From Schleiferiaceae bacterium (GTDB lineage Bacteria > Bacteroidota > Bacteroidia > Flavobacteriales > Schleiferiaceae), in NCBI GenBank assembly GCA_051859825.1, contig JBHYFA010000001.1, forward strand, positions 36,268-100,267: a stretch of DNA of 64,000 nt, read 5' to 3'. Every line of letters begins with the position of its first letter. The stretch's first letter is position 1. Of this stretch, positions 1-64,000 are shown one piece after another. Both the position numbers and the translations under genes were made by a program. A model generated the notes under the pieces. The model was not told the origin of the DNA. It saw nothing but the letters and a program-made list of their open reading frames with translations, and did not search any database.

Positions 1-4
1 AATA

Positions 5-976
5 ATGAGTTCCGCCATTGAAAAATGGTACGATGAAAATAAGCGCGATTTACCCTGGCGAAAAAAACCTAACCCATACATGGTTTGGCTCGCGGAAATC
101 GTTTTTCAACAGACCCGAATCCAACAAGGTCTAAATCACTACAAACGAATCCTTGAATCATTCCCTAAACTAGAAAACCTCGCTCAAGCATCTGAGGATG
201 AGGTGTTAAAACTTTGGGAAGGACTGGGATACTATTCACGTGCTCGCAACCTCCTTAAAGGAGCTAAACAAATTTCAGCTAAAGGAAATTTTCCCTCCAA
301 GGCAGCAGAATGGGAAAAAATCTCTGGCGTTGGCCCATACACGGCAGCCGCAATTAGCTCAGTTTGCTTTCGGGAAAAAATTGCTGTCCTCGACGGAAAT
401 GTGATGCGCGTAATTGCTCGTGTTTTTTTAATCAAAAATGACATCAGGCTAAAAAGCACCCAAGACAAACTCCGGAATCTAGCGCAAAAATTTGTTGATA
501 AATCCGTATATCCTGGAAATCTTAATCAAGGATTAATGGAAATTGGGGCGCTCATTTGCCTACCAAAAAATCCTAAGTGCCAAAAATGTCCCCTAAAAGA
601 CAACTGTCAACTCTATACAAAAAATGAGGCTGCAGCAGACTACCCTTACAAAAGCCCACCCCCTAAAAAAACCGAACGACATATTCATTGGCTCATTGCT
701 TCAAATAGTAAATTTCTAATGTTGCGAAGGCGCAATGAAAAAGATGTGTGGCAAGGACTTTACGAGTTGCCGCAAACACTTAAGCCTCCGGGCTCTATTT
801 ATCCAAACGCTCAACTTATTCATAAAGGCTCGCATATTCTGAGTCATCAGAAGATTTTCTATCATATATGGGATATTGAACAGTGGAGTAAGCTGTCCAT
901 GGAGTTTCAAGCATTTGATATTGACAGGGAGTTGCCGGCTTTGCCAAGGCCGATACAACGATTCCTCAACAAATAG
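5..976 (+). CDS. mutY: A/G-specific adenine DNA glycosylase MutY
   Basis: HhH-GPD core (VWLAEIVFQQTRIQQG, GVGPYTAAAISSVCF). 4Fe-4S cysteine cluster CLPKNPKCQKCPLKDNC. C-terminal NUDIX-like domain. 323 aa. Confidence 0.85.
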   Translation: MSSAIEKWYDENKRDLPWRKKPNPYMVWLAEIVFQQTRIQQGLNHYKRILESFPKLENLAQASEDEVLKLWEGLGYYSRARNLLKGAKQISAKGNFPSKAAEWEKISGVGPYTAAAISSVCFREKIAVLDGNVMRVIARVFLIKNDIRLKSTQDKLRNLAQKFVDKSVYPGNLNQGLMEIGALICLPKNPKCQKCPLKDNCQLYTKNEAAADYPYKSPPPKKTERHIHWLIASNSKFLMLRRRNEKDVWQGLYELPQTLKPPGSIYPNAQLIHKGSHILSHQKIFYHIWDIEQWSKLSMEFQAFDIDRELPALPRPIQRFLNK

Positions 977-1052
977 TGGCTGTCTAGAAAGTCCGAGAGC
1001 TTCGTTATGCTCGTCTGCAAAAGCGGCTTTAGTCTTGCTTGTAGACACTACT
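974..1052. repeat. Short copy of the REP/MITE-like palindromic repeat family (TAGTGGCTGTCTAGAAAGTCCGAGAGCTTCGTTATGCTCG...TAGACACTAC)
   Basis: Same approx. 45-bp core recurs at 3526, 4350, 21597, 24660, 30751, 40104, 41455 and 55679. The TAG at 974-976 is the mutY stop codon. Confidence 0.6.
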
Positions 1053-1134
1053 TAATTTATTAGTGAATAATTAGAATGTAGTTTGTAATTTCGCAAACAC
1101 AATACTTTCATCAGAGATATCATAAAAACAAATT

Positions 1135-1599
1135 ATGGCCGGCACATTAAACAAAGTTATGCTCATTGGGAATCTCGGTACTGATCCCGAAATTCGTAGA
1201 TTTTCCGACGGATCAGCAATTGCAAGATTGGCTGTTGCCACTTCTGAAACCTACACCAACAGAGAAGGTCAGCGCGTAACTAATACAGAGTGGCACAACG
1301 TAATTCTCCGTAGAGGTCTTGCAGATGTTGCGGAAAAATACTTGCATAAAGGCGATAAAGTTTTTATCGAAGGCCGAATCCGAACCAGAAAATGGGAAGA
1401 AAACGGTCAGCCAAGATATACAACGGAAGTACAGGCTGATACCATGACGATGCTCTCTCCTAAAAAGCAAGAAGATGGCGTTCAGCCCGTGAGTTATGCC
1501 CCCGTGAACAATCCTCAAGACCAAAGTTCTATAGCCTCTGACCCGGGAAATAATCCAAGTCAGAGCCAAGAAGTTGATGAAGATGATTTGCCTTTTTAG
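1135..1599 (+). CDS. ssb: Single-stranded DNA-binding protein
   Basis: OB-fold N-terminus (MLIGNLGTDPEIR, WHNV). Disordered Q/P-rich tail ending in the acidic DDDLPF motif typical of SSB. Confidence 0.9.
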   Translation: MAGTLNKVMLIGNLGTDPEIRRFSDGSAIARLAVATSETYTNREGQRVTNTEWHNVILRRGLADVAEKYLHKGDKVFIEGRIRTRKWEENGQPRYTTEVQADTMTMLSPKKQEDGVQPVSYAPVNNPQDQSSIASDPGNNPSQSQEVDEDDLPF

Positions 1600-1617
1600 T
1601 AACGAAATCCAAGCTTA

Positions 1618-2925
1618 GTGGACCCTGACCCGGAACCTTCATTATCTCTTATTCAAGCTATTTCCCTTCCGCCCGGGGGAATCTTTCTCTTTATCTTATT
1701 GGGATTTTTAATTTTTCTCTCTGCCATCATATCTGGCTCTGAGGTGGCTTTCTTTACATGGAATAGTGAGAGTGAGGAAGATGACCATCGAATTGTTACC
1801 TTACAAGAAAACCCCAAGAAGCTACTTGCAACCATACTGGTAAGCAATAACTTCATCAATATAGCTATCGTTATTCTCGCTGCATTTCTCACGGAAGGAA
1901 TGCTCGAATTTACACATAACATTTGGCTTACCTACCTAATACAAATAGCCGGAATTACTTTCGTCCTCCTACTCTTTGGAGAGGTTCTACCGAAAATTTA
2001 CGCGAGTAGAAACCCTAGAAAATTTATGAGTAAGGTAATTAACCTCATCTATTTCCTTTACTTATTGCTCCTACCAATAAGTCGACTACTCGCCAAAACC
2101 ACCCTCCTCTTTAAAGATCGAACTCGAAATCAATCCATTTCCGTTGATGATCTCTCTCAAGCACTCGCTTTGGCAGGAAATGATGAAGAACTCAAAGAAA
2201 ACCAAATTCTCGTGGATATCGTCACTTTTGGTAATACCTCCGCCAGACAAGTTATGACACCCAGAGTGGATATGGTAGCCATACCCGAAACAGCCAATTT
2301 TCACGAAGTACTGAGTAATATCCGAGAAGCGGGTTATTCGCGCTTACCCGTATTTAAAGAAAATCTCGACCAGATTATTGGCGTGCTCTACATCAAAGAC
2401 CTGCTGGCTCATATCAATGAGAGCGTTGATTTTCACTGGCAAAACCTAATTCGCAAGGCTTTCTTCGTTCCCGAAAATAAAAAAATCGACGACCTGCTCC
2501 AAGAATTCCGCATCCGAAAAGTTCACGTTGCTATAGTGGTAGACGAATTTGGAGGCACTTCGGGAATGGTAACTCTGGAAGACATTATTGAAGAAGTAGT
2601 TGGTGAAATCAATGATGAATTTGACCTCGAAGAATCGAACTTTACTACGATCAACGAAAATACTTTTTTGTTTGATGGTAAAATTTCTATTCAAGACTTT
2701 CTTAAATCACTGAAAATAGAAAATGTGGAAGTTTTCGATGAAGCGCGTGGTGATGCTGACACCCTCGCAGGTTTTTTCATTGAGCTCACGGGTGAATTAC
2801 CGGAAATCAACCAAAAAGTTGAATTTTCCAATATCACCTTCAGTATCGAAAGCATGGAAAATAAACGAATCAATCAGCTGCGTGTTGAACTTCCGGCAAA
2901 AGAAAAAACCTCAAACAAAAAATAA
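1618..2925 (+). CDS. gldE: Gliding motility-associated protein GldE (CNNM/DUF21-CBS-CorC_HlyC family)
   Basis: N-terminal four-TM DUF21 domain, tandem CBS domains and C-terminal CorC/HlyC domain. Conserved ssb-gldE-gldD order of Bacteroidota. Apparent GTG start. Confidence 0.75.
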   Translation: MDPDPEPSLSLIQAISLPPGGIFLFILLGFLIFLSAIISGSEVAFFTWNSESEEDDHRIVTLQENPKKLLATILVSNNFINIAIVILAAFLTEGMLEFTHNIWLTYLIQIAGITFVLLLFGEVLPKIYASRNPRKFMSKVINLIYFLYLLLLPISRLLAKTTLLFKDRTRNQSISVDDLSQALALAGNDEELKENQILVDIVTFGNTSARQVMTPRVDMVAIPETANFHEVLSNIREAGYSRLPVFKENLDQIIGVLYIKDLLAHINESVDFHWQNLIRKAFFVPENKKIDDLLQEFRIRKVHVAIVVDEFGGTSGMVTLEDIIEEVVGEINDEFDLEESNFTTINENTFLFDGKISIQDFLKSLKIENVEVFDEARGDADTLAGFFIELTGELPEINQKVEFSNITFSIESMENKRINQLRVELPAKEKTSNKK

Positions 2926-2952
2926 TTCTCCTAGATTCATCACTACCGCGAT

Positions 2953-3528
2953 ATGAACACCATACAACGTATCCTCTTGGTCTTCTTTGCTCTACAATTG
3001 GTCTTTTCGTGCAGTCAAGACCCTATTCCAAAACCCGTAGGCTATTTCCGCATCGAACTACCTCCGGATACATTTACCACTTTTCAAACGGAAACTTGCC
3101 CGTTTAGCTTTGAACATCACGCATTTTCACTGGTAAAACAAAAAAGAGAAAATTGCTGGTACGACATCATTTTTCCGCACCTGAATTCTATGATTCAACT
3201 TACGTATCTTCCCGTTGAAAATGATAATCTGGAAGACCTCCTCGCTGATGCACACAACTTAGTTTTTCGCCATAGCGTAAAAGCCGACGGAATAAAAGAA
3301 GTCTTGTACGTCAACGACCTCAGAAGAGTGTTCGGTATTTTATACAAGGTGCACGGAAACGCAGCCACAGCTACTCAGTTTTACGTCACCGATAGTGTGA
3401 ATCACTTTCTTCGTGGGGTAGTGTATTTTAATGTTGCTCCAAATGAGGACTCGCTGCGCCCGGTGAATGAGTATATGCATGGGCAGGTTCAAGGTCTAAT
3501 AGAAAGCCTAAATTGGTCTGAATATTAG
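2953..3528 (+). CDS. gldD: Gliding motility lipoprotein GldD
   Basis: 191-aa lipoprotein (signal peptide plus lipobox LVFSC). Lies immediately downstream of gldE, as in Flavobacterium johnsoniae. Confidence 0.65.
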   Translation: MNTIQRILLVFFALQLVFSCSQDPIPKPVGYFRIELPPDTFTTFQTETCPFSFEHHAFSLVKQKRENCWYDIIFPHLNSMIQLTYLPVENDNLEDLLADAHNLVFRHSVKADGIKEVLYVNDLRRVFGILYKVHGNAATATQFYVTDSVNHFLRGVVYFNVAPNEDSLRPVNEYMHGQVQGLIESLNWSEY

Positions 3529-3566
3529 TGGCTGGCTAGAAAGTCCGAGAGCGGCGTTATGCTCGT
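3526..3566. repeat. REP/MITE-like repeat copy (TAGTGGCTGGCTAGAAAGTCCGAGAGCGGCGTTATGCTCG)
   Basis: Near-identical to the copy at 974. Its TAG is the gldD stop codon. Confidence 0.6.
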
Positions 3567-3626
3567 TAAAAAACCAAGCCATTATGCGTTGTAAAAGTGA
3601 AATTGATTATTTAAGAGAGCGCGTCA

Positions 3627-4202
3627 TCAACGAAACATTACTTGTTCCCACAAAGGATACGGCATTTTCTCCTTCTCAAGATCATACTCAAACTCCGTCA
3701 TGAGCTCCCCCGTTTGCCAATCGATCCACGCCCACAATCCATCTCGTTTTACGGCAACATAGGTAAAATACTTTTTGTAGCTTCCGTAACCATCACGGTC
3801 GTTCATCGTACGGCCTACTTCGAAAATTTTATAATCATCATAAAGACAATCAACACTCTGACGAACGTCTTCTTCCGCAAACGACCACGGAGAAGTATAA
3901 ATGCCCACTTTGCCTGCTATCCATACGCCTGTTAAATAAGCGTTGAACCCAAAGAAGTCTATGGAGTCATACTGCATTGGAATCTTTTCTTCAATTACCT
4001 TTTCACTGTAAGCTTGAAACATGCCCCACTTTTTGGTCTTACGATGTTGAGCAATGAATACTCCATCTCCATTATTCATGTCAAGCTTATAATCGATTGC
4101 CCGGATTTTCTTTAACATCTTCTTAGTCACCCACTCATCATCATCTTGAGCATAAACCGTAAATCCCAAAAACAACCCAAAAAATAAAAGCAAAGTCCGC
4201 AT
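3627..4202 (-). CDS. Hypothetical secreted protein with W-rich (WG-like) repeats
   Basis: Cleavable signal peptide MRTLLLFFGLFLGFTVYAQ. Repeated KWG/W-containing segments. No recognisable catalytic motif. Confidence 0.5.
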   Translation of the reverse strand: MRTLLLFFGLFLGFTVYAQDDDEWVTKKMLKKIRAIDYKLDMNNGDGVFIAQHRKTKKWGMFQAYSEKVIEEKIPMQYDSIDFFGFNAYLTGVWIAGKVGIYTSPWSFAEEDVRQSVDCLYDDYKIFEVGRTMNDRDGYGSYKKYFTYVAVKRDGLWAWIDWQTGELMTEFEYDLEKEKMPYPLWEQVMFR

Positions 4203-4349
4203 AGTAAAAACGATTAGATTAGTATAAAAGTCATCATTATTGAAAGCTTATCTCATAATGAAGTCTTAATGAAACGCAAAAAAACATAATATATTTTTTA
4301 GCTCACCATCGTTTCTTCAAAAATAGCGGTAAAATGACTTTATTCATAT

Positions 4350-4381
4350 CGCTGTCATCGGACTTTATAGACAGACATTAT
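4350..4381. repeat. REP/MITE-like repeat end in inverted orientation (GCTGTCATCGGACTTTATAGACAGACATTA)
   Basis: Reverse complement of the TAATGTCTGTCTATAAAGTCCGATGACAGC core. Directly follows the stop of the minus-strand 246-aa ORF. Confidence 0.5.
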
Positions 4382-5122
4382 TTATTCACGTCGTGCTTTC
4401 TTATCCTTCTTCCTCCGCTTCTTCGACTTCTTCTTTTTCTTACTTGAAGAAAAGGAATTTTGCAAATGAGTAAGCGGCTGATAAACGTTAAAATAAAGAG
4501 TCAATATAGTGTCATTATCCTCCGTGATTTCTGGTTCCTTTAAGGTCATCGCGTCAACCTGGCCGATCAAAGCTTGTCGCGAAATTTCAAGGTCGTACTG
4601 TTCGAGTAGCGTGTACTCATCCGAAACTCTATTAACCACAAAAGCCGATTCAATTTCGAGACCATCGCCACTTTCACTTATAATATCTAAAAATCGATAA
4701 AATAAATTTCCGTAAAAATGTGCGGTAATGGTATCGCCTAATTCATGATGAGCAATCATTAAATAATATAGGGCTTGAAGATTTACTGGATCATCGTCCC
4801 AAACCTTTTTGGCTGGACTAATTGCATTTTCCCACTCTTTTTCTCTTAAAAAAGACACACTCTTTCTTAAACCAGGGTCGCGAAAATAAGGTTTATAGTC
4901 TCCCGAATACGCCCATCCGTAGTACAAATGAACCATCTCTTGCTTGTGCAGCATTTCTTTGGAACGCATCTTTTTCACTAAGGATGGGTAATAAAGGTCG
5001 CTTTTTTTATCGGTAACCGCCGCTTCAATTGCAGCTAAATCGATGGAGGTAGGTACTTGGGCAAACAAACTATTTGCTATAAAAAAAAGCACCACAATTG
5101 CGAATAAAGTATTCTTGCTCAT
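4382..5122 (-). CDS. Hypothetical secreted protein with a lysine-rich C-terminal tail
   Basis: Signal peptide MSKNTLFAIVVLFFIANSLFAQ. C-terminus SSSKKKKKSKKRRKKDKKARRE. Possibly a DUF4919-like Bacteroidota family. Confidence 0.5.
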   Translation of the reverse strand: MSKNTLFAIVVLFFIANSLFAQVPTSIDLAAIEAAVTDKKSDLYYPSLVKKMRSKEMLHKQEMVHLYYGWAYSGDYKPYFRDPGLRKSVSFLREKEWENAISPAKKVWDDDPVNLQALYYLMIAHHELGDTITAHFYGNLFYRFLDIISESGDGLEIESAFVVNRVSDEYTLLEQYDLEISRQALIGQVDAMTLKEPEITEDNDTILTLYFNVYQPLTHLQNSFSSSKKKKKSKKRRKKDKKARRE

Positions 5123-5217
5123 GTTAAAGAATTTTGAATGGGTAAATATAAAAAAAAATCAACACTCGACCTTTAATAATCTTCTTATTTGTGCATAACA
5201 AGGTATGTGTATTGCAT

Positions 5218-5225
5218 TATATTTG
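5218..5225 (+). promoter_or_regulatory. Candidate Bacteroidota sigma-A -7 element (TAnnTTTG: TATATTTG)
   Basis: Motif about 65 nt upstream of the TPR-protein ATG, in a divergent intergenic region. Confidence 0.3.
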
Positions 5226-5288
5226 TTTCTTGTACCGATTGTGTAAAAAAATTCGTTTTATCATAGTCACCAATTCCAATCCCATCGA

Positions 5289-8200
5289 ATGTATCAACAA
5301 AAAATTCGACTGATTGCCGTTATTCTAGGAATGCTCCCCGTGTGGGTTTTCGGCCAAATTACCGAGGCTCAACGACGGGCCGACACCAAATTCCAGACTG
5401 CACTAACAGCATTTGATCAGCAAATATTTGCCAACGCCCGTGAAGGTTTTGAGCAAGCTTTGGCAACGCAATCGCTAAGTCCAGAGCGCACCGTGGAGGC
5501 ATACTACTACCGTGCAATCTCCGCCTTGGAGCTCTTCCACTCCGACGCCGAAAACCTCATGCAGGCCTTCATCGAGTCATACCCAACGAGCTCATTGGTG
5601 AATCAGGCTCGACGCTATCTGGGACAATTCTTCTTTCGCAACAGAAACTATCGCAAAAGCGAAAAATACCTCTCCGAAGTGGATATGCGAAATATCGATC
5701 GTGAAGACCGTCCGGAAATTCGCTTTCAACTCGGGTATTCGTATTTCATCAATGAAAAAATAGACCCTGCAAAAGACATTTTCGTACTGCTGAAAGAACA
5801 AAGCGGACCTTTTGCTGCCTCAGCACGCTACTACTACGCGCACATCGTGTATGAAGAGGAGAATTACAGCGAGGCTCTCATCAACTTTGAAGCCCTGCGG
5901 AACGACCAAGCATTTTCTCGTATGGTCCCGTTCTACCTCGCCCACGTGTACTACCAAATGCGCGAGTACGATAGCTTGTTTGTTTATGCCAAAGAAATCC
6001 TCTCCGACGATGAAGCCCCGCGAAGAGCAGAAATTGCCAAACTCGTAGGCGACGCGCACTACCGATTGGAGAATTTTAAAAAAGCCGTTGAATATTTCGA
6101 ACTATACCGCGAAGAAGGTGGAAAACCCAGTCGCAACGACCACTACGAATTGGGTTTTAGCTACTACAAAATTGGGAACTTTGAAAAAGCCATCGAACAC
6201 TTTTCAAGAGTGTCCATGGGGCAAGACGAACTTGCACAGGTAACCTATTACCACCTCGGCGATTGTCATTTGCAAAAAGGAGATAAACAATCTGCCCTTA
6301 CCGCCTTCGCCGCCGCCTCGAAAATAGATGCCGATGTTAGCATACGCGAAGATGCCGCCTTCCAGTTTGTAAAGCTAAACTACGAATTAGGCGGCGTATT
6401 TGCCGACGTAGTAACCTCCCTTACACAATTTCAACGCAGCTTCCCCGAAAGTGATAATCTGCGAAAAATCAATACCCTATTAGCAGATGCTCACCTGCGT
6501 TCCCGTAATTATGCCCGAGCTGCACAAGCACTCAGAGATGCCGGACTCCGCACCATTGAGCAACAAGGCATTTTTCAAAAAGTATCATACTTCCTCGGTG
6601 TAGAAGCCTACCAACAAGAGCGCTACACCACCGCCGTGGCGCATTTTGCCGAATCGAGAAAATACCCCATCGATCAAGCCTACGTGGGACTCGCTCTCTA
6701 CTGGGCAGCCGAATCTTTTTACCAATTGATGGAGTACGACGCCGCCATTGGTGCGTATCTGGAATTTCAAGCCAGCCCGGGAGCGTATCAATCTCCCTAT
6801 TTTTCCTATTCGTACTATGGCCTGGGTTACGCTTATTACATGGCCGGCAAACTCGAAGAAGCCGCCACCACCTTCCGTCGTTTCTCCCGTGAAAAAGGTG
6901 TTTCGGGTGGAAGATTCCGTGATGGTCTGCTTCGCTTAGCTGATGTGTATTTTCTACTGAGAACATACCCACAAGCCTTAGAATTCTACGATAAATCCAT
7001 TACCGAATCTGGCGGAAAAAACACCTACGCCATTTTCCAGAAAGCCATTTGTCAGGGATTGATTGGTGAAGAAAGACAAAAGATTGCCACCCTCGACGGA
7101 TTAATTAAAAATTTCCCCAGCGATCCCTTAGCTCTCGATGCTCGTTTTGAAAAAGCATCTTCTTACATCAAACTCGAAGCCTACGACGACGCTATCCGAA
7201 TTTACCAAGCATTCAATCTAGAGCACCCCAATCACCCCAATGTGCCACGAGCAAAGCTCAATATGAGCTTGGCCTATCGCAATACCCAACGATACGACCA
7301 AGCCATCAAGTTGCTGAAAGACATTGTGGAAAGTTACCCCAATACCCCAGAATCTTCCGAAGCCATACGCTTTGGTCAAAACGTGTTTAGCGAAGCCGAC
7401 AGAATGGGTGAGTACGTTTCGTGGGTGCAATCAAGCGGAGCGAAAGACGTAGAGCAAGGTCGCCTTGATTCTGCCCTTTATTTCTCCGCCTTCGACCAGT
7501 ACTCCGTGGGGAACTACCAAGCAGCTCTAAGAGGCTTCCGCGACTACGCCGACCGCTTCCCGAACGGACTCTTCCGCTTACAAACCGTTTTCTACAGAGG
7601 AGATTCACATTTCCGTCTAAAGGAAGATGACAAAGCGCTGGAGTTCTTCGAAGAGGTCTTAACCACACCCCGTTCTCCCTTCTACGACAGAGCCTTAGAA
7701 CGAGCAGCTCAACTGCGCTATTTGGCAAAAGATTACCCCCAAGCAGCCAATTATTATCGGCAAATCTTGGAACGAAACCCCATGGAGGAAACCCGAATGC
7801 TAGCCACCGAACGACTGATGCGCATCGCCTTTAGTCAGGAAGACTGGCCTAAGTTGGAAGATTGGAGTCAGAGGGTATTGAAGTCTAACCCTGAACAAGC
7901 CAAACTACGAAGAGACGCCCGCTGGTATCGTGCCCTTTCGCTTTACCATCAACATCGCAGACCCGAAGCCGACTCTGCTCTAGCAGATATTGCCAATACC
8001 TACCAAGGCAACGAAGCCGCTCAGGCCATGTACTACTTAGCCGAATTTTTCTGGGAAGACCGACTTTTGGAGGAAACCAAAAAGCAGGTGTATGCTTTAA
8101 TTGAAAAACATCCCGGTGAAGTGGAGTTGCGCGACCGAGCTTTGATTCTTTTGGCGAGAGTATTTATAGAAGAGGAAGACTTTTTCCAAGCAGAATTCTC

Positions 8201-8375
8201 GCTCGACTTTGTAATTCAATCCAACTCCGACGAGAAGGTGACTAAAGAAGCACAAGACCTCCTCGACTCGCTCAAACAGCAAGAGCAAGACGCTCAAAAA
8301 AAATCAGATAACGACGCTTGGGAGGTAAATCCTAGCGGAGATAACAATTTACCAAACGAATCAGATGAAGAATAA
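5289..8375 (+). CDS. Large tetratricopeptide-repeat (TPR) protein
   Basis: 1028 aa with an N-terminal signal peptide. Many 34-aa TPR-like units (AxxYYxxG.., YxLGxxYYxxGxxxxA). Acidic tail. Confidence 0.7.
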   Translation: MYQQKIRLIAVILGMLPVWVFGQITEAQRRADTKFQTALTAFDQQIFANAREGFEQALATQSLSPERTVEAYYYRAISALELFHSDAENLMQAFIESYPTSSLVNQARRYLGQFFFRNRNYRKSEKYLSEVDMRNIDREDRPEIRFQLGYSYFINEKIDPAKDIFVLLKEQSGPFAASARYYYAHIVYEEENYSEALINFEALRNDQAFSRMVPFYLAHVYYQMREYDSLFVYAKEILSDDEAPRRAEIAKLVGDAHYRLENFKKAVEYFELYREEGGKPSRNDHYELGFSYYKIGNFEKAIEHFSRVSMGQDELAQVTYYHLGDCHLQKGDKQSALTAFAAASKIDADVSIREDAAFQFVKLNYELGGVFADVVTSLTQFQRSFPESDNLRKINTLLADAHLRSRNYARAAQALRDAGLRTIEQQGIFQKVSYFLGVEAYQQERYTTAVAHFAESRKYPIDQAYVGLALYWAAESFYQLMEYDAAIGAYLEFQASPGAYQSPYFSYSYYGLGYAYYMAGKLEEAATTFRRFSREKGVSGGRFRDGLLRLADVYFLLRTYPQALEFYDKSITESGGKNTYAIFQKAICQGLIGEERQKIATLDGLIKNFPSDPLALDARFEKASSYIKLEAYDDAIRIYQAFNLEHPNHPNVPRAKLNMSLAYRNTQRYDQAIKLLKDIVESYPNTPESSEAIRFGQNVFSEADRMGEYVSWVQSSGAKDVEQGRLDSALYFSAFDQYSVGNYQAALRGFRDYADRFPNGLFRLQTVFYRGDSHFRLKEDDKALEFFEEVLTTPRSPFYDRALERAAQLRYLAKDYPQAANYYRQILERNPMEETRMLATERLMRIAFSQEDWPKLEDWSQRVLKSNPEQAKLRRDARWYRALSLYHQHRRPEADSALADIANTYQGNEAAQAMYYLAEFFWEDRLLEETKKQVYALIEKHPGEVELRDRALILLARVFIEEEDFFQAEFSLDFVIQSNSDEKVTKEAQDLLDSLKQQEQDAQKKSDNDAWEVNPSGDNNLPNESDEE

Positions 8376-10110
8376 CATTCGCATTTTCGCCACTGTGGCA
8401 TTCTCACTGATGGCGCTGATAAGCTTTGCTCAGGGCGACTTGGGGAATATTCAACTCGAAGTTACCCGCGCCTTTGAAGGAAGGGTACAGCAAGCGAGAA
8501 AAATAAACGACCTCCCCCGAATTACCGACACCATTCGTAGCGAGGTGAAGCTCGACTACCAAATTAGACCACGAACGGTATTCACCAATTTCTCCCCCGA
8601 ACCCTTATCGCCCGCCCGCATTCGCAGGGTCACCGCCGATAAGCTCCCCAAGTTTATGCTAAGCTTAGGTGGAGGAAACTTCCTCACCACAAGCTTCGAT
8701 CTTTCTTTTAATAGCGACAGATCGCGAAACCAATCTTGGGGCTTCAAAGCAAAGCACTTTTCTACCCATAGCGGTGTACCCGATCTTATTTTTGCTGAAG
8801 GAGATAATAAGGCCAGCAATGCAAATTTTCTCAGTGAAAATCGTCTTGCCGGACACTACCGTCGCTTTTTCCGCAATTACACCCTAACTACCCGTGCAGA
8901 AGGATTTTACGACGCCCTCAATTTCTATGGCGTCCCTATGCTTGATGGGGTAAATTCCGACCTATTCTTTGGCGATATTCAACGCCAATATTATCTCGGG
9001 GCCAAGGCTGAAATCGATTTTGAAAGCACCCGCAGAAAGGCCGATAGCTGGTTCGACCAAGGAACGCTGAGCTACCACTTTGTAACCGACGCCTTCAGTT
9101 CACAGGAAAATCGCATTCACCTTCCTACTCGCTGGTCGTTTCCCGTGGATGACAATCTAGTAAATATTGATTTGCGAACCACGTATCAGCAAACCTCCGC
9201 CGACTCCAACGAGCTTTCTGCGCAATACCTAAACGTACACCTCTTTCCAAACATCGAATACGTTAAAGATAATCTGGTTTTAAAACTGGGGCTGAATTTC
9301 ATTTACAACGACAATGATGTGAGCTACCGCGGTGCACAGGAAGACGTTGACAATCTTTATGTAATGCCTAGTTTGACCGGTAGATTAACCGTTGTACCTA
9401 ACGCTTTAGAGGTATTCGGAGGTTTCGACTATGACTTCACACTAAACAACGCACTCGATCTTTCCCGCGAAGTTCCTTGGCTGAATCCGGGGGTATTGGT
9501 TCGTCCTACTAGGAAAAATGAATTTTTCTTTGGAACCTCTTTCTTAGTGATGGCCGGTCTCAACGTTGAAGCTCGCGCTCACTACACCCGTTGGCTCGAT
9601 CGTGCACTTATCTATAGAGATCCCGGTTTTATCGACAACGTAAACATCCTTCAAGGTTTGGATGTCCGTTATCTCAATGGAGATGAAATTGGTCTAAATG
9701 CTAGAATTCGCTATCAGATAAATGATGACTTACGTTTGGGAGCTAATCTTGCTTATTCGCGCTACGAAAACTTCACCTACCAAGGAGAGGCTACTGCTCC
9801 GTATCACTTAGCTCCGTGGAGAGGAGGCTTAGATGCCCAGTACACGTTTCGCAAAAAACTTGGTATTCAAGCTCGTTTAATTTACGTAGGTGTTCGTGAG
9901 GCCTTTGGTGAAGACTTCCAAGGAGTTGCTCAAATAGATCCTGAACTCCCCGGATTCTGGGATATGGATTTGAGCTTTGACTATTACTTCAACGATAATC
10001 TCACGGGATTCCTCCGCATTCACAACGCCTTTGCCTCTAGATATGACCTCTATCTTGGCTACGGAGCCCAGCGCTTCTTGGCTCTCGGAGGATTCAAATT
10101 CCGTCTTTAA
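8365..10110 (+). CDS. Putative outer-membrane beta-barrel porin
   Basis: Signal peptide MKNNIRIFATVAFSLMALISFAQ. Alternating hydrophobic/aromatic beta-strand pattern over 581 aa. C-terminal ...GGFKFRL. Confidence 0.55.
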   Translation: MKNNIRIFATVAFSLMALISFAQGDLGNIQLEVTRAFEGRVQQARKINDLPRITDTIRSEVKLDYQIRPRTVFTNFSPEPLSPARIRRVTADKLPKFMLSLGGGNFLTTSFDLSFNSDRSRNQSWGFKAKHFSTHSGVPDLIFAEGDNKASNANFLSENRLAGHYRRFFRNYTLTTRAEGFYDALNFYGVPMLDGVNSDLFFGDIQRQYYLGAKAEIDFESTRRKADSWFDQGTLSYHFVTDAFSSQENRIHLPTRWSFPVDDNLVNIDLRTTYQQTSADSNELSAQYLNVHLFPNIEYVKDNLVLKLGLNFIYNDNDVSYRGAQEDVDNLYVMPSLTGRLTVVPNALEVFGGFDYDFTLNNALDLSREVPWLNPGVLVRPTRKNEFFFGTSFLVMAGLNVEARAHYTRWLDRALIYRDPGFIDNVNILQGLDVRYLNGDEIGLNARIRYQINDDLRLGANLAYSRYENFTYQGEATAPYHLAPWRGGLDAQYTFRKKLGIQARLIYVGVREAFGEDFQGVAQIDPELPGFWDMDLSFDYYFNDNLTGFLRIHNAFASRYDLYLGYGAQRFLALGGFKFRL

Positions 10111-10128
10111 CCTCTAATCTACCTCCTC

Positions 10129-10833
10129 ATGTCTGAAGCAGCCACACCGAATGATCTTCCGCTTATTTCCCTTGAGCACGCCTACATCTCACAGGTGAAT
10201 AACCTCGTGCTATCAGATGTGAACATGAGCATTTATCCAGGTGATTTTGTTTATCTTATCGGAGCTACGGGCAGCGGAAAATCCTCGTTGTTAAAAACCC
10301 TCTATGCAGATTTACCCCTAAAGGAAGGAAAAGCCTCCGTTGTGGGTTTTGATTTAGATAAACTCAAAGAAAAAGACATCCCTTTTTTACGCAGAAAAAT
10401 AGGCATTGTATTCCAGGATTTCCAACTCCTACCAGACCGCTCCGTGCGCGACAATCTTTTGTTTGTACTAAAAGCAACCGGCTGGAAAGATAAAAAGAAA
10501 ATAGACGACCGTATTCGTTATGTGCTCGAACGGGTAGATATGGGTACCAAGCACTTCAAAATGCCACACCAACTTTCGGGAGGAGAGCAGCAAAGAATCG
10601 CCATTGCGCGTGCCCTACTCAACGATCCCGAACTCATCATCGCCGATGAACCAACAGGAAATCTCGACCCCTCCACCAGTGAGGAAATCATGCTCCTGAT
10701 GAAGGAAATATGCAGCAACGGAAGAGCTATTCTGATGGCAACCCACGACTATTCCCTCATTCTAAAATTCCCTTCACGTACCCTAAAATGTGAAGATGGG
10801 AAAATCTTCGAGACCCTACAAACCCGGCTGTAA
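10129..10833 (+). CDS. ftsE: Cell division ABC transporter ATP-binding protein FtsE
   Basis: Walker A GATGSGKSS. ABC signature LSGGEQQRIAIARAL. Walker B IIADEPTGNLD. H-loop. 234 aa. Confidence 0.8.
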   Translation: MSEAATPNDLPLISLEHAYISQVNNLVLSDVNMSIYPGDFVYLIGATGSGKSSLLKTLYADLPLKEGKASVVGFDLDKLKEKDIPFLRRKIGIVFQDFQLLPDRSVRDNLLFVLKATGWKDKKKIDDRIRYVLERVDMGTKHFKMPHQLSGGEQQRIAIARALLNDPELIIADEPTGNLDPSTSEEIMLLMKEICSNGRAILMATHDYSLILKFPSRTLKCEDGKIFETLQTRL

Positions 10834-10835
10834 AA

Positions 10836-11726
10836 ATGCTGTCGATTCTCATTCCTACCTATAAATACGTGCCCGAGCCTCTCGTACGTGCATTGGTAAT
10901 CCAACTTAAGAAAGTGAGCTTTTCGTGGGAAATCATCGTATCAGACGACTGTTCGGGTACACCCAGCGAAAACGACTTTCAAGTTCTTTCATCTATCCAT
11001 CCAGCAGTGCGTTTTAACATCTTATCAGAAAATCGCGGGCGCTTCGAAAACCGTAGATCCTTAGCACAGCTAGCAAAATATGACAGACTACTATACCTCG
11101 ACGACGACGCGGTACTAGACGAAAGCTTCATAGAAATATACTCGTCTTGGATATCTAAGAAAGAAACGGTTTTTGGCGGGATGAAGTACGCAGAGCGAAT
11201 ACCTGAAGATCCAAAACTTCACCTTCGTTGGAAAGTGGGGAAAAAACGCGAAGAAATTCCCGCCCGCTTACGCAACGAAAAGCCCTACGCGGGAATTCAA
11301 ACTTGCAACTTTATGATTTCCAAAGAAGCGATGTTGGCACTTCCGCAACACAAAGAAATTTACGGATACGGACATGAAGACACTATGATGGGCTACGACT
11401 TGCGTTACGCCTTCGTTCCCGTGGTGCATATCGACAACGCCATTGGGCACTCCAAGCTCGACACGGCAGATGTTTTCCTAGAAAAAACCAGTCAGGCAGT
11501 AAAAAACCTCGCCCGCCTCATCAAAGCAGGAAAAGTAGATGAAAATATCCGACTATATCAATTCTACAGTCGGCTTCAAAAAACGCGAACTACCGGACTT
11601 TTACGCTGGTACGGCAGGCAGAGGGCTGGTAACATCATTCACTCTTTACTGAAACCCAATCCGTCGCTTTACCTTTTCGACTGGTATAAATTGGCTTTAC
11701 TCTGTGTTGAAGTAGAAAAACAATAG
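10836..11726 (+). CDS. Glycosyltransferase family 2-like protein
   Basis: N-terminal LSILIPTYK...SDDCS motif and an LDDDA (DxD-like) motif typical of GT2 enzymes. Confidence 0.5.
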   Translation: MLSILIPTYKYVPEPLVRALVIQLKKVSFSWEIIVSDDCSGTPSENDFQVLSSIHPAVRFNILSENRGRFENRRSLAQLAKYDRLLYLDDDAVLDESFIEIYSSWISKKETVFGGMKYAERIPEDPKLHLRWKVGKKREEIPARLRNEKPYAGIQTCNFMISKEAMLALPQHKEIYGYGHEDTMMGYDLRYAFVPVVHIDNAIGHSKLDTADVFLEKTSQAVKNLARLIKAGKVDENIRLYQFYSRLQKTRTTGLLRWYGRQRAGNIIHSLLKPNPSLYLFDWYKLALLCVEVEKQ

Positions 11727-11784
11727 CCGCACAAAAATCATAATTAGAAGAAGAAAAGAATCCGAGAATACAATTGCTCTAAAC

Positions 11785-11792
11785 TACTTTTG
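11785..11792 (+). promoter_or_regulatory. Candidate -7 promoter element TACTTTTG
   Basis: Matches Bacteroidota TAnnTTTG. About 45 nt upstream of ddl. Confidence 0.35.
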
Positions 11793-11838
11793 CAAATAAC
11801 AATTCATCATAATCATAACCAAGTCTTTCCTCATAAAT

Positions 11839-12825
11839 ATGGGCAAAATAAATATAGCCGTAGTAATGGGCGGCTACTCCGGGGAGTTTGAAGTTAGCAT
11901 GGGCAGTGGCTCCATCGTTGTAGAACACCTTAAACGAGTACGCAATTGGAGTATTTACCCAGTTTACATTACCAATGAGGGTTGGTTTGCTGGAGAAAAT
12001 AAATATGATGTAGATAAATCCAACTTCACCTTTATTGACGGCTCTGGTGATAGAATAGTCTTTGACGGTGTTTTTGTTGCTGTTCACGGCACTCCCGCAG
12101 AAGACGGAAAACTTTTGGCTTACTTCGACCTACTAGATATTCCCTATACCACATCCTCGCATTTCGCATCAGCGCTTACTTTCAATAAAGCTGAATGTAA
12201 TATGGTTTTAGCTTCTGGCGGCTTCCGGGTGGCTAAGGCCATGTATTTCACTCCGGGAATGACCATTGACCCACAAGAAGTAATCAAAAAATTAGGGCTT
12301 CCGGTTTTTGTAAAGCCCAACTGTAGTGGTTCGAGTTTAGGCGTAAGTAAAGTTAAGAGCCTCGAAGGTTTGCTTCCGGCATTTGAAGCGGCAAGAAAGG
12401 AAAGTCCGCAGGTACTTATTGAGTCTGGAATTACCGGGACTGAATTGGCGTGCGGCATACATAATCTCAGAGGAAAACCCACTGCGATGGCGGTAACAGA
12501 AGTTGTTCCCAAGAATGAGTTTTTCGACTACGAATCGAAGTACAGTGGGATGTCGGAAGAGATTACGCCCGCCCGCATTTCTCAGGAAAATATCGACAAA
12601 ATTATGCGTACTACGGAAGAAGTCTATGCGCTTTTGCAGCTAAATGGATTAGCTCGCGTTGACTATATCCTCACTCCGGAGGGTGAAGCTTTCTTAATTG
12701 AAGTCAACACCGTTCCTGGGTTGTCTGCGGAATCCATTATTCCGAAGCAAGTACGTTATTTAGGGATAGATTTGGGTGAATTGTTCGCTGGCTTGGTATC
12801 TACAGCATGTAATCTTGCCAACTAA
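11839..12825 (+). CDS. ddl: D-alanine--D-alanine ligase
   Basis: N-terminal KINIAVVMGGYSGEFEVSMGSG. ATP-grasp motifs FVKPNCSGSSLGVSKV and ARVDY. 328 aa. Confidence 0.85.
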   Translation: MGKINIAVVMGGYSGEFEVSMGSGSIVVEHLKRVRNWSIYPVYITNEGWFAGENKYDVDKSNFTFIDGSGDRIVFDGVFVAVHGTPAEDGKLLAYFDLLDIPYTTSSHFASALTFNKAECNMVLASGGFRVAKAMYFTPGMTIDPQEVIKKLGLPVFVKPNCSGSSLGVSKVKSLEGLLPAFEAARKESPQVLIESGITGTELACGIHNLRGKPTAMAVTEVVPKNEFFDYESKYSGMSEEITPARISQENIDKIMRTTEEVYALLQLNGLARVDYILTPEGEAFLIEVNTVPGLSAESIIPKQVRYLGIDLGELFAGLVSTACNLAN

Positions 12826-14459
12826 AACCGACTGATATATCCAACGTGCAGGGTGGCCGCCTGGAAGTCGAAGTTAGCATCGCCCTGTTTACCCACCGCG
12901 TAAATAAGTTGCAAAACCCCAAGTTCGGTTTGAAAACTCATACCTGCACCGATGGCGTAGCGGTTTTGTTGACCAGCGAGAAAGGCGCTTTTATTTTCCA
13001 AAAAGCCTACATCACCAAGTAGCTGAATATAGCTAAAACGGTCGAGGGCAAAGCGTAATTCGGTACTTTGGATAAAGAACGCGCTGGCAAAAAGACTTTG
13101 CTCATTTACTCCGCGTAAACTCTGAATACCACCGGTTCGAAAGACTTCGTTAGGAAGGTAAGTTTCACTTTGTAGCCATCCCGCCTGCGTTCTACTGTAG
13201 GCACTAAAACGCCCCCAGATGGGTTGAAAATATTCCAAGCGAGTACGTCCAATCCACTGGTTGGCGCGGTTTTCTCCAGCTCTTGTACCCGTACCAATAT
13301 TTCCACTAAATCGAACACCTTTGGTTGGAAGAAAGAAGTGGTCGGTATTATCCACTTCGAGTCCGAGGCGCACAAACTGTGCAGAAAAACCTTGAGCTCC
13401 TTCAATAAAACTTTCGTCTGATAAAATCACCGAGCGACGTCCTTCGTAAAGCAATCGCAGGCGCGCGTCTTTTGAAACCCAAAATCGCAATCCAGCTTCA
13501 AAATCAATATTCACAAATGAGGAATCTTGACGAAGAAACTCGAGTCCGCCCGTAATTCCAATTGGCAAATCAAAGGGGAAAGGAATACTCAAGTCTAAAT
13601 CCAGCATTTGCATTTCCACTCCCGGGCGACGCCATTGGATTTCCACGCGTTCACCTTTATTAAGGGTGTTTTGCAAAAGAACATCCACTTCGCCCGTTAC
13701 TGTAACCCCACCACCTTGGAGCGAGTTGAGCCCCGCGATACCATTAAATCGATTGTTCTTTTCCTTTTCAACATAAAGGAAAACCACATTTTTCTCTTTA
13801 GAAAAAAGCACTTGCGGGGGTCGGGCAAAACCGATATACGGAATACGCTCTACCCTTCGTGTGAGGGCTTGAATGTTTTTCTCACTGTAAGGCATACCCG
13901 TACGCAATCCCAGTTCAAAACGCAACAAAGACTTTCGCACTTTATCATAACCCTTTAACGATATAGAGTCTATGCGAATGTACGGCCCTGGATTAAGACT
14001 TGCCTTTCCACTGAGCACGCCTTCAGAAACGTTGAAATCCGTAATCGACAAATTAGCAAAAGGATAGCCGTTATTCTCATAAAACTTTAGCACATCCACC
14101 ATCCACTCGGTAGGGTGTTTATCGGGACTTTCGGCTTTCAGACGTTTTATTATTCGCTGAGAAACGGAATCGAGTTCGAGGTTTTCCCAGCCAAAGTTTG
14201 GGCCTTTAAAAAGTTGGATTTGCACGGTATCCAATATGGTATCGGTTTGAAAACGAGCAAGCCAATGCAAATCTTTCTGAGCGTCCGAAACCCATTTTTC
14301 CAGTACGGCTTGCCATGTACTAGGAGGTTTTTTTTCCAAATCAGAAATTTCATTTTCCGAAATATGCTCGTCGGCGGGAATCCATTTCACGTGATATTCT
14401 TGTCCACACAGAGCAAGCGAACAAAAGAAAAAGAGAAAGAAAAATACGAAGCGGTTCAT
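12822..14459 (-). CDS. BamA/TamA-family (surface antigen D15) outer-membrane protein
   Basis: Signal peptide. POTRA-like N-terminal region. C-terminal beta-barrel with aromatic-rich strands (LGLEVDNTDHFFLPTKG, GAGMSFQTELG). 545 aa. Confidence 0.6.
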   Translation of the reverse strand: MNRFVFFFLFFFCSLALCGQEYHVKWIPADEHISENEISDLEKKPPSTWQAVLEKWVSDAQKDLHWLARFQTDTILDTVQIQLFKGPNFGWENLELDSVSQRIIKRLKAESPDKHPTEWMVDVLKFYENNGYPFANLSITDFNVSEGVLSGKASLNPGPYIRIDSISLKGYDKVRKSLLRFELGLRTGMPYSEKNIQALTRRVERIPYIGFARPPQVLFSKEKNVVFLYVEKEKNNRFNGIAGLNSLQGGGVTVTGEVDVLLQNTLNKGERVEIQWRRPGVEMQMLDLDLSIPFPFDLPIGITGGLEFLRQDSSFVNIDFEAGLRFWVSKDARLRLLYEGRRSVILSDESFIEGAQGFSAQFVRLGLEVDNTDHFFLPTKGVRFSGNIGTGTRAGENRANQWIGRTRLEYFQPIWGRFSAYSRTQAGWLQSETYLPNEVFRTGGIQSLRGVNEQSLFASAFFIQSTELRFALDRFSYIQLLGDVGFLENKSAFLAGQQNRYAIGAGMSFQTELGVLQLIYAVGKQGDANFDFQAATLHVGYISRF

Positions 14460-14743
14460 TGAAAATCACGTGAAAATATTTCAACGCTATAAAGTACGCA
14501 AAAGTGCTGTTTTTATTTCAGAAAACAATACTTCAGCAAAGATTTTTTAGACCAAATGCGAAAGCGCGTTAAACAAGTCGATTTTTACTGTATTTTTGTA
14601 TATTGTTTTTCTCTTTAGTCATTCGATGTTCGATTGAATAGCTTGAAAAATATTTTTGGATAAAAAGAGTTGTAAACAAAAGCTCGTATATCTACTGTTT
14701 AATATTTGAATAGGTTAAAAACCTACGCATAATTTTTTTGCTT

Positions 14744-14863
14744 ATGAAGAAGCTACTTTTCGGTCTATTAGGCATTATGATGCTATTAAGCGCTTGTGGT
14801 TCTAAAGAAAAATGTCCTGCATTTGTTGATTCTGAATTTGATCGTACGGAGGTAAAAAGTTAA
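14744..14863 (+). CDS. Small putative lipoprotein (39 aa), not in the supplied ORF track
   Basis: ATG at 14744. MKKLLFGLLGIMMLLSACGSKEKCPAFVDSEFDRTEVKS. Classic lipobox LSAC. Stop at 14861-14863. Confidence 0.35.
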   Translation: MKKLLFGLLGIMMLLSACGSKEKCPAFVDSEFDRTEVKS

Positions 14864-14883
14864 AATTTCGTATTAGTTCGTGT

Positions 14884-15636
14884 ATGAAGAGTTGGATGCA
14901 GATTTACTTTTTGGTTATCGCTGCGGGTTTGTTTTTATCAAGCCCCGGCACTGCCTATGCACAACTCACAACCGATGCTGACTTCAAGCGGCAGGTTTAC
15001 GATAAAGATTATTCGATAGGGTTACTTCTTCATACTCGTGGTTTTGGAGTTACAGGCAGATACGGAATTCTCACCAGTGGGTTCAGCAAAAATGCCATTG
15101 AATTTGATATTGTAAATATGCGGCATCCCAAGGAGACCCGTACTTTTACAGATTTGCTTTCCAACTCAACAGGTTTTGTTTTTGGAAGACTCAATAGTTT
15201 TTTTGTGATTCGCACGGGATATCATCGAGAGCGAATTATGTACGACAAAACAGATCAAGGTACATTATCTGCTTCATGGTTTTACAGTATTGGAGCATCA
15301 TGGGGGTTTTTAAAACCGGTATATTTGGAAATAGAGGACTTCGAAACACGAGTGGTGCGAACGGAGCGTTACGATCCTCAGAATACGGAAGGTTTTGTGC
15401 GTGGGCAAGCTCGATTTGGAACTGGCCTAGGAGAAACACAAATTCGCCCTGGTATTTATGTTAAATCTGGTTTCAGTATTGACAACCACGAGGCGGATAA
15501 TCGAATCCGCAGTTTAGAAATGGGAGTAATTGTTGACGCCTATCCGAGTGAGATACCCATCATGCACGACACTTCAAACAATCAGATTTTTTTTCAGTTA
15601 TATATGGCAATAAACTTTGGTAAAAAATGGAATTAA
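14884..15636 (+). CDS. Hypothetical outer-membrane protein
   Basis: Signal peptide [27 protein letters not shown]. Beta-strand-like alternation. Ends in ...INFGKKWN. Confidence 0.45.
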
Positions 15637-16514
15637 ATATCCAAGAGAATACACAACCAAAAGAACGCGTAAATAAAGGAAAGCCCAAATGGCTTAGGGT
15701 TAAATTACCTGTTGGGCAAAACTATAAGGCCGTTCGCAAGTTGGTCGATGAGTACAAATTGCACACGATATGCGAAAGTGGCAACTGTCCTAATATGGGC
15801 GAATGCTGGGGTGCAGGCACAGCCACTTTCATGATATTAGGTAACACTTGCACACGCTCGTGTGGGTTTTGCGCGGTACACACCGGCAGACCCGATACGG
15901 TTGAATGGGATGAACCAGAAAAGGTAGCGCTTTCTGTTAAGCGAATGAAAATAAAGCATGCGGTAATCACTTCGGTTGATCGTGATGATTTAGCGGATGG
16001 CGGGAGTATTATTTGGGCCGAAACTGTTCGAGCCATTCGTAGAATATCTCCGGGCACCACTTTAGAAACGCTGATTCCCGACTTCAAGGGTGAAAAACAC
16101 AATATTGCTAGAGTTGCGGCGGTAAAGCCAGAGATTGTCTCTCACAATATGGAAACGGTTCGCCGCTTGACTCGCAAAGTAAGAATTCAAGCGCAGTACG
16201 ATCGTAGTTTGGGTGTGCTAGCATACCTAAAAGACTGCGGTGTTGAACGTACAAAAAGTGGTATTATGCTCGGTTTGGGTGAGCATCAGGAAGAAGTGCT
16301 TGAGTCATTGCATGATTTAAGAAAAAACGATGTAGATATTATTACTCTTGGTCAGTATCTGCAACCAACAACAAAACACCTTCCGGTGGTGGAATATATT
16401 GAACCGGAAATTTTTGATTTTTATAAGGCCGAAGGTCTAAAAATGGGCTTCAAATATGTGGAAAGTGGACCGCTTGTTCGCTCTTCATATCATGCGGAAA
16501 AACATTTGTTTTAG
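15627..16514 (+). CDS. lipA: Lipoyl synthase
   Basis: [13 protein letters not shown]-terminal Fe-S cluster motif and radical-SAM CTRSCGFC motif. 295 aa. Confidence 0.9.
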
Positions 16515-16611
16515 ATATTTCGTCAAATAAAAATTTTGTATTAACTTAGCGTTTACGTTTGAAGAACGGCTACATTACTTACCAACCCATTGGGTTATAA
16601 TCATTTAAAAC

Positions 16612-19600
16612 ATGAAGAAGAGAACAGTATTCTTGAGTTCGCTCGCCGCATTTGTGGCTTTTGGCGCCATTTTATTGAGCACTCAACGAAACGAAATGAA
16701 AGAGGAAGGCCCTCTTTACCAGCCCCGCAATGCTTCGATGAATCAGAGCTGGGATGCTAAAGGTTCGGCTGAATGGCTACACGCAATCCGTGCAAATCAA
16801 GTTACCGGTGAAATTGATCCTCAGGATTTTTTCAACGCACGGGAAGCAGCTAAACTTATGCGTCAACAAGAAAATGTTGGAAGCCTAAGTTGGGAGGAAT
16901 TAGGTCCTGATAATGTTGGTGGTAGAACGCGTGCATTTTTAATTGATCGAAATGATCCCAATTTACTATATGCTGGAGGTGTAAGCGGTGGTCTTTTTTA
17001 CTCAAACACCAGAGGATCGTCTTGGCTGAAAGTGAATGACTTCCAAGAAAACCTAGCCGTTGTATCCATAGCCCAAGCCGTTAACGGGGATATTTATTAT
17101 GGAACCGGTGAAGGTATGTATTATTTTACAAGCGGAACTGGAACGGGTGGTATTTTAGGTGGGGGTTTATTCAGAAAACTAGCCAATGGAAACGAGTTCA
17201 ACGTAATACCTTCTACCATTCCAACACCTTCGAATGCAACCGGAGTAAATTTTGCTTCAATTGGAGTAGTTATAACGGATTTAGTAGATTCTAATAAATT
17301 ATGGATTGGTACCAACCAAGGTTATTTCATTTCTACTGACGCAGGAGCTACATGGAATAATGCTATTGGAATATCTGGAAATGCAACGGATGGTGTAATG
17401 GATAAAAATGGCGGGCACTGGATATCTGTTGGAACGCGTGGTTTTTATTCTCCAACAGGTGACCCCCAAACATTTGTCGAAATAACTTCCCCAACACCAG
17501 GAGCGGGTCAATTACCTCGCTCAATAGGAAGAATGGTTTTCGCCGTATCGCCTCAAGACGCTGATTATGTTTACTGTGTTCAAACCACTGGCTTTGGCTC
17601 TTCCAATTCGCAATTTCATGAAGCTTATCGTACTACAGATGGTGGAACAACTTGGACTCGTATTGGAGTGCGTACAAGCTCATTCAATCCACATGGTCGT
17701 CAGGGAGGTTTTGACCACGCAGTTACGGTTGACGCTTGGAACAAAGACCGCGTGTTTGTAGGTGGCGTCGATTTCTATGAGTGGTCTTTATCCGGCGGAT
17801 GGCAGCAAGTTGCTTCACGCTTCCGCGGCTCGCCATTTTATGTGCACGTTGACCACCATAGATTTGTTTGCGACACTACCCAGCCAGGCTTGATTTACGC
17901 AGTAAATGATGGTGGAATCTTCCGCAGCACAAACTTTGGCAATACTTGGGTAGATATAAGTAAAAACTATATTACCTCACAATTTTACGGAATTGGCTTT
18001 TCTTCCACTGGGGGTAAGGTAATGGGTGGAACGCAAGATAACGGGACAATTCTTATTGATGGTACGGGAAACACTAAAAAGGCAGGTATTCGTACTCCGG
18101 GAATTGACTACAGAGGAGGAATACGTGACGGTGATGGTGGATTCGCCGAAATCAGTAGCTTTAACTCAAATGTAATGGTCAAAGCTATGCAATACGGAAT
18201 CCTTGGAAGATCAAATAATGGAGGCGAAACCTTTAATGAGTTCTACAACTTTGTTAGAATGGATCCCGATCAAATATCTGCTGGGCTAAGTCCAGTATTC
18301 GCACCCTTTGTTACTCCTTTCTTACTTTGGGAAGATCAATTTGATGAAAATTCTCAAGACACTCTTCGTTTTATCGCTAGAGACGCATTCAAAAATATAG
18401 GTTTTGGATTGGAAAGAAGCAACTTTAGTGGTTTTATAGACAGGCCTCAAGCTTCTGCTGAATTTGTTCCTGGAACTTTCACAGTTATTGCTACTCCAGA
18501 TACTCTAACAACTGACCTAAACGGAAATATCGTAGGTCCTGGCAGTGGAAGCTTTGATTATAACACTGGTGAATATAATATAACTTTCAACCGTCAAGGT
18601 GGAGTTACAGCTCAAATAAGCGCGACTTGCGCGGTACGTTATAATGCCAATGATACCATAACAGTATTGAGTAGAACCCAAGAGATTCCTATCAGACATG
18701 TATTGGCTACGAATCTTAATCCAAACGATACTATTCCCATTTTGGATAAAGTACAATCCATGTTTGCTGTAGGTCTTAACTCTTATGTCACTTCCAACAA
18801 TAGACTCCGTGGTGGTTTATGGCTTACTCGTGGTCTTTCCGACTTCTCTACTGCAACTCCAGAATGGTATCAAGTTGCTCATTTTGGTGGATCAGTTTCT
18901 GGCAACAATATCACCACTGTAAACATTTCTGCTTTGGCGTTTTCAAGAGACGGTGATATGTTATTGGTTGGTCTTACTAATGGTGGACTACACCGTATCA
19001 CCGGTCTTGCAACAAACCGAGATTTTGCCACCATGGACATTAGTTCCAATGACTATAACCTTCAAGTAGAGCAAATTGGTAGCTTTGGAAGATTTATTAC
19101 AGGTATTGATATTGATCAAACTAATCCTGACAGGGTAATTTTAACACTCGGAGGGTATGGAAACTCAAACAATATTCGATATTCCAACAATGCAACCAGT
19201 TCAAATCCTAGCTTTAATAGCAGGCAAGGAAACTTACCCGCAATGCCTGTTTATAGCGCAGTCTTTAATATAAATGCACCAGATGAAGTTGTAGTTGGAA
19301 CCGACTTTGGAATATTCTCTACTTCCAATATTAATTCAAGTAGTCCAAACTGGGTGGCTGATAAAGGAGACTTTGCCAACGTACCAGTATTTATGTTGAG
19401 ACAACAACGCAATGAAATTGCAAGTAGAGATACCATCAATCAGAGATTCAACGGAGTCTTATATGCTGCATCGCACGGTAGAGGTATGTGGAAAACTGGC
19501 GACCTAGCCACTGCCAATCCTCTTTCGGTAAGAAATGAAGAGTTGATAGAAGACAAGGAAAACCTTTTGGTGTTCCCTAATCCCACCGCAGACTTCACTA

Positions 19601-19809
19601 ATATCCGTCTTGAATTACCAAGACCCGGTGACGTTCGCGTAAGTATTAGAGATATGCAAGGTTCTCAAGTTCGATCCTTAAATATTAAAGGACTAGCTCA
19701 AGGTACTCAAGACGTAGAGGTAAGTCTTGAAGGACTAAAAGCTGGAACCTATATAATCCTAGTTTCTTCGCCTCAAGGTGAACGAACTGCCAAGGTTGTG
19801 AAATTGTAG
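16612..19809 (+). CDS. Large secreted BNR/Asp-box repeat (sortilin/xyloglucanase-like) protein with a T9SS C-terminal sorting domain
   Basis: Signal peptide. Multiple SxDxGxTW Asp-box motifs (STDAGATW, TTDGGTTW, STNFGNTW). C-terminal approx. 90 aa match the T9SS CTD (LLVFPNPTADFTNIRLEL...GTYIILVSS...KVVKL). Confidence 0.7.
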   Translation: MKKRTVFLSSLAAFVAFGAILLSTQRNEMKEEGPLYQPRNASMNQSWDAKGSAEWLHAIRANQVTGEIDPQDFFNAREAAKLMRQQENVGSLSWEELGPDNVGGRTRAFLIDRNDPNLLYAGGVSGGLFYSNTRGSSWLKVNDFQENLAVVSIAQAVNGDIYYGTGEGMYYFTSGTGTGGILGGGLFRKLANGNEFNVIPSTIPTPSNATGVNFASIGVVITDLVDSNKLWIGTNQGYFISTDAGATWNNAIGISGNATDGVMDKNGGHWISVGTRGFYSPTGDPQTFVEITSPTPGAGQLPRSIGRMVFAVSPQDADYVYCVQTTGFGSSNSQFHEAYRTTDGGTTWTRIGVRTSSFNPHGRQGGFDHAVTVDAWNKDRVFVGGVDFYEWSLSGGWQQVASRFRGSPFYVHVDHHRFVCDTTQPGLIYAVNDGGIFRSTNFGNTWVDISKNYITSQFYGIGFSSTGGKVMGGTQDNGTILIDGTGNTKKAGIRTPGIDYRGGIRDGDGGFAEISSFNSNVMVKAMQYGILGRSNNGGETFNEFYNFVRMDPDQISAGLSPVFAPFVTPFLLWEDQFDENSQDTLRFIARDAFKNIGFGLERSNFSGFIDRPQASAEFVPGTFTVIATPDTLTTDLNGNIVGPGSGSFDYNTGEYNITFNRQGGVTAQISATCAVRYNANDTITVLSRTQEIPIRHVLATNLNPNDTIPILDKVQSMFAVGLNSYVTSNNRLRGGLWLTRGLSDFSTATPEWYQVAHFGGSVSGNNITTVNISALAFSRDGDMLLVGLTNGGLHRITGLATNRDFATMDISSNDYNLQVEQIGSFGRFITGIDIDQTNPDRVILTLGGYGNSNNIRYSNNATSSNPSFNSRQGNLPAMPVYSAVFNINAPDEVVVGTDFGIFSTSNINSSSPNWVADKGDFANVPVFMLRQQRNEIASRDTINQRFNGVLYAASHGRGMWKTGDLATANPLSVRNEELIEDKENLLVFPNPTADFTNIRLELPRPGDVRVSIRDMQGSQVRSLNIKGLAQGTQDVEVSLEGLKAGTYIILVSSPQGERTAKVVKL

Positions 19810-19832
19810 TTTTCCAGTAAAGTGAACTTTAA

Positions 19833-19866
19833 AGGGGTGACTTACTTAGTCACCCCTTTTTTTGTG
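19833..19866 (+). terminator. Rho-independent terminator (AGGGGTGACTtacttAGTCACCCCT plus T-run)
   Basis: Perfect 10-bp stem followed by TTTTTTT. 25 nt after the stop of the BNR/T9SS gene. Confidence 0.6.
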
Positions 19867-20055
19867 TCATACGGTGACACAAGGACAAAAACTGGTGGAA
19901 AAAAAATTCAAAAAAAAAGAAAAAAATTTATTTTTAGACAATTTCAGGACACAAAAGTAGAAGGGATTTGACAGACCTTTGGCTTGTTGAAAAAAAGATA
20001 CTTTCTTCAACACAGAAAAAATTCACATTTGTTAAACTGAAATTTTTAGTCATCA

Positions 20056-20522
20056 TGAAAACGTTGAATCAAACCCCAGCTAAAGACAGAAAGCACTACG
20101 TGAAGATTGTTCTTAACCTTCACAAAAAACTAAACTTGCTAAATAAAATTACCAAAGAGTGTACAGCGATTTATCCTACCAATATTAACAAGCCATATTC
20201 ACGAAGAATGCAGAATATTACCAACGATCTAGTTACTACCTTAGTAAACGGATATGAAAAACCACAATTACGATCCACCCTTAGCGTTTTACACAAAAAA
20301 CTACAAAGCTTAAAATTGTGCTGGGAAGATGGACAAGCACGTGGACTCGTTCCTTGCTTAGAAAAGGAAATCGTTATTGATATCATCAAACAGCTTAGAC
20401 GAGAGATAAAAGAAGATCTAGCTTTTATTGTGACTCAAAAGGCTTTTTCAAACGTTGAAAAAACAGAATTCTTGACTTCTTCGAGGCAACAAGCGAGGTC
20501 GAATTCGATATTTGTTTCATAA
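20056..20522 (+). CDS. Hypothetical protein (no recognisable domain) in an AT-rich island
   Basis: ORF 19968-20522 trimmed to the MKTLNQ start at 20056. Basic, K/L-rich. 3' end overlaps the convergent HTH gene. Confidence 0.3.
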
Positions 20523-21396
20523 ACCAATTTTGCAAATCTTGGCAAAAATTGTTCTCATCAATTCTGAGATAATTTATTCCTGCATAAGACACGTAAGCTA
20601 CATTCTTAACCGGAGTGGTAACAAGTCCGTTACTTGCCATCATAAGAAAATCAACTTCGTAAATGCGCCAGGCTTTAGTATCGTGTTCAAATTGCTTCAT
20701 CTCAGAGCAAACTCGATCCATGAGTCGAATAACAGATTGATTGATATCCGTGGCATCCGAATCAGTAAGTTGTCCTAATGTTTGATAGTATTCGATTTGC
20801 CTAGATAAGTTGGTCAAAGTGTTTAAACTCCATATTTCGCAACGATTGAGCCGATTATAACTTTTATAAAACTCACCGCATGCGCGAAAAATCTCGTCGG
20901 GAATAAAATTGAAGTAATGAGAAAAAGTTTTTCCAGGAAGAAGTTCACTCAACCACACAGCAATTTTAAATCGAATAAGCGTAGGATCAGAAAAAAATAA
21001 AAACACCGGCAAATCCCGAGCGGCATAAAAAAACTCGTGAGGAACTGAGGCTAAACGATTCAGCTCTTCGACAGTTAGATTTAAATAATTCAGCAAATCA
21101 TCAATGTCGCGAATAAAATTTGGCCTTCGAACCATAAAATCCGTTTCTGGATTCATTACTAACTGATCCAAAGAAACACCAAAAGCGGAAGCTAATAACA
21201 TATAGTCCCTAGAAGTCAGCGTGGTCTCGCAACGTATTTTTTTATATGCCGCTGACTTCGAAATATCTAAAATATCCGAAACCTCACTACCTAAATTATT
21301 GCTCTCAAAACGTTTCGCCTTTATATGATCAAAGAAAACCCTTTGAATTTCTAGCAATTTATTCTCTTCCATTGTGTCCAATTTGAAAGTTTGCAA
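20425..21396 (-). CDS. Helix-turn-helix (XRE-like) domain protein
   Basis: N-terminal segment SEVSDILDISKSAAYKKIRCETTLTSRDYMLLASAFGVSLDQLV resembles an HTH. A 250-aa C-terminal domain of unknown function follows. Confidence 0.5.
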   Translation of the reverse strand: MQTFKLDTMEENKLLEIQRVFFDHIKAKRFESNNLGSEVSDILDISKSAAYKKIRCETTLTSRDYMLLASAFGVSLDQLVMNPETDFMVRRPNFIRDIDDLLNYLNLTVEELNRLASVPHEFFYAARDLPVFLFFSDPTLIRFKIAVWLSELLPGKTFSHYFNFIPDEIFRACGEFYKSYNRLNRCEIWSLNTLTNLSRQIEYYQTLGQLTDSDATDINQSVIRLMDRVCSEMKQFEHDTKAWRIYEVDFLMMASNGLVTTPVKNVAYVSYAGINYLRIDENNFCQDLQNWFMKQISNSTSLVASKKSRILFFQRLKKPFESQ

Positions 21397-21589
21397 ATAG
21401 AATTACAACAATAAACCTGAATTTTGAATTTTCAATTAATTAATCATCAAACTTTTTTGTCGAATAAATTTACAATCAACTGAAAATTGTTCTACAAAAC
21501 AAACATACATGAAACTTAATACAAACGCAACTTTATTTTAATATTTGTGATAGTTCAGATTAACCAAAAAAATTTACCAACCAGTCAGA

Positions 21590-21905
21590 TTCTAGCTAGT
21601 GACTGTCTATAAAGTAAAGAGTCTGCCTCAGAAAGTTCATAAGCAGGGCTTGCGAAGGTTGAAAAACAGTGAGTCCCGACAAGTCTTTGTCGGGATGACC
21701 TTTTTTCAACCGAGCATAACGCAGCTCTCGGACTTTAAAGACAGACACTAGTTAGAGTCTGTCCATAAAGTGCAAGTGGCTAGGCTAGAAAGTTCGAGAG
21801 CGAGGCTTGCGAAGGTTGAAAAACAGTGAGTTTACATTAGTAAATGACCTTTTTTTCAACCGAGCATAACGAAGCTATCGGACTTTATAGACAGACACTA
21901 GTTAA
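21590..21905. repeat. Tandem array (about 2.5 units of about 150 bp) of the full-length REP/MITE-like palindromic element
   Basis: Each unit carries terminal inverted repeats GTCTGTC(T/C)ATAAAGT...ACTTTA(T/A)AGACAGAC and a central hairpin (GGTTGAAAAACAGTGAGT...ACCTTTTTTCAACC). The last unit supplies the stop codon of the rluA-like gene. Confidence 0.7.
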
Positions 21906-22581
21906 AGCCCCAGGCTGAAAGATAGTTCTGCTTAGTAACAACCTCCACAACATCATCTTTCACCGGATGCTTAAAAATAACTTTAGCTGATTGCAAACAA
22001 ATGCTCATATCTTTATTGGCACGTCGAGCACCATACTTTACATCACCTTTTACCGGATGACCGATTTCACTAAATTGCGCACGAATCTGATGATGCCGCC
22101 CCGTATGCAACTCCACTTCCAAAAGTGTATAACGATCAAAATATTGCAATACTGTAAACGAAAGACGAGCCTCTTTGGCGTCCTTCGAGCCATTAGCAGT
22201 AGCAAATGACTTATTAAGCTTGGAATTCTTTTTAAGATGATGCTTCAATTCCCCCGTCTCGTGGGTCAACTTCCCCTCAACCATAACATGATAATACTTC
22301 TGAACCTCCCTATCGCGAAACATCACGCTTACACGTGAAAGTGCTTTACTGGTTCGGCAAAGCACCAATAGCCCGGAGGTAACGCGATCAAGACGATGAG
22401 GTAGCCCGAGAAAAACTTTGCCTTGTTTATTATAGGTGTCAGCCAAATACCTCTTTCCCTTTTCAAGAATATCTTCATCACCGGTTTTGTCGCCCTGCGC
22501 CAGTTCACCCGCTAATTTATCAACAATCAACAGGTGGTTGTCTTCATATACTATCCTAGAAGAAAAATCAGTACTGCTCAT
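21898..22581 (-). CDS. RluA-family 23S rRNA/tRNA pseudouridine synthase
   Basis: Catalytic motif [13 protein letters not shown]. RluA/C/D-like fold. 227 aa. Confidence 0.8.
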
Positions 22582-23386
22582 TCTCGTTAGGAAAATCCTT
22601 AGATTTCACATCCGCTACATAGCTAGAAATTGCCCCCGTAATTTCTTCATAAAGATTTAAGTACCTCCTCAAAAATCGAGGAGAAAATTGGTGCGTCATA
22701 CCCAGCATATCGTGCAAAACCAATACCTGACCATCCACACCACTTCCCGCACCGATACCAATTACGGGAATATCTAAACTTTCTGCCACACGCGCTGCTA
22801 AAGCCGCGGGAACCTTTTCCAAAACCAAACTAAAACAACCAGCCTCTTGCAGCGCTACCGCATCTTCAATTAGCTTCTGAGCCTCCTCTTCTTCTTTGGC
22901 GCGAACAGTGTAAGTGCCAAATTTGTAAATACTTTGAGGCGTTAAACCTAAATGTCCCATCACAGGGATTCCGGCGGTAAGTATTCGTTTAATAGAATCT
23001 ATGACCTCTACACCTCCTTCCAACTTCACCGCATGAGCTCCAGCCTCCTTCATAATACGTATTGCGGAATTGAGCGCCTGCTTTGAATCTCCTTGATAGG
23101 AGCCAAAAGGCAAATCAACCACAATCAATGCGCGCTCAGCAGCACGAACCACCGAGCTAGCATGATATATCATCTGATCAAGGGTGATGGGCAAAGTAGT
23201 TTCGTGACCCGCCATTACATTCGAAGCAGAGTCACCAACGAGTATTACGTCAATTCCCGCTGCATCAACCATGCGAGCTAAGGTATAATCATAAGCAGTG
23301 AGCATTGAAATCTTCACGCCTTTACGCTTCATTTCCTGAACACTATGGGTAGTCATTCGTTTATTTGATGGTCGAATTGCAGACAT
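22568..23386 (-). CDS. panB: 3-methyl-2-oxobutanoate hydroxymethyltransferase (ketopantoate hydroxymethyltransferase)
   Basis: [29 protein letters not shown] and GHLGLTPQS motifs. 272 aa. Confidence 0.9.
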
Positions 23387-23522
23387 ATTTTGCTTTTTTA
23401 TTACCTCGCAAAGCTAAACAAAAAATAACAGCTTCATTGAATTATCAAATATATCTTTGCAAGTTCACAACGATTTGTTGAAAACAAAGAAACACACTCC
23501 GGATTTCCTGAGAATAATAAAT

Positions 23523-24662
23523 ATGAAGCACTTCACTCCTTCAAAAAATAAAACGCCCATAACTATGTTAGGAAGGTTATTCCTCATCGCCCTAATAGGC
23601 TTGACAAGTATTTTCTCATCGTGCAACAACGAAGTACCCGTAAACGCTGAGTGGCAAGATATTGCCTATGTATATGGTATTCTAAATGCGGCGGCAGACA
23701 CCCAATTTGTGCGCATTGGCAAAGCTTTTCTCGGAGACGGCCCACCCTCAGAATTTGCGCAAATCCCTGATTCTATCTACTACGAAAATATCAATGTTTC
23801 AATGGAAGAACTCAGTGGAGACAGAGTAGATCGAAGTTTTTCTTTGGAAAAAATCAATCGCCCAGGACAATTGCAGCCAGGATTCTTTACTACAGAAGGA
23901 TTTCATCTGTATTACACCACCGAGCAACTCGACACTTCCAAAACCTACCGCCTTGTCATAGAAAAACCCGATGGTGGCCCAACAGTCACGGCCGAAACCC
24001 GCCTTACTTTTTGGAGAAGAAACCTGAACACGGGAAACGTAATTGAACCTTTCACCGATAGGTTAGCGTTTATTAATACATTTGGAGAACCAAATGTTGT
24101 TAGATTTGTATGGGAGAAAGCGTTCAACTCAGGTGCACACGAAGGTCGGCTCATATTCCGATACAAGGAGCAAAATCGCAGCAATCGAAATGACATAAAA
24201 ACCAAAACCATTGTTTATCAAGTTCCAGCAGCTGAACGAAGAGACGATATTTTAATTGAGATCAGTGATGCCAATTTCTACGGATTTATCGCTTCAAATA
24301 TCCAGCCCGACCCAAATGTGTTTCGCTACTTCGACACCATATTCTTCGATGCCATTGCCGGTGGCGACGATATGCGCTTATACGCTGAAATCAATAGACC
24401 TTCGGGCGGAATTGCCCAAGAAAGACCCACGTTCACAAATGTAGAAAACGGCGTTGGCCTCTTCTCAAGCATGGCCGAAACCAGAGCATTAATCAACGGT
24501 AGAGTTAAGCGGTTTATGCTAAATAACAACTCCTATAATGCCCTTGTAATGGACCTCTGCGACCTTAACTTCGTCAAACTATCCTTTACCGACTCTTGCT
24601 ATTGCGATGGTGGGGTGGTGCAGAGGATTGGGAATACTACCGGGAACTGCAACATTAATTAG
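23523..24662 (+). CDS. Hypothetical lipoprotein, possibly DUF4249-like
   Basis: Lipobox LTSIFSSC. Start placed at MKHF (23523) inside ORF 23457-24662. Lies upstream of the TonB-dependent receptor gene. Confidence 0.45.
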   Translation: MKHFTPSKNKTPITMLGRLFLIALIGLTSIFSSCNNEVPVNAEWQDIAYVYGILNAAADTQFVRIGKAFLGDGPPSEFAQIPDSIYYENINVSMEELSGDRVDRSFSLEKINRPGQLQPGFFTTEGFHLYYTTEQLDTSKTYRLVIEKPDGGPTVTAETRLTFWRRNLNTGNVIEPFTDRLAFINTFGEPNVVRFVWEKAFNSGAHEGRLIFRYKEQNRSNRNDIKTKTIVYQVPAAERRDDILIEISDANFYGFIASNIQPDPNVFRYFDTIFFDAIAGGDDMRLYAEINRPSGGIAQERPTFTNVENGVGLFSSMAETRALINGRVKRFMLNNNSYNALVMDLCDLNFVKLSFTDSCYCDGGVVQRIGNTTGNCNIN

Positions 24663-24724
24663 AGTCTGTCCATAAAGTCAAAGTGACTAGGCTATAAAGT
24701 CCGAGAGCTTCGTTATGCTCCGGC
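24660..24724. repeat. REP/MITE-like repeat copy (TAGAGTCTGTCCATAAAGTCAAAGTGACTAGGCTATAAAGTCCGAGAGCTTCGTTATGCTCCGGC)
   Basis: Carries both the left-end (GTCTGTCCATAAAGT) and right-end motifs. Its TAG is the stop codon of the upstream ORF. Confidence 0.6.
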
Positions 24725-24774
24725 TAAAACTTTACTAAATAGACACTTGCATTTATAAACCGTTTTTCATTAAG

Positions 24775-24806
24775 AAGTTGCCTTAGAAATGGGGCAACTT
24801 TTTTTA
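24775..24806 (+). terminator. Putative rho-independent terminator (AAGTTGCC...GGCAACTT plus T7)
   Basis: 8-bp stem plus a TTTTTTT run between the lipoprotein gene and the receptor gene. Confidence 0.45.
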
Positions 24807-24940
24807 TGGATAGTTATAAATCTTCACACCCCCTCCCCCAATCATTCTTTAACATTTTTTTAATGGAAACGCTAGAAACAATAATCGTTTCCAAGGGTCT
24901 TATTCGTATTACTTTTGACAACCAAACACAATCACACATC

Positions 24941-27322
24941 ATGCTACGAAACCTACTCGTCTTTGCATTGTTTATCAGTGCAATACAGCTTTGGGGACAA
25001 AAAAAATTTACCATTAGTGGAGAGCTCCAAGATGACTCAAATGGTGAGTATATGATTGGAGTAAGCATTTTTGCTGAAGGCACAACCATGGGTACAACGT
25101 CTAACGCCTACGGTTTTTATTCTCTGAGTCTGCCCCCAGGAGAATACACCATTGCTTATCAATTTATCGGTTATGAAACCATTCGGAAAAAAGTTAAGCT
25201 TGAAAAAGATGTAATTATTGATTTAAAAATGAAGGAAGAAGGCAAAACTTTGGATGCCGTTGACATTACTACCCGCCGAGTTGATGCAAATGTGCGTAGT
25301 ATGGAAATGAGCGTTACCGAAGTTACGGCCAAGGAAATCGCAAAAATTCCCCAGCTCTTGGGCGAAATTGATGTAATTCGAAGTCTAACTCTCCTGCCAG
25401 GTGTTTCTGTTGTGGGCGAAGGAGCAAACGGTTTTAACGTACGTGGTGGAAATGTCGATCAAAACCTCATCCTCCTCGATGGCGCGCCGGTTTATAACTC
25501 CTCCCACCTTTTTGGTTTTTTCTCGGTCTTTAATGCCGACGCCATTCAGTCTTTTAAACTCTACAAAGGTGGTATTCCCGCAGAATATGGAGGCCGGCTA
25601 TCTTCGGTACTTGACGTACGCCAACGTGAGGGAAACTCCAAGCGCTTTAGTGGACAAGGAGGAATCGGGATTTTATCGAGTAGAGCAACCTTTGAAGGCC
25701 CCATCATTAAAGATAAAATGAGCTTCCTTGTCTCCGGCCGTCGCTCCTACGCCGATGTATTTACTTCGCTATCATCCAACGAAAACCTCAACGGAAACAT
25801 CCTTTACTTCTACGACTTCAATGGAAAAGTCAATTACCGTATCAACCGTAAGCACCGTATTTTCCTCGCGGGATACTTCGGAAGGGATGTACTGGGAATT
25901 CGTGATTTTGTAAACTTCAACTGGGGAAACGCCACCGGCACCTTGCGTTGGAACTGGACCATCAACAACCGACTTTTCTCCAATGCTACCATGGTATATA
26001 GTGATTACGACTACGCTATTGGCTCTGGTGATATCGATGAATTGGGACCAAGCGGATTTGCTTTTCGTCTCCAATCGCGTTTAAAAAACTACAAACTCTC
26101 ACAGCAATTTACCTACTTCGCTAATTCCGACCTAAAGTTTGATTTTGGCTATGAAGCTATCTACTACGATGTACAACCCGGAGTTGCAACCTTAGTAACC
26201 AATGAATCGCGAGACGTCAACACTTTCCGTTCGGAATTTGCTCTGGAGCCAGCGCTTTTTGCTAGTGCCGAACACAAAGTAAACGGATGGCTTTCTTTTC
26301 AGTACGGACTACGATTCAGTTCATTCTATAACCTCGGTCCGCGTGACGTAATATTGTATGATGGCCTGCCGGCAAACAGCGACAGCATTGGCATACAATC
26401 CTTTGGAAGAGGAGAAACCGTGGCCGCTTTTAATGATTTAAACGGTTTAGAACCTCGTTTTTCGGTAAATATTGGTCTTGATGAATCATCATCCATCAAA
26501 GCAAGTTACAACCGCACTCGTCAATACATTCACCTTATCTCCAACACCACCTCCCCCACCCCACTCGATACTTGGCGACCTTCCGGAAAGTATATCCAAC
26601 CAGCAACTGCCAATCAAGGAGCGGTAGGATATTTCAAAAACTTAAAAGAAAATACCTACGAGCTATCAGTAGAAGCCTTCTATAAGTATTTCAACAACTT
26701 AGTAGATTATCGCGATGGGGCAAACATTCTTATCGACGATGTTGAAACTTCATTGCTCAATGGCGATGGCCGCTCCTATGGTTTGGAATTTTTGCTTCGC
26801 AAGCAAACGGGCAAACTCCAAGGATGGATTGCCTACACGCTTTCGCGCGCTGAACGTATTGTGCCCGGTGACGATCCATTTATCAGCATAAATAACGGTG
26901 AGTGGTATTTGGCAAACTTCGACCGTCTGCACGATCTAACTCTAGTTGTTACCTACGAATTAAACGAACGCTGGGATTTTGGACTCAACTTCGCCTACCA
27001 AACCGGCCACCCCGTCACCTTCCCCGTTGGAAGAGCAGAGGTGGACAACAATATTTTTGTACCCGTAAACTCGGTCCGAAATTCCACACGAATCCCCGAT
27101 TTTCACCGCTTGGATTTGAGTGCAAACTACACCCCGCGAAAAAAGGAAGGTAGAAAATGGGAATCTTCATGGTCATTTGGTGTGTACAACGCCTATGCCC
27201 GTAGAAACCCCTTCTCTGTATTCTTCCGCAACGACCCAGACAACCCGGCAGTGAACCAAGCAGTGCGCCTCGCCATCTTCGGAACCATCATACCATCGGT
27301 AACCTATAACTTCAAATTCTAA
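24941..27322 (+). CDS. TonB-dependent receptor with an N-terminal carboxypeptidase-regulatory-like domain
   Basis: Start at MLRNLLVF (24941) with signal peptide. CarbopepD_reg-like segment GEYMIGVSIFAEGTTMGTTSNAYGFYSLSLPPGEYTIAYQFIGY. Plug domain. Long beta-barrel ending in ...YNFKF. Confidence 0.8.
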   Translation: MLRNLLVFALFISAIQLWGQKKFTISGELQDDSNGEYMIGVSIFAEGTTMGTTSNAYGFYSLSLPPGEYTIAYQFIGYETIRKKVKLEKDVIIDLKMKEEGKTLDAVDITTRRVDANVRSMEMSVTEVTAKEIAKIPQLLGEIDVIRSLTLLPGVSVVGEGANGFNVRGGNVDQNLILLDGAPVYNSSHLFGFFSVFNADAIQSFKLYKGGIPAEYGGRLSSVLDVRQREGNSKRFSGQGGIGILSSRATFEGPIIKDKMSFLVSGRRSYADVFTSLSSNENLNGNILYFYDFNGKVNYRINRKHRIFLAGYFGRDVLGIRDFVNFNWGNATGTLRWNWTINNRLFSNATMVYSDYDYAIGSGDIDELGPSGFAFRLQSRLKNYKLSQQFTYFANSDLKFDFGYEAIYYDVQPGVATLVTNESRDVNTFRSEFALEPALFASAEHKVNGWLSFQYGLRFSSFYNLGPRDVILYDGLPANSDSIGIQSFGRGETVAAFNDLNGLEPRFSVNIGLDESSSIKASYNRTRQYIHLISNTTSPTPLDTWRPSGKYIQPATANQGAVGYFKNLKENTYELSVEAFYKYFNNLVDYRDGANILIDDVETSLLNGDGRSYGLEFLLRKQTGKLQGWIAYTLSRAERIVPGDDPFISINNGEWYLANFDRLHDLTLVVTYELNERWDFGLNFAYQTGHPVTFPVGRAEVDNNIFVPVNSVRNSTRIPDFHRLDLSANYTPRKKEGRKWESSWSFGVYNAYARRNPFSVFFRNDPDNPAVNQAVRLAIFGTIIPSVTYNFKF

Positions 27323-27325
27323 GCT

Positions 27326-28216
27326 ATGAAGACGAACTTCCTACGCTCATTGTATACTCAAGTAAGCAAAAATAGCATTCGCGCAATAGCCATATTTTCT
27401 ATTGTTTTCTCCCTATCTTCGTGTGAAGATGTCATTGATGTAGAACTGGAGGAAGGCCCTCTACAATTGGTGGTAAACGGGAGAATCACCGATGAAGCAC
27501 CGGCATCGGTAACCCTTAGCACAACCGCTCCTTTCTTTGAATCAGGACCAACCCCGAGAGTTTCCGGAGCCATTGTTCAATTATTTGAAGATGACAATCC
27601 ACTGGAAGCCCTAACCGAAGATCCTTCTAATCCCGGAAACTATATTGGAACAACGCCTGCCGAAATAGGCAAATCATACCATATCGAGATTCAATTACCC
27701 GAATCAGCTAGTCATTTTCAAGAGACATTTTGGAAGTCTATTCCAGAAAGGGTTTTTCCAATTTTTGAAATTGATTCCGTGTATTTGACTTTCATTCGCA
27801 CCCCTCCGCTCCCCGTTGGTCTTTACCTAAATTTTCAATTTCTTCGTCCTTTTCCATTCCCCTCAGGTGCGGCGTACCGCATTCAGAGAGAACTCAACGA
27901 TAGTGCTTTTTTGCAAGATTTCCTCTTCATCGAAAGTGCCGACGACCTTGAGTCGTTTCGTTTCCGTCCTCTTATAAACCAACTTATTGAGCCTGGAGAT
28001 ACCATTGCGCTTACCTTCAGCTCAATTACCTTACGATATCTCGAATATTTGACGGTAGTGTTTCAGCAGCTCAATTCCGGCGGACTATTCGACCCTCCAC
28101 CAGCACCTATACGCGGAAATGTTCAGCGTCAGGGTGGTGACGAGCGCGTAGCTCTAGGGTATTTTCACGCTTCATCCATTCGGCGAGCGGGGCTGAGAAA
28201 AGAGGAGGACGAGTAA
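27326..28216 (+). CDS. DUF4249-family lipoprotein (partner of the TonB-dependent receptor)
   Basis: Lipobox LSSC followed by EDVIDVELEEGPLQLVVNGRITDE, typical of the DUF4249 N-terminus. Directly downstream of the receptor gene. Confidence 0.55.
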   Translation: MKTNFLRSLYTQVSKNSIRAIAIFSIVFSLSSCEDVIDVELEEGPLQLVVNGRITDEAPASVTLSTTAPFFESGPTPRVSGAIVQLFEDDNPLEALTEDPSNPGNYIGTTPAEIGKSYHIEIQLPESASHFQETFWKSIPERVFPIFEIDSVYLTFIRTPPLPVGLYLNFQFLRPFPFPSGAAYRIQRELNDSAFLQDFLFIESADDLESFRFRPLINQLIEPGDTIALTFSSITLRYLEYLTVVFQQLNSGGLFDPPPAPIRGNVQRQGGDERVALGYFHASSIRRAGLRKEEDE

Positions 28217-29217
28217 TTCTTCCCCGCATTTTGCAATTTTTCTGCTATTCTCATACGAAGTTTTGGAGGCCCTAGCACTTCGATTGCATCACCAAACCCG
28301 AGTATCAAACGCTCTAGTTCGAAGTTCAATTGAACATTAATGGTAATTATGATACTCCGGTTTTCAAATTCTTTTTGTAGTTCCTGAGTATGATGAAGGG
28401 GCTTGGTGAGCACGTATGGTGCATTGGAAGAATTTACTTTTAAAGTTACCTTCCGAACCCTTGAATTGGGTGTTACGGTAACACCATATACCTTGGCAAA
28501 ATGAGCATCAAGATCGAAGTCTTCTTCCAAATACGGCGTTTTGAAATCATAATCCAACGCTTCAATGCGGTCTAAGGCCAAATTATTGACGGGGTGGGAA
28601 GCTTGGCGTTTACCCAGCACAAACCATCGATTATTGAACTCCTTCAGTGCGAAGGGGTGAAACAAAAAGCTGCTGGATTCCCTAGCCACGAAAGAACGGT
28701 AGGTAACAACCAGCACAACCTTTTTGATGATGGCTTGATAAATTTCGTCTAGGTAATGAAGCCCCTTTAGTCTTTCGTTTTTGTCGAAGTGAATAACCTG
28801 TCGCGACTGGTTTTTCTCCGCGTAAATTTTATCCTCCAACCGCTGAACGATATCCGAAACATCGCTAAAAAGGGAAAAATCTTTAAACTGCTTGAGCATG
28901 GAAACCGCTTCAGTCAACGTGTTGATGTCGGTATCATTAAGTGGTGTATCCGTAATGCTAAAATCGTCGTCGGCATAGCGGTAATACTTACGTTCGTAAA
29001 CTTCGATGGGCGCATTGTATCCCAACTTTTCACTGCGCATCAACTGTATATCGAGCTGTACGGTGCGCTTGCTGATGGGCACTTTTTTTCCTTCAAACTC
29101 GTACAGCGCATCCGAACAGGCTTCAATCAAATCTTCCAACGTCCACCTTCTAAAGCGGTTTTGCAGGCACTTATCAATTGTTTTATAACGGATTAAGGCG
29201 TTCTTGTTTTGCGGCAT
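28165..29217 (-). CDS. WYL-domain transcriptional regulator (wHTH-WYL-WCX architecture)
   Basis: N-terminal winged HTH (ALIRYKTIDKCLQ...KRTVQLDIQLMR). Central WYL-like region (...LVVTYRSF...HPFALKEFNNRWFVLG). 350 aa. Divergent from rtcB. Confidence 0.6.
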   Translation of the reverse strand: MPQNKNALIRYKTIDKCLQNRFRRWTLEDLIEACSDALYEFEGKKVPISKRTVQLDIQLMRSEKLGYNAPIEVYERKYYRYADDDFSITDTPLNDTDINTLTEAVSMLKQFKDFSLFSDVSDIVQRLEDKIYAEKNQSRQVIHFDKNERLKGLHYLDEIYQAIIKKVVLVVTYRSFVARESSSFLFHPFALKEFNNRWFVLGKRQASHPVNNLALDRIEALDYDFKTPYLEEDFDLDAHFAKVYGVTVTPNSRVRKVTLKVNSSNAPYVLTKPLHHTQELQKEFENRSIIITINVQLNFELERLILGFGDAIEVLGPPKLRMRIAEKLQNAGKNYSSSSFLSPARRMDEA

Positions 29218-29316
29218 TGCTGTTTATTTTCCACAAAAAAACAACCCCACAAGAAACTACGCAAATAGATTGCGCAGTCGTTTTAAAATATTTGCCCAAT
29301 CAAAAAAACGAACGTT

Positions 29317-30726
29317 ATGAAAACGATTACCGGAAAAGATTTGCGAAACATTGGATGGGAAGAAAATGCCAGTTTGGGACAAGCACTTAAAATCATCGAG
29401 TGCAGTAAAGTGAACATGTCGCTTGATACGTTGACGTTGTTGTACCAAAACCCGGAAGATTTTGTCATCAACCCCGTTTACGGTGAAATGGCCGAAATGC
29501 TGATTGCACATCGCGAAAGCATAAAAGACGACATTATTCCCATAGCCGAATCAGGTGGAGAATACAAAAAGTACGGCGAAGAACACATTGAAGAAGGTGC
29601 TCGTAAACAAATGGAAGTGGCCATGCGCTTGCCGGTAACGCGTGCGGGCGCCCTTATGCCCGATGCGCATCAAGGTTACGGCTTGCCCATTGGTGGGGTT
29701 TTGGCAACCAATAACGCCGTTATACCCTTTGGTGTAGGGGTGGATATTGGGTGTAGAATGGCGTTATCGGTATTCGATATGCCGGAAGATGATTTTTATC
29801 TCAACCACGATAAATTCAAACGTGAACTCATCGCTCATACGCGCTTTGGCGCGGGCCACGGGTTTGTACGCAAGCATCGCAGCGAACACGAAATCCTCGA
29901 CCATAAATTGTTTGACGAAAATCACTTCGTAGGCAATTTAAAAGACAAAGCCTGGAGTCAACTTGGGTCTTCTGGTGGAGGGAATCACTTTGTGGAATTT
30001 GGTATTCTGGATTTTGCCGAAGACGATGCCGAATTGAACATCCCTAAAGGAAAATACGTAGCCTTGCTTACCCACTCCGGATCACGCGGGTTGGGGGCAA
30101 CCATTGCCGGACATTACACCAAGCTCGCTAAGGAAGTGTGTAAACTCCCCGACGAAGCCAAGAATCTCGCCTATTTGGATTTAAACTCCGAACTCGGTCA
30201 GGAGTACTGGGCAGCGATGAACTTGGCCGGCGATTATGCGTCGGCTTGTCACGAGATCATCCACCAAAAACTGACCAAAGCGCTGGGATTAATCCCGTTG
30301 GCAAAAGTGGAAAACCACCACAACTTCGCCTGGAAGGAAACCATCAACGGCGAGGAAGTGATTGTTCATCGCAAAGGCGCAACACCGGCAGCCAAGGGTG
30401 TTATGGGCATCATTCCCGGCAGCATGACCGCCCCCGGATTTTTGGTACGCGGAAAGGGTGAAGCAGAAGCCATCAATTCCGCTTCGCACGGTGCAGGCCG
30501 ACAAATGAGTCGAACTAAAGCCAAGAAGTCGGTAACCCGCACCGAGCTTAAGCAGGTACTAAAAGACCACGGCGTTACCCTCATCGGTGCCGGGTTAGAC
30601 GAAGCGCCAATGGCCTATAAAGACATCCATTTGGTGATGGAAGCCCAAAAGGATTTGGTCGATGTCGTTGCCAAGTTTAGTCCAAAAATGGTTCGCATGG
30701 CCGATGATGGTAGTCGTGAAGATTAG
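29317..30726 (+). CDS. rtcB: RNA-splicing ligase RtcB
   Basis: Metal/GTP-binding motifs DAHQGYGLPIGGV, GGGNHF, HRKGAT, SHGAGR (His nucleophile region). 469 aa. Confidence 0.9.
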   Translation: MKTITGKDLRNIGWEENASLGQALKIIECSKVNMSLDTLTLLYQNPEDFVINPVYGEMAEMLIAHRESIKDDIIPIAESGGEYKKYGEEHIEEGARKQMEVAMRLPVTRAGALMPDAHQGYGLPIGGVLATNNAVIPFGVGVDIGCRMALSVFDMPEDDFYLNHDKFKRELIAHTRFGAGHGFVRKHRSEHEILDHKLFDENHFVGNLKDKAWSQLGSSGGGNHFVEFGILDFAEDDAELNIPKGKYVALLTHSGSRGLGATIAGHYTKLAKEVCKLPDEAKNLAYLDLNSELGQEYWAAMNLAGDYASACHEIIHQKLTKALGLIPLAKVENHHNFAWKETINGEEVIVHRKGATPAAKGVMGIIPGSMTAPGFLVRGKGEAEAINSASHGAGRQMSRTKAKKSVTRTELKQVLKDHGVTLIGAGLDEAPMAYKDIHLVMEAQKDLVDVVAKFSPKMVRMADDGSRED

Positions 30727-30750
30727 GCAATCCATGCGACACCGTAAAAT

Positions 30751-30876
30751 CATAGTTGCTAGGCTAAAAATTTCGAGAGCAAGGCTTGCGAATGATTAAA
30801 AAGCGGAGTTTACGTTTGGTAAATGAGCATTTTTAAGCATTCGCGTAACGCAGCTATCGGAATTTTTAGACAGCAA
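30751..30876. repeat. Full-length variant of the REP/MITE-like element with a compensatory central hairpin
   Basis: TAGTTGCTAGGCTAAAAATTTCGAGAGC...GCGAATGATTAAAAA / TTTTTAAGCATTCGC...CAGCTATCGGAATTTTTAGACAGCAAC. The stem halves co-vary relative to the 21.6-kb copies. Starts 25 nt after the rtcB stop. Confidence 0.65.
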
Positions 30877-31011
30877 CAAATATTGAGGGAGGCTTGATGC
30901 GTGTTTCTGTATAGCACCATTGCCGTGTGCGCTCCACGTGGGTGGATTGCGCTTCACCGTTCACCTCCTCTTGATGGTTTTCGGTCGTTTTCCTCAAAAT
31001 GACCACCAAGC

Positions 31012-31110
31012 GCTATATGTCGTGGGTTCGATTCCCACCTGTGATTTTCACAGTAGCTCAGTTGGTTAGAGCAATAGTTTATGGCGGAGGTTCGAATCCT
31101 CCACGCAGTT
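31012..31110 (+). pseudogene. tRNA-derived fragments: X 3'-half (anticodon 3'-stem, variable loop, T-arm GTGGGTTCGATTCCCAC, acceptor), then X 5'-half (acceptor, D-arm TAGCTCAGTTGGTTAGAGC), fused to Y T-arm (GGAGGTTCGAATCCTCC) and acceptor
   Basis: Canonical D-arm and T-arm consensus on the + strand, but no complete cloverleaf. 31047-31053 pairs with 31039-31045, and 31103-31109 pairs with 31116-31122, so the 3' halves precede their cognate 5' halves. Confidence 0.4.
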
Positions 31111-31115
31111 GTAAA

Positions 31116-31190
31116 GTTGCGTTAGCTCAGTGGCAGAGCACTACACTGTTAATGTAGTTTGACTGGAGGTTGTATTCGCTCCTTAAACGA
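31116..31190 (+). tRNA. Degenerate tRNA-Asn(GTT)-like gene (probable pseudogene)
   Basis: Acceptor GTTGCGT. D-arm TAGCTCAGTGGCAGAGC. Intact anticodon stem-loop CTACA-CTGTTAA-TGTAG (anticodon GTT). The T-arm is corrupted (GGAGGTTGTATTCGCTCC, an apparent local inversion of the TTCGAAT loop) and no matching 3' acceptor follows. Confidence 0.35.
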
Positions 31191-31453
31191 ATACGCTTTT
31201 GAGAAACGCGTTGGATGTGGCCGGTTGCGGCAAATGGCACAAGTGGTCATTTGCACAACAGCCCAAATCCAACCAGCAAGGAAACCTCTGTTCGTCCAGA
31301 CGCGGCAAATCCTTGGGGTATGACAATGCTATGACTTGAAAAAGACCCGCAAGCATTTGCTGTGAAACGACCGCAAGCTTCCTTCCGTTGCGATGAAGGT
31401 GGCTTACATTCAATGCGTTTCTTTTTTTATTAACCCTTAAAACCTCAACGATT

Positions 31454-32548
31454 ATGAAAATTGTTACCATCAAAACCGCTCAGATTGGTTTACTTATTAG
31501 AAACCGTAAAGTTGATCGACTTCTTTACGAAGGCACCCACTTGACTTTGGGTTTGCACAAGGTAGAAATACACGAAACCCGCGAATTATTTATCTCCCAA
31601 ATCGACATCGACATCTTGTTGGAAAGCCCTTTAATGGCGAAGGCTTTAGAAATTGTTGACGTTCCCGAAAGTCACATCTGCATGGTGTTTAAAAAAGGCA
31701 ATTTGCACAACGTATTGCCCGAAGGGAAGTACGCCTTCTGGAAAGATAAACACCCTTTCAGCTTTCGCGTATTGAACACTGCCGGTATGGATATCCCTGC
31801 CGATCTTCCCCGTCATCAGTTGGAGCACTACCTCATGCAACCTTTTGTACGGAAGTTTAACGTGGCCAATGCGCATACCGGGGTGTTGTTTGTGGACGGG
31901 AAATTTCACAGCACTTTCAAATCAGGAAGCGTGTTTTTCTGGAACAACCGCACTTCCATGGAGATGCAAAGCGTTGACTTGCGTCGTCAGCATTTGGAAA
32001 TATCCGGGCAAGAATTGCTTACCAAGGACAAGGCCGGCATTCGGATCAACTTCTTTGTGCAATTCCGCGTGGTGGACATTGAAAAAGCCATCATTGACAA
32101 CAAGGATTTCCGCAATCAGTTGTACGTATTGATGCAGTTGGCTTTGCGTGCCTACATAGGCGGCTACAATCTCGACGAGTTGTTGAGCAAAAAAGACCGC
32201 ATTACCGACATGATATTGGAGGCCACCGCCGAGAAGATTGCTGCTTTAGGTATTGAAGTTTCCGACGCCGGTATTCGCGACATCATTTTGCCCGGCGACA
32301 TGAAGGAGATTATGAATCAGGTGTTGATTGCGGAGAAAAAGGCGCAGGCCAACAGCATTTTGCGTCGTGAAGAAACCGCATCCACCCGAAGCTTACTCAA
32401 CACCGCCAAGTTGATGCAAGACAACGACATGTTGTGGAAGCTCAAGGAGATGGAGTACGTGGAAAAAATATCCGAACGCATTGGCGAAATCACCATTTCC
32501 GGAAGGGGAAATGTAGTGAATGAGTTGAAGGAAATTTTTGTGAAGTAA
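31454..32548 (+). CDS. SPFH/band-7 (stomatin-prohibitin-like) domain protein with an N-terminal extension of about 170 aa
   Basis: C-terminal half has the SPFH fold pattern (TKDKAGIRINFFVQFRVVDIEKAI...ALRAYIGGYNLDELL...KIAALGIEV). 364 aa. Confidence 0.7.
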   Translation: MKIVTIKTAQIGLLIRNRKVDRLLYEGTHLTLGLHKVEIHETRELFISQIDIDILLESPLMAKALEIVDVPESHICMVFKKGNLHNVLPEGKYAFWKDKHPFSFRVLNTAGMDIPADLPRHQLEHYLMQPFVRKFNVANAHTGVLFVDGKFHSTFKSGSVFFWNNRTSMEMQSVDLRRQHLEISGQELLTKDKAGIRINFFVQFRVVDIEKAIIDNKDFRNQLYVLMQLALRAYIGGYNLDELLSKKDRITDMILEATAEKIAALGIEVSDAGIRDIILPGDMKEIMNQVLIAEKKAQANSILRREETASTRSLLNTAKLMQDNDMLWKLKEMEYVEKISERIGEITISGRGNVVNELKEIFVK

Positions 32549-32588
32549 AAAAAAGCCGAACAACAAAATTGCTGTTCGGCTTTTTACT
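32547..32588. terminator. Bidirectional rho-independent terminator (AAAAAAGCCGAACAAcaaaattGCTGTTCGGCTTTTT)
   Basis: 10-bp stem flanked by an A-run and a T-run. Sits between the convergent SPFH gene and secG. Confidence 0.6.
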
Positions 32589-32604
32589 ATCTTGAAACGA
32601 GATA

Positions 32605-32982
32605 TTATTCTGCTTCTTGCTCGGTCATATCGATCAAGTCAATCATTTGCTCTTCGGTGCCCATTTGCATTTCACCCGGAGCCGAGAAGTTTTCCTGAGG
32701 AGATGATGAAGCATCACGCTCTAAAATTACACTACCATCTTCGGCTACGCCACCTTTAAAAATGTTCAAGTTCATAAACAAAGCGAGGGCACAAAGGGCA
32801 ATTGCTAAACCCCAAGTGGTACGATCTAGTACGTCACCGGCTTTTTTTACACCGCCAAATAACTGTGTACCTCCACCACCAAAGGTAGAAGACAACCCGC
32901 CTCCTTTGGGATTTTGAACCATAATAATAACAATGAGCAATAAGCTCACGAGAATAATCAATATGCTGAAAAGTTGAATCAT
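32605..32982 (-). CDS. secG: Preprotein translocase subunit SecG
   Basis: MIQLFSILIILVSLLLIVIIMVQNPKGGGLSSTFGGGGTQLFG is a classic SecG N-terminus. Start trimmed to MIQL (32982) within ORF 32605-33030. Confidence 0.8.
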   Translation of the reverse strand: MIQLFSILIILVSLLLIVIIMVQNPKGGGLSSTFGGGGTQLFGGVKKAGDVLDRTTWGLAIALCALALFMNLNIFKGGVAEDGSVILERDASSSPQENFSAPGEMQMGTEEQMIDLIDMTEQEAE

Positions 32983-32986
32983 TGTA

Positions 32987-34507
32987 CTACTTTTTGTTTT
33001 GTTTCTTGAGGGATTGAATTTGCCGTGCAAATAAACTACTTTTTTCTGGCATTTTCAACATTAATATTTCATAGGCTTTTATTGCCTTATCAACGTGGCC
33101 TTGCTCAATGTATATGCGGGCTAGCGTCTCGGTGACTAGGTCACTGTCCTCCTCTATTCCGGTAGAAAAGGCCACTGGTGAAAGCCTGAAATCGTCGTGT
33201 TTAACTTTTTTTGGACCCACAATCTCGGGTAATTTGTCTAAAAACGCATCAATCTTTTTGCGATTTTCTATAATCTTTTCGCTGCTTGGCGGCAGAACTT
33301 CCTCCTCTTTGGCCTCTTGAGAAACACTAGAGCCTGTATCATCCGGTTTTTCCTCATTAGTGGCTTTCGTTTCATCTGATAATGAACGAGAACGAAGCCA
33401 AGCAAAAAAGTCACCTGAAGAAGTAGGTTGCGAAGAAGTCTCCGGAAGCTCTTCGGTTTGAGCTTTGGCAAGAGGACTACTCTCTTCCTCAGTCTCTACT
33501 TTATCCTCTACTTGCGGTATTTCTTCTTGAGTGCTTGGTTCTTCAGGCAGACTAACTTTTTCTTGTTGTATATCGGTTAGGTCTAATACAAAATCAACTT
33601 CCTCTTCTTGCTCAACTTGCCCAGGAATTTCGGCCTGAACGGAGTCGAGTTTTTCATCGGCAAGTAAAGGTTGGTCTTGATCATCTTGCTTCTTCGGCTC
33701 TGTATCTGGCTCTATTTCGTCCGTAGATGTAAATGTCTCTTTTTTACTACTCTCATCAAAATCATCAAGCTTTTCATTTATTTCGACTTCTTCGGAAGGG
33801 GGTTCTTCGGAAGGAACTTCTTCAGGTATGACTTCTTTTTGTTTCGGTTTATTCTCTTCCAAATTTTGAGAAATCTTACCAATCACTTCTTCCGATTTTT
33901 TGCGCAGAGCAGCTATTCTATCCGCCCATTCTTCATTTCCACCAGAAGATTTTTTGGCTACCGGAGATGAGGCTTCTTGGGAAATATCGGTTTTTTCTTC
34001 AACCACAGGTTCTGGCTTCATTTCTTTTACCGGCTCAACTTCCGGCTCGGGTTCTTCAACCGCAGGCACTTCTACAGGTGCTTCTTCTTGCACTGGCATT
34101 TCCGAAACGGAGGGCGTATCCTTGGATGGAGGTACTTCTTCAATAAGTTCTTTGGAAATTTCAGGAGTTTCTAATTCTTCTTTAACGGGTGTTTCAACTT
34201 CTGGCGAAGCCACTTCTTCCGTAATTACCGCTTCGTGCGGGTCGAAATCTAAGACTGGTTTTTCAGATATCTTTTGTGCACCATGAACGTAATCGTGCAG
34301 CAATTCACGGTTTGGACAATACAGAGCCGCCCATTTAAGTTGTTTGTTAAAATGGTAATCTGCCCTATCGTGCAGCGCTTTGGTGTACAACATTTGTCCG
34401 GCAGCGAAAAAAGGATTATTCAAGCAGATGTTGCGAAGTTCACTAAGGTCTTCGTCCCTAACTTCAGCGGGGTTACTCCACAAATGCTTAAACCTTTTTG
34501 CGTCCAT
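32987..34507 (-). CDS. Hypothetical protein with a long acidic P/E-rich disordered region and a TPR-like C-terminus
   Basis: 506 aa. Structured N-terminus (about 80 aa). About 350 aa of E/P/V/K low complexity (PEEVP, EPEPEVEP). C-terminal ...LARIYIEQGHVDKAIKAYEILMLKMPEK. Confidence 0.5.
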   Translation of the reverse strand: MDAKRFKHLWSNPAEVRDEDLSELRNICLNNPFFAAGQMLYTKALHDRADYHFNKQLKWAALYCPNRELLHDYVHGAQKISEKPVLDFDPHEAVITEEVASPEVETPVKEELETPEISKELIEEVPPSKDTPSVSEMPVQEEAPVEVPAVEEPEPEVEPVKEMKPEPVVEEKTDISQEASSPVAKKSSGGNEEWADRIAALRKKSEEVIGKISQNLEENKPKQKEVIPEEVPSEEPPSEEVEINEKLDDFDESSKKETFTSTDEIEPDTEPKKQDDQDQPLLADEKLDSVQAEIPGQVEQEEEVDFVLDLTDIQQEKVSLPEEPSTQEEIPQVEDKVETEEESSPLAKAQTEELPETSSQPTSSGDFFAWLRSRSLSDETKATNEEKPDDTGSSVSQEAKEEEVLPPSSEKIIENRKKIDAFLDKLPEIVGPKKVKHDDFRLSPVAFSTGIEEDSDLVTETLARIYIEQGHVDKAIKAYEILMLKMPEKSSLFARQIQSLKKQNKK

Positions 34508-34510
34508 AAT

Positions 34511-35029
34511 TTACCAGTTTACAATGGCTCGGTTGAGAATATTCTCTGCCAGTTCTTCGTTGATGATGCGCACCAAATTGTCTTCAATATTACTAAAACT
34601 TTCGGCAGCATCAAAATCTGCGAAACGCGAAAACCGCTCTTCGTAACTTTTTTTTGGCTCAAGGCGGTTTTCAAATTGCACTTGTATGGCAATGGTCAAG
34701 CGGCTTTGCGCGGCAACCTGCCCAGCTGTGGGAGCAATGGGCGTAATTCGATACTCAACAATGCTCCCCGAAAAATGAAAATCACCTTCATCGTCATCAA
34801 CAAGACGAAGATTGGTTTGCTGTAAAAAAATGTCTTTTACAGCCTCAGTGAGAAATTGGCTGAGGTTTGGATTTACCAGCGGGGCGTTGTTGGGAAAACG
34901 CTCTACACTAAAGGTTTTTGCATCACCCACATCACCGCCTGTAAAGGAGTACCCACCGGTGCATTGGTAGAAAACAATGCTTAGAAGCGCGATGAGTGGA
35001 AGAGCGATTATTTTTAACTTAGAGGTCAT
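34511..35029 (-). CDS. LptE-like lipoprotein (hypothetical)
   Basis: Start at MTSKLKIIALPLIALLSIVFYQC (lipobox). Conserved position between the sigma-54 regulator and secG in Flavobacteriia-type synteny. Confidence 0.45.
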   Translation of the reverse strand: MTSKLKIIALPLIALLSIVFYQCTGGYSFTGGDVGDAKTFSVERFPNNAPLVNPNLSQFLTEAVKDIFLQQTNLRLVDDDEGDFHFSGSIVEYRITPIAPTAGQVAAQSRLTIAIQVQFENRLEPKKSYEERFSRFADFDAAESFSNIEDNLVRIINEELAENILNRAIVNW

Positions 35030-36254
35030 ACTGCTTGATTTTTCGGTAGAGCGTTCGTTCAGAAATCCCCAATTCTTGAGCGGCAGCTTTACGTTTACCA
35101 TTGTTTTTCTCCAGAGATTTCCGAATGAGCTCCTTCTCGTGATCTTCCAACGAAAGACTTTCTTCTACCTCTTCAAAACTTGATTCACTCTCCGAAATAC
35201 TCGGAATGCTCATAGGGGGTGATTTATAATGATTATCGTCAAAGTCGTCATCCATTACATCATTGCTGAATACTCGTTTCATCATTTTCGGATGACGCTG
35301 CAGCATTTGAACGTTATCAGCACCATTGAGCAACTCGTAGGTAATTGATTTTAAGTCTTCCACCTCTTTTCTAAGATCGAAAAGAAAGGATAGAAGCATT
35401 TCTCTTTCAGCGGCAAAATCGTTAGTCTGCTCTTGTTTACGGGAAATGGGTGCGGGAAGCGTAGGGTCGCTAATTTGTGGTAAATATTTTCGCAGGGTAT
35501 CGGCACTGATTTCTTTGTTTACCTCCAAAACCGACATTTGTTCTACTAAATTCCGGAGCTGACGGATATTGCCTGGCCAGCGATACTTGAGAAGCAAATG
35601 CTTGGCTTCTTCGGTAAGTTGAATGGGCGTGGTGTGGTATTTCACACTGAAATCGGAGGCGAACTTGCGAAAAAGCAATTGAATATCTTCAAAGCGGTCG
35701 CGCAGGGGTGGAATACTAATTTCTACCGTGTTGAGACGATAGTACAAGTCTTCACGGAATTTGCCTTTTTCCACCGCACCAAGCATATTCTCGTTGGTAG
35801 CGGCTACGATGCGCACATTGGTTTTTTGAATCTTCGATGATCCTACCTTGATAAATTCACCGGTTTCTAGTACACGCAATAATCGCACTTGGGTGGCGTG
35901 CGGAAGTTCCACCACTTCATCCAGAAAAATAGTGCCGCCATCAGCCTCTTCAAAGTAGCCTTTGCGGGTGCCGGTAGCCCCGGTGAAGGCTCCCTTTTCG
36001 TGACCAAAGAGCTCACTGTCAATAGTACCCTCAGGGATAGCACCGCAGTTTACCGCAATATACGGATTGTGCTTACGGTGCGATAAATGATGAATAATGC
36101 GGGGGATGCTTTCCTTTCCTACACCACTTTCTCCCGACACCAATACGGAAATATCGGTAGGTGCAACCCTCCTTGCCTTTTCCAATGCACGATTAAACAA
36201 GTCGGAATTTCCAATGAGGCCAAATCGCGATTTAATAGATTGTATGTCGCTCAT
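35019..36254 (-). CDS. Sigma-54-dependent transcriptional activator (AAA+ enhancer-binding protein, Fis-type HTH) lacking an N-terminal receiver domain
   Basis: Walker A GESGVGKE. GAFTGA motif (ELFGHEKGAFTGA). C-terminal HTH AAQELGISERTLYRKI. The AAA+ core starts within the first 30 aa. Confidence 0.85.
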   Translation of the reverse strand: MSDIQSIKSRFGLIGNSDLFNRALEKARRVAPTDISVLVSGESGVGKESIPRIIHHLSHRKHNPYIAVNCGAIPEGTIDSELFGHEKGAFTGATGTRKGYFEEADGGTIFLDEVVELPHATQVRLLRVLETGEFIKVGSSKIQKTNVRIVAATNENMLGAVEKGKFREDLYYRLNTVEISIPPLRDRFEDIQLLFRKFASDFSVKYHTTPIQLTEEAKHLLLKYRWPGNIRQLRNLVEQMSVLEVNKEISADTLRKYLPQISDPTLPAPISRKQEQTNDFAAEREMLLSFLFDLRKEVEDLKSITYELLNGADNVQMLQRHPKMMKRVFSNDVMDDDFDDNHYKSPPMSIPSISESESSFEEVEESLSLEDHEKELIRKSLEKNNGKRKAAAQELGISERTLYRKIKQYDL

Positions 36255-36649
36255 CGAACGAAGTGTTTGAGTTCAATAGGTTCGTCTTGATAAATACGCG
36301 TAGTGGTGCGTTTGTTCACCACGTAAGGGGCTCTAGCCCGAATGATGACGTAATGGGCGTTGGGAAGTTTGTTGTCGAATTTGACTCTCATGCTTTGTCC
36401 ACTCCAAATAGATGCCCATATTTCCTTATTCGAATTATCGTAAACCAGAATTTCATATCCGGTAAGGAGATTTTCAATACAGCGCTTATCGCTATTCGTA
36501 ATGCAAATTTCAATAACACCTGTGCGTTTCACATTTTCTTCAACAACGTAAAATTGCAGATCGTTATCGTAATATTTGCCATCAATAAGTTCCTGGCTCT
36601 TTGCAAGGCCGGGAAGCATAAGAATGAGAGCAATTATTCTGTAAACCAT
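36251..36649 (-). CDS. Hypothetical secreted protein
   Basis: Signal peptide MVYRIIALILMLPGLAKSQ. 132 aa. No recognisable domain. Confidence 0.45.
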   Translation of the reverse strand: MVYRIIALILMLPGLAKSQELIDGKYYDNDLQFYVVEENVKRTGVIEICITNSDKRCIENLLTGYEILVYDNSNKEIWASIWSGQSMRVKFDNKLPNAHYVIIRARAPYVVNKRTTTRIYQDEPIELKHFVR

Positions 36650-36653
36650 TTAG

Positions 36654-38099
36654 TTAAGATTGAAGTGTGCCTAATAGCGTAGCGCTTGTACAATCTTCTA
36701 TTTTTACCATCACAAAATCTCCGGGTTTTTCGTTTGCAACTTTAGGAAATACCACCACTGCATTTTGTGAGTTTCGACCATACCAGTGTGCATCGCTGCG
36801 TTTGGAGTTACCCTCGATGAGTACTTCCTCAACATTACCAATATGTTGCTGATAGCGCTCCAGAGAGTGCTTGTTTTGCTTTTCAATAATCTCGGTAAGT
36901 CTGCGGGTTTTTACTTCATCGGGAACATCATCTTGAAATTTTCGTGCCGCGAAGGTGTTTGGTCTTTCGGAATATTTAAACATATAGCCAAAATGATACT
37001 TCACGTAATCCATCAGGCTTAATGTGTCTTGATGATCTTCTTCGGTTTCACCGGGAAAACCCGTAATCATATCGTGAGAAATGGCGCAATCGGGGATGAT
37101 TTTGCGAATACGATCAATCAGACCGATGTATTCTTCACGCGAATGCCCACGATTCATATCCTTGAGAATGCGCGTTGAGCCCGACTGCACGGGAAGGTGA
37201 ATGTAATTGCAGATATTGGGATGCGCAGCGATAGCATGCAAAACATCGTCGGTCATATCCTGTGGGTTGGATGTACTAAAACGAATGCGCATCTTCGGAA
37301 GTGCTTCGGCAATCATTTTCAATAAATCGGCAAAGTACACCGCACTGGCTTTGGCTATATCCGAAGCTTTCTCAAAATCTTTTTTAAGTCCACCACCATA
37401 CCAAAGGTAGCTATCCACGTTTTGACCGAGTAGGGTGACTTCACGGTAGCCATTTTCCCAAAGTTGGGTACACTCTTCGAGGATGGTTTGCGGGTTGCGA
37501 CTTCTTTCTCGACCTCTGGTAAATGGAACTACACAAAAGGTGCACATATTATCGCAACCACGGGTGATGGAAACGAAGGCGGTAACCTTGTTGTTGCCTA
37601 AACGTACCGGGTTTACATCGGCATACGTTTCTTCCTTAGAAAGAATCACGTTTACGGCCTTACGCCCCGACTCTACTTCGGTGATAAGATTGGGCAGATC
37701 GCGGTAGGCATCAGGGCCAACCACTAGGTCAACCAGTTTTTCTTCATCGAGAAGTTTATCTTTCACCCGTTCGGCCATACAACCCAATACACCAATCTTC
37801 AAATTGGGATTATCGGCTTTCACCTGATGGAAGGCTTTCAGTCTTTTACGTACGGTTTGCTCCGCCTTATCACGGATGGAACAGGTGTTTAATAGCACCA
37901 AATCCGCCTCTTCCATATTACGCGTGGTAGAATAGCCTTTTTCACTTAGAATGGATGCTACCACCTCAGAATCAGCAAAATTCATCTGACAACCGTAGCT
38001 TTCAATATAAAGTTTTCGCGCGCCTTCACCTTCTAAAGACAAAGCCTCACCTTGTCTGTTTTCATCGATAACCTTGTTACCTACATGATATCCGCTCAT
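36654..38099 (-). CDS. miaB: tRNA-2-methylthio-N6-dimethylallyladenosine synthase (methylthiotransferase MiaB)
   Basis: MTTase N-terminal cluster ([15 protein letters not shown]). Radical-SAM CDNMCTFC motif. C-terminal TRAM domain. 481 aa. Confidence 0.9.
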
Positions 38100-38196
38100 G
38101 GTATATTTTCGTTTTTTTAATCAGACCCTAAATTAGGGTGCAAAAGTACGAAAGAAATATGCCATAATGTCCGATAATGGCATTAAACCAAATAAT

Positions 38197-38538
38197 CTAG
38201 GAACGAAGCTTCTTTGGCAACTTAGAAAAGACCAAGTCGTAGGAATGGTCGATCCACTCTTTGATTTTTTGGGGAGGGATTCCTTCGGTGTAAACGGTGT
38301 TCCAATGTTTTTTATTGGAATGATAGCCAGGAATCACTTTTTCCGGATAGGCTTCGCGAAGTTCAATGGCTTTTTCTGGATCGCACTTAAGGTTAATGGC
38401 GGTATTTTCCCACTCTAAACCAACCAAGGCAAACATTTTCCCGTGCACTTTAAACACCAATGTAACTTCATCAAAAGGGAAGCTTTCGGTGGTATGTGGT
38501 TTTTGCAAGCAGTATACTCGAAGCGCTTCTTTATCCAT
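38197..38538 (-). CDS. MmcQ/YjbR-family DNA-binding protein
   Basis: 113 aa. ...ESFPFDEVTLVFKVHGKMFALVGLEWENTAINLKCDPEKAIELRE... matches the MmcQ/YjbR family. Confidence 0.6.
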   Translation of the reverse strand: MDKEALRVYCLQKPHTTESFPFDEVTLVFKVHGKMFALVGLEWENTAINLKCDPEKAIELREAYPEKVIPGYHSNKKHWNTVYTEGIPPQKIKEWIDHSYDLVFSKLPKKLRS

Positions 38539-38971
38539 GATTTTGTTGTTCTTTGTTTGGCTTTTTTACTAGGTAGTAGCCTACGGCTAAAGCGAGAATA
38601 AGGCTGGCTAAACCAATATTTGTCCAGCCATCCAAGTGTCCTACATCCAGTACTAAGAGTTTTCGCCCAATTGCAATGAGACCTATAAGCAAGATACTCT
38701 GCACCTTTAGGCTGTGGTCTTTGATAAAGACGTTTAGTGTATCGATGAGTTCAACAGCGATGAGGATATTAAAAAAAACGGGAAGTACGATATGCGTTTG
38801 CTCTTTGGTAATAAGCAAGCGAGTTGAGTCGGATGACATGGCTATCATAGATTTACCCATCTGATAAATGAGCTCAATGGTTTCCACTGTGATGTAAATC
38901 ATCAACACCCCGGTAAGAATCACAAAAATCCACTGGGTAAATCCTTCCGAGATTTTCATTATTTGCTTCAT
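38531..38971 (-). CDS. PsiE-like (phosphate-starvation-inducible) membrane protein
   Basis: Four predicted TM helices. Length and GLIAIGRKLLVLD segment are consistent with the PsiE family. Confidence 0.45.
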   Translation of the reverse strand: MKQIMKISEGFTQWIFVILTGVLMIYITVETIELIYQMGKSMIAMSSDSTRLLITKEQTHIVLPVFFNILIAVELIDTLNVFIKDHSLKVQSILLIGLIAIGRKLLVLDVGHLDGWTNIGLASLILALAVGYYLVKKPNKEQQNHG

Positions 38972-39026
38972 AACTACGATTTTTTTTTATCTCAAACCCT
39001 CACCTCCTCACCACCTAACCTCTCCC

Positions 39027-40076
39027 TCAAAGCCCCTGAAAAACAAACGGTTTTGCATTTTGAAAATGCTTTGATGATTCACCGTTGTAAACTTGGTTAT
39101 TGTCGAGACTCAATTTGCGTACTTTAGCTTTTGGTCTAAAATCGAGGTTACTAAAATCTACCCAAACGGTATTTGGTGTAAGTACATTTTCAAAGTAATA
39201 CACTTTATTTTTTTGATCAGCTACAGTACGCCAGCGGGTGCTTGATAAGTTAGGGAAGCCTTCGGTAGAAATTCCGTAGGGAACGGAACAATTGCGAATT
39301 ACGCTGAATACGCTGGCCACGGCAACGTAGGTATTATCCGTTTGGGGAATAGCCTCGATATAAAATGAAGCTCTGGCAAAACGATCAGGGGGATTGTTGG
39401 TACCTGGAAGAAAGATTTTACCGGGAATGGTTTTCCAATAGTTGCTTATAGCCAGTTGATCTTCGTATTTAGGATCGTTAGTCATTACGGTATAGGATGG
39501 GTCGTGGTGAATAACCAATTTACCTTTAATGTATTCAAATATTGCGTTATCACCGGTAGCGTCAGACATGGAAAGGTGCACGGTTGTGTATTTATCAGTT
39601 CCGGGTATAAAATCGGTAACAACCACAAATTCATTTTTTTCAAAATGTTCTACAGCTTCCGCAACGGTGGCAAAATTATCGAGTACATATTGTGCCCACA
39701 GCGAAACAGAGAGTCCCTTTTGATCTCCATCTTTTTCGAATCTAGGATACTCTGAATTCACTAGCCACAGCATGTTGGCAACCAATCCTTCTTCGTTCAT
39801 ACCGTCGGAAGTGCCAATATCCCAAGAACTTGCAATTACACTTCCGTACTTAGAAACCCACTCTACAGAATTTCTACCCACAGCTCCGTTGCGCTCCATT
39901 CCCCGTGGAAATAACCAAAGATTTGCCGGTATATCAATGGAAAAATCCATACTTCTTGCAGTAATAACGGTATTACTTGGGCCTTTATATACTACTCGCG
40001 TGCACGCTTCAGATGGTGTAGTCGTTGTCAAGAAAAAGCCTGATACTAAAAGGCAGGAAAGAAAAAATTTGTTCAT
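39027..40076 (-). CDS. Choloylglycine hydrolase / penicillin V acylase-family Ntn hydrolase
   Basis: Signal peptide ending ...PSEA, followed by Cys (CTRVVYKG), the N-terminal nucleophile. Length and motifs match linear amide C-N hydrolases. Confidence 0.7.
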   Translation of the reverse strand: MNKFFLSCLLVSGFFLTTTTPSEACTRVVYKGPSNTVITARSMDFSIDIPANLWLFPRGMERNGAVGRNSVEWVSKYGSVIASSWDIGTSDGMNEEGLVANMLWLVNSEYPRFEKDGDQKGLSVSLWAQYVLDNFATVAEAVEHFEKNEFVVVTDFIPGTDKYTTVHLSMSDATGDNAIFEYIKGKLVIHHDPSYTVMTNDPKYEDQLAISNYWKTIPGKIFLPGTNNPPDRFARASFYIEAIPQTDNTYVAVASVFSVIRNCSVPYGISTEGFPNLSSTRWRTVADQKNKVYYFENVLTPNTVWVDFSNLDFRPKAKVRKLSLDNNQVYNGESSKHFQNAKPFVFQGL

Positions 40077-40103
40077 AGTTTTATTTCAAAGATTAACATT
40101 ATT

Positions 40104-40140
40104 TAGTGTCTGTCTATTAAGTCCGATGACAGTGTTATGA
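40104..40140. repeat. REP/MITE-like repeat copy (TAGTGTCTGTCTATTAAGTCCGATGACAGTGTTATGAAG)
   Basis: Core motif shared with the copies at 4350 and 21597. Confidence 0.5.
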
Positions 40141-40260
40141 AGAAGTATAATTAACAGCCTTAAAAGTAGTAAACACAATTGATTGAATGGCGGTAAATAA
40201 AAATATTTTTTTATGATACTATTTTTTGTAAGTTTGCATTCTAACCCATTAATAATTAGC

Positions 40261-41457
40261 AAAATGAAAAATGTTTTACTTTTTTGTAGTTTTTCTTTCT
40301 CTTTTGGGCTTGCTGCGCAAATACCCTCTAGTCACTTTGAGTTACCCATTTTCCCAGATTCTGCAACTTCAATGTTATTTGAAGACAATGTCGGAGCATT
40401 GAGTCTGCCTGCACATGGCGGAAGTCAAGTTTATGATTACACTAATATTGTGGATGAATCTAGCTTTGGTAGCTATTACGAAGCATCAGATAACAATCCC
40501 AATTTTCCCAATGCGGATGCCATGCAAACTTACTCCTCCTTTTTAAGTACACTAGAAATTACCGGTAATCGAGCTTATTACAAAAAAGATCAAAACGCTT
40601 TGTATTATTTAGGCTTTGAAACTCCTGTAGGCTCGTATGAAATTGGCTCTGTTTCCATGCATCCGGAAGACTCAATATGGTTTGTTGGGTCGCACACCTA
40701 CCACGGAACGAATGTTCCAATAATTGAGTATCCAATTACTGTAGCTCCGCAGAATTCTTCCTGGGCAGCAAGTTATGATGAAATCACTGATTTTGAGATT
40801 ACAGTTACCATGGCGAATATCATTCAAGCCCCGGGGCAATTGAAACAAAGTGTTCAACAGCACGATACAGTGGTAGGATATGGAATACTCACTCTTCCAT
40901 CTACGGCAAACATTCCTTCAAACGGATACTTCACTAAATTAGTTCGAGAAACTGTCACCACGGTAGATAGTTTCTTTTTAGGTGGTCAACCTGCTCCGCC
41001 AGCGTTATTGGCTCAATTTAGCTTAAGTCAAGGCGAAGTAAATACTATCCATCGATATAAGTTTTTTGCTCACGACCCACTGCAGCCCAAAATGCGCTCA
41101 ACCTTGATGGTGTTAAATCTGAATTCTGCCGCAAACGCAGTAATTGGAGGAAGTTATGATTTGGATTTTTATTCAAGCGTGTCCGTTCAGAAGTTTGGCG
41201 AAGAATTTTCACCGGTAATATCTCCAAATCCAGCCGCTTCTCGCACTGCTTTACAATTTCAGAGACCTCTCGATCAAAATATTAAACTAGTGGTAATGGA
41301 TATGCACGCTAAGGTTGTGAAGGAGATTAACGGAAAAAGGGGTTCCGATGAAGTCACTATTGAAGTAGATGGTTTAGGTTCAGGCATGTACTTAGTGTAC
41401 GTGTACGATGAAGGAGGTGCGTTTCTTGCGAGCCGAAAACTCATCAAAAACGATTAG
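40261..41457 (+). CDS. Hypothetical secreted protein with a T9SS C-terminal sorting domain
   Basis: Start trimmed to MKNVLLF (signal peptide). C-terminus ISPNPAASRTALQF...GMYLVYVYDEGGAFLASRKLIK matches the T9SS CTD pattern. Confidence 0.6.
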   Translation, partial: KMKNVLLFCSFSFSFGLAAQIPSSHFELPIFPDSATSMLFEDNVGALSLPAHGGSQVYDYTNIVDESSFGSYYEASDNNPNFPNADAMQTYSSFLSTLEITGNRAYYKKDQNALYYLGFETPVGSYEIGSVSMHPEDSIWFVGSHTYHGTNVPIIEYPITVAPQNSSWAASYDEITDFEITVTMANIIQAPGQLKQSVQQHDTVVGYGILTLPSTANIPSNGYFTKLVRETVTTVDSFFLGGQPAPPALLAQFSLSQGEVNTIHRYKFFAHDPLQPKMRSTLMVLNLNSAANAVIGGSYDLDFYSSVSVQKFGEEFSPVISPNPAASRTALQFQRPLDQNIKLVVMDMHAKVVKEINGKRGSDEVTIEVDGLGSGMYLVYVYDEGGAFLASRKLIKND

Positions 41458-41485
41458 TGGCTGGCTAGAAAGTCCGGTTCTTCGC
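41455..41485. repeat. REP/MITE-like repeat copy (TAGTGGCTGGCTAGAAAGTCCGG...)
   Basis: Its TAG is the stop codon of the upstream T9SS gene. Truncated relative to the copies at 974 and 3526. Confidence 0.55.
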
Positions 41486-41545
41486 TAATTCATAAAGGCC
41501 ATTGCTTGAGATAGTAATGGCCTTTATGCAATAAGAATTATCGAA

Positions 41546-43663
41546 TTACTTTTCGATATTCACTTTGTAGGTATTCCTCACACCATTCATTTCAACCTTG
41601 AGTATATACATACCTGCTGCGAAATTGCTTAAATCCAGTTGATGTTGATTATTAGCATTTGGCCTAACGTGTTCGGAAAGCAGCGTCTTTCCGTTGAGAT
41701 CCGTAATGTCTAACTTTGCCGTTTCACCTATTGCCTCAAAAAATTCTACTGTTACTTTTCCTGATGATGGATTTGGAAATACATGTATAAAATTTTTCTG
41801 GGCATCCATGGTATTTACACTAACAAAGCATCCATGAAGAAGGTACGAAGGACATAATAGTAATGTGAGATGTGGCCGACTGAAGTTTCTAGAGAAAGAA
41901 AATCTGCTAAACCAATCACTTGAACCTAAATCGTACATGAGCGATTGATAAGGCGGCTCTGTTGTTCTATCATTCTTAACCATCACAGGAAACTGACCTG
42001 ATGAAGAGTATAGCTCGGCTACCAGCCAAAAGGCTGAATCTTTAATGGCGTGACTCCAAATTGGATTAGGGGTAGGATACTCGAAGGCAATCGAACCATT
42101 ATTTAAACCATAAGAGTCGAATATCATCTCGATATACTGATTGGTTATATCTGCTGCAGAAATGGTTTTTCGAGCGCTAAATAGAGGAGTATCATTTGTT
42201 AATAAATCATTATTCCGATATATTTTAAATTCTACTTCACCGCCAGCAATACTCTGGGGGGATAATCCAAGTCTTGCTCCAACAATTTCACCTCTAGAGC
42301 CTTCTTTTACTTCAAATCTCATAGCAATAGCGGATCCATCATCACCCAATTGGTTAGTTCCTATCGAGTTGTCAAATTTGTTAAAATGTAATCCAAGATT
42401 GTAGAACTGTCTTTCAAAGCTGAGCGTATCAGGAGCGTCAGTAACAGTATTGGGACTATTATCTGCGGCATCCAAACTATCGGATATTATTTTTACCACT
42501 ACGTCATATACGCCATTGGTAGTCGGCGACCAAGGTGACGTTTTCAACAGATTCGAATTTACAATTTGCCCCGGCGTTATTGTTCTTGGACTACTACTAA
42601 TAACAGATGAAAGCATTCCATTAGAATAAACTTCTGCTATAATTCGAACGTTGGTTTGAGTACTCGTACCAATGTTTCTAATATTCCCTCCAAATGAATA
42701 TCCACGTGTTTGCATATCTGTATAAGAGGGATACACGCCAGGGTTAACTATACCCCCACCAAAAAAGTTATACCAAACAGTTGGATTTTCAGCTTCAATA
42801 ACAAATGATTCAACATCTGAATTGAAGAGTGTTGACTTTTCAAACGCAAATAAGGTATTGGGCGCAGTTTTTATGGCAATATCATCTACCATCCAATAAT
42901 AGTATCCGTGGCTAGAAGAAGAAGTATCTATAACTCTATTTTTTCCGTCAAAAATGAGCTTAAAACGGGCGTTACTTTCTCCGCCTATGAATGTGCTTAC
43001 ATTAGCAATTGTTCGGTAATCTCGAGGTGTGATAGTATTAATTAAAAATTCATTCGCGACTTCAATGGTATCGGGGTAAGTGTTCCCTCCATCAGAACTA
43101 AAGGCAATAAAGCGTCTGGCGTTATAAGATCTGGCAAAACTAAATAACTCTATTATCACATCTGGGTGGTTAGATAGGTCTATAATTGGCGATTCTAAGG
43201 TTCCCATGTGAGGTGTAGGTGAAACCCCAGAGCCGGGGACATTGGTATTGCCATTATCCAAATAGTCTGAATCAAAAATCACGAAACCGTTGGCAGCAGT
43301 AGGAGAGGCGATAGGAAGGTTAGTTGGAGGTACATTATTAATTCCGGAGAAAAAACCTCGACTGCCAACTGAATTATCAGGAGAAGAATTTGGGCCACGA
43401 TATTCCCATAAAGCATTAGAATCAATAGTTATGCTATCCAAATAGCCAAGGTTATTCCATCCTGCTAAACCGTTAGAAAAGTCTTCAAACCAAATAGTGC
43501 TCGTTTCCGCACCATTAGTTTGAATAGGTTGGATATGGCTTCGTTTACTAACGTCTAAGTGGTGTTCTAAAGTTGCTTTTGCTTTACCTAGCTGAGTTGG
43601 TACAGATTGAGCAAACATTCCAACAGAAAGCAAGCAGAATGAAAAAGTATGGAGTTTTTTCAT
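41546..43663 (-). CDS. T9SS-CTD secreted protein, paralog 1 of a tandem triplet (MAM/choice-of-anchor-J-like conserved N-terminal domain)
   Basis: Signal peptide. Conserved block WFEDFSNGLAGWNN...WEYRGP...GSRGFFSGINN...NGFVIFDSDYLDNGNT...PHMGTLESPIIDLS...WMVDDIAIKTAPN. C-terminal T9SS CTD ending ...GMYILKVEMNGVRNTYKVNIEK. Confidence 0.65.
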   Translation of the reverse strand: MKKLHTFSFCLLSVGMFAQSVPTQLGKAKATLEHHLDVSKRSHIQPIQTNGAETSTIWFEDFSNGLAGWNNLGYLDSITIDSNALWEYRGPNSSPDNSVGSRGFFSGINNVPPTNLPIASPTAANGFVIFDSDYLDNGNTNVPGSGVSPTPHMGTLESPIIDLSNHPDVIIELFSFARSYNARRFIAFSSDGGNTYPDTIEVANEFLINTITPRDYRTIANVSTFIGGESNARFKLIFDGKNRVIDTSSSSHGYYYWMVDDIAIKTAPNTLFAFEKSTLFNSDVESFVIEAENPTVWYNFFGGGIVNPGVYPSYTDMQTRGYSFGGNIRNIGTSTQTNVRIIAEVYSNGMLSSVISSSPRTITPGQIVNSNLLKTSPWSPTTNGVYDVVVKIISDSLDAADNSPNTVTDAPDTLSFERQFYNLGLHFNKFDNSIGTNQLGDDGSAIAMRFEVKEGSRGEIVGARLGLSPQSIAGGEVEFKIYRNNDLLTNDTPLFSARKTISAADITNQYIEMIFDSYGLNNGSIAFEYPTPNPIWSHAIKDSAFWLVAELYSSSGQFPVMVKNDRTTEPPYQSLMYDLGSSDWFSRFSFSRNFSRPHLTLLLCPSYLLHGCFVSVNTMDAQKNFIHVFPNPSSGKVTVEFFEAIGETAKLDITDLNGKTLLSEHVRPNANNQHQLDLSNFAAGMYILKVEMNGVRNTYKVNIEK

Positions 43664-43733
43664 AACCTAATTGATAGACATTGTTTATACAACTTCATTT
43701 GTGCGATAAATATACATTGTTTCTTCTTAAGTT

Positions 43734-45902
43734 TTACACTCGAAAAAAATAAAGGCCATTACTATAGAAAGCAATGGCCTTTAGGACATAAGAAGGTTTA
43801 TCGACGTAGGTGTCGATATTCACTGAGTGGGTGTGGATTGCTCCATCAATTTCCACGCTAAGGATGTACATTCCCGAAGCGAGGTGCCCAAGTTCCATTT
43901 GGTGGTGGGTACTATTGATGTTGCGTGCGGTTTCTGTTTGAACAACTTTACCGCTTAGATCGGTTACTCGTAATATAGCTGACGAGCCTTTTACATCATT
44001 AAACTCTAAAAGTAATCTGCCCGTTGTAGGGTTGGGATAGTAGCGAACATTACTTTTACTTGCATCAATTTCAGAAACACTTAAGTTGCATAGAGAAGCG
44101 GAAGAGCAAGTAACAAGTCTTAAATGAGGTCGTGCAAAATTTCTAGAACCGGTATAGCGGCTAAACCAGTTGCCAGAGTTTGAGTTAAACATCAACGATT
44201 GAAATGGTGATGCGGTTGTACGATCATTTCTTACCATCAGAGGAAACTGGTTATTATTTGAAGTAAATTCAGCTACTAACCAAAAAGCGGAATCTTGGAA
44301 AGCGGTAACCGGTGTAGGGGTTGGATATTCCATATCTACATGTCCAGAATTTGTAGCAGGATTGTAGAAATCAACTTCAACAAAACCTTGCGATATATCG
44401 GCAGCTGTAATTGTCTTACTTGCCACAGCGATAGGGAATCCTCCTGATAGATCAAGGTTTCTAAAGATCTGGAATTCTAAGGTTGCTCCTGCTTGAGTGA
44501 GGGCTGATAAGCCTAGTCTTGCGGCGCTCACCTGATCACGTGATCCTTCTACAGGCTCGAAACGAATAGCCATTTTTGACCCATCTGCTCCAAGCTGATT
44601 GGTTCCAAGCGCATTATTAAAGCGGTTGAAATCGTGCCCGAATAAATTATCCGTTACATTTATAAACACGGTATCTGGTCGTCCATCAATAGAATTAGGC
44701 CCATTTTGAGATGCGGTTAGGCTATCGGAAAGCACTTTAAACACGCAGCCAAAAAGTCCCTTCTGGGTAGGGTTCCAAAAATTTGTCTCTAAAACAGCAG
44801 CTGTTGCTATGTCACCAGATGCAAGTAATGGTACTGCTGGGCTTTGCAGAGTGGTTACCAAAGTTCCACCTTGGTATATTTCAACTGCCAAACTCACATT
44901 CGTTTGTGGTAATGCTCCAATGTTTCTGACGTTGGAATTAAAGCTAAAGCCTCGTTCCTGACGCAAAGTAGTAATAGGATACACACCTGGTGGAACGGTA
45001 CCTCCTCCAAAAAAGTTATACCAAACCATCGGATTATCGGCTTTTACATCAAAGAGTTCAATGGGATTGCCATTTGCATCAGTAGCTTCTTGAAAAGAGA
45101 ATAGGGTATTAGGTGCGGTTTTGATAGCAATATCGTCAACCATCCAGAAGTATAAGCCAGGATTAGCGGTTGCGCTTCTTGGGTTTCTTCCGTCAAAAAC
45201 CAGTTTAATACGTGCATTACTTTGACCTCCTATGAAAGCACTAACGTTTGCAAGTGTCCGAAAATCTCGGGGAGTTGCGGTATTTACTGGAAATTGAGGT
45301 GCAACCCTTATGGAGTCTGGGTAGGTGGTTCCACCATCTGAACTAAAAGCAACGTAGAAGAAAGAGTTGAACATGCGTGCGTAGCTATATAACTCAAGAA
45401 CTACCTCCGGATGACCAGATAAATTGATAATAGGCGATTCCAATGTGCCAATGTGTGGCGCCGGAGCACTGCCTGCTCCTACTGTACTCGTATTACCATT
45501 GTCGAGGTAATCAGAATCAAAAATCACGAAGCCATTCGAAGCCGAAGGTGAAAGTATGGGGTTGTTGGTGGGGGTTGCGTTATTTACTCCCGAGTAAAAA
45601 CCTCTACTTCCTTGGGAAACGTCGGGATTAGTATTGGGCCCACGATACTCCCAAACTGCGTTGGCGTTTGGGGCACCTGTACCAGTAAAGCCCGCGTTTG
45701 TCCATCCAGATAGTCCATTAGAAAAATCTTCTGACCAAATGGGCGTTTCCTTTCCATCGACGAAAAGAGGGCTTTCATTTCGGAGATTATCGGTATCGTA
45801 GTTTAATTCAGGCACATCAGGCATGGTATGAACAGATACCGGAGATTGTGCTATGGCAACGGCACTAAAGCTCAACGCCATTCCAAGGTAGATTTTTTTC
45901 AT
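43734..45902 (-). CDS. T9SS-CTD secreted protein, paralog 2, with a 26-aa C-terminal extension caused by loss of the stop codon
   Basis: Same conserved N-terminal block and CTD as paralogs 1 and 3. The CTD ends ...HTHSVNID, then reads on (TYVDKPSYVLKAIAFYSNGLYFFRV) through the terminator hairpin. Confidence 0.65.
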   Translation of the reverse strand: MKKIYLGMALSFSAVAIAQSPVSVHTMPDVPELNYDTDNLRNESPLFVDGKETPIWSEDFSNGLSGWTNAGFTGTGAPNANAVWEYRGPNTNPDVSQGSRGFYSGVNNATPTNNPILSPSASNGFVIFDSDYLDNGNTSTVGAGSAPAPHIGTLESPIINLSGHPEVVLELYSYARMFNSFFYVAFSSDGGTTYPDSIRVAPQFPVNTATPRDFRTLANVSAFIGGQSNARIKLVFDGRNPRSATANPGLYFWMVDDIAIKTAPNTLFSFQEATDANGNPIELFDVKADNPMVWYNFFGGGTVPPGVYPITTLRQERGFSFNSNVRNIGALPQTNVSLAVEIYQGGTLVTTLQSPAVPLLASGDIATAAVLETNFWNPTQKGLFGCVFKVLSDSLTASQNGPNSIDGRPDTVFINVTDNLFGHDFNRFNNALGTNQLGADGSKMAIRFEPVEGSRDQVSAARLGLSALTQAGATLEFQIFRNLDLSGGFPIAVASKTITAADISQGFVEVDFYNPATNSGHVDMEYPTPTPVTAFQDSAFWLVAEFTSNNNQFPLMVRNDRTTASPFQSLMFNSNSGNWFSRYTGSRNFARPHLRLVTCSSASLCNLSVSEIDASKSNVRYYPNPTTGRLLLEFNDVKGSSAILRVTDLSGKVVQTETARNINSTHHQMELGHLASGMYILSVEIDGAIHTHSVNIDTYVDKPSYVLKAIAFYSNGLYFFRV
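43750..43782 (-). terminator. Terminator hairpin (AAAGGCCATTgctttctatagtAATGGCCTTT plus T-run) now lying inside the paralog-2 reading frame
   Basis: Same hairpin as at 41492-41528 after paralog 1. Followed on the minus strand by TTTTTTT. Confidence 0.45.
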
Positions 45903-45982
45903 AGTAGTGGGTTTAAAAAATCAAAACGATTTAACGGTATCAAATGTATGGATTTTTTCAATAGAAAAATAATTTGTGCAAA

Positions 45983-46010
45983 AAAAAACTGCCTCAATGA
46001 GGCAGCTTTT
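45983..46010 (-). terminator. Rho-independent terminator of paralog 3 (AAAGCTGCCTCattgaGGCAGTTTTTTTTT on the minus strand)
   Basis: 8-bp GC-rich stem plus T9 run, 25 nt after the gene's stop. Confidence 0.6.
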
Positions 46011-46032
46011 AATTCGTTGTATCGAAAATTAA

Positions 46033-48123
46033 TTATTTTTCGATGCTCACTTTATAGGTGTTAACCTTTCCACCAATCTCTACACTTAAAATGTAGATGC
46101 CAGAAGCCAAGTGTCCGAGATCCATTTGGTGATGTCCAACAGTATGAGCGAACTCGCTGTGAACAACTTTACCACTTAAATCAGTAACACGAAGATTAGC
46201 TCTATTGGCAGCAGGGTTTTCAAAATCCAGTACTAGACGACCTGTGGTTGGGTTAGGGTAGTAACGAATTCCAGCAAAATTAGCGTCAACAGTCTCAACG
46301 TTAAAGTTACATGCTTCTGCAGAAGAACAGGTAAACAAACGAAGATGAGGACGAGCAAAGTTACGTGAACCTGCAAAAGAACTAAACCAAGAACCTTGAT
46401 CAGGGATAAACATAAGAGACTGCAAAGGAGATGGAGTCGTTGCATCATTACGAATAGCAACGGGGAACTGAGCGTTCTGTGAAGTAAACTCAGCAACTAC
46501 CCAGAAGGCAGAATCTTGGAAATTGGTCACAGGGGTAGGGGTTGGATACTCCATATCGATTTGACCAAAGTTGGTAACAGGATTATAAAAGTCTGCATCA
46601 ACAAAACCCTGAGAAATATCGGCAGCTGTAAGCGTTTTAGAAGCAACGGCAATTGGGAAACCACCAGCTAAGTCAAGGTTACGGAAAACTTTGAACTCAA
46701 CTACACCACCAGCAACGGAAGCAGCAGAAAGACCTAGACGAACACCTAATGCTTGGTCTCTTGAACCTTCTTTGATTTCGTAACGTACAGCAACAGCAGA
46801 ACCATCATTACCTAAGTTATTAGTACCAATTGCATTATTGAAACGCATAAAGTCATGACCAAAGAACTCATCACCAATATTAAAGAATACCGTATCAGGA
46901 CGTGCAGTAATGTTATTAGGGCCATTGTTCGAGGCTGTTAAATCAGATGAAATAACCTTGAAAACACATGCATGAAGACCCTTTTGTGTAGGTGTCCAGA
47001 AGTTGGTTTCCATAATGCTTGCTGGAGCGATGTCTAACACAGGCACAAGTGGAGTAGTGGGAGAAGAAAGCGTAGTTTCTAAAGCACCACCGCGATAAAT
47101 TTCCACTACAAGACCAACGTTTGATTGTGGCGTTGCACCAATATTTCTAATGTTAGCGTTAAATGCAATCGCTCTTGTTTGACGTAGAGTAGTAATAGGG
47201 TAAACTCCGGGAGGAACTGTTCCTCCGCCAAAGAAATTATACCAAACAACAGGATGATTTGCCAACACATCAAATACAGGGGTTGGATCACCAGCAGCAT
47301 TCACAAAAGGCTCGAAGGAGAAGAGTACGTTTGGAGCTGGTTTAATAGCGATATCATCAACCATCCAGAAGTAGTAACCAGGAGCACTTGCAGAATTCAA
47401 TGTGCTATTTCCATCAAAAATCAATTTTATTTTTACGTTGCTTTCACCTCCAACAAAATTACTAATGTTAGCAACAGTGCGGAAATCACGAGGAGTTGCG
47501 CCATTAACACCTAATGCTGAAGCAATTCTGATTGAATCAGGGTAAGTGGTACCACCATCCTTACTGAAGGCAACATAGAAGCTTGAGTTAAATGTACGAG
47601 CATAGCTATATAGCTCAATAATTACTTGAGGGTGTGAAGCTAAGTTAATCGTTGGTGACTCCAAGGTTCCGATATGAGGAGCTTCTGAAGCACCTGCACC
47701 AAAGGTCGAGGTATTATCATTATCCAAATAGTCAGAATCAAAGATAACAAAACCGTTGTCTTTAGTTGGAGAAGCAATAGGGAAATTACTTGGTGTTGGA
47801 TTATTCACACCTGAGAAAAAACCACGACTACCTTGTGAAGTATCGGGGTTCGTGTTAGGCCCACGATATTCCCACTGAGCATTTTGGTCAGGAGCACCTG
47901 TGCCAGTAAAACCAGCATTTGTCCAGCCGGTTAAACCGTTGGCAAAATCCTCTGACCAGATGGGCGTTTCTGCGCCATCAACAAAAATAGGCGATTCATA
48001 AGTGCGCATTGATACACCATCAAACACCTCAAGTACTGGTGTTGCTTCAGGTGCATTAACAGGAGCCTGCGCGAAAACAGAACCAGTGGCAAGCATCGCT
48101 GCAATTACATAAATTCTTTTCAT
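46033..48123 (-). CDS. T9SS-CTD secreted protein, paralog 3 of the tandem triplet
   Basis: About 70% identical to paralog 2 across the N-terminal block (PIWSEDFANGLTGWTNAGFTGTGAP...HIGTLESPTINLASHP...). CTD ends ...YKVSIEK. Confidence 0.65.
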   Translation of the reverse strand: MKRIYVIAAMLATGSVFAQAPVNAPEATPVLEVFDGVSMRTYESPIFVDGAETPIWSEDFANGLTGWTNAGFTGTGAPDQNAQWEYRGPNTNPDTSQGSRGFFSGVNNPTPSNFPIASPTKDNGFVIFDSDYLDNDNTSTFGAGASEAPHIGTLESPTINLASHPQVIIELYSYARTFNSSFYVAFSKDGGTTYPDSIRIASALGVNGATPRDFRTVANISNFVGGESNVKIKLIFDGNSTLNSASAPGYYFWMVDDIAIKPAPNVLFSFEPFVNAAGDPTPVFDVLANHPVVWYNFFGGGTVPPGVYPITTLRQTRAIAFNANIRNIGATPQSNVGLVVEIYRGGALETTLSSPTTPLVPVLDIAPASIMETNFWTPTQKGLHACVFKVISSDLTASNNGPNNITARPDTVFFNIGDEFFGHDFMRFNNAIGTNNLGNDGSAVAVRYEIKEGSRDQALGVRLGLSAASVAGGVVEFKVFRNLDLAGGFPIAVASKTLTAADISQGFVDADFYNPVTNFGQIDMEYPTPTPVTNFQDSAFWVVAEFTSQNAQFPVAIRNDATTPSPLQSLMFIPDQGSWFSSFAGSRNFARPHLRLFTCSSAEACNFNVETVDANFAGIRYYPNPTTGRLVLDFENPAANRANLRVTDLSGKVVHSEFAHTVGHHQMDLGHLASGIYILSVEIGGKVNTYKVSIEK

Positions 48124-48229
48124 ATTAGATTACGTTTAGATTATCTGAACGTCAAAAGTACAAAAAGAAAATAAGCCAACACACTTTTTTAAAAAAAAAT
48201 ATGCTAGCTTATTATTTTAGTTGCAACCG

Positions 48230-51085
48230 TTACTGATAACTCTCAATAGGCGCACACGTACAAACGAGGTTTCGATCGCCATAAGCATCATCAACACGGC
48301 GAACACTAGGCCAGAACTTATTGTCTTTCAAATAGTCCATAGGAAATGCCGCCTTCGACCTGCTGTACGGGAAATTCCATTCATCGGCTGTAATAAGCTC
48401 CATCGTGTGAGGAGAATTTTTCAAAACATTATTAGCAATGTCGGCCTTTCCTTCCGCAATTTCATCAATTTCTTGGCGAATTTGAATCATCGCATCAGCA
48501 AATCTGTCGAGTTCATGCTTACTTTCACTCTCCGTAGGCTCAATCATCATGGTTCCAGCAACAGGGAAGGATACCGTTGGAGCATGATAACCATAATCCA
48601 TCAATCTCTTGGCAATATCGGTAACTTCAATACCAGCCATTTTCTTAAATGGACGGCAATCAATGATCATTTCGTGAGCTACACAATCCATCTCGCCAGT
48701 ATAGAGCGTATCATAATATCCTTTGAAACGAGCCTTGATGTAATTGGCATTTAAAATCGCTAATTCCGTCGATTTTGTCAATCCTTCAGAACCAAGCATT
48801 TTCATGTAACCATACGAAATAAGTAAAATCAAACCACTTCCCCATGGTGCACCACTAATTGGTGTAATTCCCGTTTTTCCTCCCGTTTTTACAATGGGAT
48901 GACCCGGTAAGAAAGGTACAAGCTGTGGTGCCACACAAATGGGGCCCATGCCAGGACCTCCTCCTCCATGAGGAATAGCAAAAGTCTTGTGTAGGTTGAG
49001 GTGGCAAACATCAGCTCCAATACTTCCCGGACTAGTAAGTCCTACCTGAGCATTCATGTTTGCACCATCCATATATACTTGTCCGCCGTGATCGTGAATG
49101 ATCTTGGTGATTTCTTTAACCGCGGCTTCAAAAACTCCGTGGGTAGATGGATATGTAATCATCAATGCCGATAATTCCGAACTGTGCTTTTCGGCTTTAG
49201 CTCTTAGGTCTTCAACATCGATATTTCCTTGATCATCACATTTTACTACCACTACCTTCATTCCGGCCATTACCGCACTTGCAGGATTGGTTCCGTGTGC
49301 ACTCGATGGAATAAGTACAATATTGCGATGATGGTCGCCTCGTGAATGATGATACGCACGAATAACCATTAAACCTGCATATTCGCCCTGCGCCCCAGAG
49401 TTTGGCTGCAAACTCACTCCGGCAAAACCGGTGATTTCCGCCAAATAACGCTCCATTTCACGGATTACATACTGGTACCCTTCTGCCTGATTTAAGGGGG
49501 CAAACGGGTGAATATTCGCCCATTGCGGCCAAGTAACGGGAATCATTTCTGCAGCAGCATTGAGCTTCATCGTGCATGAACCCAAAGGAATCATAGAATG
49601 ATTTAAAGACAAGTCTTTGCGCTCAAGCTTTTTGATGTAGCGCATCATTTCCGTTTCGCTATGGTAGCGGTTGAAAACTTCGTAGGTTAAAACTTCGTCC
49701 TTGCGAAGCAAATCTTCCGGAATAATTACCAAATCAAGCTCTTTGGCTGAGATAAAGTCCAATTCCGCAGCCTCGGCAAAAACTTGCAAAATATCTTGAA
49801 CAGTATCCATTGTGCAGGTTTCGTTCAAACTAATCCCCACCTTATGATTGCTTATATATCGGAAGTTCATTTTCGCTTCTTCCGCAAATTTGCGCACACG
49901 TGCAATGTCGATGGTGTCTAATTCAACTTCCAGCGTATCAAAAAACTCGGAACTTCCTAGTTCAAAGCCTAATTTACGCAAACCATCGGCTAAACTTACA
50001 GTCAATTTGTGAATACGTGTGGCAATCTTTCTTAATCCTTGTGGACCATGATACACACCATACATACCGGCCATTACGGCAAGTAGTACCTGGGCAGTAC
50101 ATATATTAGAGGTCGCTTTATCACGCTTGATATGCTGCTCACGCGTTTGTAATGCCATTCGCAGAGCTGGACTTCCATCTTTATCAATAGTTTGACCAAT
50201 GATTCTTCCTGGTACAAAGCGCTTCATTGATTCGTGGGTAGCAAAGTAAGCCGCGTGTGGACCACCATAACCCAAGGGAATTCCGAAACGTTGAGTGGTG
50301 CCCACTACAACATCAGCGCCCCACTTTCCGGGAGCCTCCAATAATACCAAAGCCATGATATCAGCCGCTACAGCAATCTTCACATTCTCAGCTTTGGCTC
50401 TCTCTACAAATTCACGGTAATTGAAAATTGCACCATCACCAGCAGGATACTGTAACAAAGCTCCGAAGAAACGATTATCAAGATTTACTTCTCTGTGGTC
50501 GCCAATTACCAATTGAATTCCAATAGGCTCAGCACGAGTTTCGAGTAAAGCAATGGTTTGTGGCAAACAATGACGAGAAACGAAGAATAAGTTAGCATCC
50601 TTCTGCTCTCGGGGTTTGGCACTGTATAACATACTCATCGCTTCTGCCGCCGCGGTGGGCTCGTCGAGAAGCGAGGAGTTTGACATCTCCATTCCGGTGA
50701 GATCGGTAATCATCGTTTGGAAATTGATCAAGGCTTCTAAACGACCCTGAGCAATCTCTGCTTGATAAGGCGTGTAAGCCGTGTACCAACCGGGGTTTTC
50801 TAAAATATTTCTCTGAATTACTCCAGGCAATACCGTATCGTGGTAGCCCATTCCAATAAAGTTACTGAAAACTTTATTCTTTCCGGCAACTTCGTGAAGA
50901 TGCTTGATGTATTGATGTTCGCCTAAGGCTGGGTCAAGTTCGAGAGGACTATCTAGTCGAATGCTATCGGGGATACTGCGCTGCAATAATTCTTCAACAG
51001 TATCAACGCCAATTACTGAAAGCATTTCCTGGATTTCGGTATCGCGAGGACCTATATGCCTGGATGCAAATGATTGATCGGACAT
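48230..51085 (-). CDS. gcvP: Glycine dehydrogenase (decarboxylating), glycine cleavage system P protein
   Basis: 951 aa, single-chain alpha-beta fusion. N-terminus [20 protein letters not shown]-binding region ...[23 protein letters not shown]. Confidence 0.95.
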
Positions 51086-51148
51086 AATAAAAAGGGTATT
51101 AAAATTTGTGTAGCTAACAAGAAAAGGTCATAAGGTGTTTACCAAAAA

Positions 51149-51577
51149 TCAGATTTCGGCAATACACTTTAACTCAATGGCAATTGGAGTAGGCAACCTG
51201 TTGATTTCTACTGTTGTTCTGCAAGGTTGATTGTCCTTAAAATACTCGGCGTAAATGCGATTAAATGTTTTAAAATCTCTACGCATATCTACCAAGAATA
51301 CCGTTACGTCAATAAGTTTGTCCCAAGAAGACCCACTCGCTTCCAGAATTTCTTTCACATTCTGAAAAACCGAGTGCACCTGAGCTTCAAAATCAAACTG
51401 TGCAAAGTTGCCGTTGTGATCGAGCTCTAGACCAGGAACACCACTATCGTTGCTGTCGCTACCCGCCACACGAGGACCTACGCCCGATAGGAAAAGAAGA
51501 TTTCCAACTTTTCGAGCATGAGGGTAAAGTCCTACGGGTTTGGGAGCCCTATTTGTATTGATGCGTTCGTTGCTCAT
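51149..51577 (-). CDS. ridA: RidA/YjgF-family reactive-intermediate deaminase
   Basis: 142 aa. ...FLSGVGPRVAG...VFQNVKEILEASGSSWDKLIDVTVFLVDM... matches the RidA signature. Confidence 0.8.
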   Translation of the reverse strand: MSNERINTNRAPKPVGLYPHARKVGNLLFLSGVGPRVAGSDSNDSGVPGLELDHNGNFAQFDFEAQVHSVFQNVKEILEASGSSWDKLIDVTVFLVDMRRDFKTFNRIYAEYFKDNQPCRTTVEINRLPTPIAIELKCIAEI

Positions 51578-52557
51578 GAGTTCACGTACATTACGTCTTT
51601 AACCGATTGAACGATGTTTTCCACTTTAGGCAAGAAAGCTTCTACCAAATTAGGTGCATATCCAATGGGTGTATCGGTACAAGTTACACGGCGAATTGGC
51701 GCATCGAGGTAATCAAAGGCCAAACGCTGAACAGCGAAGGCAATCTCCGTAGCAATACTACCCAAAGGCCAAGCTTCTTCAACACATACAAGTCTGTTGG
51801 TCTTCTTTACGGATTCAATTACGGTATCGTAATCAATAGGACGTACAGTGCGTAGGTCAATCACTTCGCAAGAAATTCCTTCTTCGGCTAATTTTTCAGC
51901 AGCCTCATAGACTCTCTTGATGATTTTTCCAAAAGATACGATAGTTACATCGCTACCCTCACGCTTGATGTCGGCCTTGCCAATTTCGATGAGGTATTCT
52001 TCCTCGGGAATTTCCATTTTATCACCATACATCTGCTCAGATTCCATGAAGATAACTGGGTCGTTATCACGAATTGCAGATTTCAATAGACCTTTGGCGT
52101 CGAGTGGGTTGGATGGAACAACTACTTTCAAACCGGGACAGTTGGCGTACCAGCTCTCGAATGCTTGTGAGTGCGTAGCTCCAAGCTGACCCGCAGATGC
52201 AGTTGGTCCGCGGAAAACGATGGGGATGTTGAATTGTCCGCCCGACATCTGCTTCATTTTTGCCGCGTTGTTGATGATTTGATCAATGGCGACCAATGAG
52301 AAGTTGAAAGTCATAAACTCAATAATGGGTCGCAAGCCGTTCATGGCAGAACCCACACCAATACCTGCAAATCCAAGTTCGGAAATTGGGGTGTCAATTA
52401 CGCGCTTGGCACCAAACTCATCCAACATTCCTTTGGAAGCTTTGTAGGCACCATTGTATTCAGCCACTTCTTCTCCCATCAAATAAATGCTATCGTCGCG
52501 ACGCATTTCTTCACTCATCGCCTCTGCTATGGCTTCTCTAAAGGTTACTTCTTTCAT
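51574..52557 (-). CDS. Pyruvate/2-oxoacid dehydrogenase E1 component beta subunit (transketolase-like)
   Basis: 327 aa. EEVAEYNGAYKASKGMLDEFGAKRVIDTPISELGFAGIGVGSAMNGLRPIIEFMTFNF matches the E1-beta pyrimidine-binding domain. C-terminal transketolase domain. Confidence 0.85.
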   Translation of the reverse strand: MKEVTFREAIAEAMSEEMRRDDSIYLMGEEVAEYNGAYKASKGMLDEFGAKRVIDTPISELGFAGIGVGSAMNGLRPIIEFMTFNFSLVAIDQIINNAAKMKQMSGGQFNIPIVFRGPTASAGQLGATHSQAFESWYANCPGLKVVVPSNPLDAKGLLKSAIRDNDPVIFMESEQMYGDKMEIPEEEYLIEIGKADIKREGSDVTIVSFGKIIKRVYEAAEKLAEEGISCEVIDLRTVRPIDYDTVIESVKKTNRLVCVEEAWPLGSIATEIAFAVQRLAFDYLDAPIRRVTCTDTPIGYAPNLVEAFLPKVENIVQSVKDVMYVNS

Positions 52558-52765
52558 ATGTAAATGATTTGTTTTTTAGTTGTCATATAGAATGTCCTAG
52601 TCAATTTTCATTGGAGTTTGTGAAGGCTACTACATGGACATTTCATATTTTAACGGATTATCGCTCTCTAAACAAGTATTCAGATTGCGGGTATACATTG
52701 GCCTTTAATTCGGACTTGGCTTTTTGGGTTTGCAAAAATACGTGTCAAATACCAGCTAAAGGGAA

Positions 52766-53752
52766 TTAACTTAAACGAGTTAATTCGGCTAGAGCAAGTT
52801 TTCTTTCCTCAAGTTCGGCAGGGTTTACTTCCAATAATTTTTCAATACCAAACTTCTCTACACAGAATGAAGCCATGGCAGTTGCGTGGGCAACGGCGCG
52901 CTTCATAGATTCCCAAGAAATTTCACCGTGATGGGCTAAGTAACTCACAAATCCTCCTGCAAAGGTATCTCCCGCTCCCGTAGGATCAAGCACATCGGCT
53001 AATGGGAAAGCCGGAGCAAAGAATATATGGTCGTTATCAAACAACATAGCGCCGTGTTCTCCTTTTTTAATAATGAGGTACTTGGGACCCATTTTCATAA
53101 TACGTTGAGCGGCTTTCACCAAAGAGTATTCGCCAGATAGTTGACGTGCTTCTTCATCGTTGATAGTTAAAACATCGACTCCTTTAAGTGCTTCTGCCAA
53201 ATCACCCATAAAATGATCCATCCAGAAATTCATGGTGTCGAGGACAACCAGCTTGGGGCGTTTATTCATCTGGTCTAGGACTTTTTGCTGCACAGATGGC
53301 ATAAGATTTCCCAGCATCAGAAATTCGGCGTCACGAAAGTTCTCGGGAACAAAGGGATCGAAGGTTTCCAAAACATTCAACTGGGTATCCATGGTGTCAC
53401 GTGTATTCATATCGCGATGGTACTTTCCCGACCAGAAAAAGGTTTTTTCACCTTTCTTGATTTGCAATCCTTCGGTATCCATTCCTTTAGATTGCATCAA
53501 TTTTATGGTCTCCTCAGGGAAGTCTTCCCCTACTACGCTTACCAACATAGATTTATCCAAAAGCGCTGAGGCTGAAAGACCTATATACGTAGCAGCACCA
53601 CCAATAATCTTATCTGTTTTCCCGTAGGGAGTCTCAATAGCGTCGAAGGCAACTGTGCCCACAATAAGTAAACTCATGTAAAAAAATTTGTCGGCAAATA
53701 TATTGTTCAGCAAGCATCTAAGCCTCTCATTTTTCCCGTAAAACATTTGCAA
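52766..53752 (-). CDS. PfkB-family carbohydrate kinase (ribokinase-like)
   Basis: GGAATYIGL N-terminal motif. C-terminal DPTGAGDTFAGGF ATP-binding signature. 328 aa. Confidence 0.75.
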   Translation of the reverse strand: MQMFYGKNERLRCLLNNIFADKFFYMSLLIVGTVAFDAIETPYGKTDKIIGGAATYIGLSASALLDKSMLVSVVGEDFPEETIKLMQSKGMDTEGLQIKKGEKTFFWSGKYHRDMNTRDTMDTQLNVLETFDPFVPENFRDAEFLMLGNLMPSVQQKVLDQMNKRPKLVVLDTMNFWMDHFMGDLAEALKGVDVLTINDEEARQLSGEYSLVKAAQRIMKMGPKYLIIKKGEHGAMLFDNDHIFFAPAFPLADVLDPTGAGDTFAGGFVSYLAHHGEISWESMKRAVAHATAMASFCVEKFGIEKLLEVNPAELEERKLALAELTRLS

Positions 53753-53795
53753 AATAATATTCGGTAGAGGTCAACCTCAAAGGCCTCTTTGTTGT

Positions 53796-53803
53796 TATTT
53801 TTG
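53796..53803 (+). promoter_or_regulatory. Candidate -7 promoter element TATTTTTG upstream of lepA
   Basis: Matches TAnnTTTG. About 70 nt upstream of the lepA start. Confidence 0.3.
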
Positions 53804-53875
53804 CAACTTGCTTTCCTAGGTAGTTTTAGGACGCAAGATTTTCTTAACTACTTAAAAATAGGGAGTTTGTTAGAT

Positions 53876-55678
53876 ATGAAAATGAAGAACATTCGTAACT
53901 TTTGCATCATTGCTCACATTGATCACGGAAAAAGCACACTGGCTGATCGTTTATTAGACGAAACGCAGAGTGTTAGCGTAAGGGAAAAGAAAGACCAATT
54001 GCTCGACAATATGGACTTAGAGCGCGAGCGTGGTATCACTATTAAAAGTCACGCCATTCAGATGAATTACGAATTGAATGGTGAAAAATATACCCTAAAC
54101 TTGATCGACACTCCCGGGCACGTTGATTTTTCTTACGAGGTGAGTCGCTCTATCGCCGCATGTGAAGGAGCTTTACTCATTGTTGATGCCGCTCAGGGTA
54201 TTCAGGCGCAAACCATTTCCAATCTTTACTTAGCATTGGAGCACGATTTGGAAATCATTCCCATTCTCAACAAGATTGATCTCCCCGGCGCGAGTCCGGA
54301 AGAAGTTACAGATCAGATCGTTGACTTACTAGGCTGTAGTCCTGACGAAGTGATTCCTGCAAGTGGAAAAACAGGAATCGGCGTACCCGCCATTCTTGAG
54401 GCTATTGTTGATCGGATTCCCGCGCCCGAAGGAGACCCAGACGCTCCATTGCAGGCGCTCATTTTTGATAGTGTCTTTAATCCATTCCGCGGAATTGAAG
54501 CCTACTTCAAGGTAGTTAATGGAACCATCCGTAAGGGTCAGAAAGTGAAATTTATGGCGACGGGCAGGCAATATGACGCCGACGAAATTGGGGTTTTGAA
54601 ATTGAAGCAGGAGCCACGTAGTGAAATTTCTGCAGGAGATGTTGGCTATATTATCTCTGGAATTAAGGAGGCACGTGAGGTAAAAGTGGGTGATACCATT
54701 ACTGCGGTGGAGAAGCCTGCTGATAAAGCCATTGCGGGTTTTGAAGATGTAAAGCCAATGGTTTTTGCGGGGATTTACCCTGTGGATACCGAGGAGTTTG
54801 AAGAATTGCGCGCCTCTTTAGAGAAATTACAACTGAACGACGCCTCGCTCATTTACGAGCCGGAATCATCTGCGGCTTTGGGCTTTGGTTTTCGCTGTGG
54901 CTTTTTAGGGATGCTCCACATGGAAATCATTCAGGAGCGCTTGGAGCGGGAATTTAATATGACGGTCATTACCACCGTTCCCAACGTATCCTATCGGGCT
55001 TTCCTTAAAAAAGACCCAACGAAGATGGTACCGGTAAACAACCCTACCGACTTCCCTGATCCCTCCGTTTTGGATAGAATTCAAGAGCCATATATCCGTG
55101 CACAAATTATCACAAAGGCTGATTTTGTTGGGGCTGTTATGACTTTGTCTATTGAGAAACGGGGAATTTTAAAGAACCAGGTTTATCTCACATCAGATCG
55201 GGTAGAGTTGACTTTCGACATGCCCTTAGCGGAAATTGTTTTTGACTTTTACGATCGCTTAAAAACTATTTCCCGCGGTTATGCCTCATTTGACTACCAG
55301 CCTATCGATTATCAAGATTCAGAGTTGGTAAAAGTTGACGTGCTAATCAATGGTGATCCCGTTGATGCTCTATCGGCCCTTATTCATCGCACTAATGCGT
55401 ACGATATTGGAAAAAAGATGTGTTTGAAGCTAAAAGAATTGATTCCTCGTCAGCAGTTTGTCATTGCTATTCAGGCAGCCATTGGTGCAAAAATTATCGC
55501 CCGTGAAACGGTGAGTGCTTTGCGAAAAGATGTTACTGCGAAGTGTTACGGTGGTGATATCAGTCGTAAGCGCAAACTATTAGAAAAGCAAAAGGCCGGT
55601 AAGAAGCGTATGCGTCAGGTAGGAAATGTGGAGATTCCGCAGCAGGCTTTTATGGCGGTGCTTAAATTGAACGATTGA
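53876..55678 (+). CDS. lepA: Translation elongation factor 4 (LepA)
   Basis: Start trimmed to [27 protein letters not shown] (G1 motif). DTPGHVDF and NKID GTPase motifs. LepA-specific C-terminal domain. 600 aa. Confidence 0.9.
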
Positions 55679-55705
55679 TATAGTCTGTCGAGAAAGCTCT
55701 AAGAG
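55679..55705. repeat. Degenerate REP/MITE-like repeat remnant (TATAGTCTGTCGAGAAAGCTCTAAGAG)
   Basis: Weak match to TAGTGGCTGTCTAGAAAGTCCGAGAG. Immediately after the lepA stop. Confidence 0.3.
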
Positions 55706-55825
55706 TAAATTTGTGAGGTGGGTTGAAATACCGGGAATGCCTCGTGACCTGACATACGTTTTTATAAAGTAGAGACGTACAGCAAGCCGTGCGTCTTATT
55801 CATCAATCATCCCGTCTCAAAGCAC

Positions 55826-55860
55826 TAAAAAAGCCCGTTGGATTTCAACGGGCTTTTTTA
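55826..55860. terminator. Bidirectional rho-independent terminator (AAAAAAGCCCGTTGgatttCAACGGGCTTTTTT)
   Basis: 9-bp GC-rich stem with an A-run before and a T-run after. Sits between lepA (+) and the convergent T9SS type-B gene (-). Confidence 0.65.
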
Positions 55861-55882
55861 CAGTTATAAATTGAGAGGAAGA

Positions 55883-58234
55883 TTATCTGCTTCCGCTAAA
55901 AATTTGGATTGCACCAGTTTCTTCAACATCTGGAAGACCTAGAACGCTTCCGCGTAGGCGGATGATATAGAAATAGGTCCCGTCAGATACCATTTGGCCG
56001 GTACGCATATCTCTTCCGTCCCATTCGTTATCACGGTGGAAACGATCATTTTGATATACTACATTACCCCAACGATTGGTAAATACAACTTCTGCAGAGC
56101 GGAAGCCTTCAATACCTTTAATTGTAAAGATGTCGTTTTTACCATCACCGTTTGGTGTAAATACATTCGGAATATTCAAATCCTCAACAGGCCAAGCATC
56201 TGGTGGTGGTGGTGGTGGTGGTACATTTGGAACAGTTAGATAGATGTAATTTGAGCTCGCTGTGTAGTCAATACCCGAGAAGTTAGGGTCTTTTGCATCA
56301 ATTCGCAAAGCAAAATTATCTCCTTGTCTATCGGCAACGGTCAAATAATCAAACTGCATGGTGTTCGCTTGTGTAGGATTACCCGGCTGTGCAACTGGAT
56401 CCCAAGTTCCTGTTGAATCAATATCCCACATCATGAGTGTATATTCGGGGTCTGCCCATCCATCATACTCATTCCACTCGATATTCCAGCTTGTTCCTGT
56501 TCCGTAGCCTGGACCTTTTTCGAGGAAGATTGAGGTAATATCACGGGTAAAGTGGAAGAATGTACCACTGATTTCCATTTGAATTTGGTAGCGGTGGTTT
56601 CTACTGTTTACATCATCATTATCAACGCTAAAGTCGATCCAGTCATCCTGGAAACCAGCGGTTGGTCCACGACGGTCGCCCACTCTATTAAAGGTATTAC
56701 CGTTATCATCTGAACGGAAGAAATACCATCCGCTTACTGCGAAACGTGGGAAAGTGGTTGTATCAGGTTCCCAGAAGATTTGGATGTGGTCGTTGTTAAC
56801 CACGCTCACGTTGGTGATGTCATACTCGGGGTCTGGACAGTTGTTAACTCGAATTACGAGCAAGAAGAATTCCTCCATTTCAAAATCACAAGCATTAAGT
56901 AAGGTATTACCATCGTCACCTTCTTTAATGTACATATAATAATCACCTTCTACAGCCATTGGGGTTAGTAAGTGGAGGTCAACCTGCCTGGTTTCCAAAG
57001 CGGCGTTACAGTTTTTAGTTACTCGATTAATAGGGACTAAATTAGAGTCAGGGCCTGTAAGGCGGAACTCCGATCCATTAGGTGTAATAGAAGGGCACTG
57101 TACAAAAGTTGCGAAATGTAATGTAATTACAGAATCGAAACAAGGATAATTGATAATTGGTAGTTCCATAGAATACCCTGTGGATGAATTGGGATCGGGA
57201 ACGGAGTCTTTATTTGGGTGCGGATAATTATTTCCAACAACTCCTAAAGCAGATGTACTAATTAAGCCCATAGTAGTAGATGAGTGAGCCAAATCAAAAG
57301 TCGGCCCATTTTGCACACCCGGCAAACAGTTATCTACAAGGTTTACGAGCATTTCCCGCATTACAGATCCTACTTCATAATAGAAACCTCCTGTTGGATG
57401 CAGGCGCAATTCTTTAACTATTACAACAATAATATAGTTTCCAGGAATCGTTCCTGTTGTAAATTCTATGATACCATTAGTTCTTACTACCATTGAAGTT
57501 CCAGGAGCCATATTCAAAGGTTCTAAACGAGAGTAAGGTGCCGCAAAAATCATATTTTGACCAGGAGCACAAGGCCCCGTAGCATTCATTGCAGTACCAA
57601 GATCATATTGAATAGAATCATTATCTGGCTCAGCAGCACCTTGACTCCAATTAAAGAAATTGTTTAAGCAGAAAGATTTAGCTGGGGGTGCTAAAAAGGA
57701 AGCTGAAGTGTTGTGACCTTGAGTATTGTTCAATTTCGCTTCAATGTAGTTTCTTGAACCACCAGTTCCATTTCCACTATAGTTGGTAATGTTATTAACT
57801 CCAATTCTACAGCAAACAAACACATAACCAAATGTATAATCTGCACACAAACCAGGTAAGTCTACAGTACCCTCAAGAAAATGCTCAATTACAGGAGTAA
57901 AGTTTGGGTTATTACTTTGTACACACTCAGCCTGATTGGGAACTGGCTGACCTTGAGCTGGTGTTCCAGGTTTTACAGCAAGAGGCACATTTTGATTGGG
58001 AAAACATGAAGACCTAACACAAAGCGCTCCTCCCATTACACCATCAAAAGTGGTCCAGCGCGTAGTTCTGTGCAATACTACCGTTACTCGATAGCGATGA
58101 GGGTTCGCGGCATTACCAATGTATTCGTAGGTAATTTCCCCACCAATAAGGTGAGCGGCTTGTGTTTCACTTGGCCATAACCCTATCAATGAGAAGGCTG
58201 CGCCTAAAAGTAAAAAGTGAAAAAATCTTTTCAT
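55883..58234 (-). CDS. Large secreted adhesin-like protein with a T9SS type-B (gliding-motility-associated) C-terminal domain
   Basis: Signal peptide. 783 aa. Poly-proline linker PPPPPPPD. C-terminus NIPNVFTPNGDGKNDIFTIKG...YFYIIRL matches the type-B CTD. Confidence 0.7.
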   Translation of the reverse strand: MKRFFHFLLLGAAFSLIGLWPSETQAAHLIGGEITYEYIGNAANPHRYRVTVVLHRTTRWTTFDGVMGGALCVRSSCFPNQNVPLAVKPGTPAQGQPVPNQAECVQSNNPNFTPVIEHFLEGTVDLPGLCADYTFGYVFVCCRIGVNNITNYSGNGTGGSRNYIEAKLNNTQGHNTSASFLAPPAKSFCLNNFFNWSQGAAEPDNDSIQYDLGTAMNATGPCAPGQNMIFAAPYSRLEPLNMAPGTSMVVRTNGIIEFTTGTIPGNYIIVVIVKELRLHPTGGFYYEVGSVMREMLVNLVDNCLPGVQNGPTFDLAHSSTTMGLISTSALGVVGNNYPHPNKDSVPDPNSSTGYSMELPIINYPCFDSVITLHFATFVQCPSITPNGSEFRLTGPDSNLVPINRVTKNCNAALETRQVDLHLLTPMAVEGDYYMYIKEGDDGNTLLNACDFEMEEFFLLVIRVNNCPDPEYDITNVSVVNNDHIQIFWEPDTTTFPRFAVSGWYFFRSDDNGNTFNRVGDRRGPTAGFQDDWIDFSVDNDDVNSRNHRYQIQMEISGTFFHFTRDITSIFLEKGPGYGTGTSWNIEWNEYDGWADPEYTLMMWDIDSTGTWDPVAQPGNPTQANTMQFDYLTVADRQGDNFALRIDAKDPNFSGIDYTASSNYIYLTVPNVPPPPPPPDAWPVEDLNIPNVFTPNGDGKNDIFTIKGIEGFRSAEVVFTNRWGNVVYQNDRFHRDNEWDGRDMRTGQMVSDGTYFYIIRLRGSVLGLPDVEETGAIQIFSGSR

Positions 58235-58521
58235 AATATCTGCTTTTCAAATTAAAAAGGAAACCCTTATTTTGAATAGCCAAAATTATAACATTTTTTG
58301 TTAATAAATTAGATTTTTTGATTTAACGAGCGAAAAAAATTATTTTAAGGCCATAACATACGATTTAGCGAAATCAGGTTTGATTTAACGAAAATGTTGT
58401 GAGGAAACGTTTTGATCATTGAATAGAGCTTAATAATTAAGGAGAATTAAAACTAAGATTGCTCACTACATTCAATCTAGATTCCGCTCTGATTTATAAA
58501 CTTCACATGCCCTTTGAGGTT

Positions 58522-58529
58522 TACTTTTG
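58522..58529 (+). promoter_or_regulatory. Candidate -7 promoter element TACTTTTG upstream of the acyl-CoA dehydrogenase gene
   Basis: Matches TAnnTTTG. 16 nt upstream of the MAKDDL start. Confidence 0.35.
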
Positions 58530-58544
58530 CAAAAAATTTATTTT

Positions 58545-59726
58545 ATGGCTAAAGACGATCTTTTTCAAGCTCCTGATTACTACCTACTCGACGAACTTCT
58601 CTCTGATGAACACAAAATGGTGCGCGATGCTACGCGTTCTTTCGTGAAAAAAGAGGTGAGTCCTATTATTGAAGACTATGCTCAAAAGGCTGAGTTTCCA
58701 CGTGAACTATTACCTAAACTTGCTGAAATTGGCGCTTTTGGTCCTTACATACCACAAGAATATGGTGGGGCAGGACTCGATCAGATTTCCTATGGTTTGA
58801 TGATGCAGGAAATCGAGCGCGGTGATAGTGGTATTCGTTCAACCTGTTCCGTACAGTCGTCTTTGGTGATGTTCCCCATTCACGCATACGGTTCAGAAGA
58901 GCAGAAGCAAAAGTTTTTACCTAAACTCGCCTCGGGAGAGATGCTCGGTGCATTCGGACTTACCGAACCAGATTTTGGTAGTAATCCCGGAGGCATGGTT
59001 ACCAATTACGTGGACAAAGGTGATCACGTTGTTCTTAATGGTGCAAAAATGTGGATCTCCAACGCGCCATTCTGTGATGTTGCCGTAGTATGGGCAAAAA
59101 ATGAAGAAGGACGCATCCACGGGGTTATTGTGGAAAGAGGAATGGAAGGCTTTACCACCCCGGAAACACATAATAAATGGAGTTTACGCGCCTCCGCTAC
59201 CGGTGAGCTCGTTTTTGATAATGTAAAAGTTCCTAAGGAAAATATCCTCCCTGGACGAAGCGGTTTAGGCGCTCCTTTATCTTGCTTAGATTCTGCTCGT
59301 TACGGAATTGCTTGGGGTGTAATTGGCGTGGCAATGGACTGCTACGATACGGCACTTCGTTACTCAAAAGAGCGCATTCAATTTGGAAAACCCATTGGCG
59401 GCTTCCAGCTTCAACAGAAGAAATTGGCCGAAATGATTACCGAGATTACCAAAGCTCAGATGCTTACTTGGCGCTTGGGTGTTCTAAAAAATGAAGGCAG
59501 AGCCACCTCAGCGCAAATTTCAATGGCCAAGAGAAACAACGTTGACATGGCCTTGACCATTGCACGTGAAGCTCGTCAAATGCTTGGAGGCATGGGTATT
59601 ACCGGCGAGTATCCGATTATGCGCCACATGATGAACTTAGAATCAGTAGTAACCTACGAGGGTACGCACGATATTCATTTGTTGATTACCGGTCTGGACG
59701 TAACGGGCTTGAATGCCTTCGTATAA
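58545..59726 (+). CDS. Acyl-CoA dehydrogenase family protein (glutaryl-CoA dehydrogenase-like)
   Basis: Start trimmed to MAKDDLF. ...EYGGAGLDQISYGLMMQEIERGDSGIRS..., ...ITEPDFGSNPGGMVT...GAKMWISNAPFCDVAVVWAK. C-terminal ...YEGTHDIH. Confidence 0.8.
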   Translation: MAKDDLFQAPDYYLLDELLSDEHKMVRDATRSFVKKEVSPIIEDYAQKAEFPRELLPKLAEIGAFGPYIPQEYGGAGLDQISYGLMMQEIERGDSGIRSTCSVQSSLVMFPIHAYGSEEQKQKFLPKLASGEMLGAFGLTEPDFGSNPGGMVTNYVDKGDHVVLNGAKMWISNAPFCDVAVVWAKNEEGRIHGVIVERGMEGFTTPETHNKWSLRASATGELVFDNVKVPKENILPGRSGLGAPLSCLDSARYGIAWGVIGVAMDCYDTALRYSKERIQFGKPIGGFQLQQKKLAEMITEITKAQMLTWRLGVLKNEGRATSAQISMAKRNNVDMALTIAREARQMLGGMGITGEYPIMRHMMNLESVVTYEGTHDIHLLITGLDVTGLNAFV

Positions 59727-59758
59727 CAAGACGTCAAAGACGTATAAATTAGCTTGTT

Positions 59759-59766
59759 TACTTTTG
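59759..59766 (+). promoter_or_regulatory. Candidate -7 promoter element TACTTTTG immediately upstream of dusB
   Basis: Identical octamer to the one at 58522. 4 nt before the ATG, which implies a very short leader. Confidence 0.3.
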
Positions 59767-59770
59767 CAAA

Positions 59771-60769
59771 ATGAAAGACGTTAAAATTGCGGATATTTCT
59801 TTGGGGGAATTTCCCCTTTTGCTTGCTCCTATGGAGGACGTGAGCGATCCGCCTTTTCGTGCCCTTTGCAAAAGTGAAGGTGCCGACCTAATGTACACGG
59901 AGTTTATTTCTTCCGAAGGTCTGATTCGTGATGCCGCCAAAAGTGTTCAAAAGCTCGATATTTTTGAGTACGAGCGCCCCATCGGTATTCAGATTTTTGG
60001 AAGTGAAATTGAATCCATGCGGCAGGCAGCGCAAATTACCGAAGAAGCCAATCCCGATATCATTGACATCAATTATGGTTGTCCGGTAAAAAACGTTGCC
60101 TGTAAAGGTGCCGGCGCGGGTATTCTGCAAGATGTGCCAAAGATGGTACGCATGACGGCAGAGATTGTTAAGAGCACCTCGAAACCGGTAACCGTAAAAA
60201 CCCGTCTTGGCTGGGACGAGGACACCAAGTACATCGTGGAAGTAGCGGAGCGTTTACAAGATGTGGGTATTAAAGCCATTAGCATTCACGGACGCACGCG
60301 CAAACAGATGTATAAGGGTGAGGCCGACTGGTCTTTGATTGCCGAAGTGAAAAACAATCCACGTATGCACATACCCGTATTTGGTAATGGCGACGTGGAT
60401 TCTCCACAGAAAGCCTTAGAAATGAAATTGAAGTACGGTGTAGATGGCGTAATGATTGGTAGGGCATCTATCGGATATCCGTGGATTTTTCGAGAGATCA
60501 AGCACTTTTTAAAAACCGGAGAATTATTAGCTCCTCCTACGCTTGAAGAAAGACTTTCGGCAGCATCGCGACATATCACTATGGCGGTAGATTGGAAGGG
60601 AGAAAAAACCGGAATCTTTGAAACGCGTCGGCACTACACTAACTATTTCAAAGGCTTAGATCATTTCAAGCCTTTTCGTACCCGTTTGGTAACCGCAGAA
60701 AGTTTGGAAGAAATTACCGGAATCTTTGAGGAAATCCAAGCATATTACACCGAAGAAGTTTTAGGGTAA
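59771..60769 (+). CDS. dusB: tRNA-dihydrouridine synthase (DusB-like)
   Basis: LLLAPMEDVSDPPFRALCKSEGADLMYTEFISSEG FMN-binding N-terminus. Catalytic GCPVKNV. 332 aa. Confidence 0.85.
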   Translation: MKDVKIADISLGEFPLLLAPMEDVSDPPFRALCKSEGADLMYTEFISSEGLIRDAAKSVQKLDIFEYERPIGIQIFGSEIESMRQAAQITEEANPDIIDINYGCPVKNVACKGAGAGILQDVPKMVRMTAEIVKSTSKPVTVKTRLGWDEDTKYIVEVAERLQDVGIKAISIHGRTRKQMYKGEADWSLIAEVKNNPRMHIPVFGNGDVDSPQKALEMKLKYGVDGVMIGRASIGYPWIFREIKHFLKTGELLAPPTLEERLSAASRHITMAVDWKGEKTGIFETRRHYTNYFKGLDHFKPFRTRLVTAESLEEITGIFEEIQAYYTEEVLG

Positions 60770-60804
60770 AAAAAATGGTCACCAGTTGGTGACCATTTTT
60801 TTTA
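60768..60804. terminator. Bidirectional rho-independent terminator (AAAAAAAATGGTCACCagttGGTGACCATTTTTTTT)
   Basis: Perfect 10-bp stem with an A8 run before and a T8 run after. Sits between dusB (+) and the convergent small acidic lipoprotein gene (-). Confidence 0.65.
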
Positions 60805-60820
60805 ATTTGCAAGAGCTAAC

Positions 60821-61072
60821 TTAGATAGCTTCTTCACGAATTTCTTCTGAAACTTCTTCAGCGGCCTCATCAGCAGCTTCAGCAGCTTCGTCAGCTTCTT
60901 CCATGATTTCTTCAGCTACTTCTTCAGCCTCTTCGATAAGTTCTTCAGTAGCGTCAACTACTTCTTCAACAGTTTCTTCAACATCGTTAGAAACTTCTTC
61001 GGTGCTAGCGCTGCTGCAAGCAGTAAATGCTACAAGAGCAAAAGCAGCCATGAAAAGATTTACTTTTTTCAT
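60821..61072 (-). CDS. Small highly acidic E/A-rich lipoprotein
   Basis: 83 aa. Lipobox AFTAC. The remaining about 60 aa are roughly 45% Glu in EE(V/A) repeats. Confidence 0.5.
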   Translation of the reverse strand: MKKVNLFMAAFALVAFTACSSASTEEVSNDVEETVEEVVDATEELIEEAEEVAEEIMEEADEAAEAADEAAEEVSEEIREEAI

Positions 61073-61287
61073 CTGTACAGTGATTTATTGGTTGTTCATT
61101 AATGAGCGGCCAAAGATAGTCAAATATTTGTTAATACAAAAAATAATTTCTGTAATACGCTTGATATCATCAAAAAAGTTGATGGGGAGCTGCGGTGGTG
61201 CGTTATGGGTCATGAGTTTTGAGTTATGAGTTATGACACCTCCTCATGATATAAGGTTGCCTTCGGTTAGTCAACTTCAGCTAACTT

Positions 61288-61948
61288 CTACTTAAATGTT
61301 AAAGGAAATAAGTAGTTGAGCTGTGCTGTAACTTGGTTCATGGGAGAAAAAACCACATCCCTTATAGCTAAAGGGTTAGTTACCATCATAAATTCTATAG
61401 CACCATAATCTCGCATGTTTTTTCTTAACCTTCCTCCAATCGAAAAAGCTGGTCCTAAAGTTATGTTGTGACGAAATAAAAAGTTGCGGAAGCGTGGTTT
61501 GATTTTCAGTGGTTAACAGCGTTTTATATCCGTCGTGTGCAATGTCGTATGCGAGCACACCACCAAGTTCTAAACGCGTAAAACGACCAGCATGTCAAGC
61601 ATAAGTTACCGGGACTGCTATGGTGCTAATCATATTCCCAAATCCGGGATTGTAGTAAACCAAAGGAGGAATTAATGGTCGAATATCCGGATTGTAAGCT
61701 GTAACAGCTTTAAGCTCTGTTATAGCGTAAGAGAGCCCAATAGAATAAGAACTATTACGCCCAAGTGGTTTAAAATACTCTCCAAACAATTTCACTGGAG
61801 TAGCGAGAACCGCACCATCAAGTTTGTGAAAATTACCTTGAAGTCCTGTCTCCAATGAAATGGCCCATTTTGGACTATTTAGTGCATTGTGCTGGGCATT
61901 TAGCCCATAAGAAATACACGCAACGATTGATAGAAAAATATACTTCAT
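61288..61948 (-). pseudogene. Disrupted outer-membrane beta-barrel protein gene (in-frame TGA at 61595-61597 plus a downstream frameshift)
   Basis: 117-aa signal-peptide ORF (MKYIFLSIVACISYGLNAQ...) continues in the same frame after TGA as HAGRFTRLELGGVLAYDIAHDG.... It then continues in another frame as ...MMVTNPLAIRDVVFSPMNQVTAQLNYLFPLTFK. Confidence 0.45.
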
Positions 61949-61949
61949 T

Positions 61950-62335
61950 TTTTATAGCTTTAAAGTTAGAGTAAAACCACTTTCCATGTTTTTTCTTGCT
62001 TACCTATTCGTATCCGCAAGAAATATGTTCCAGATGGAAATGCAGAAACATCCACAGTAATAGAATTATTTCTCATTTCTGGAATTTCCATTTTCTTTCC
62101 AGATATATCGTAAAAGAGCTATTCTATCAGGAGTTTGCTCACAATCGATATGTAGCCAATCAGAAGCTGGGTTTGGATAAAGCTTTATCGAATAATCCAT
62201 TATGGATGTTTCGATTTCTTTATTGTCTAATGAATTACTCGATCGGAGAACCAAAAACTGGCGTTCAATTCGGTTACCGGCATTGTCATGATTATATACA
62301 TACCTTTGGGCAAAGGTTTTGTTACTAACCATCAA
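61950..62335 (-). pseudogene. Remnant of a T9SS-CTD-containing gene (N-terminally truncated, frameshifted CTD)
   Basis: Frame A: ...SIKLYPNPASDWLHIDCEQTPDRIALLRY. Frame B continues ISGKKMEIPEMRNNSITVDVSAFPSGTYFLRIRIGKQEKTWKVVLL*. Together these reconstruct a canonical T9SS CTD. Confidence 0.5.
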
Positions 62336-62416
62336 TGCTAAGGCTTAAAGTACAAAATAGTGGATTTTCATAACAAAAAAATTAAAGTTAAACGATGACT
62401 TATTATCCATTATTCG

Positions 62417-62959
62417 TTAAGGAATAAAAGGATTAGCACTACTGGGCTTGGGACTAAATTCACGGAAACGGAAGAGCTCTTCGCGTTCTCTCACATTGGT
62501 TCGCCCGCCGTTTTCAAACTTAAACGCACGTTCAATGAGAAAAGTAGTGTCATTCAAAATAGTGCCTTCCCGCGCAAATGCCTCGTGCCACCCCGGGGAT
62601 GCGGAATACCACTTTTCAAAAATGATGGTACTGTCTTGGATTTGGTAGAGACCCCAGCTTGATTTATACCGCACCGAAGTATTATGATATTCTCCGGAAA
62701 TAACATCTTCTATTAATGTACTTTCCCAGTTACTACCGGGGTAATTGAAACCTCCAAGGATTATCCCATTTGAATAAAGGAAAAATACTTTGGTGGAATT
62801 TGTACTTTCTATTGTTTGGTAATAGAAGCCGTCAATACGAAGTTCATTGCCTGAGTAAGGGATTTGTTGAAGATTGAGCTCTTCGTCGTGGCGGTCTTTT
62901 TTGCAAGAAACAAGAAAAACGGAAATCAATAAAATGTAGATGATATTCACATGCCTCAT
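62417..62959 (-). CDS. Hypothetical lipoprotein
   Basis: Start trimmed to MRHVNIIYILLISVFLVSC (lipobox). 180 aa. No recognisable domain. Confidence 0.4.
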   Translation of the reverse strand: MRHVNIIYILLISVFLVSCKKDRHDEELNLQQIPYSGNELRIDGFYYQTIESTNSTKVFFLYSNGIILGGFNYPGSNWESTLIEDVISGEYHNTSVRYKSSWGLYQIQDSTIIFEKWYSASPGWHEAFAREGTILNDTTFLIERAFKFENGGRTNVREREELFRFREFSPKPSSANPFIP

Positions 62960-63222
62960 AGCGCTGAATGGGTAAAGGTTAAAAAGGGCTAGTTGTCGTA
63001 AATACATATTAAATTATAAAACATGCAACAAATGTAAGAAATAGTTTTCAAAAAAAACAAGATTATACAAGCAGAATTTCACACCGCACCCTGAAAATGT
63101 GTTAAGGATTATCCTATTCAGTTATGAATGTAGCTGAAGAAAACGCAGATGATATTCGCGGATCTCATAGCGTTGAATGTGTATAACATCATGCTTTATT
63201 GTTATACAAATGCCGTTATCAT

Positions 63223-64000
63223 TTATGCGTTCTCAATAATGTTTATTTCTTCCTCCATTAAATCGTAAAGCTGATAAACCAATTGGTCGATTTGGGATTC
63301 TATGTCAGAGGTGTCTGCTGTGGGGTTTTGTTTTTTGGCCTCAATAATAATATCAAGCAAAGAACAAATTTCGTTTTCTTGTTCATCTGTTGGTATTGGA
63401 ACTCTTAGCGGATTTAATGCTTGTACGCTAATAATTAAATCACCTGTTCCTGTTTTTGGTGAAAGTCTAAAAAGCTCTTTGTTACACAATTTAGAATTTA
63501 ATACTGCAGATAAGAATTTAACTTTTGAACCAGTTGCAATACAAGTGCTATCAAGGCAATATGCGCCACTTTCATCATAGCAAAAGCGAAGTATTGAACC
63601 TATTCGTTTCCAAACTAATTTTGGTTTCTCGAAGTCTTGCCAAAACGCAATATTATCTTGAGTTTCAAACCATTTGTGAGAGGTCTTTTTTCTTGAACCT
63701 TTTTCACCAGTTTGGTGAATTGTTTTACCAAATGATAGCAGGTAGTCTTTGATTGAAGTGTAATCTTCAATATCAATTTTCTTACTTGGAAAAGTTCCAA
63801 CAACCCATTTAACAACTTCATCTGCAACATACTTCTGAATATCTCTTCCTCTTAGTAATGGCTTAATTATTTCTGCTGACTTTGGGTCGGCTTCAATTAG
63901 TTGATTTTTCTTTGATTCGTCAATAATAAATGCTTCGTTGTAGCCTGTTTTTATGCCAAAGTTAATAGTTATATCCCATTCACTTAAAGGAATACCATTA
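63223..64000 (-). CDS. C-terminal part (at least 259 aa; gene continues beyond the window end) of a type IIG restriction enzyme / BREX PglX-like N6-adenine DNA methyltransferase (TaqI_C-like target-recognition region)
   Basis: An uninterrupted minus-strand frame runs from 64000 to the stop at 63223. Motifs: TGYNEAFIID, LLRGRDIQKY, KWFETQD, KPKLVWKRI, FLSAVLNSKL, PIPTDEQENEI, and terminal IDQLVYQLYDLMEEEINIIE, a conserved C-terminal tail (IDxLVYxLYGLTEEEIxIIE) I recognise from type IIG/gamma-class methyltransferases. Confidence 0.6.
   Translation of the reverse strand, partial: NGIPLSEWDITINFGIKTGYNEAFIIDESKKNQLIEADPKSAEIIKPLLRGRDIQKYVADEVVKWVVGTFPSKKIDIEDYTSIKDYLLSFGKTIHQTGEKGSRKKTSHKWFETQDNIAFWQDFEKPKLVWKRIGSILRFCYDESGAYCLDSTCIATGSKVKFLSAVLNSKLCNKELFRLSPKTGTGDLIISVQALNPLRVPIPTDEQENEICSLLDIIIEAKKQNPTADTSDIESQIDQLVYQLYDLMEEEINIIENA

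Follow-up and report, generated by a model that had tools for sequence, protein, structure and literature searches.

A predicted RNA with two permuted tRNA-like modules, linked to an SPFH gene in an RtcB operon of a Schleiferiaceae bacterium

The segment from approximately 30897 to 31195 on the + strand appears to encode a single conserved, structured non-coding RNA of about 300 nt, and its conservation suggests a discrete and stable species. The segment lies in a 64,000-nucleotide stretch of DNA (the window), between the RNA ligase gene rtcB and a gene for an SPFH/Band-7 protein. From 5' to 3' the RNA contains two 5' hairpins, tRNA-like module 1, tRNA-like module 2 and an H-type pseudoknot. 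All tRNA arms and the nucleotides of tertiary pairs are present, in a permuted topology with closed acceptors, and the tRNA-like cluster is neither chance nor decay. The locus as a whole is probably best explained by an SPFH-linked tRNA-mimic RNA within an RtcB repair operon. Judged against the published summary of the predicted 'b7a-tRNA' class, the window RNA is very likely the Bacteroidota form of that class, the SPFH counterpart of the Ro60/Y-RNA pair. The following elements were assigned within the RNA:

30897-30920, + strand: hairpin Pa with a nearly invariant loop region (UUUCUGUAUAG); RNAalifold pairs 30897-99 with 30918-20 and 30901-05 with 30913-17 (alignment A2)
30922-30960, + strand: stem Pb (30922-27 with 30955-60; RNAalifold, A2), enclosing a variable hairpin
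30983-31004, + strand: hairpin GGUCG-uuuuccucaaaa-UGACC, read from the sequence
31012-31078, + strand: tRNA-like module 1, permuted at the anticodon loop (covariation and YrlA alignment)
31012-16/31074-78, + strand: closing stem P1 of module 1, 5 bp
31017-21, + strand: variable-loop equivalent of module 1
31022-31038, + strand: T-arm 1 (T1) of module 1, GTGGG-TTCGATT-CCCAC
31039-53, + strand: closed acceptor hairpin AS1 (31039-44 with 31048-53, 6 bp, loop UUU)
31054-31072, + strand: D-arm 1 (D1), TAGCTCAGTTGGTTAGAGC, with U8/A9 at 31054-55 and the D-arm proper at 31056-72
31079-31085, + strand: linker UUAUGGC, serving module 2 as variable loop; C31085 corresponds to position 48 (covariation with position 15)
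31086-31158, + strand: tRNA-like module 2, permuted at the variable loop (hairpin and stem covariation)
31086-31102, + strand: T-arm 2 (T2) of module 2, GGAGG-TTCGAAT-CCTCC
31103-22, + strand: closed acceptor hairpin AS2 (31103-09 with 31116-22, 7 bp including two G-U, loop UGUAAA)
31123-31139, + strand: D-arm 2 (D2), with U8/A9 at 31123-24 and the D-arm proper at 31125-39
31140-58, + strand: anticodon-like arm, the GTT-loop hairpin (loop CUGUUAA), with a covarying stem
31165-31195, + strand: H-type pseudoknot, from a shuffle-controlled search
31165-68/31179-82, + strand: pseudoknot helix S1 (GGAG/CUCC)
31171-78/31188-95, + strand: pseudoknot helix S2 (UGUAUUCG/CGAAUACG)
31183-87, + strand: A-rich pseudoknot loop 3, UUAAA

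All of the motifs listed in the original prediction (T-arms, D-arms and the GTT-loop hairpin) were observed at their places on the + strand. Its reading that no conventional cloverleaf forms there was borne out by ARAGORN, which reported 0 tRNAs and no tmRNA across the whole 64 kb. The 3' acceptor strand does precede the 5' acceptor strand, as had been proposed, and both pairings are real local hairpins. Because these acceptor stems are closed by loops, each module is circularly permuted relative to tRNA, which upholds the description of the arrangement as permuted for both modules.

When a covariance model was trained on 23 related loci, the window being left out, it gave one full-length match in the window, at 31012-31102 (90.6 bits, E ~1e-18), with the next match reaching only E 1.2. 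This score falls inside the range of the training members (78-103 bits), compared with 28-55 bits for YrlA-like units, and every match of the model lay on the operon strand. A simple T-arm/D-arm pattern scan likewise found the T-then-D cluster to be unique in the window, the few other matches being isolated single motifs. When 24 loci were aligned with MAFFT, blind to structure, the cells of P1, T1, AS1, D1 and T2 were 96.8% paired, compared with 41-48% when partners were slid. Of the 25 pairs, 20 showed compensatory changes among these 24 diverged loci, a number reached in 0 of 500 shuffles, although such shuffle statistics overstate independence because the related sequences share ancestry. 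The 3' half of the RNA (D2, anticodon arm and pseudoknot) was scored with custom parsers or a constrained search and shuffle controls rather than by blind alignment; in MAFFT alignments D2 and the anticodon arm slipped by 1 nt, close relatives included. Two contigs (L081 and L082) were 100% identical to the window and added nothing. At Rfam gathering thresholds no match was observed in the window or in 11 related loci, no matching family was found in Rfam 15, and the PGAP annotation leaves the RNA unannotated.

Within the 5' domain, the Pa stem covaries, with GUG/CAC in the window and GGG/CCC, CUUG/CAAG or UCCGG/CCGGA in other loci, and 5 of the 6 Pb pairs showed compensatory changes across loci. 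Related copies of the hairpin at 30983..31004, with the same UUUUCC...AAAA loop, were found in four loci, three from Flavobacterium (L003, L010, L012) and one from a Saprospiraceae MAG (L022).

The closed acceptor hairpins were also recovered at the level of the family. The closed-hairpin topology had a mean of 5.75 in-register pairs out of 7, compared with 3.75 of 7 for conventional cross-pairing and a chance value of 3.4, and the AS2 hairpin was perfect in 26 of 29 homologues, compared with 14% of shuffles. A conventional tRNA running from D1 to T2, with the first 5' acceptor paired to the second 3' acceptor, was considered and rejected: in the window 2 of its 7 pairs form, and its family mean is at chance level in Bacteroidota. 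The Rfam tRNA model gave partial, sub-threshold matches in the window (28.9 and 24.9 bits, with a gathering score of 29). For module 2, the base 5' of T2 and position 15 of the D2 loop correspond to the Levitt tertiary pair, observed as G:C in eight and A:U in nine copies, which together make up all 17 canonical copies (permutation p = 5e-5 for the G15:C48/A15:U48 covariation).

The anticodon-like stem covaries as well (CUACA/UGUAG, UGGA/UCCA, ACAGA/UCUGU), and its loop keeps C32-U33 and A37-A38 around a variable triplet. Triplets among the orthologues include CAA (the commonest), UUU, CAU, GUA, GUG, GAA, UCA, GUU and others. A clean anticodon-like arm could not be parsed in about one third of the copies, and some loops have 6 or 8 nt, e.g. 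L020 (by reading). Acceptor hairpins range from 4 to 7 bp among orthologues, with many of only 4-6 bp.

Downstream of module 2, the third unit of the cluster had been read as carrying an inverted T-loop. No T-arm is present at 31165-31195; what is conserved there is an H-type pseudoknot. Among 29 homologues, 66% had such a pseudoknot with a score of at least 9, compared with 5% of 580 dinucleotide shuffles, and the sequence of S2 is different in almost every lineage.

The RNA is embedded in the following neighborhood:

28165-29217, - strand: gene for a WYL/WCX-domain transcription regulator, 350 aa, divergent (Pfam WYL 1.5e-08 and WCX 5.2e-13)
29257-29277, no strand assigned: palindromic operator-like site CTACGCAA-N6-TTGCGCAG, followed by a ...TTTG box; the site is common to related loci
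29317-30726, + strand: rtcB, for an RNA 3'-phosphate/2',3'-cyclic-phosphate ligase, 469 aa (Pfam RtcB 5.1e-85)
30751-30881, + strand: long imperfect hairpin between rtcB and the RNA (inverted-repeat arms 30764-80 and 30853-69)
31381-31399, + strand: short conserved block CCUUCCGUUGCGAUGAAGG (UUCCGY...GAUGAA), 55-75 nt 5' of the SPFH start codon
31454-32548, + strand: gene for an SPFH/Band-7 (stomatin-like, 'slipin') protein, 364 aa (Pfam Band_7 7.6e-29)
32550-32585, no strand assigned (called on the - strand by the scan): strong 16-bp hairpin terminator, starting 2 nt past the SPFH stop codon

Homologues of the WYL regulator are divergently oriented in most related loci. The operator-like palindrome is found 5' of rtcB in rtcB-first loci, 5' of the RNA in RNA-first loci and 5' of rsr in Rsr-type loci, and the site at 29257..29277 is probably the WYL operator together with the operon promoter. 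Homologues of rtcB were found in 80 loci (55-71% identity). The 'repeat element' noted beside the cluster corresponds to the inverted-repeat hairpin at 30751-30881 (+ strand); no second copy was found within the 64-kb window, so there is no sign of a dispersed repeat there. The spacer segment between rtcB and the RNA (30727-30896) has an MFE of -55 kcal/mol, and other rtcB-first loci have stable hairpins at the same spot whose sequence is unrelated to 30751-30881. The hairpin is possibly a processing site or an insulator.

The Band_7 gene (31454-32548) has the same orientation as the RNA, which ends 259 nt 5' of it, and no terminator was found between rtcB and SPFH, the first one being located after SPFH. 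The block CCUUCCGUUGCGAUGAAGG is the sole conserved block from the pseudoknot to the SPFH start in 22 loci; E. coli carries a similar block, CUUCCGCGACGG. The SPFH protein is named 'slipin family protein' in the source records, and it resembles the PH stomatin 3bk6 (8e-21). No membrane helix was predicted for it (maximum hydropathy 1.19), no Pfam family matched its N-terminal 136 aa, and no relatives were found in the phage collection.

In each of the 28 evaluable loci that have a close homologue of SPFH, the RNA was located 5' of that gene, at a distance of 350-530 nt, and both architecture and synteny are kept across Flavobacteriia, Sphingobacteriia, Chitinophagia and Saprospiria. In these operons the RNA is on the same strand as rtcB, a WYL regulator and a common operator are present, and 11 of the SPFH-type operons also contain RlaP repair nucleotidyltransferases. 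Ten sister loci contain Rsr (Ro60) and YrlA-like RNAs in place of SPFH and the RNA. Across loci, the RNA occurred together with SPFH and not with Rsr (30 compared with 10 loci), both genes being present in one locus only. The SPFH-linked RNA thus replaces Rsr/YrlA in otherwise equivalent operons having the WYL regulator and the same operator. Related operons also contain genuine tRNA arrays, which fits a theme of tRNA damage. L001 has a tRNA-Leu-like unit directly adjoining the module.

Similar arrangements were observed in other phyla. In Burkholderia, E. coli and Subdoligranulum, too, tRNA-like elements precede SPFH relatives, and about 30% of complete E. coli genomes have a related element upstream of the slipin gene. 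In P. aeruginosa an SPFH gene is located within the rtc locus, according to the literature. The SPFH-linked element of Burkholderia is a conventional cloverleaf called by ARAGORN, in which the cross-pairing of 5' and 3' acceptors does hold. The window RNA departs from that copy in its closed acceptor hairpins, in its tandem pair of permuted modules, and in its 5' domain and 3' pseudoknot.

The b7a-tRNA was predicted beside Band-7 and RtcB by Burroughs & Aravind 2016 (NAR 44:8525), as summarized by Wang et al. 2018 (bioRxiv 10.1101/312249). In that summary it is proposed as the cognate RNA of an SPFH scaffold, parallel to Ro60/Y RNA; it is said to 'strongly resemble an authentic tRNA', and the class is described as a prediction without experimental validation as of 2018 (10.1101/312249). 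Measured against this account, the window RNA is similarly tRNA-like, adjoins an SPFH/Band-7 gene and lies in an RtcB neighborhood, and the split between sister operons (Rsr with YrlA, SPFH with the RNA) is reproduced here. The wording 'authentic tRNA' in the summary suits the Burkholderia copy better than the permuted form in the window.

The most likely role of the RNA is that of a partner, mimicking tRNA, of SPFH and RtcB in the response to tRNA damage; a scaffold or decoy mechanism for this role is proposed tentatively. The RNA would be transcribed from the WYL-controlled promoter within an rtcB-RNA-SPFH transcript and then excised. Its tRNA-like domains may fold as L-shapes that could be bound by tRNA-recognizing proteins, and the closed acceptor ends would exclude it from aminoacylation and translation. 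The RNA might bind the stomatin-like SPFH protein, a soluble protein that would form rings or cages, and the resulting RNP could help or direct RtcB upon tRNA damage, serving either as scaffold or substrate mimic or to divert anticodon nucleases as a decoy. Relatives of the stomatin-like SPFH partner assemble into large oligomeric rings or cages; to our knowledge, RNA binding by SPFH proteins has not been described.

Bacterial RtcB operons are a widespread system of RNA repair and stress response whose cofactors are poorly understood. The Ro60/Y-RNA pair is better known, and the locus described here provides a precise structural model, backed by covariation, for a far less studied SPFH-linked RNA. 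It makes testable whether SPFH/stomatin-type rings bind RNA, whether RNase P or RtcB acts on tRNA mimics, and whether such mimics serve as scaffolds, decoys or sensors in responses to tRNA damage. As no Rfam match was found and PGAP does not annotate the RNA, although about 30% of complete E. coli genomes have a related element, a curated model would fill an annotation gap.

An alternative is that the RNA is a cis-acting 5' leader of SPFH, which would sense damaged tRNA, a tRNA-binding protein or SPFH itself and control SPFH translation or transcript stability, with no free RNA being produced. The constant position of the RNA directly 5' of SPFH on the same strand, the constrained 350-530 nt distance, the lack of a terminator separating the two and the small conserved block just 5' of the start codon are all consistent with a leader, as are the RNA-first loci, where the RNA is the 5' end of the operon transcript. 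However, YrlA RNAs are likewise found inside rsr-yrlBA-rtcBA operons and are nevertheless stable and trans-acting. The approximately 250 nt from pseudoknot to start codon are mostly unconserved, which would be unusual for an expression platform, and the pseudoknot at the 3' edge resembles what may be a protective end structure. We consider a cis-acting leader unlikely.

The RNA could also serve the operon as an inbuilt bait that reports tRNA damage, i.e. a sensor or decoy with RtcB as the reset enzyme. The anticodon-like loop of module 2, with its tRNA geometry (U33, A37-A38) and lineage-variable triplet on what would be a true L-shaped body, could be cut by anticodon nucleases attacking tRNA; the resulting fragments, ending in 2',3'-cyclic phosphates and kept together by the SPFH ring, would pass a signal to the WYL regulator; and the co-encoded RtcB would reseal them and reset the system. 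When triplets were examined for enrichment of known anticodon-nuclease targets they were merely diverse, which neither supports nor opposes a bait. This reading seems quite unlikely; if true, the operon would encode a self-contained RNA sensor and decoy with its ligase as reset enzyme.

The resemblance to YrlA (RF02553) raises the question of an ordinary Y RNA that binds a Ro60/Rsr encoded elsewhere in the genome. The Rfam YrlA model aligns over its full length at 30992-31100, across module 1, with 49.4 bits (E 8.6e-10, 1.2 kb searched), and P1, T1, AS1 and D1 of this YrlA-like domain are backed by covariation. Module 1 has the same order of variable loop, T-arm, closed acceptor stem-loop, D-arm and a closing helix resembling an anticodon stem, together with the invariant T-loop and D-loop nucleotides, and an adjacent RtcB gene is also found in many rsr-yrl-rtcB loci. 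The G15:C48/A15:U48 covariation reported for YrlA is seen here in module 2. The tRNA-like domain of bacterial YrlA has the order T-arm, closed acceptor, D-arm (Chen et al. 2014, PMC4201824), and the statement in the original prediction that permuted tRNA genes are, to its author's knowledge, undocumented in bacteria therefore overlooked YrlA, which has exactly such an order.

Other features separate the window RNA from YrlA. The YrlA score lies below the gathering threshold of 69 bits, and a Pedobacter homologue of the RNA reached 33.4 bits. For Ro60 binding, Chen et al. 2014 (PMC4201824) point to a 5' GNCGAAN0-1G motif and the terminal helix. The window RNA lacks this helix and motif: the motif position aligns to CUCAAAAUG, T-arm 2 takes the place where the 3' strand of a Ro stem would lie, and in the window not even a relaxed Ro motif was found within the 140 nt 5' of T1. 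The relaxed motif was observed in 16 of 17 Rsr-linked units and in 1 of 24 SPFH-linked elements. No TROVE/rsr gene was found in the 64-kb window, either among the domains of flanking ORFs or by tblastn with two Bacteroidota Rsr proteins (best E 0.05). The absence of both Ro motif and rsr from the window argues against a Ro60 Y RNA, as does the co-occurrence with SPFH (30 loci) and not Rsr (10 loci), and we regard this reading as highly doubtful. The partner of the window RNA is SPFH rather than TROVE. Beyond the YrlA plan the RNA has a distinct 5' domain, a pseudoknot and a second module, which carries an anticodon-like arm. A further candidate, the 'Pedo-repair' motif, gave no match to the Pedobacter homologue even at E <= 10.

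Circularly permuted tRNA genes are known from Cyanidioschyzon merolae and some archaea, where they give rise, via circular intermediates, to mature, aminoacylated decoding tRNAs of conserved identity. Both modules resemble these genes in that the T-arm and 3' acceptor are encoded before the 5' acceptor and D-arm, followed in module 2 by the anticodon-like arm. Module 2 might then be a permuted gene for a decoding tRNA-Asn(GUU), and it does contain all parts in permuted order, with a 7-bp acceptor, canonical D-arm and T-arm, U33 and A37-A38. The route would involve cutting, joining at the variable loop (e.g. by RtcB), opening of the acceptor loop by RNase P/Z and addition of CCA. An RNA ligase gene is adjacent, and in M. 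smegmatis, whose YrlA has a 7-bp acceptor, this RNA is cleaved by RNase P and acquires CCA according to the literature. Against this, the triplet is free to vary, unlike the conserved identities of permuted tRNA genes: the window has GUU and the near-identical homologue L001 has UUU on the same stems, which speaks against a decoding tRNA. The anticodon arm of the window is also unlike a real tRNA-Asn arm of Flavobacterium. The frequent acceptors of less than 7 bp, the third of copies without a parsable arm, the loops of 6 or 8 nt, the conserved pseudoknot that directly follows and the other extra domains add to the differences, and with the acceptor end closed, aminoacylation is impossible without cleavage. 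Genuine permuted tRNA genes yielding decoding tRNAs, as earlier suggested, are very unlikely, and we assign the maturation route equally little probability.

The window RNA can be placed among other tRNA mimics, which include the tRNA-like domain of tmRNA (also in its two-piece permuted form), viral 3' tRNA-like structures and mascRNA. These engage tRNA-binding proteins by mimicry of T-arm, D-loop and acceptor, and tmRNA adds pseudoknots. In comparison with tmRNA and the other mimics, the window RNA has no tag reading frame, contains a tandem duplication and lies in a different operon context.

The idea that the cluster is a decayed tandem tRNA array or att-site scars draws on the genuine tRNA arrays of related operons and on the tRNA-Leu-like unit abutting the module in L001, but it retains next to no probability, since every helix is under strong purifying and compensatory selection (a refutation by covariation unless the alignments are artefacts), architecture and synteny are conserved across four Bacteroidota classes, and a domain search of flanking ORFs found no integrase near the RNA. 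The 96.8% pairing, the compensatory changes in 20 of 25 pairs, the covarying pseudoknot and Levitt pair and the fixed site 5' of SPFH are contrary evidence for integration scars and a decayed array alike. The genuine tRNA arrays in related operons do make it plausible that the modules evolved from tRNA genes long ago.

A conserved RNA of several domains, two of them tRNA-shaped, is encoded in the window and is inherited together with genes for an SPFH/Band-7 protein and RtcB under a WYL-linked control region. The structured element covers about 30897-31195, nearly the 30881-31200 interval of the original prediction, and the flanking genes, judged by their predicted domains, fit an RNA-repair locus. 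The features of the locus and the RNA (T, T-arm; AS, closed acceptor hairpin; D, D-arm; S, pseudoknot stem) are:

28165-29217, minus strand, divergent WYL/WCX regulator gene (Pfam)
29257-29277, palindrome CTACGCAA-N6-TTGCGCAG then a "...TTTG" box, in the WYL-rtcB intergenic region
29317-30726, plus strand, RtcB RNA ligase gene (Pfam)
30751-30881, imperfect hairpin of about 131 nt, lying after the rtcB stop codon and before the RNA
30897-30920, plus strand, 5' hairpin with the almost invariant loop region UUUCUGUAUAG (RNAalifold)
30922-27 with 30955-60, plus strand, 5' stem (RNAalifold)
31012-16 with 31074-78, plus strand, closing stem P1
31022-38, plus strand, T1
31039-53, plus strand, AS1
31054-72, plus strand, D1
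31086-31102, plus strand, T2
31103-22, plus strand, AS2, 7 bp
31123-39, plus strand, D2
31140-58, plus strand, anticodon-like arm with the 7-nt loop CUGUUAA
31165-68 (GGAG) with 31179-82 (CUCC), plus strand, pseudoknot stem S1
31171-78 (UGUAUUCG) with 31188-95 (CGAAUACG), plus strand, pseudoknot stem S2; loop 3 is UUAAA
31211-31275, long hairpin GUUGGAUGUGGCCGGUUGCGGCAAAUG...CAUUUGCACAACAGCCCAAAUCCAAC, just 3' of the pseudoknot
31381-31399, conserved block UUCCGY...GAUGAA, upstream of the SPFH start codon
31454-32548, plus strand, SPFH/Band-7 protein gene (Pfam)

The tRNA modules lie on the plus strand where the original prediction placed them, both local hairpins that it formed from a 3' acceptor and the 5' acceptor downstream are real, and the GTT anticodon arm it described is the hairpin at 31140-58. 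As it had stated, no cloverleaf can be folded despite the perfect modules; ARAGORN found no tRNA in the whole 64 kb, and Rfam at curated thresholds gave no match in the window. The proposed third unit with an inverted T-loop is instead an H-type pseudoknot (31165-31195). No membrane helix was predicted for the SPFH protein, whose relatives include multi-chain stomatin, QmcA and HflK entries. Ro60/TROVE domains were not detected by Pfam in the neighbouring ORFs, tblastn of the window with two Bacteroidota Rsr (Ro60) proteins gave no match, and the window contained neither tRNA genes nor RlaP genes.

We compared 80 loci that carry genes for RtcB relatives (55-71% identity) and derive from Flavobacterium, Pedobacter, Sphingobacterium, Chitinophaga, Saprospiraceae and others, with operon classes assigned by T-arm/D-arm scans and BLAST synteny; fetched loci carry L numbers. 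Class B (30 loci and the window) contained an SPFH homologue with a T-D-T(-D) cluster beginning 350-530 nt upstream on the same strand, an arrangement that holds with rtcB upstream (window, L010, L048, L050, L051) or downstream (Pedobacter and others). Class A (10 loci) contained a TROVE+vWA Rsr gene, then one to three YrlA-like units, then rtcB. Only L076 (205-5986) had both SPFH and Rsr genes, with YrlA-like units before rtcB, in agreement with a remark in the literature that the two modules mix occasionally. Eleven class-B operons had two tandem RlaP nucleotidyltransferase genes ("RNA repair pathway DNA polymerase beta family") between SPFH and rtcB, e.g. L015 (4169-5978) and L077 (4175-5967). 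The number of tRNA-like modules varied, with three T-AS-D modules in L042 (4282-4540), a single module in several loci (among them L029, L059, L030 and L045), some with anticodon arm and pseudoknot, and a tRNA-Leu-like unit in place of module 1 in L001 (9692-9800). Genuine arrays of four to seven tRNA genes on the operon strand were observed inside or beside related RtcB/SPFH operons (L010, 8334-9101; L061, 5397-5940; L017, 7607-8073; L001, 8997-9727), including Lys-UUU, Asp-GUC, His-GUG, Tyr-GUA, Asn-GUU, Gln-UUG, Arg, Phe, Pro and Leu. Many of these tRNAs are classic anticodon-nuclease targets, and the arrays fit a tRNA-damage response.

When 24 class-B elements were aligned with MAFFT, blind to structure, the five helices P1, T1, AS1, D1 and T2 had standard pairs in 96.8% of cells, compared with 41-48% when partners were slid by one to three columns. 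Changes on both sides occurred in 20 of the 25 pairs, and none of 500 shuffles reached any of these measures. Other loci, for example, have P1 as GUUGU/ACAAC, CUUGU/ACAAG, AUUGG/CCAAU or GCUA/UAGC. In-register pairing between the 7 nt that follow T1 and the 7 nt that precede D1 averaged 5.75/7, while the conventional tRNA arrangement, in which the 5' acceptor ahead of D1 pairs with the 3' acceptor past T2, averaged 3.75/7, indistinguishable from the 3.4 obtained with partners permuted between sequences; the window itself gave 6/7 and 2/7, respectively. The order of 3' half before 5' half noticed in the original prediction is real, and the closed, permuted topology is therefore the one under selection.

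In 26 of 29 homologues, a perfect AS2 hairpin with 5 bp or more starts 0-1 nt past T2, compared with 14% of dinucleotide shuffles; its sequence changes in almost every lineage. It is followed by U8-A9, a D-arm carrying the GG dinucleotide and, in the majority of copies, a stem of 5 bp whose 7-nt loop reads C-U-NNN-A-A. The base directly 5' of T2, which belongs to the linker from module 1 and is not contiguous with the anticodon-like arm, covaries with D2-loop position 15 (G:C in 8 copies, A:U in 9; permutation p = 5e-5), which accounts for all 17 copies whose D2 arm is canonical; the pair in the window is G31130:C31085. This is the Levitt pair, which stabilises the L-shape of tRNA, and its covariation indicates that module 2 is a tRNA-like fold permuted at the variable loop. 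A pseudoknot of this geometry with an A-rich loop 3 scored at least 9 in 66% of the 29 homologues but in 5% of 580 shuffles, and S2 changes in nearly every lineage (CAUCA/UGAUG, GGCCA/UGGCC, UGAGCA/UGCUCA, GUCAA/UUGAC and others). When the 140 nt upstream of T1, holding the 5' domain, were aligned blind, RNAalifold predicted two helices with compensatory changes in 10 of 14 pairs.

A covariance model spanning P1 through T2, built from 23 loci with the window excluded, gave one significant match in the window (31012-31102, full length, 90.6 bits, E ~1e-18; next best E 1.2). Training members scored 78-103 bits, single-module class-B variants 45-64 and YrlA-like class-A units 28-55, and all matches in 0.94 Mb of loci were on the rtcB strand. 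A permissive Rfam scan of 30500-31700 returned a full-length match to YrlA at 30992-31100 (49.4 bits, E 8.6e-10), below the gathering score of 69. YrlA's tRNA-like domain is ordered as variable loop, T-arm, closed acceptor stem-loop and D-arm, with a helix closing the whole (Chen et al. 2014), and this is the order that the original prediction called permuted. Since P1 covaries across loci, the tRNA-like fold of module 1 is of the YrlA type, with its opening at the anticodon loop. Covariation of the position 15/48 type has also been reported in YrlA. The elements differ in the Ro60-binding-type motif GYCGUAR (a relaxed form of GNCGAAN0-1G), observed 5' of 16 of 17 class-A units but 1 of 24 class-B elements, and not 5' of the element in the window.

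Burroughs & Aravind 2016, as summarised by Wang et al. 2018, predicted an SPFH-linked RNA that strongly resembles authentic tRNA and parallels Rsr/YrlA in function, without experimental validation as of that summary. SPFH relatives in other phyla (33-37% identity) also had tRNA-like elements upstream. Burkholderia stagnalis (L085, 4190-4300) has an extra T-arm and then a conventional cloverleaf with a 6-nt anticodon loop, its acceptor strands UGUUCGG/UCGAACG pairing 7/7 (ARAGORN call "tRNA-???"), while Subdoligranulum has two T-arms, a closed acceptor hairpin and a D-like arm. In E. coli, a sigma-54 promoter (TGGCACGCTTCTCGCA) precedes a T-arm and closed 7-bp hairpin upstream of slipin and nucleotidyltransferase genes. 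This island (L083/L086) lies between yjbD and lysC next to a zeta-toxin family gene, occurs in 1632 of 5426 complete genomes, has no RNA annotated by PGAP in its 530-nt gap and has no RtcB within 5 kb. In P. aeruginosa an SPFH gene lies inside the rtcR-rtcA-rtcB locus (2026 paper). The SPFH-linked class is thus known as a prediction, and the conventional cloverleaf of Burkholderia stagnalis beside the permuted forms shows that both topologies exist in the family. The window's form, tandem and permuted, is a structurally new variant of these unvalidated, unannotated SPFH/Band-7-associated tRNA mimics, relatives of YrlA. Its combination of tandem permuted architecture, anticodon-like arm and pseudoknot is apparently not captured in Rfam or genome annotation. 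The Y-RNA-like theme will be recognisable to a specialist, and the well-defined architecture gives a specific way into an open question of RNA repair in bacteria.

The palindrome recurs 5' of the RNA in RNA-first loci (L003, L012, L015, L017, L019, L028, L041) and 5' of rsr in Rsr-type loci (L002, L006, L013, L014, L024). It separates the divergent WYL gene from whichever element comes first in the operon, and is often present twice. With the TTTG box it probably constitutes a WYL-regulator operator and Bacteroidota-type promoter. No terminator-like sites were found from the rtcB stop to the SPFH start, and a 16-bp terminator begins 2 nt past the SPFH stop codon. The shared palindromic site and the lack of a terminator before the end of SPFH suggest that a single WYL-controlled promoter drives rtcB-RNA-SPFH; the RNA would be cut out of this transcript, like YrlA from rsr-yrlBA-rtcBA. 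RtcB seals 2',3'-cyclic-phosphate/5'-OH breaks, and stomatin-family SPFH proteins form large rings or cages. We propose that the SPFH protein binds the RNA in a Ro/Y-like RNP, which would offer surfaces shaped like tRNA to RtcB and to other enzymes that handle tRNA or, alternatively, divert anticodon nucleases. The closed acceptor ends would exclude the RNA from translation, and the pseudoknot and 5' hairpins may shield its ends. tRNA-modifying enzymes recognise YrlA, YrlA with a 7-bp acceptor undergoes cleavage by RNase P and is a substrate for extension by the CCA-adding enzyme, and tRNA fragments induce the Salmonella rsr-yrlBA-rtcBA operon (Hughes et al. 2020).

The main rival is that the element acts purely in cis, as a leader of the SPFH gene. 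The otherwise variable spacer of about 250 nt before the SPFH start has the UUCCGY...GAUGAA block as its sole conserved sequence, 40-100 nt 5' of the start codon, with equivalents in 20 loci and in L083 (~4965). A genuine permuted decoding tRNA, raised in the original prediction, is contradicted by the loop triplet, which differs among orthologues (CAA, UUU, CAU, GUA, UAG, GAA, GUG, UCA, GUU) and reads UUU in L001 against GUU in the window, with AS2, D2 and anticodon-stem sequences almost identical. The arm in the window is also unlike that of genuine Flavobacterium tRNA-Asn, the acceptor hairpins range from 4 to 7 bp, and about a third of copies yielded no cleanly parsed anticodon-like arm. 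Nor is the conserved element a set of integration scars, so the original interpretation is partly supported, in its permuted order.

The 170-nt segment around the 30751-30881 hairpin has a folding energy of -55 kcal/mol, with no second copy of the hairpin within the window; other rtcB-first loci had unrelated stable hairpins at its place, and it may be a processing or insulating structure. The 31211-31275 hairpin, not conserved in other loci, was the source of spurious minus-strand matches to microRNA families when Rfam was scanned permissively. A motif, YUGAAAA-N-GNAUACCG, was common to some Bacteroidota and Subdoligranulum.
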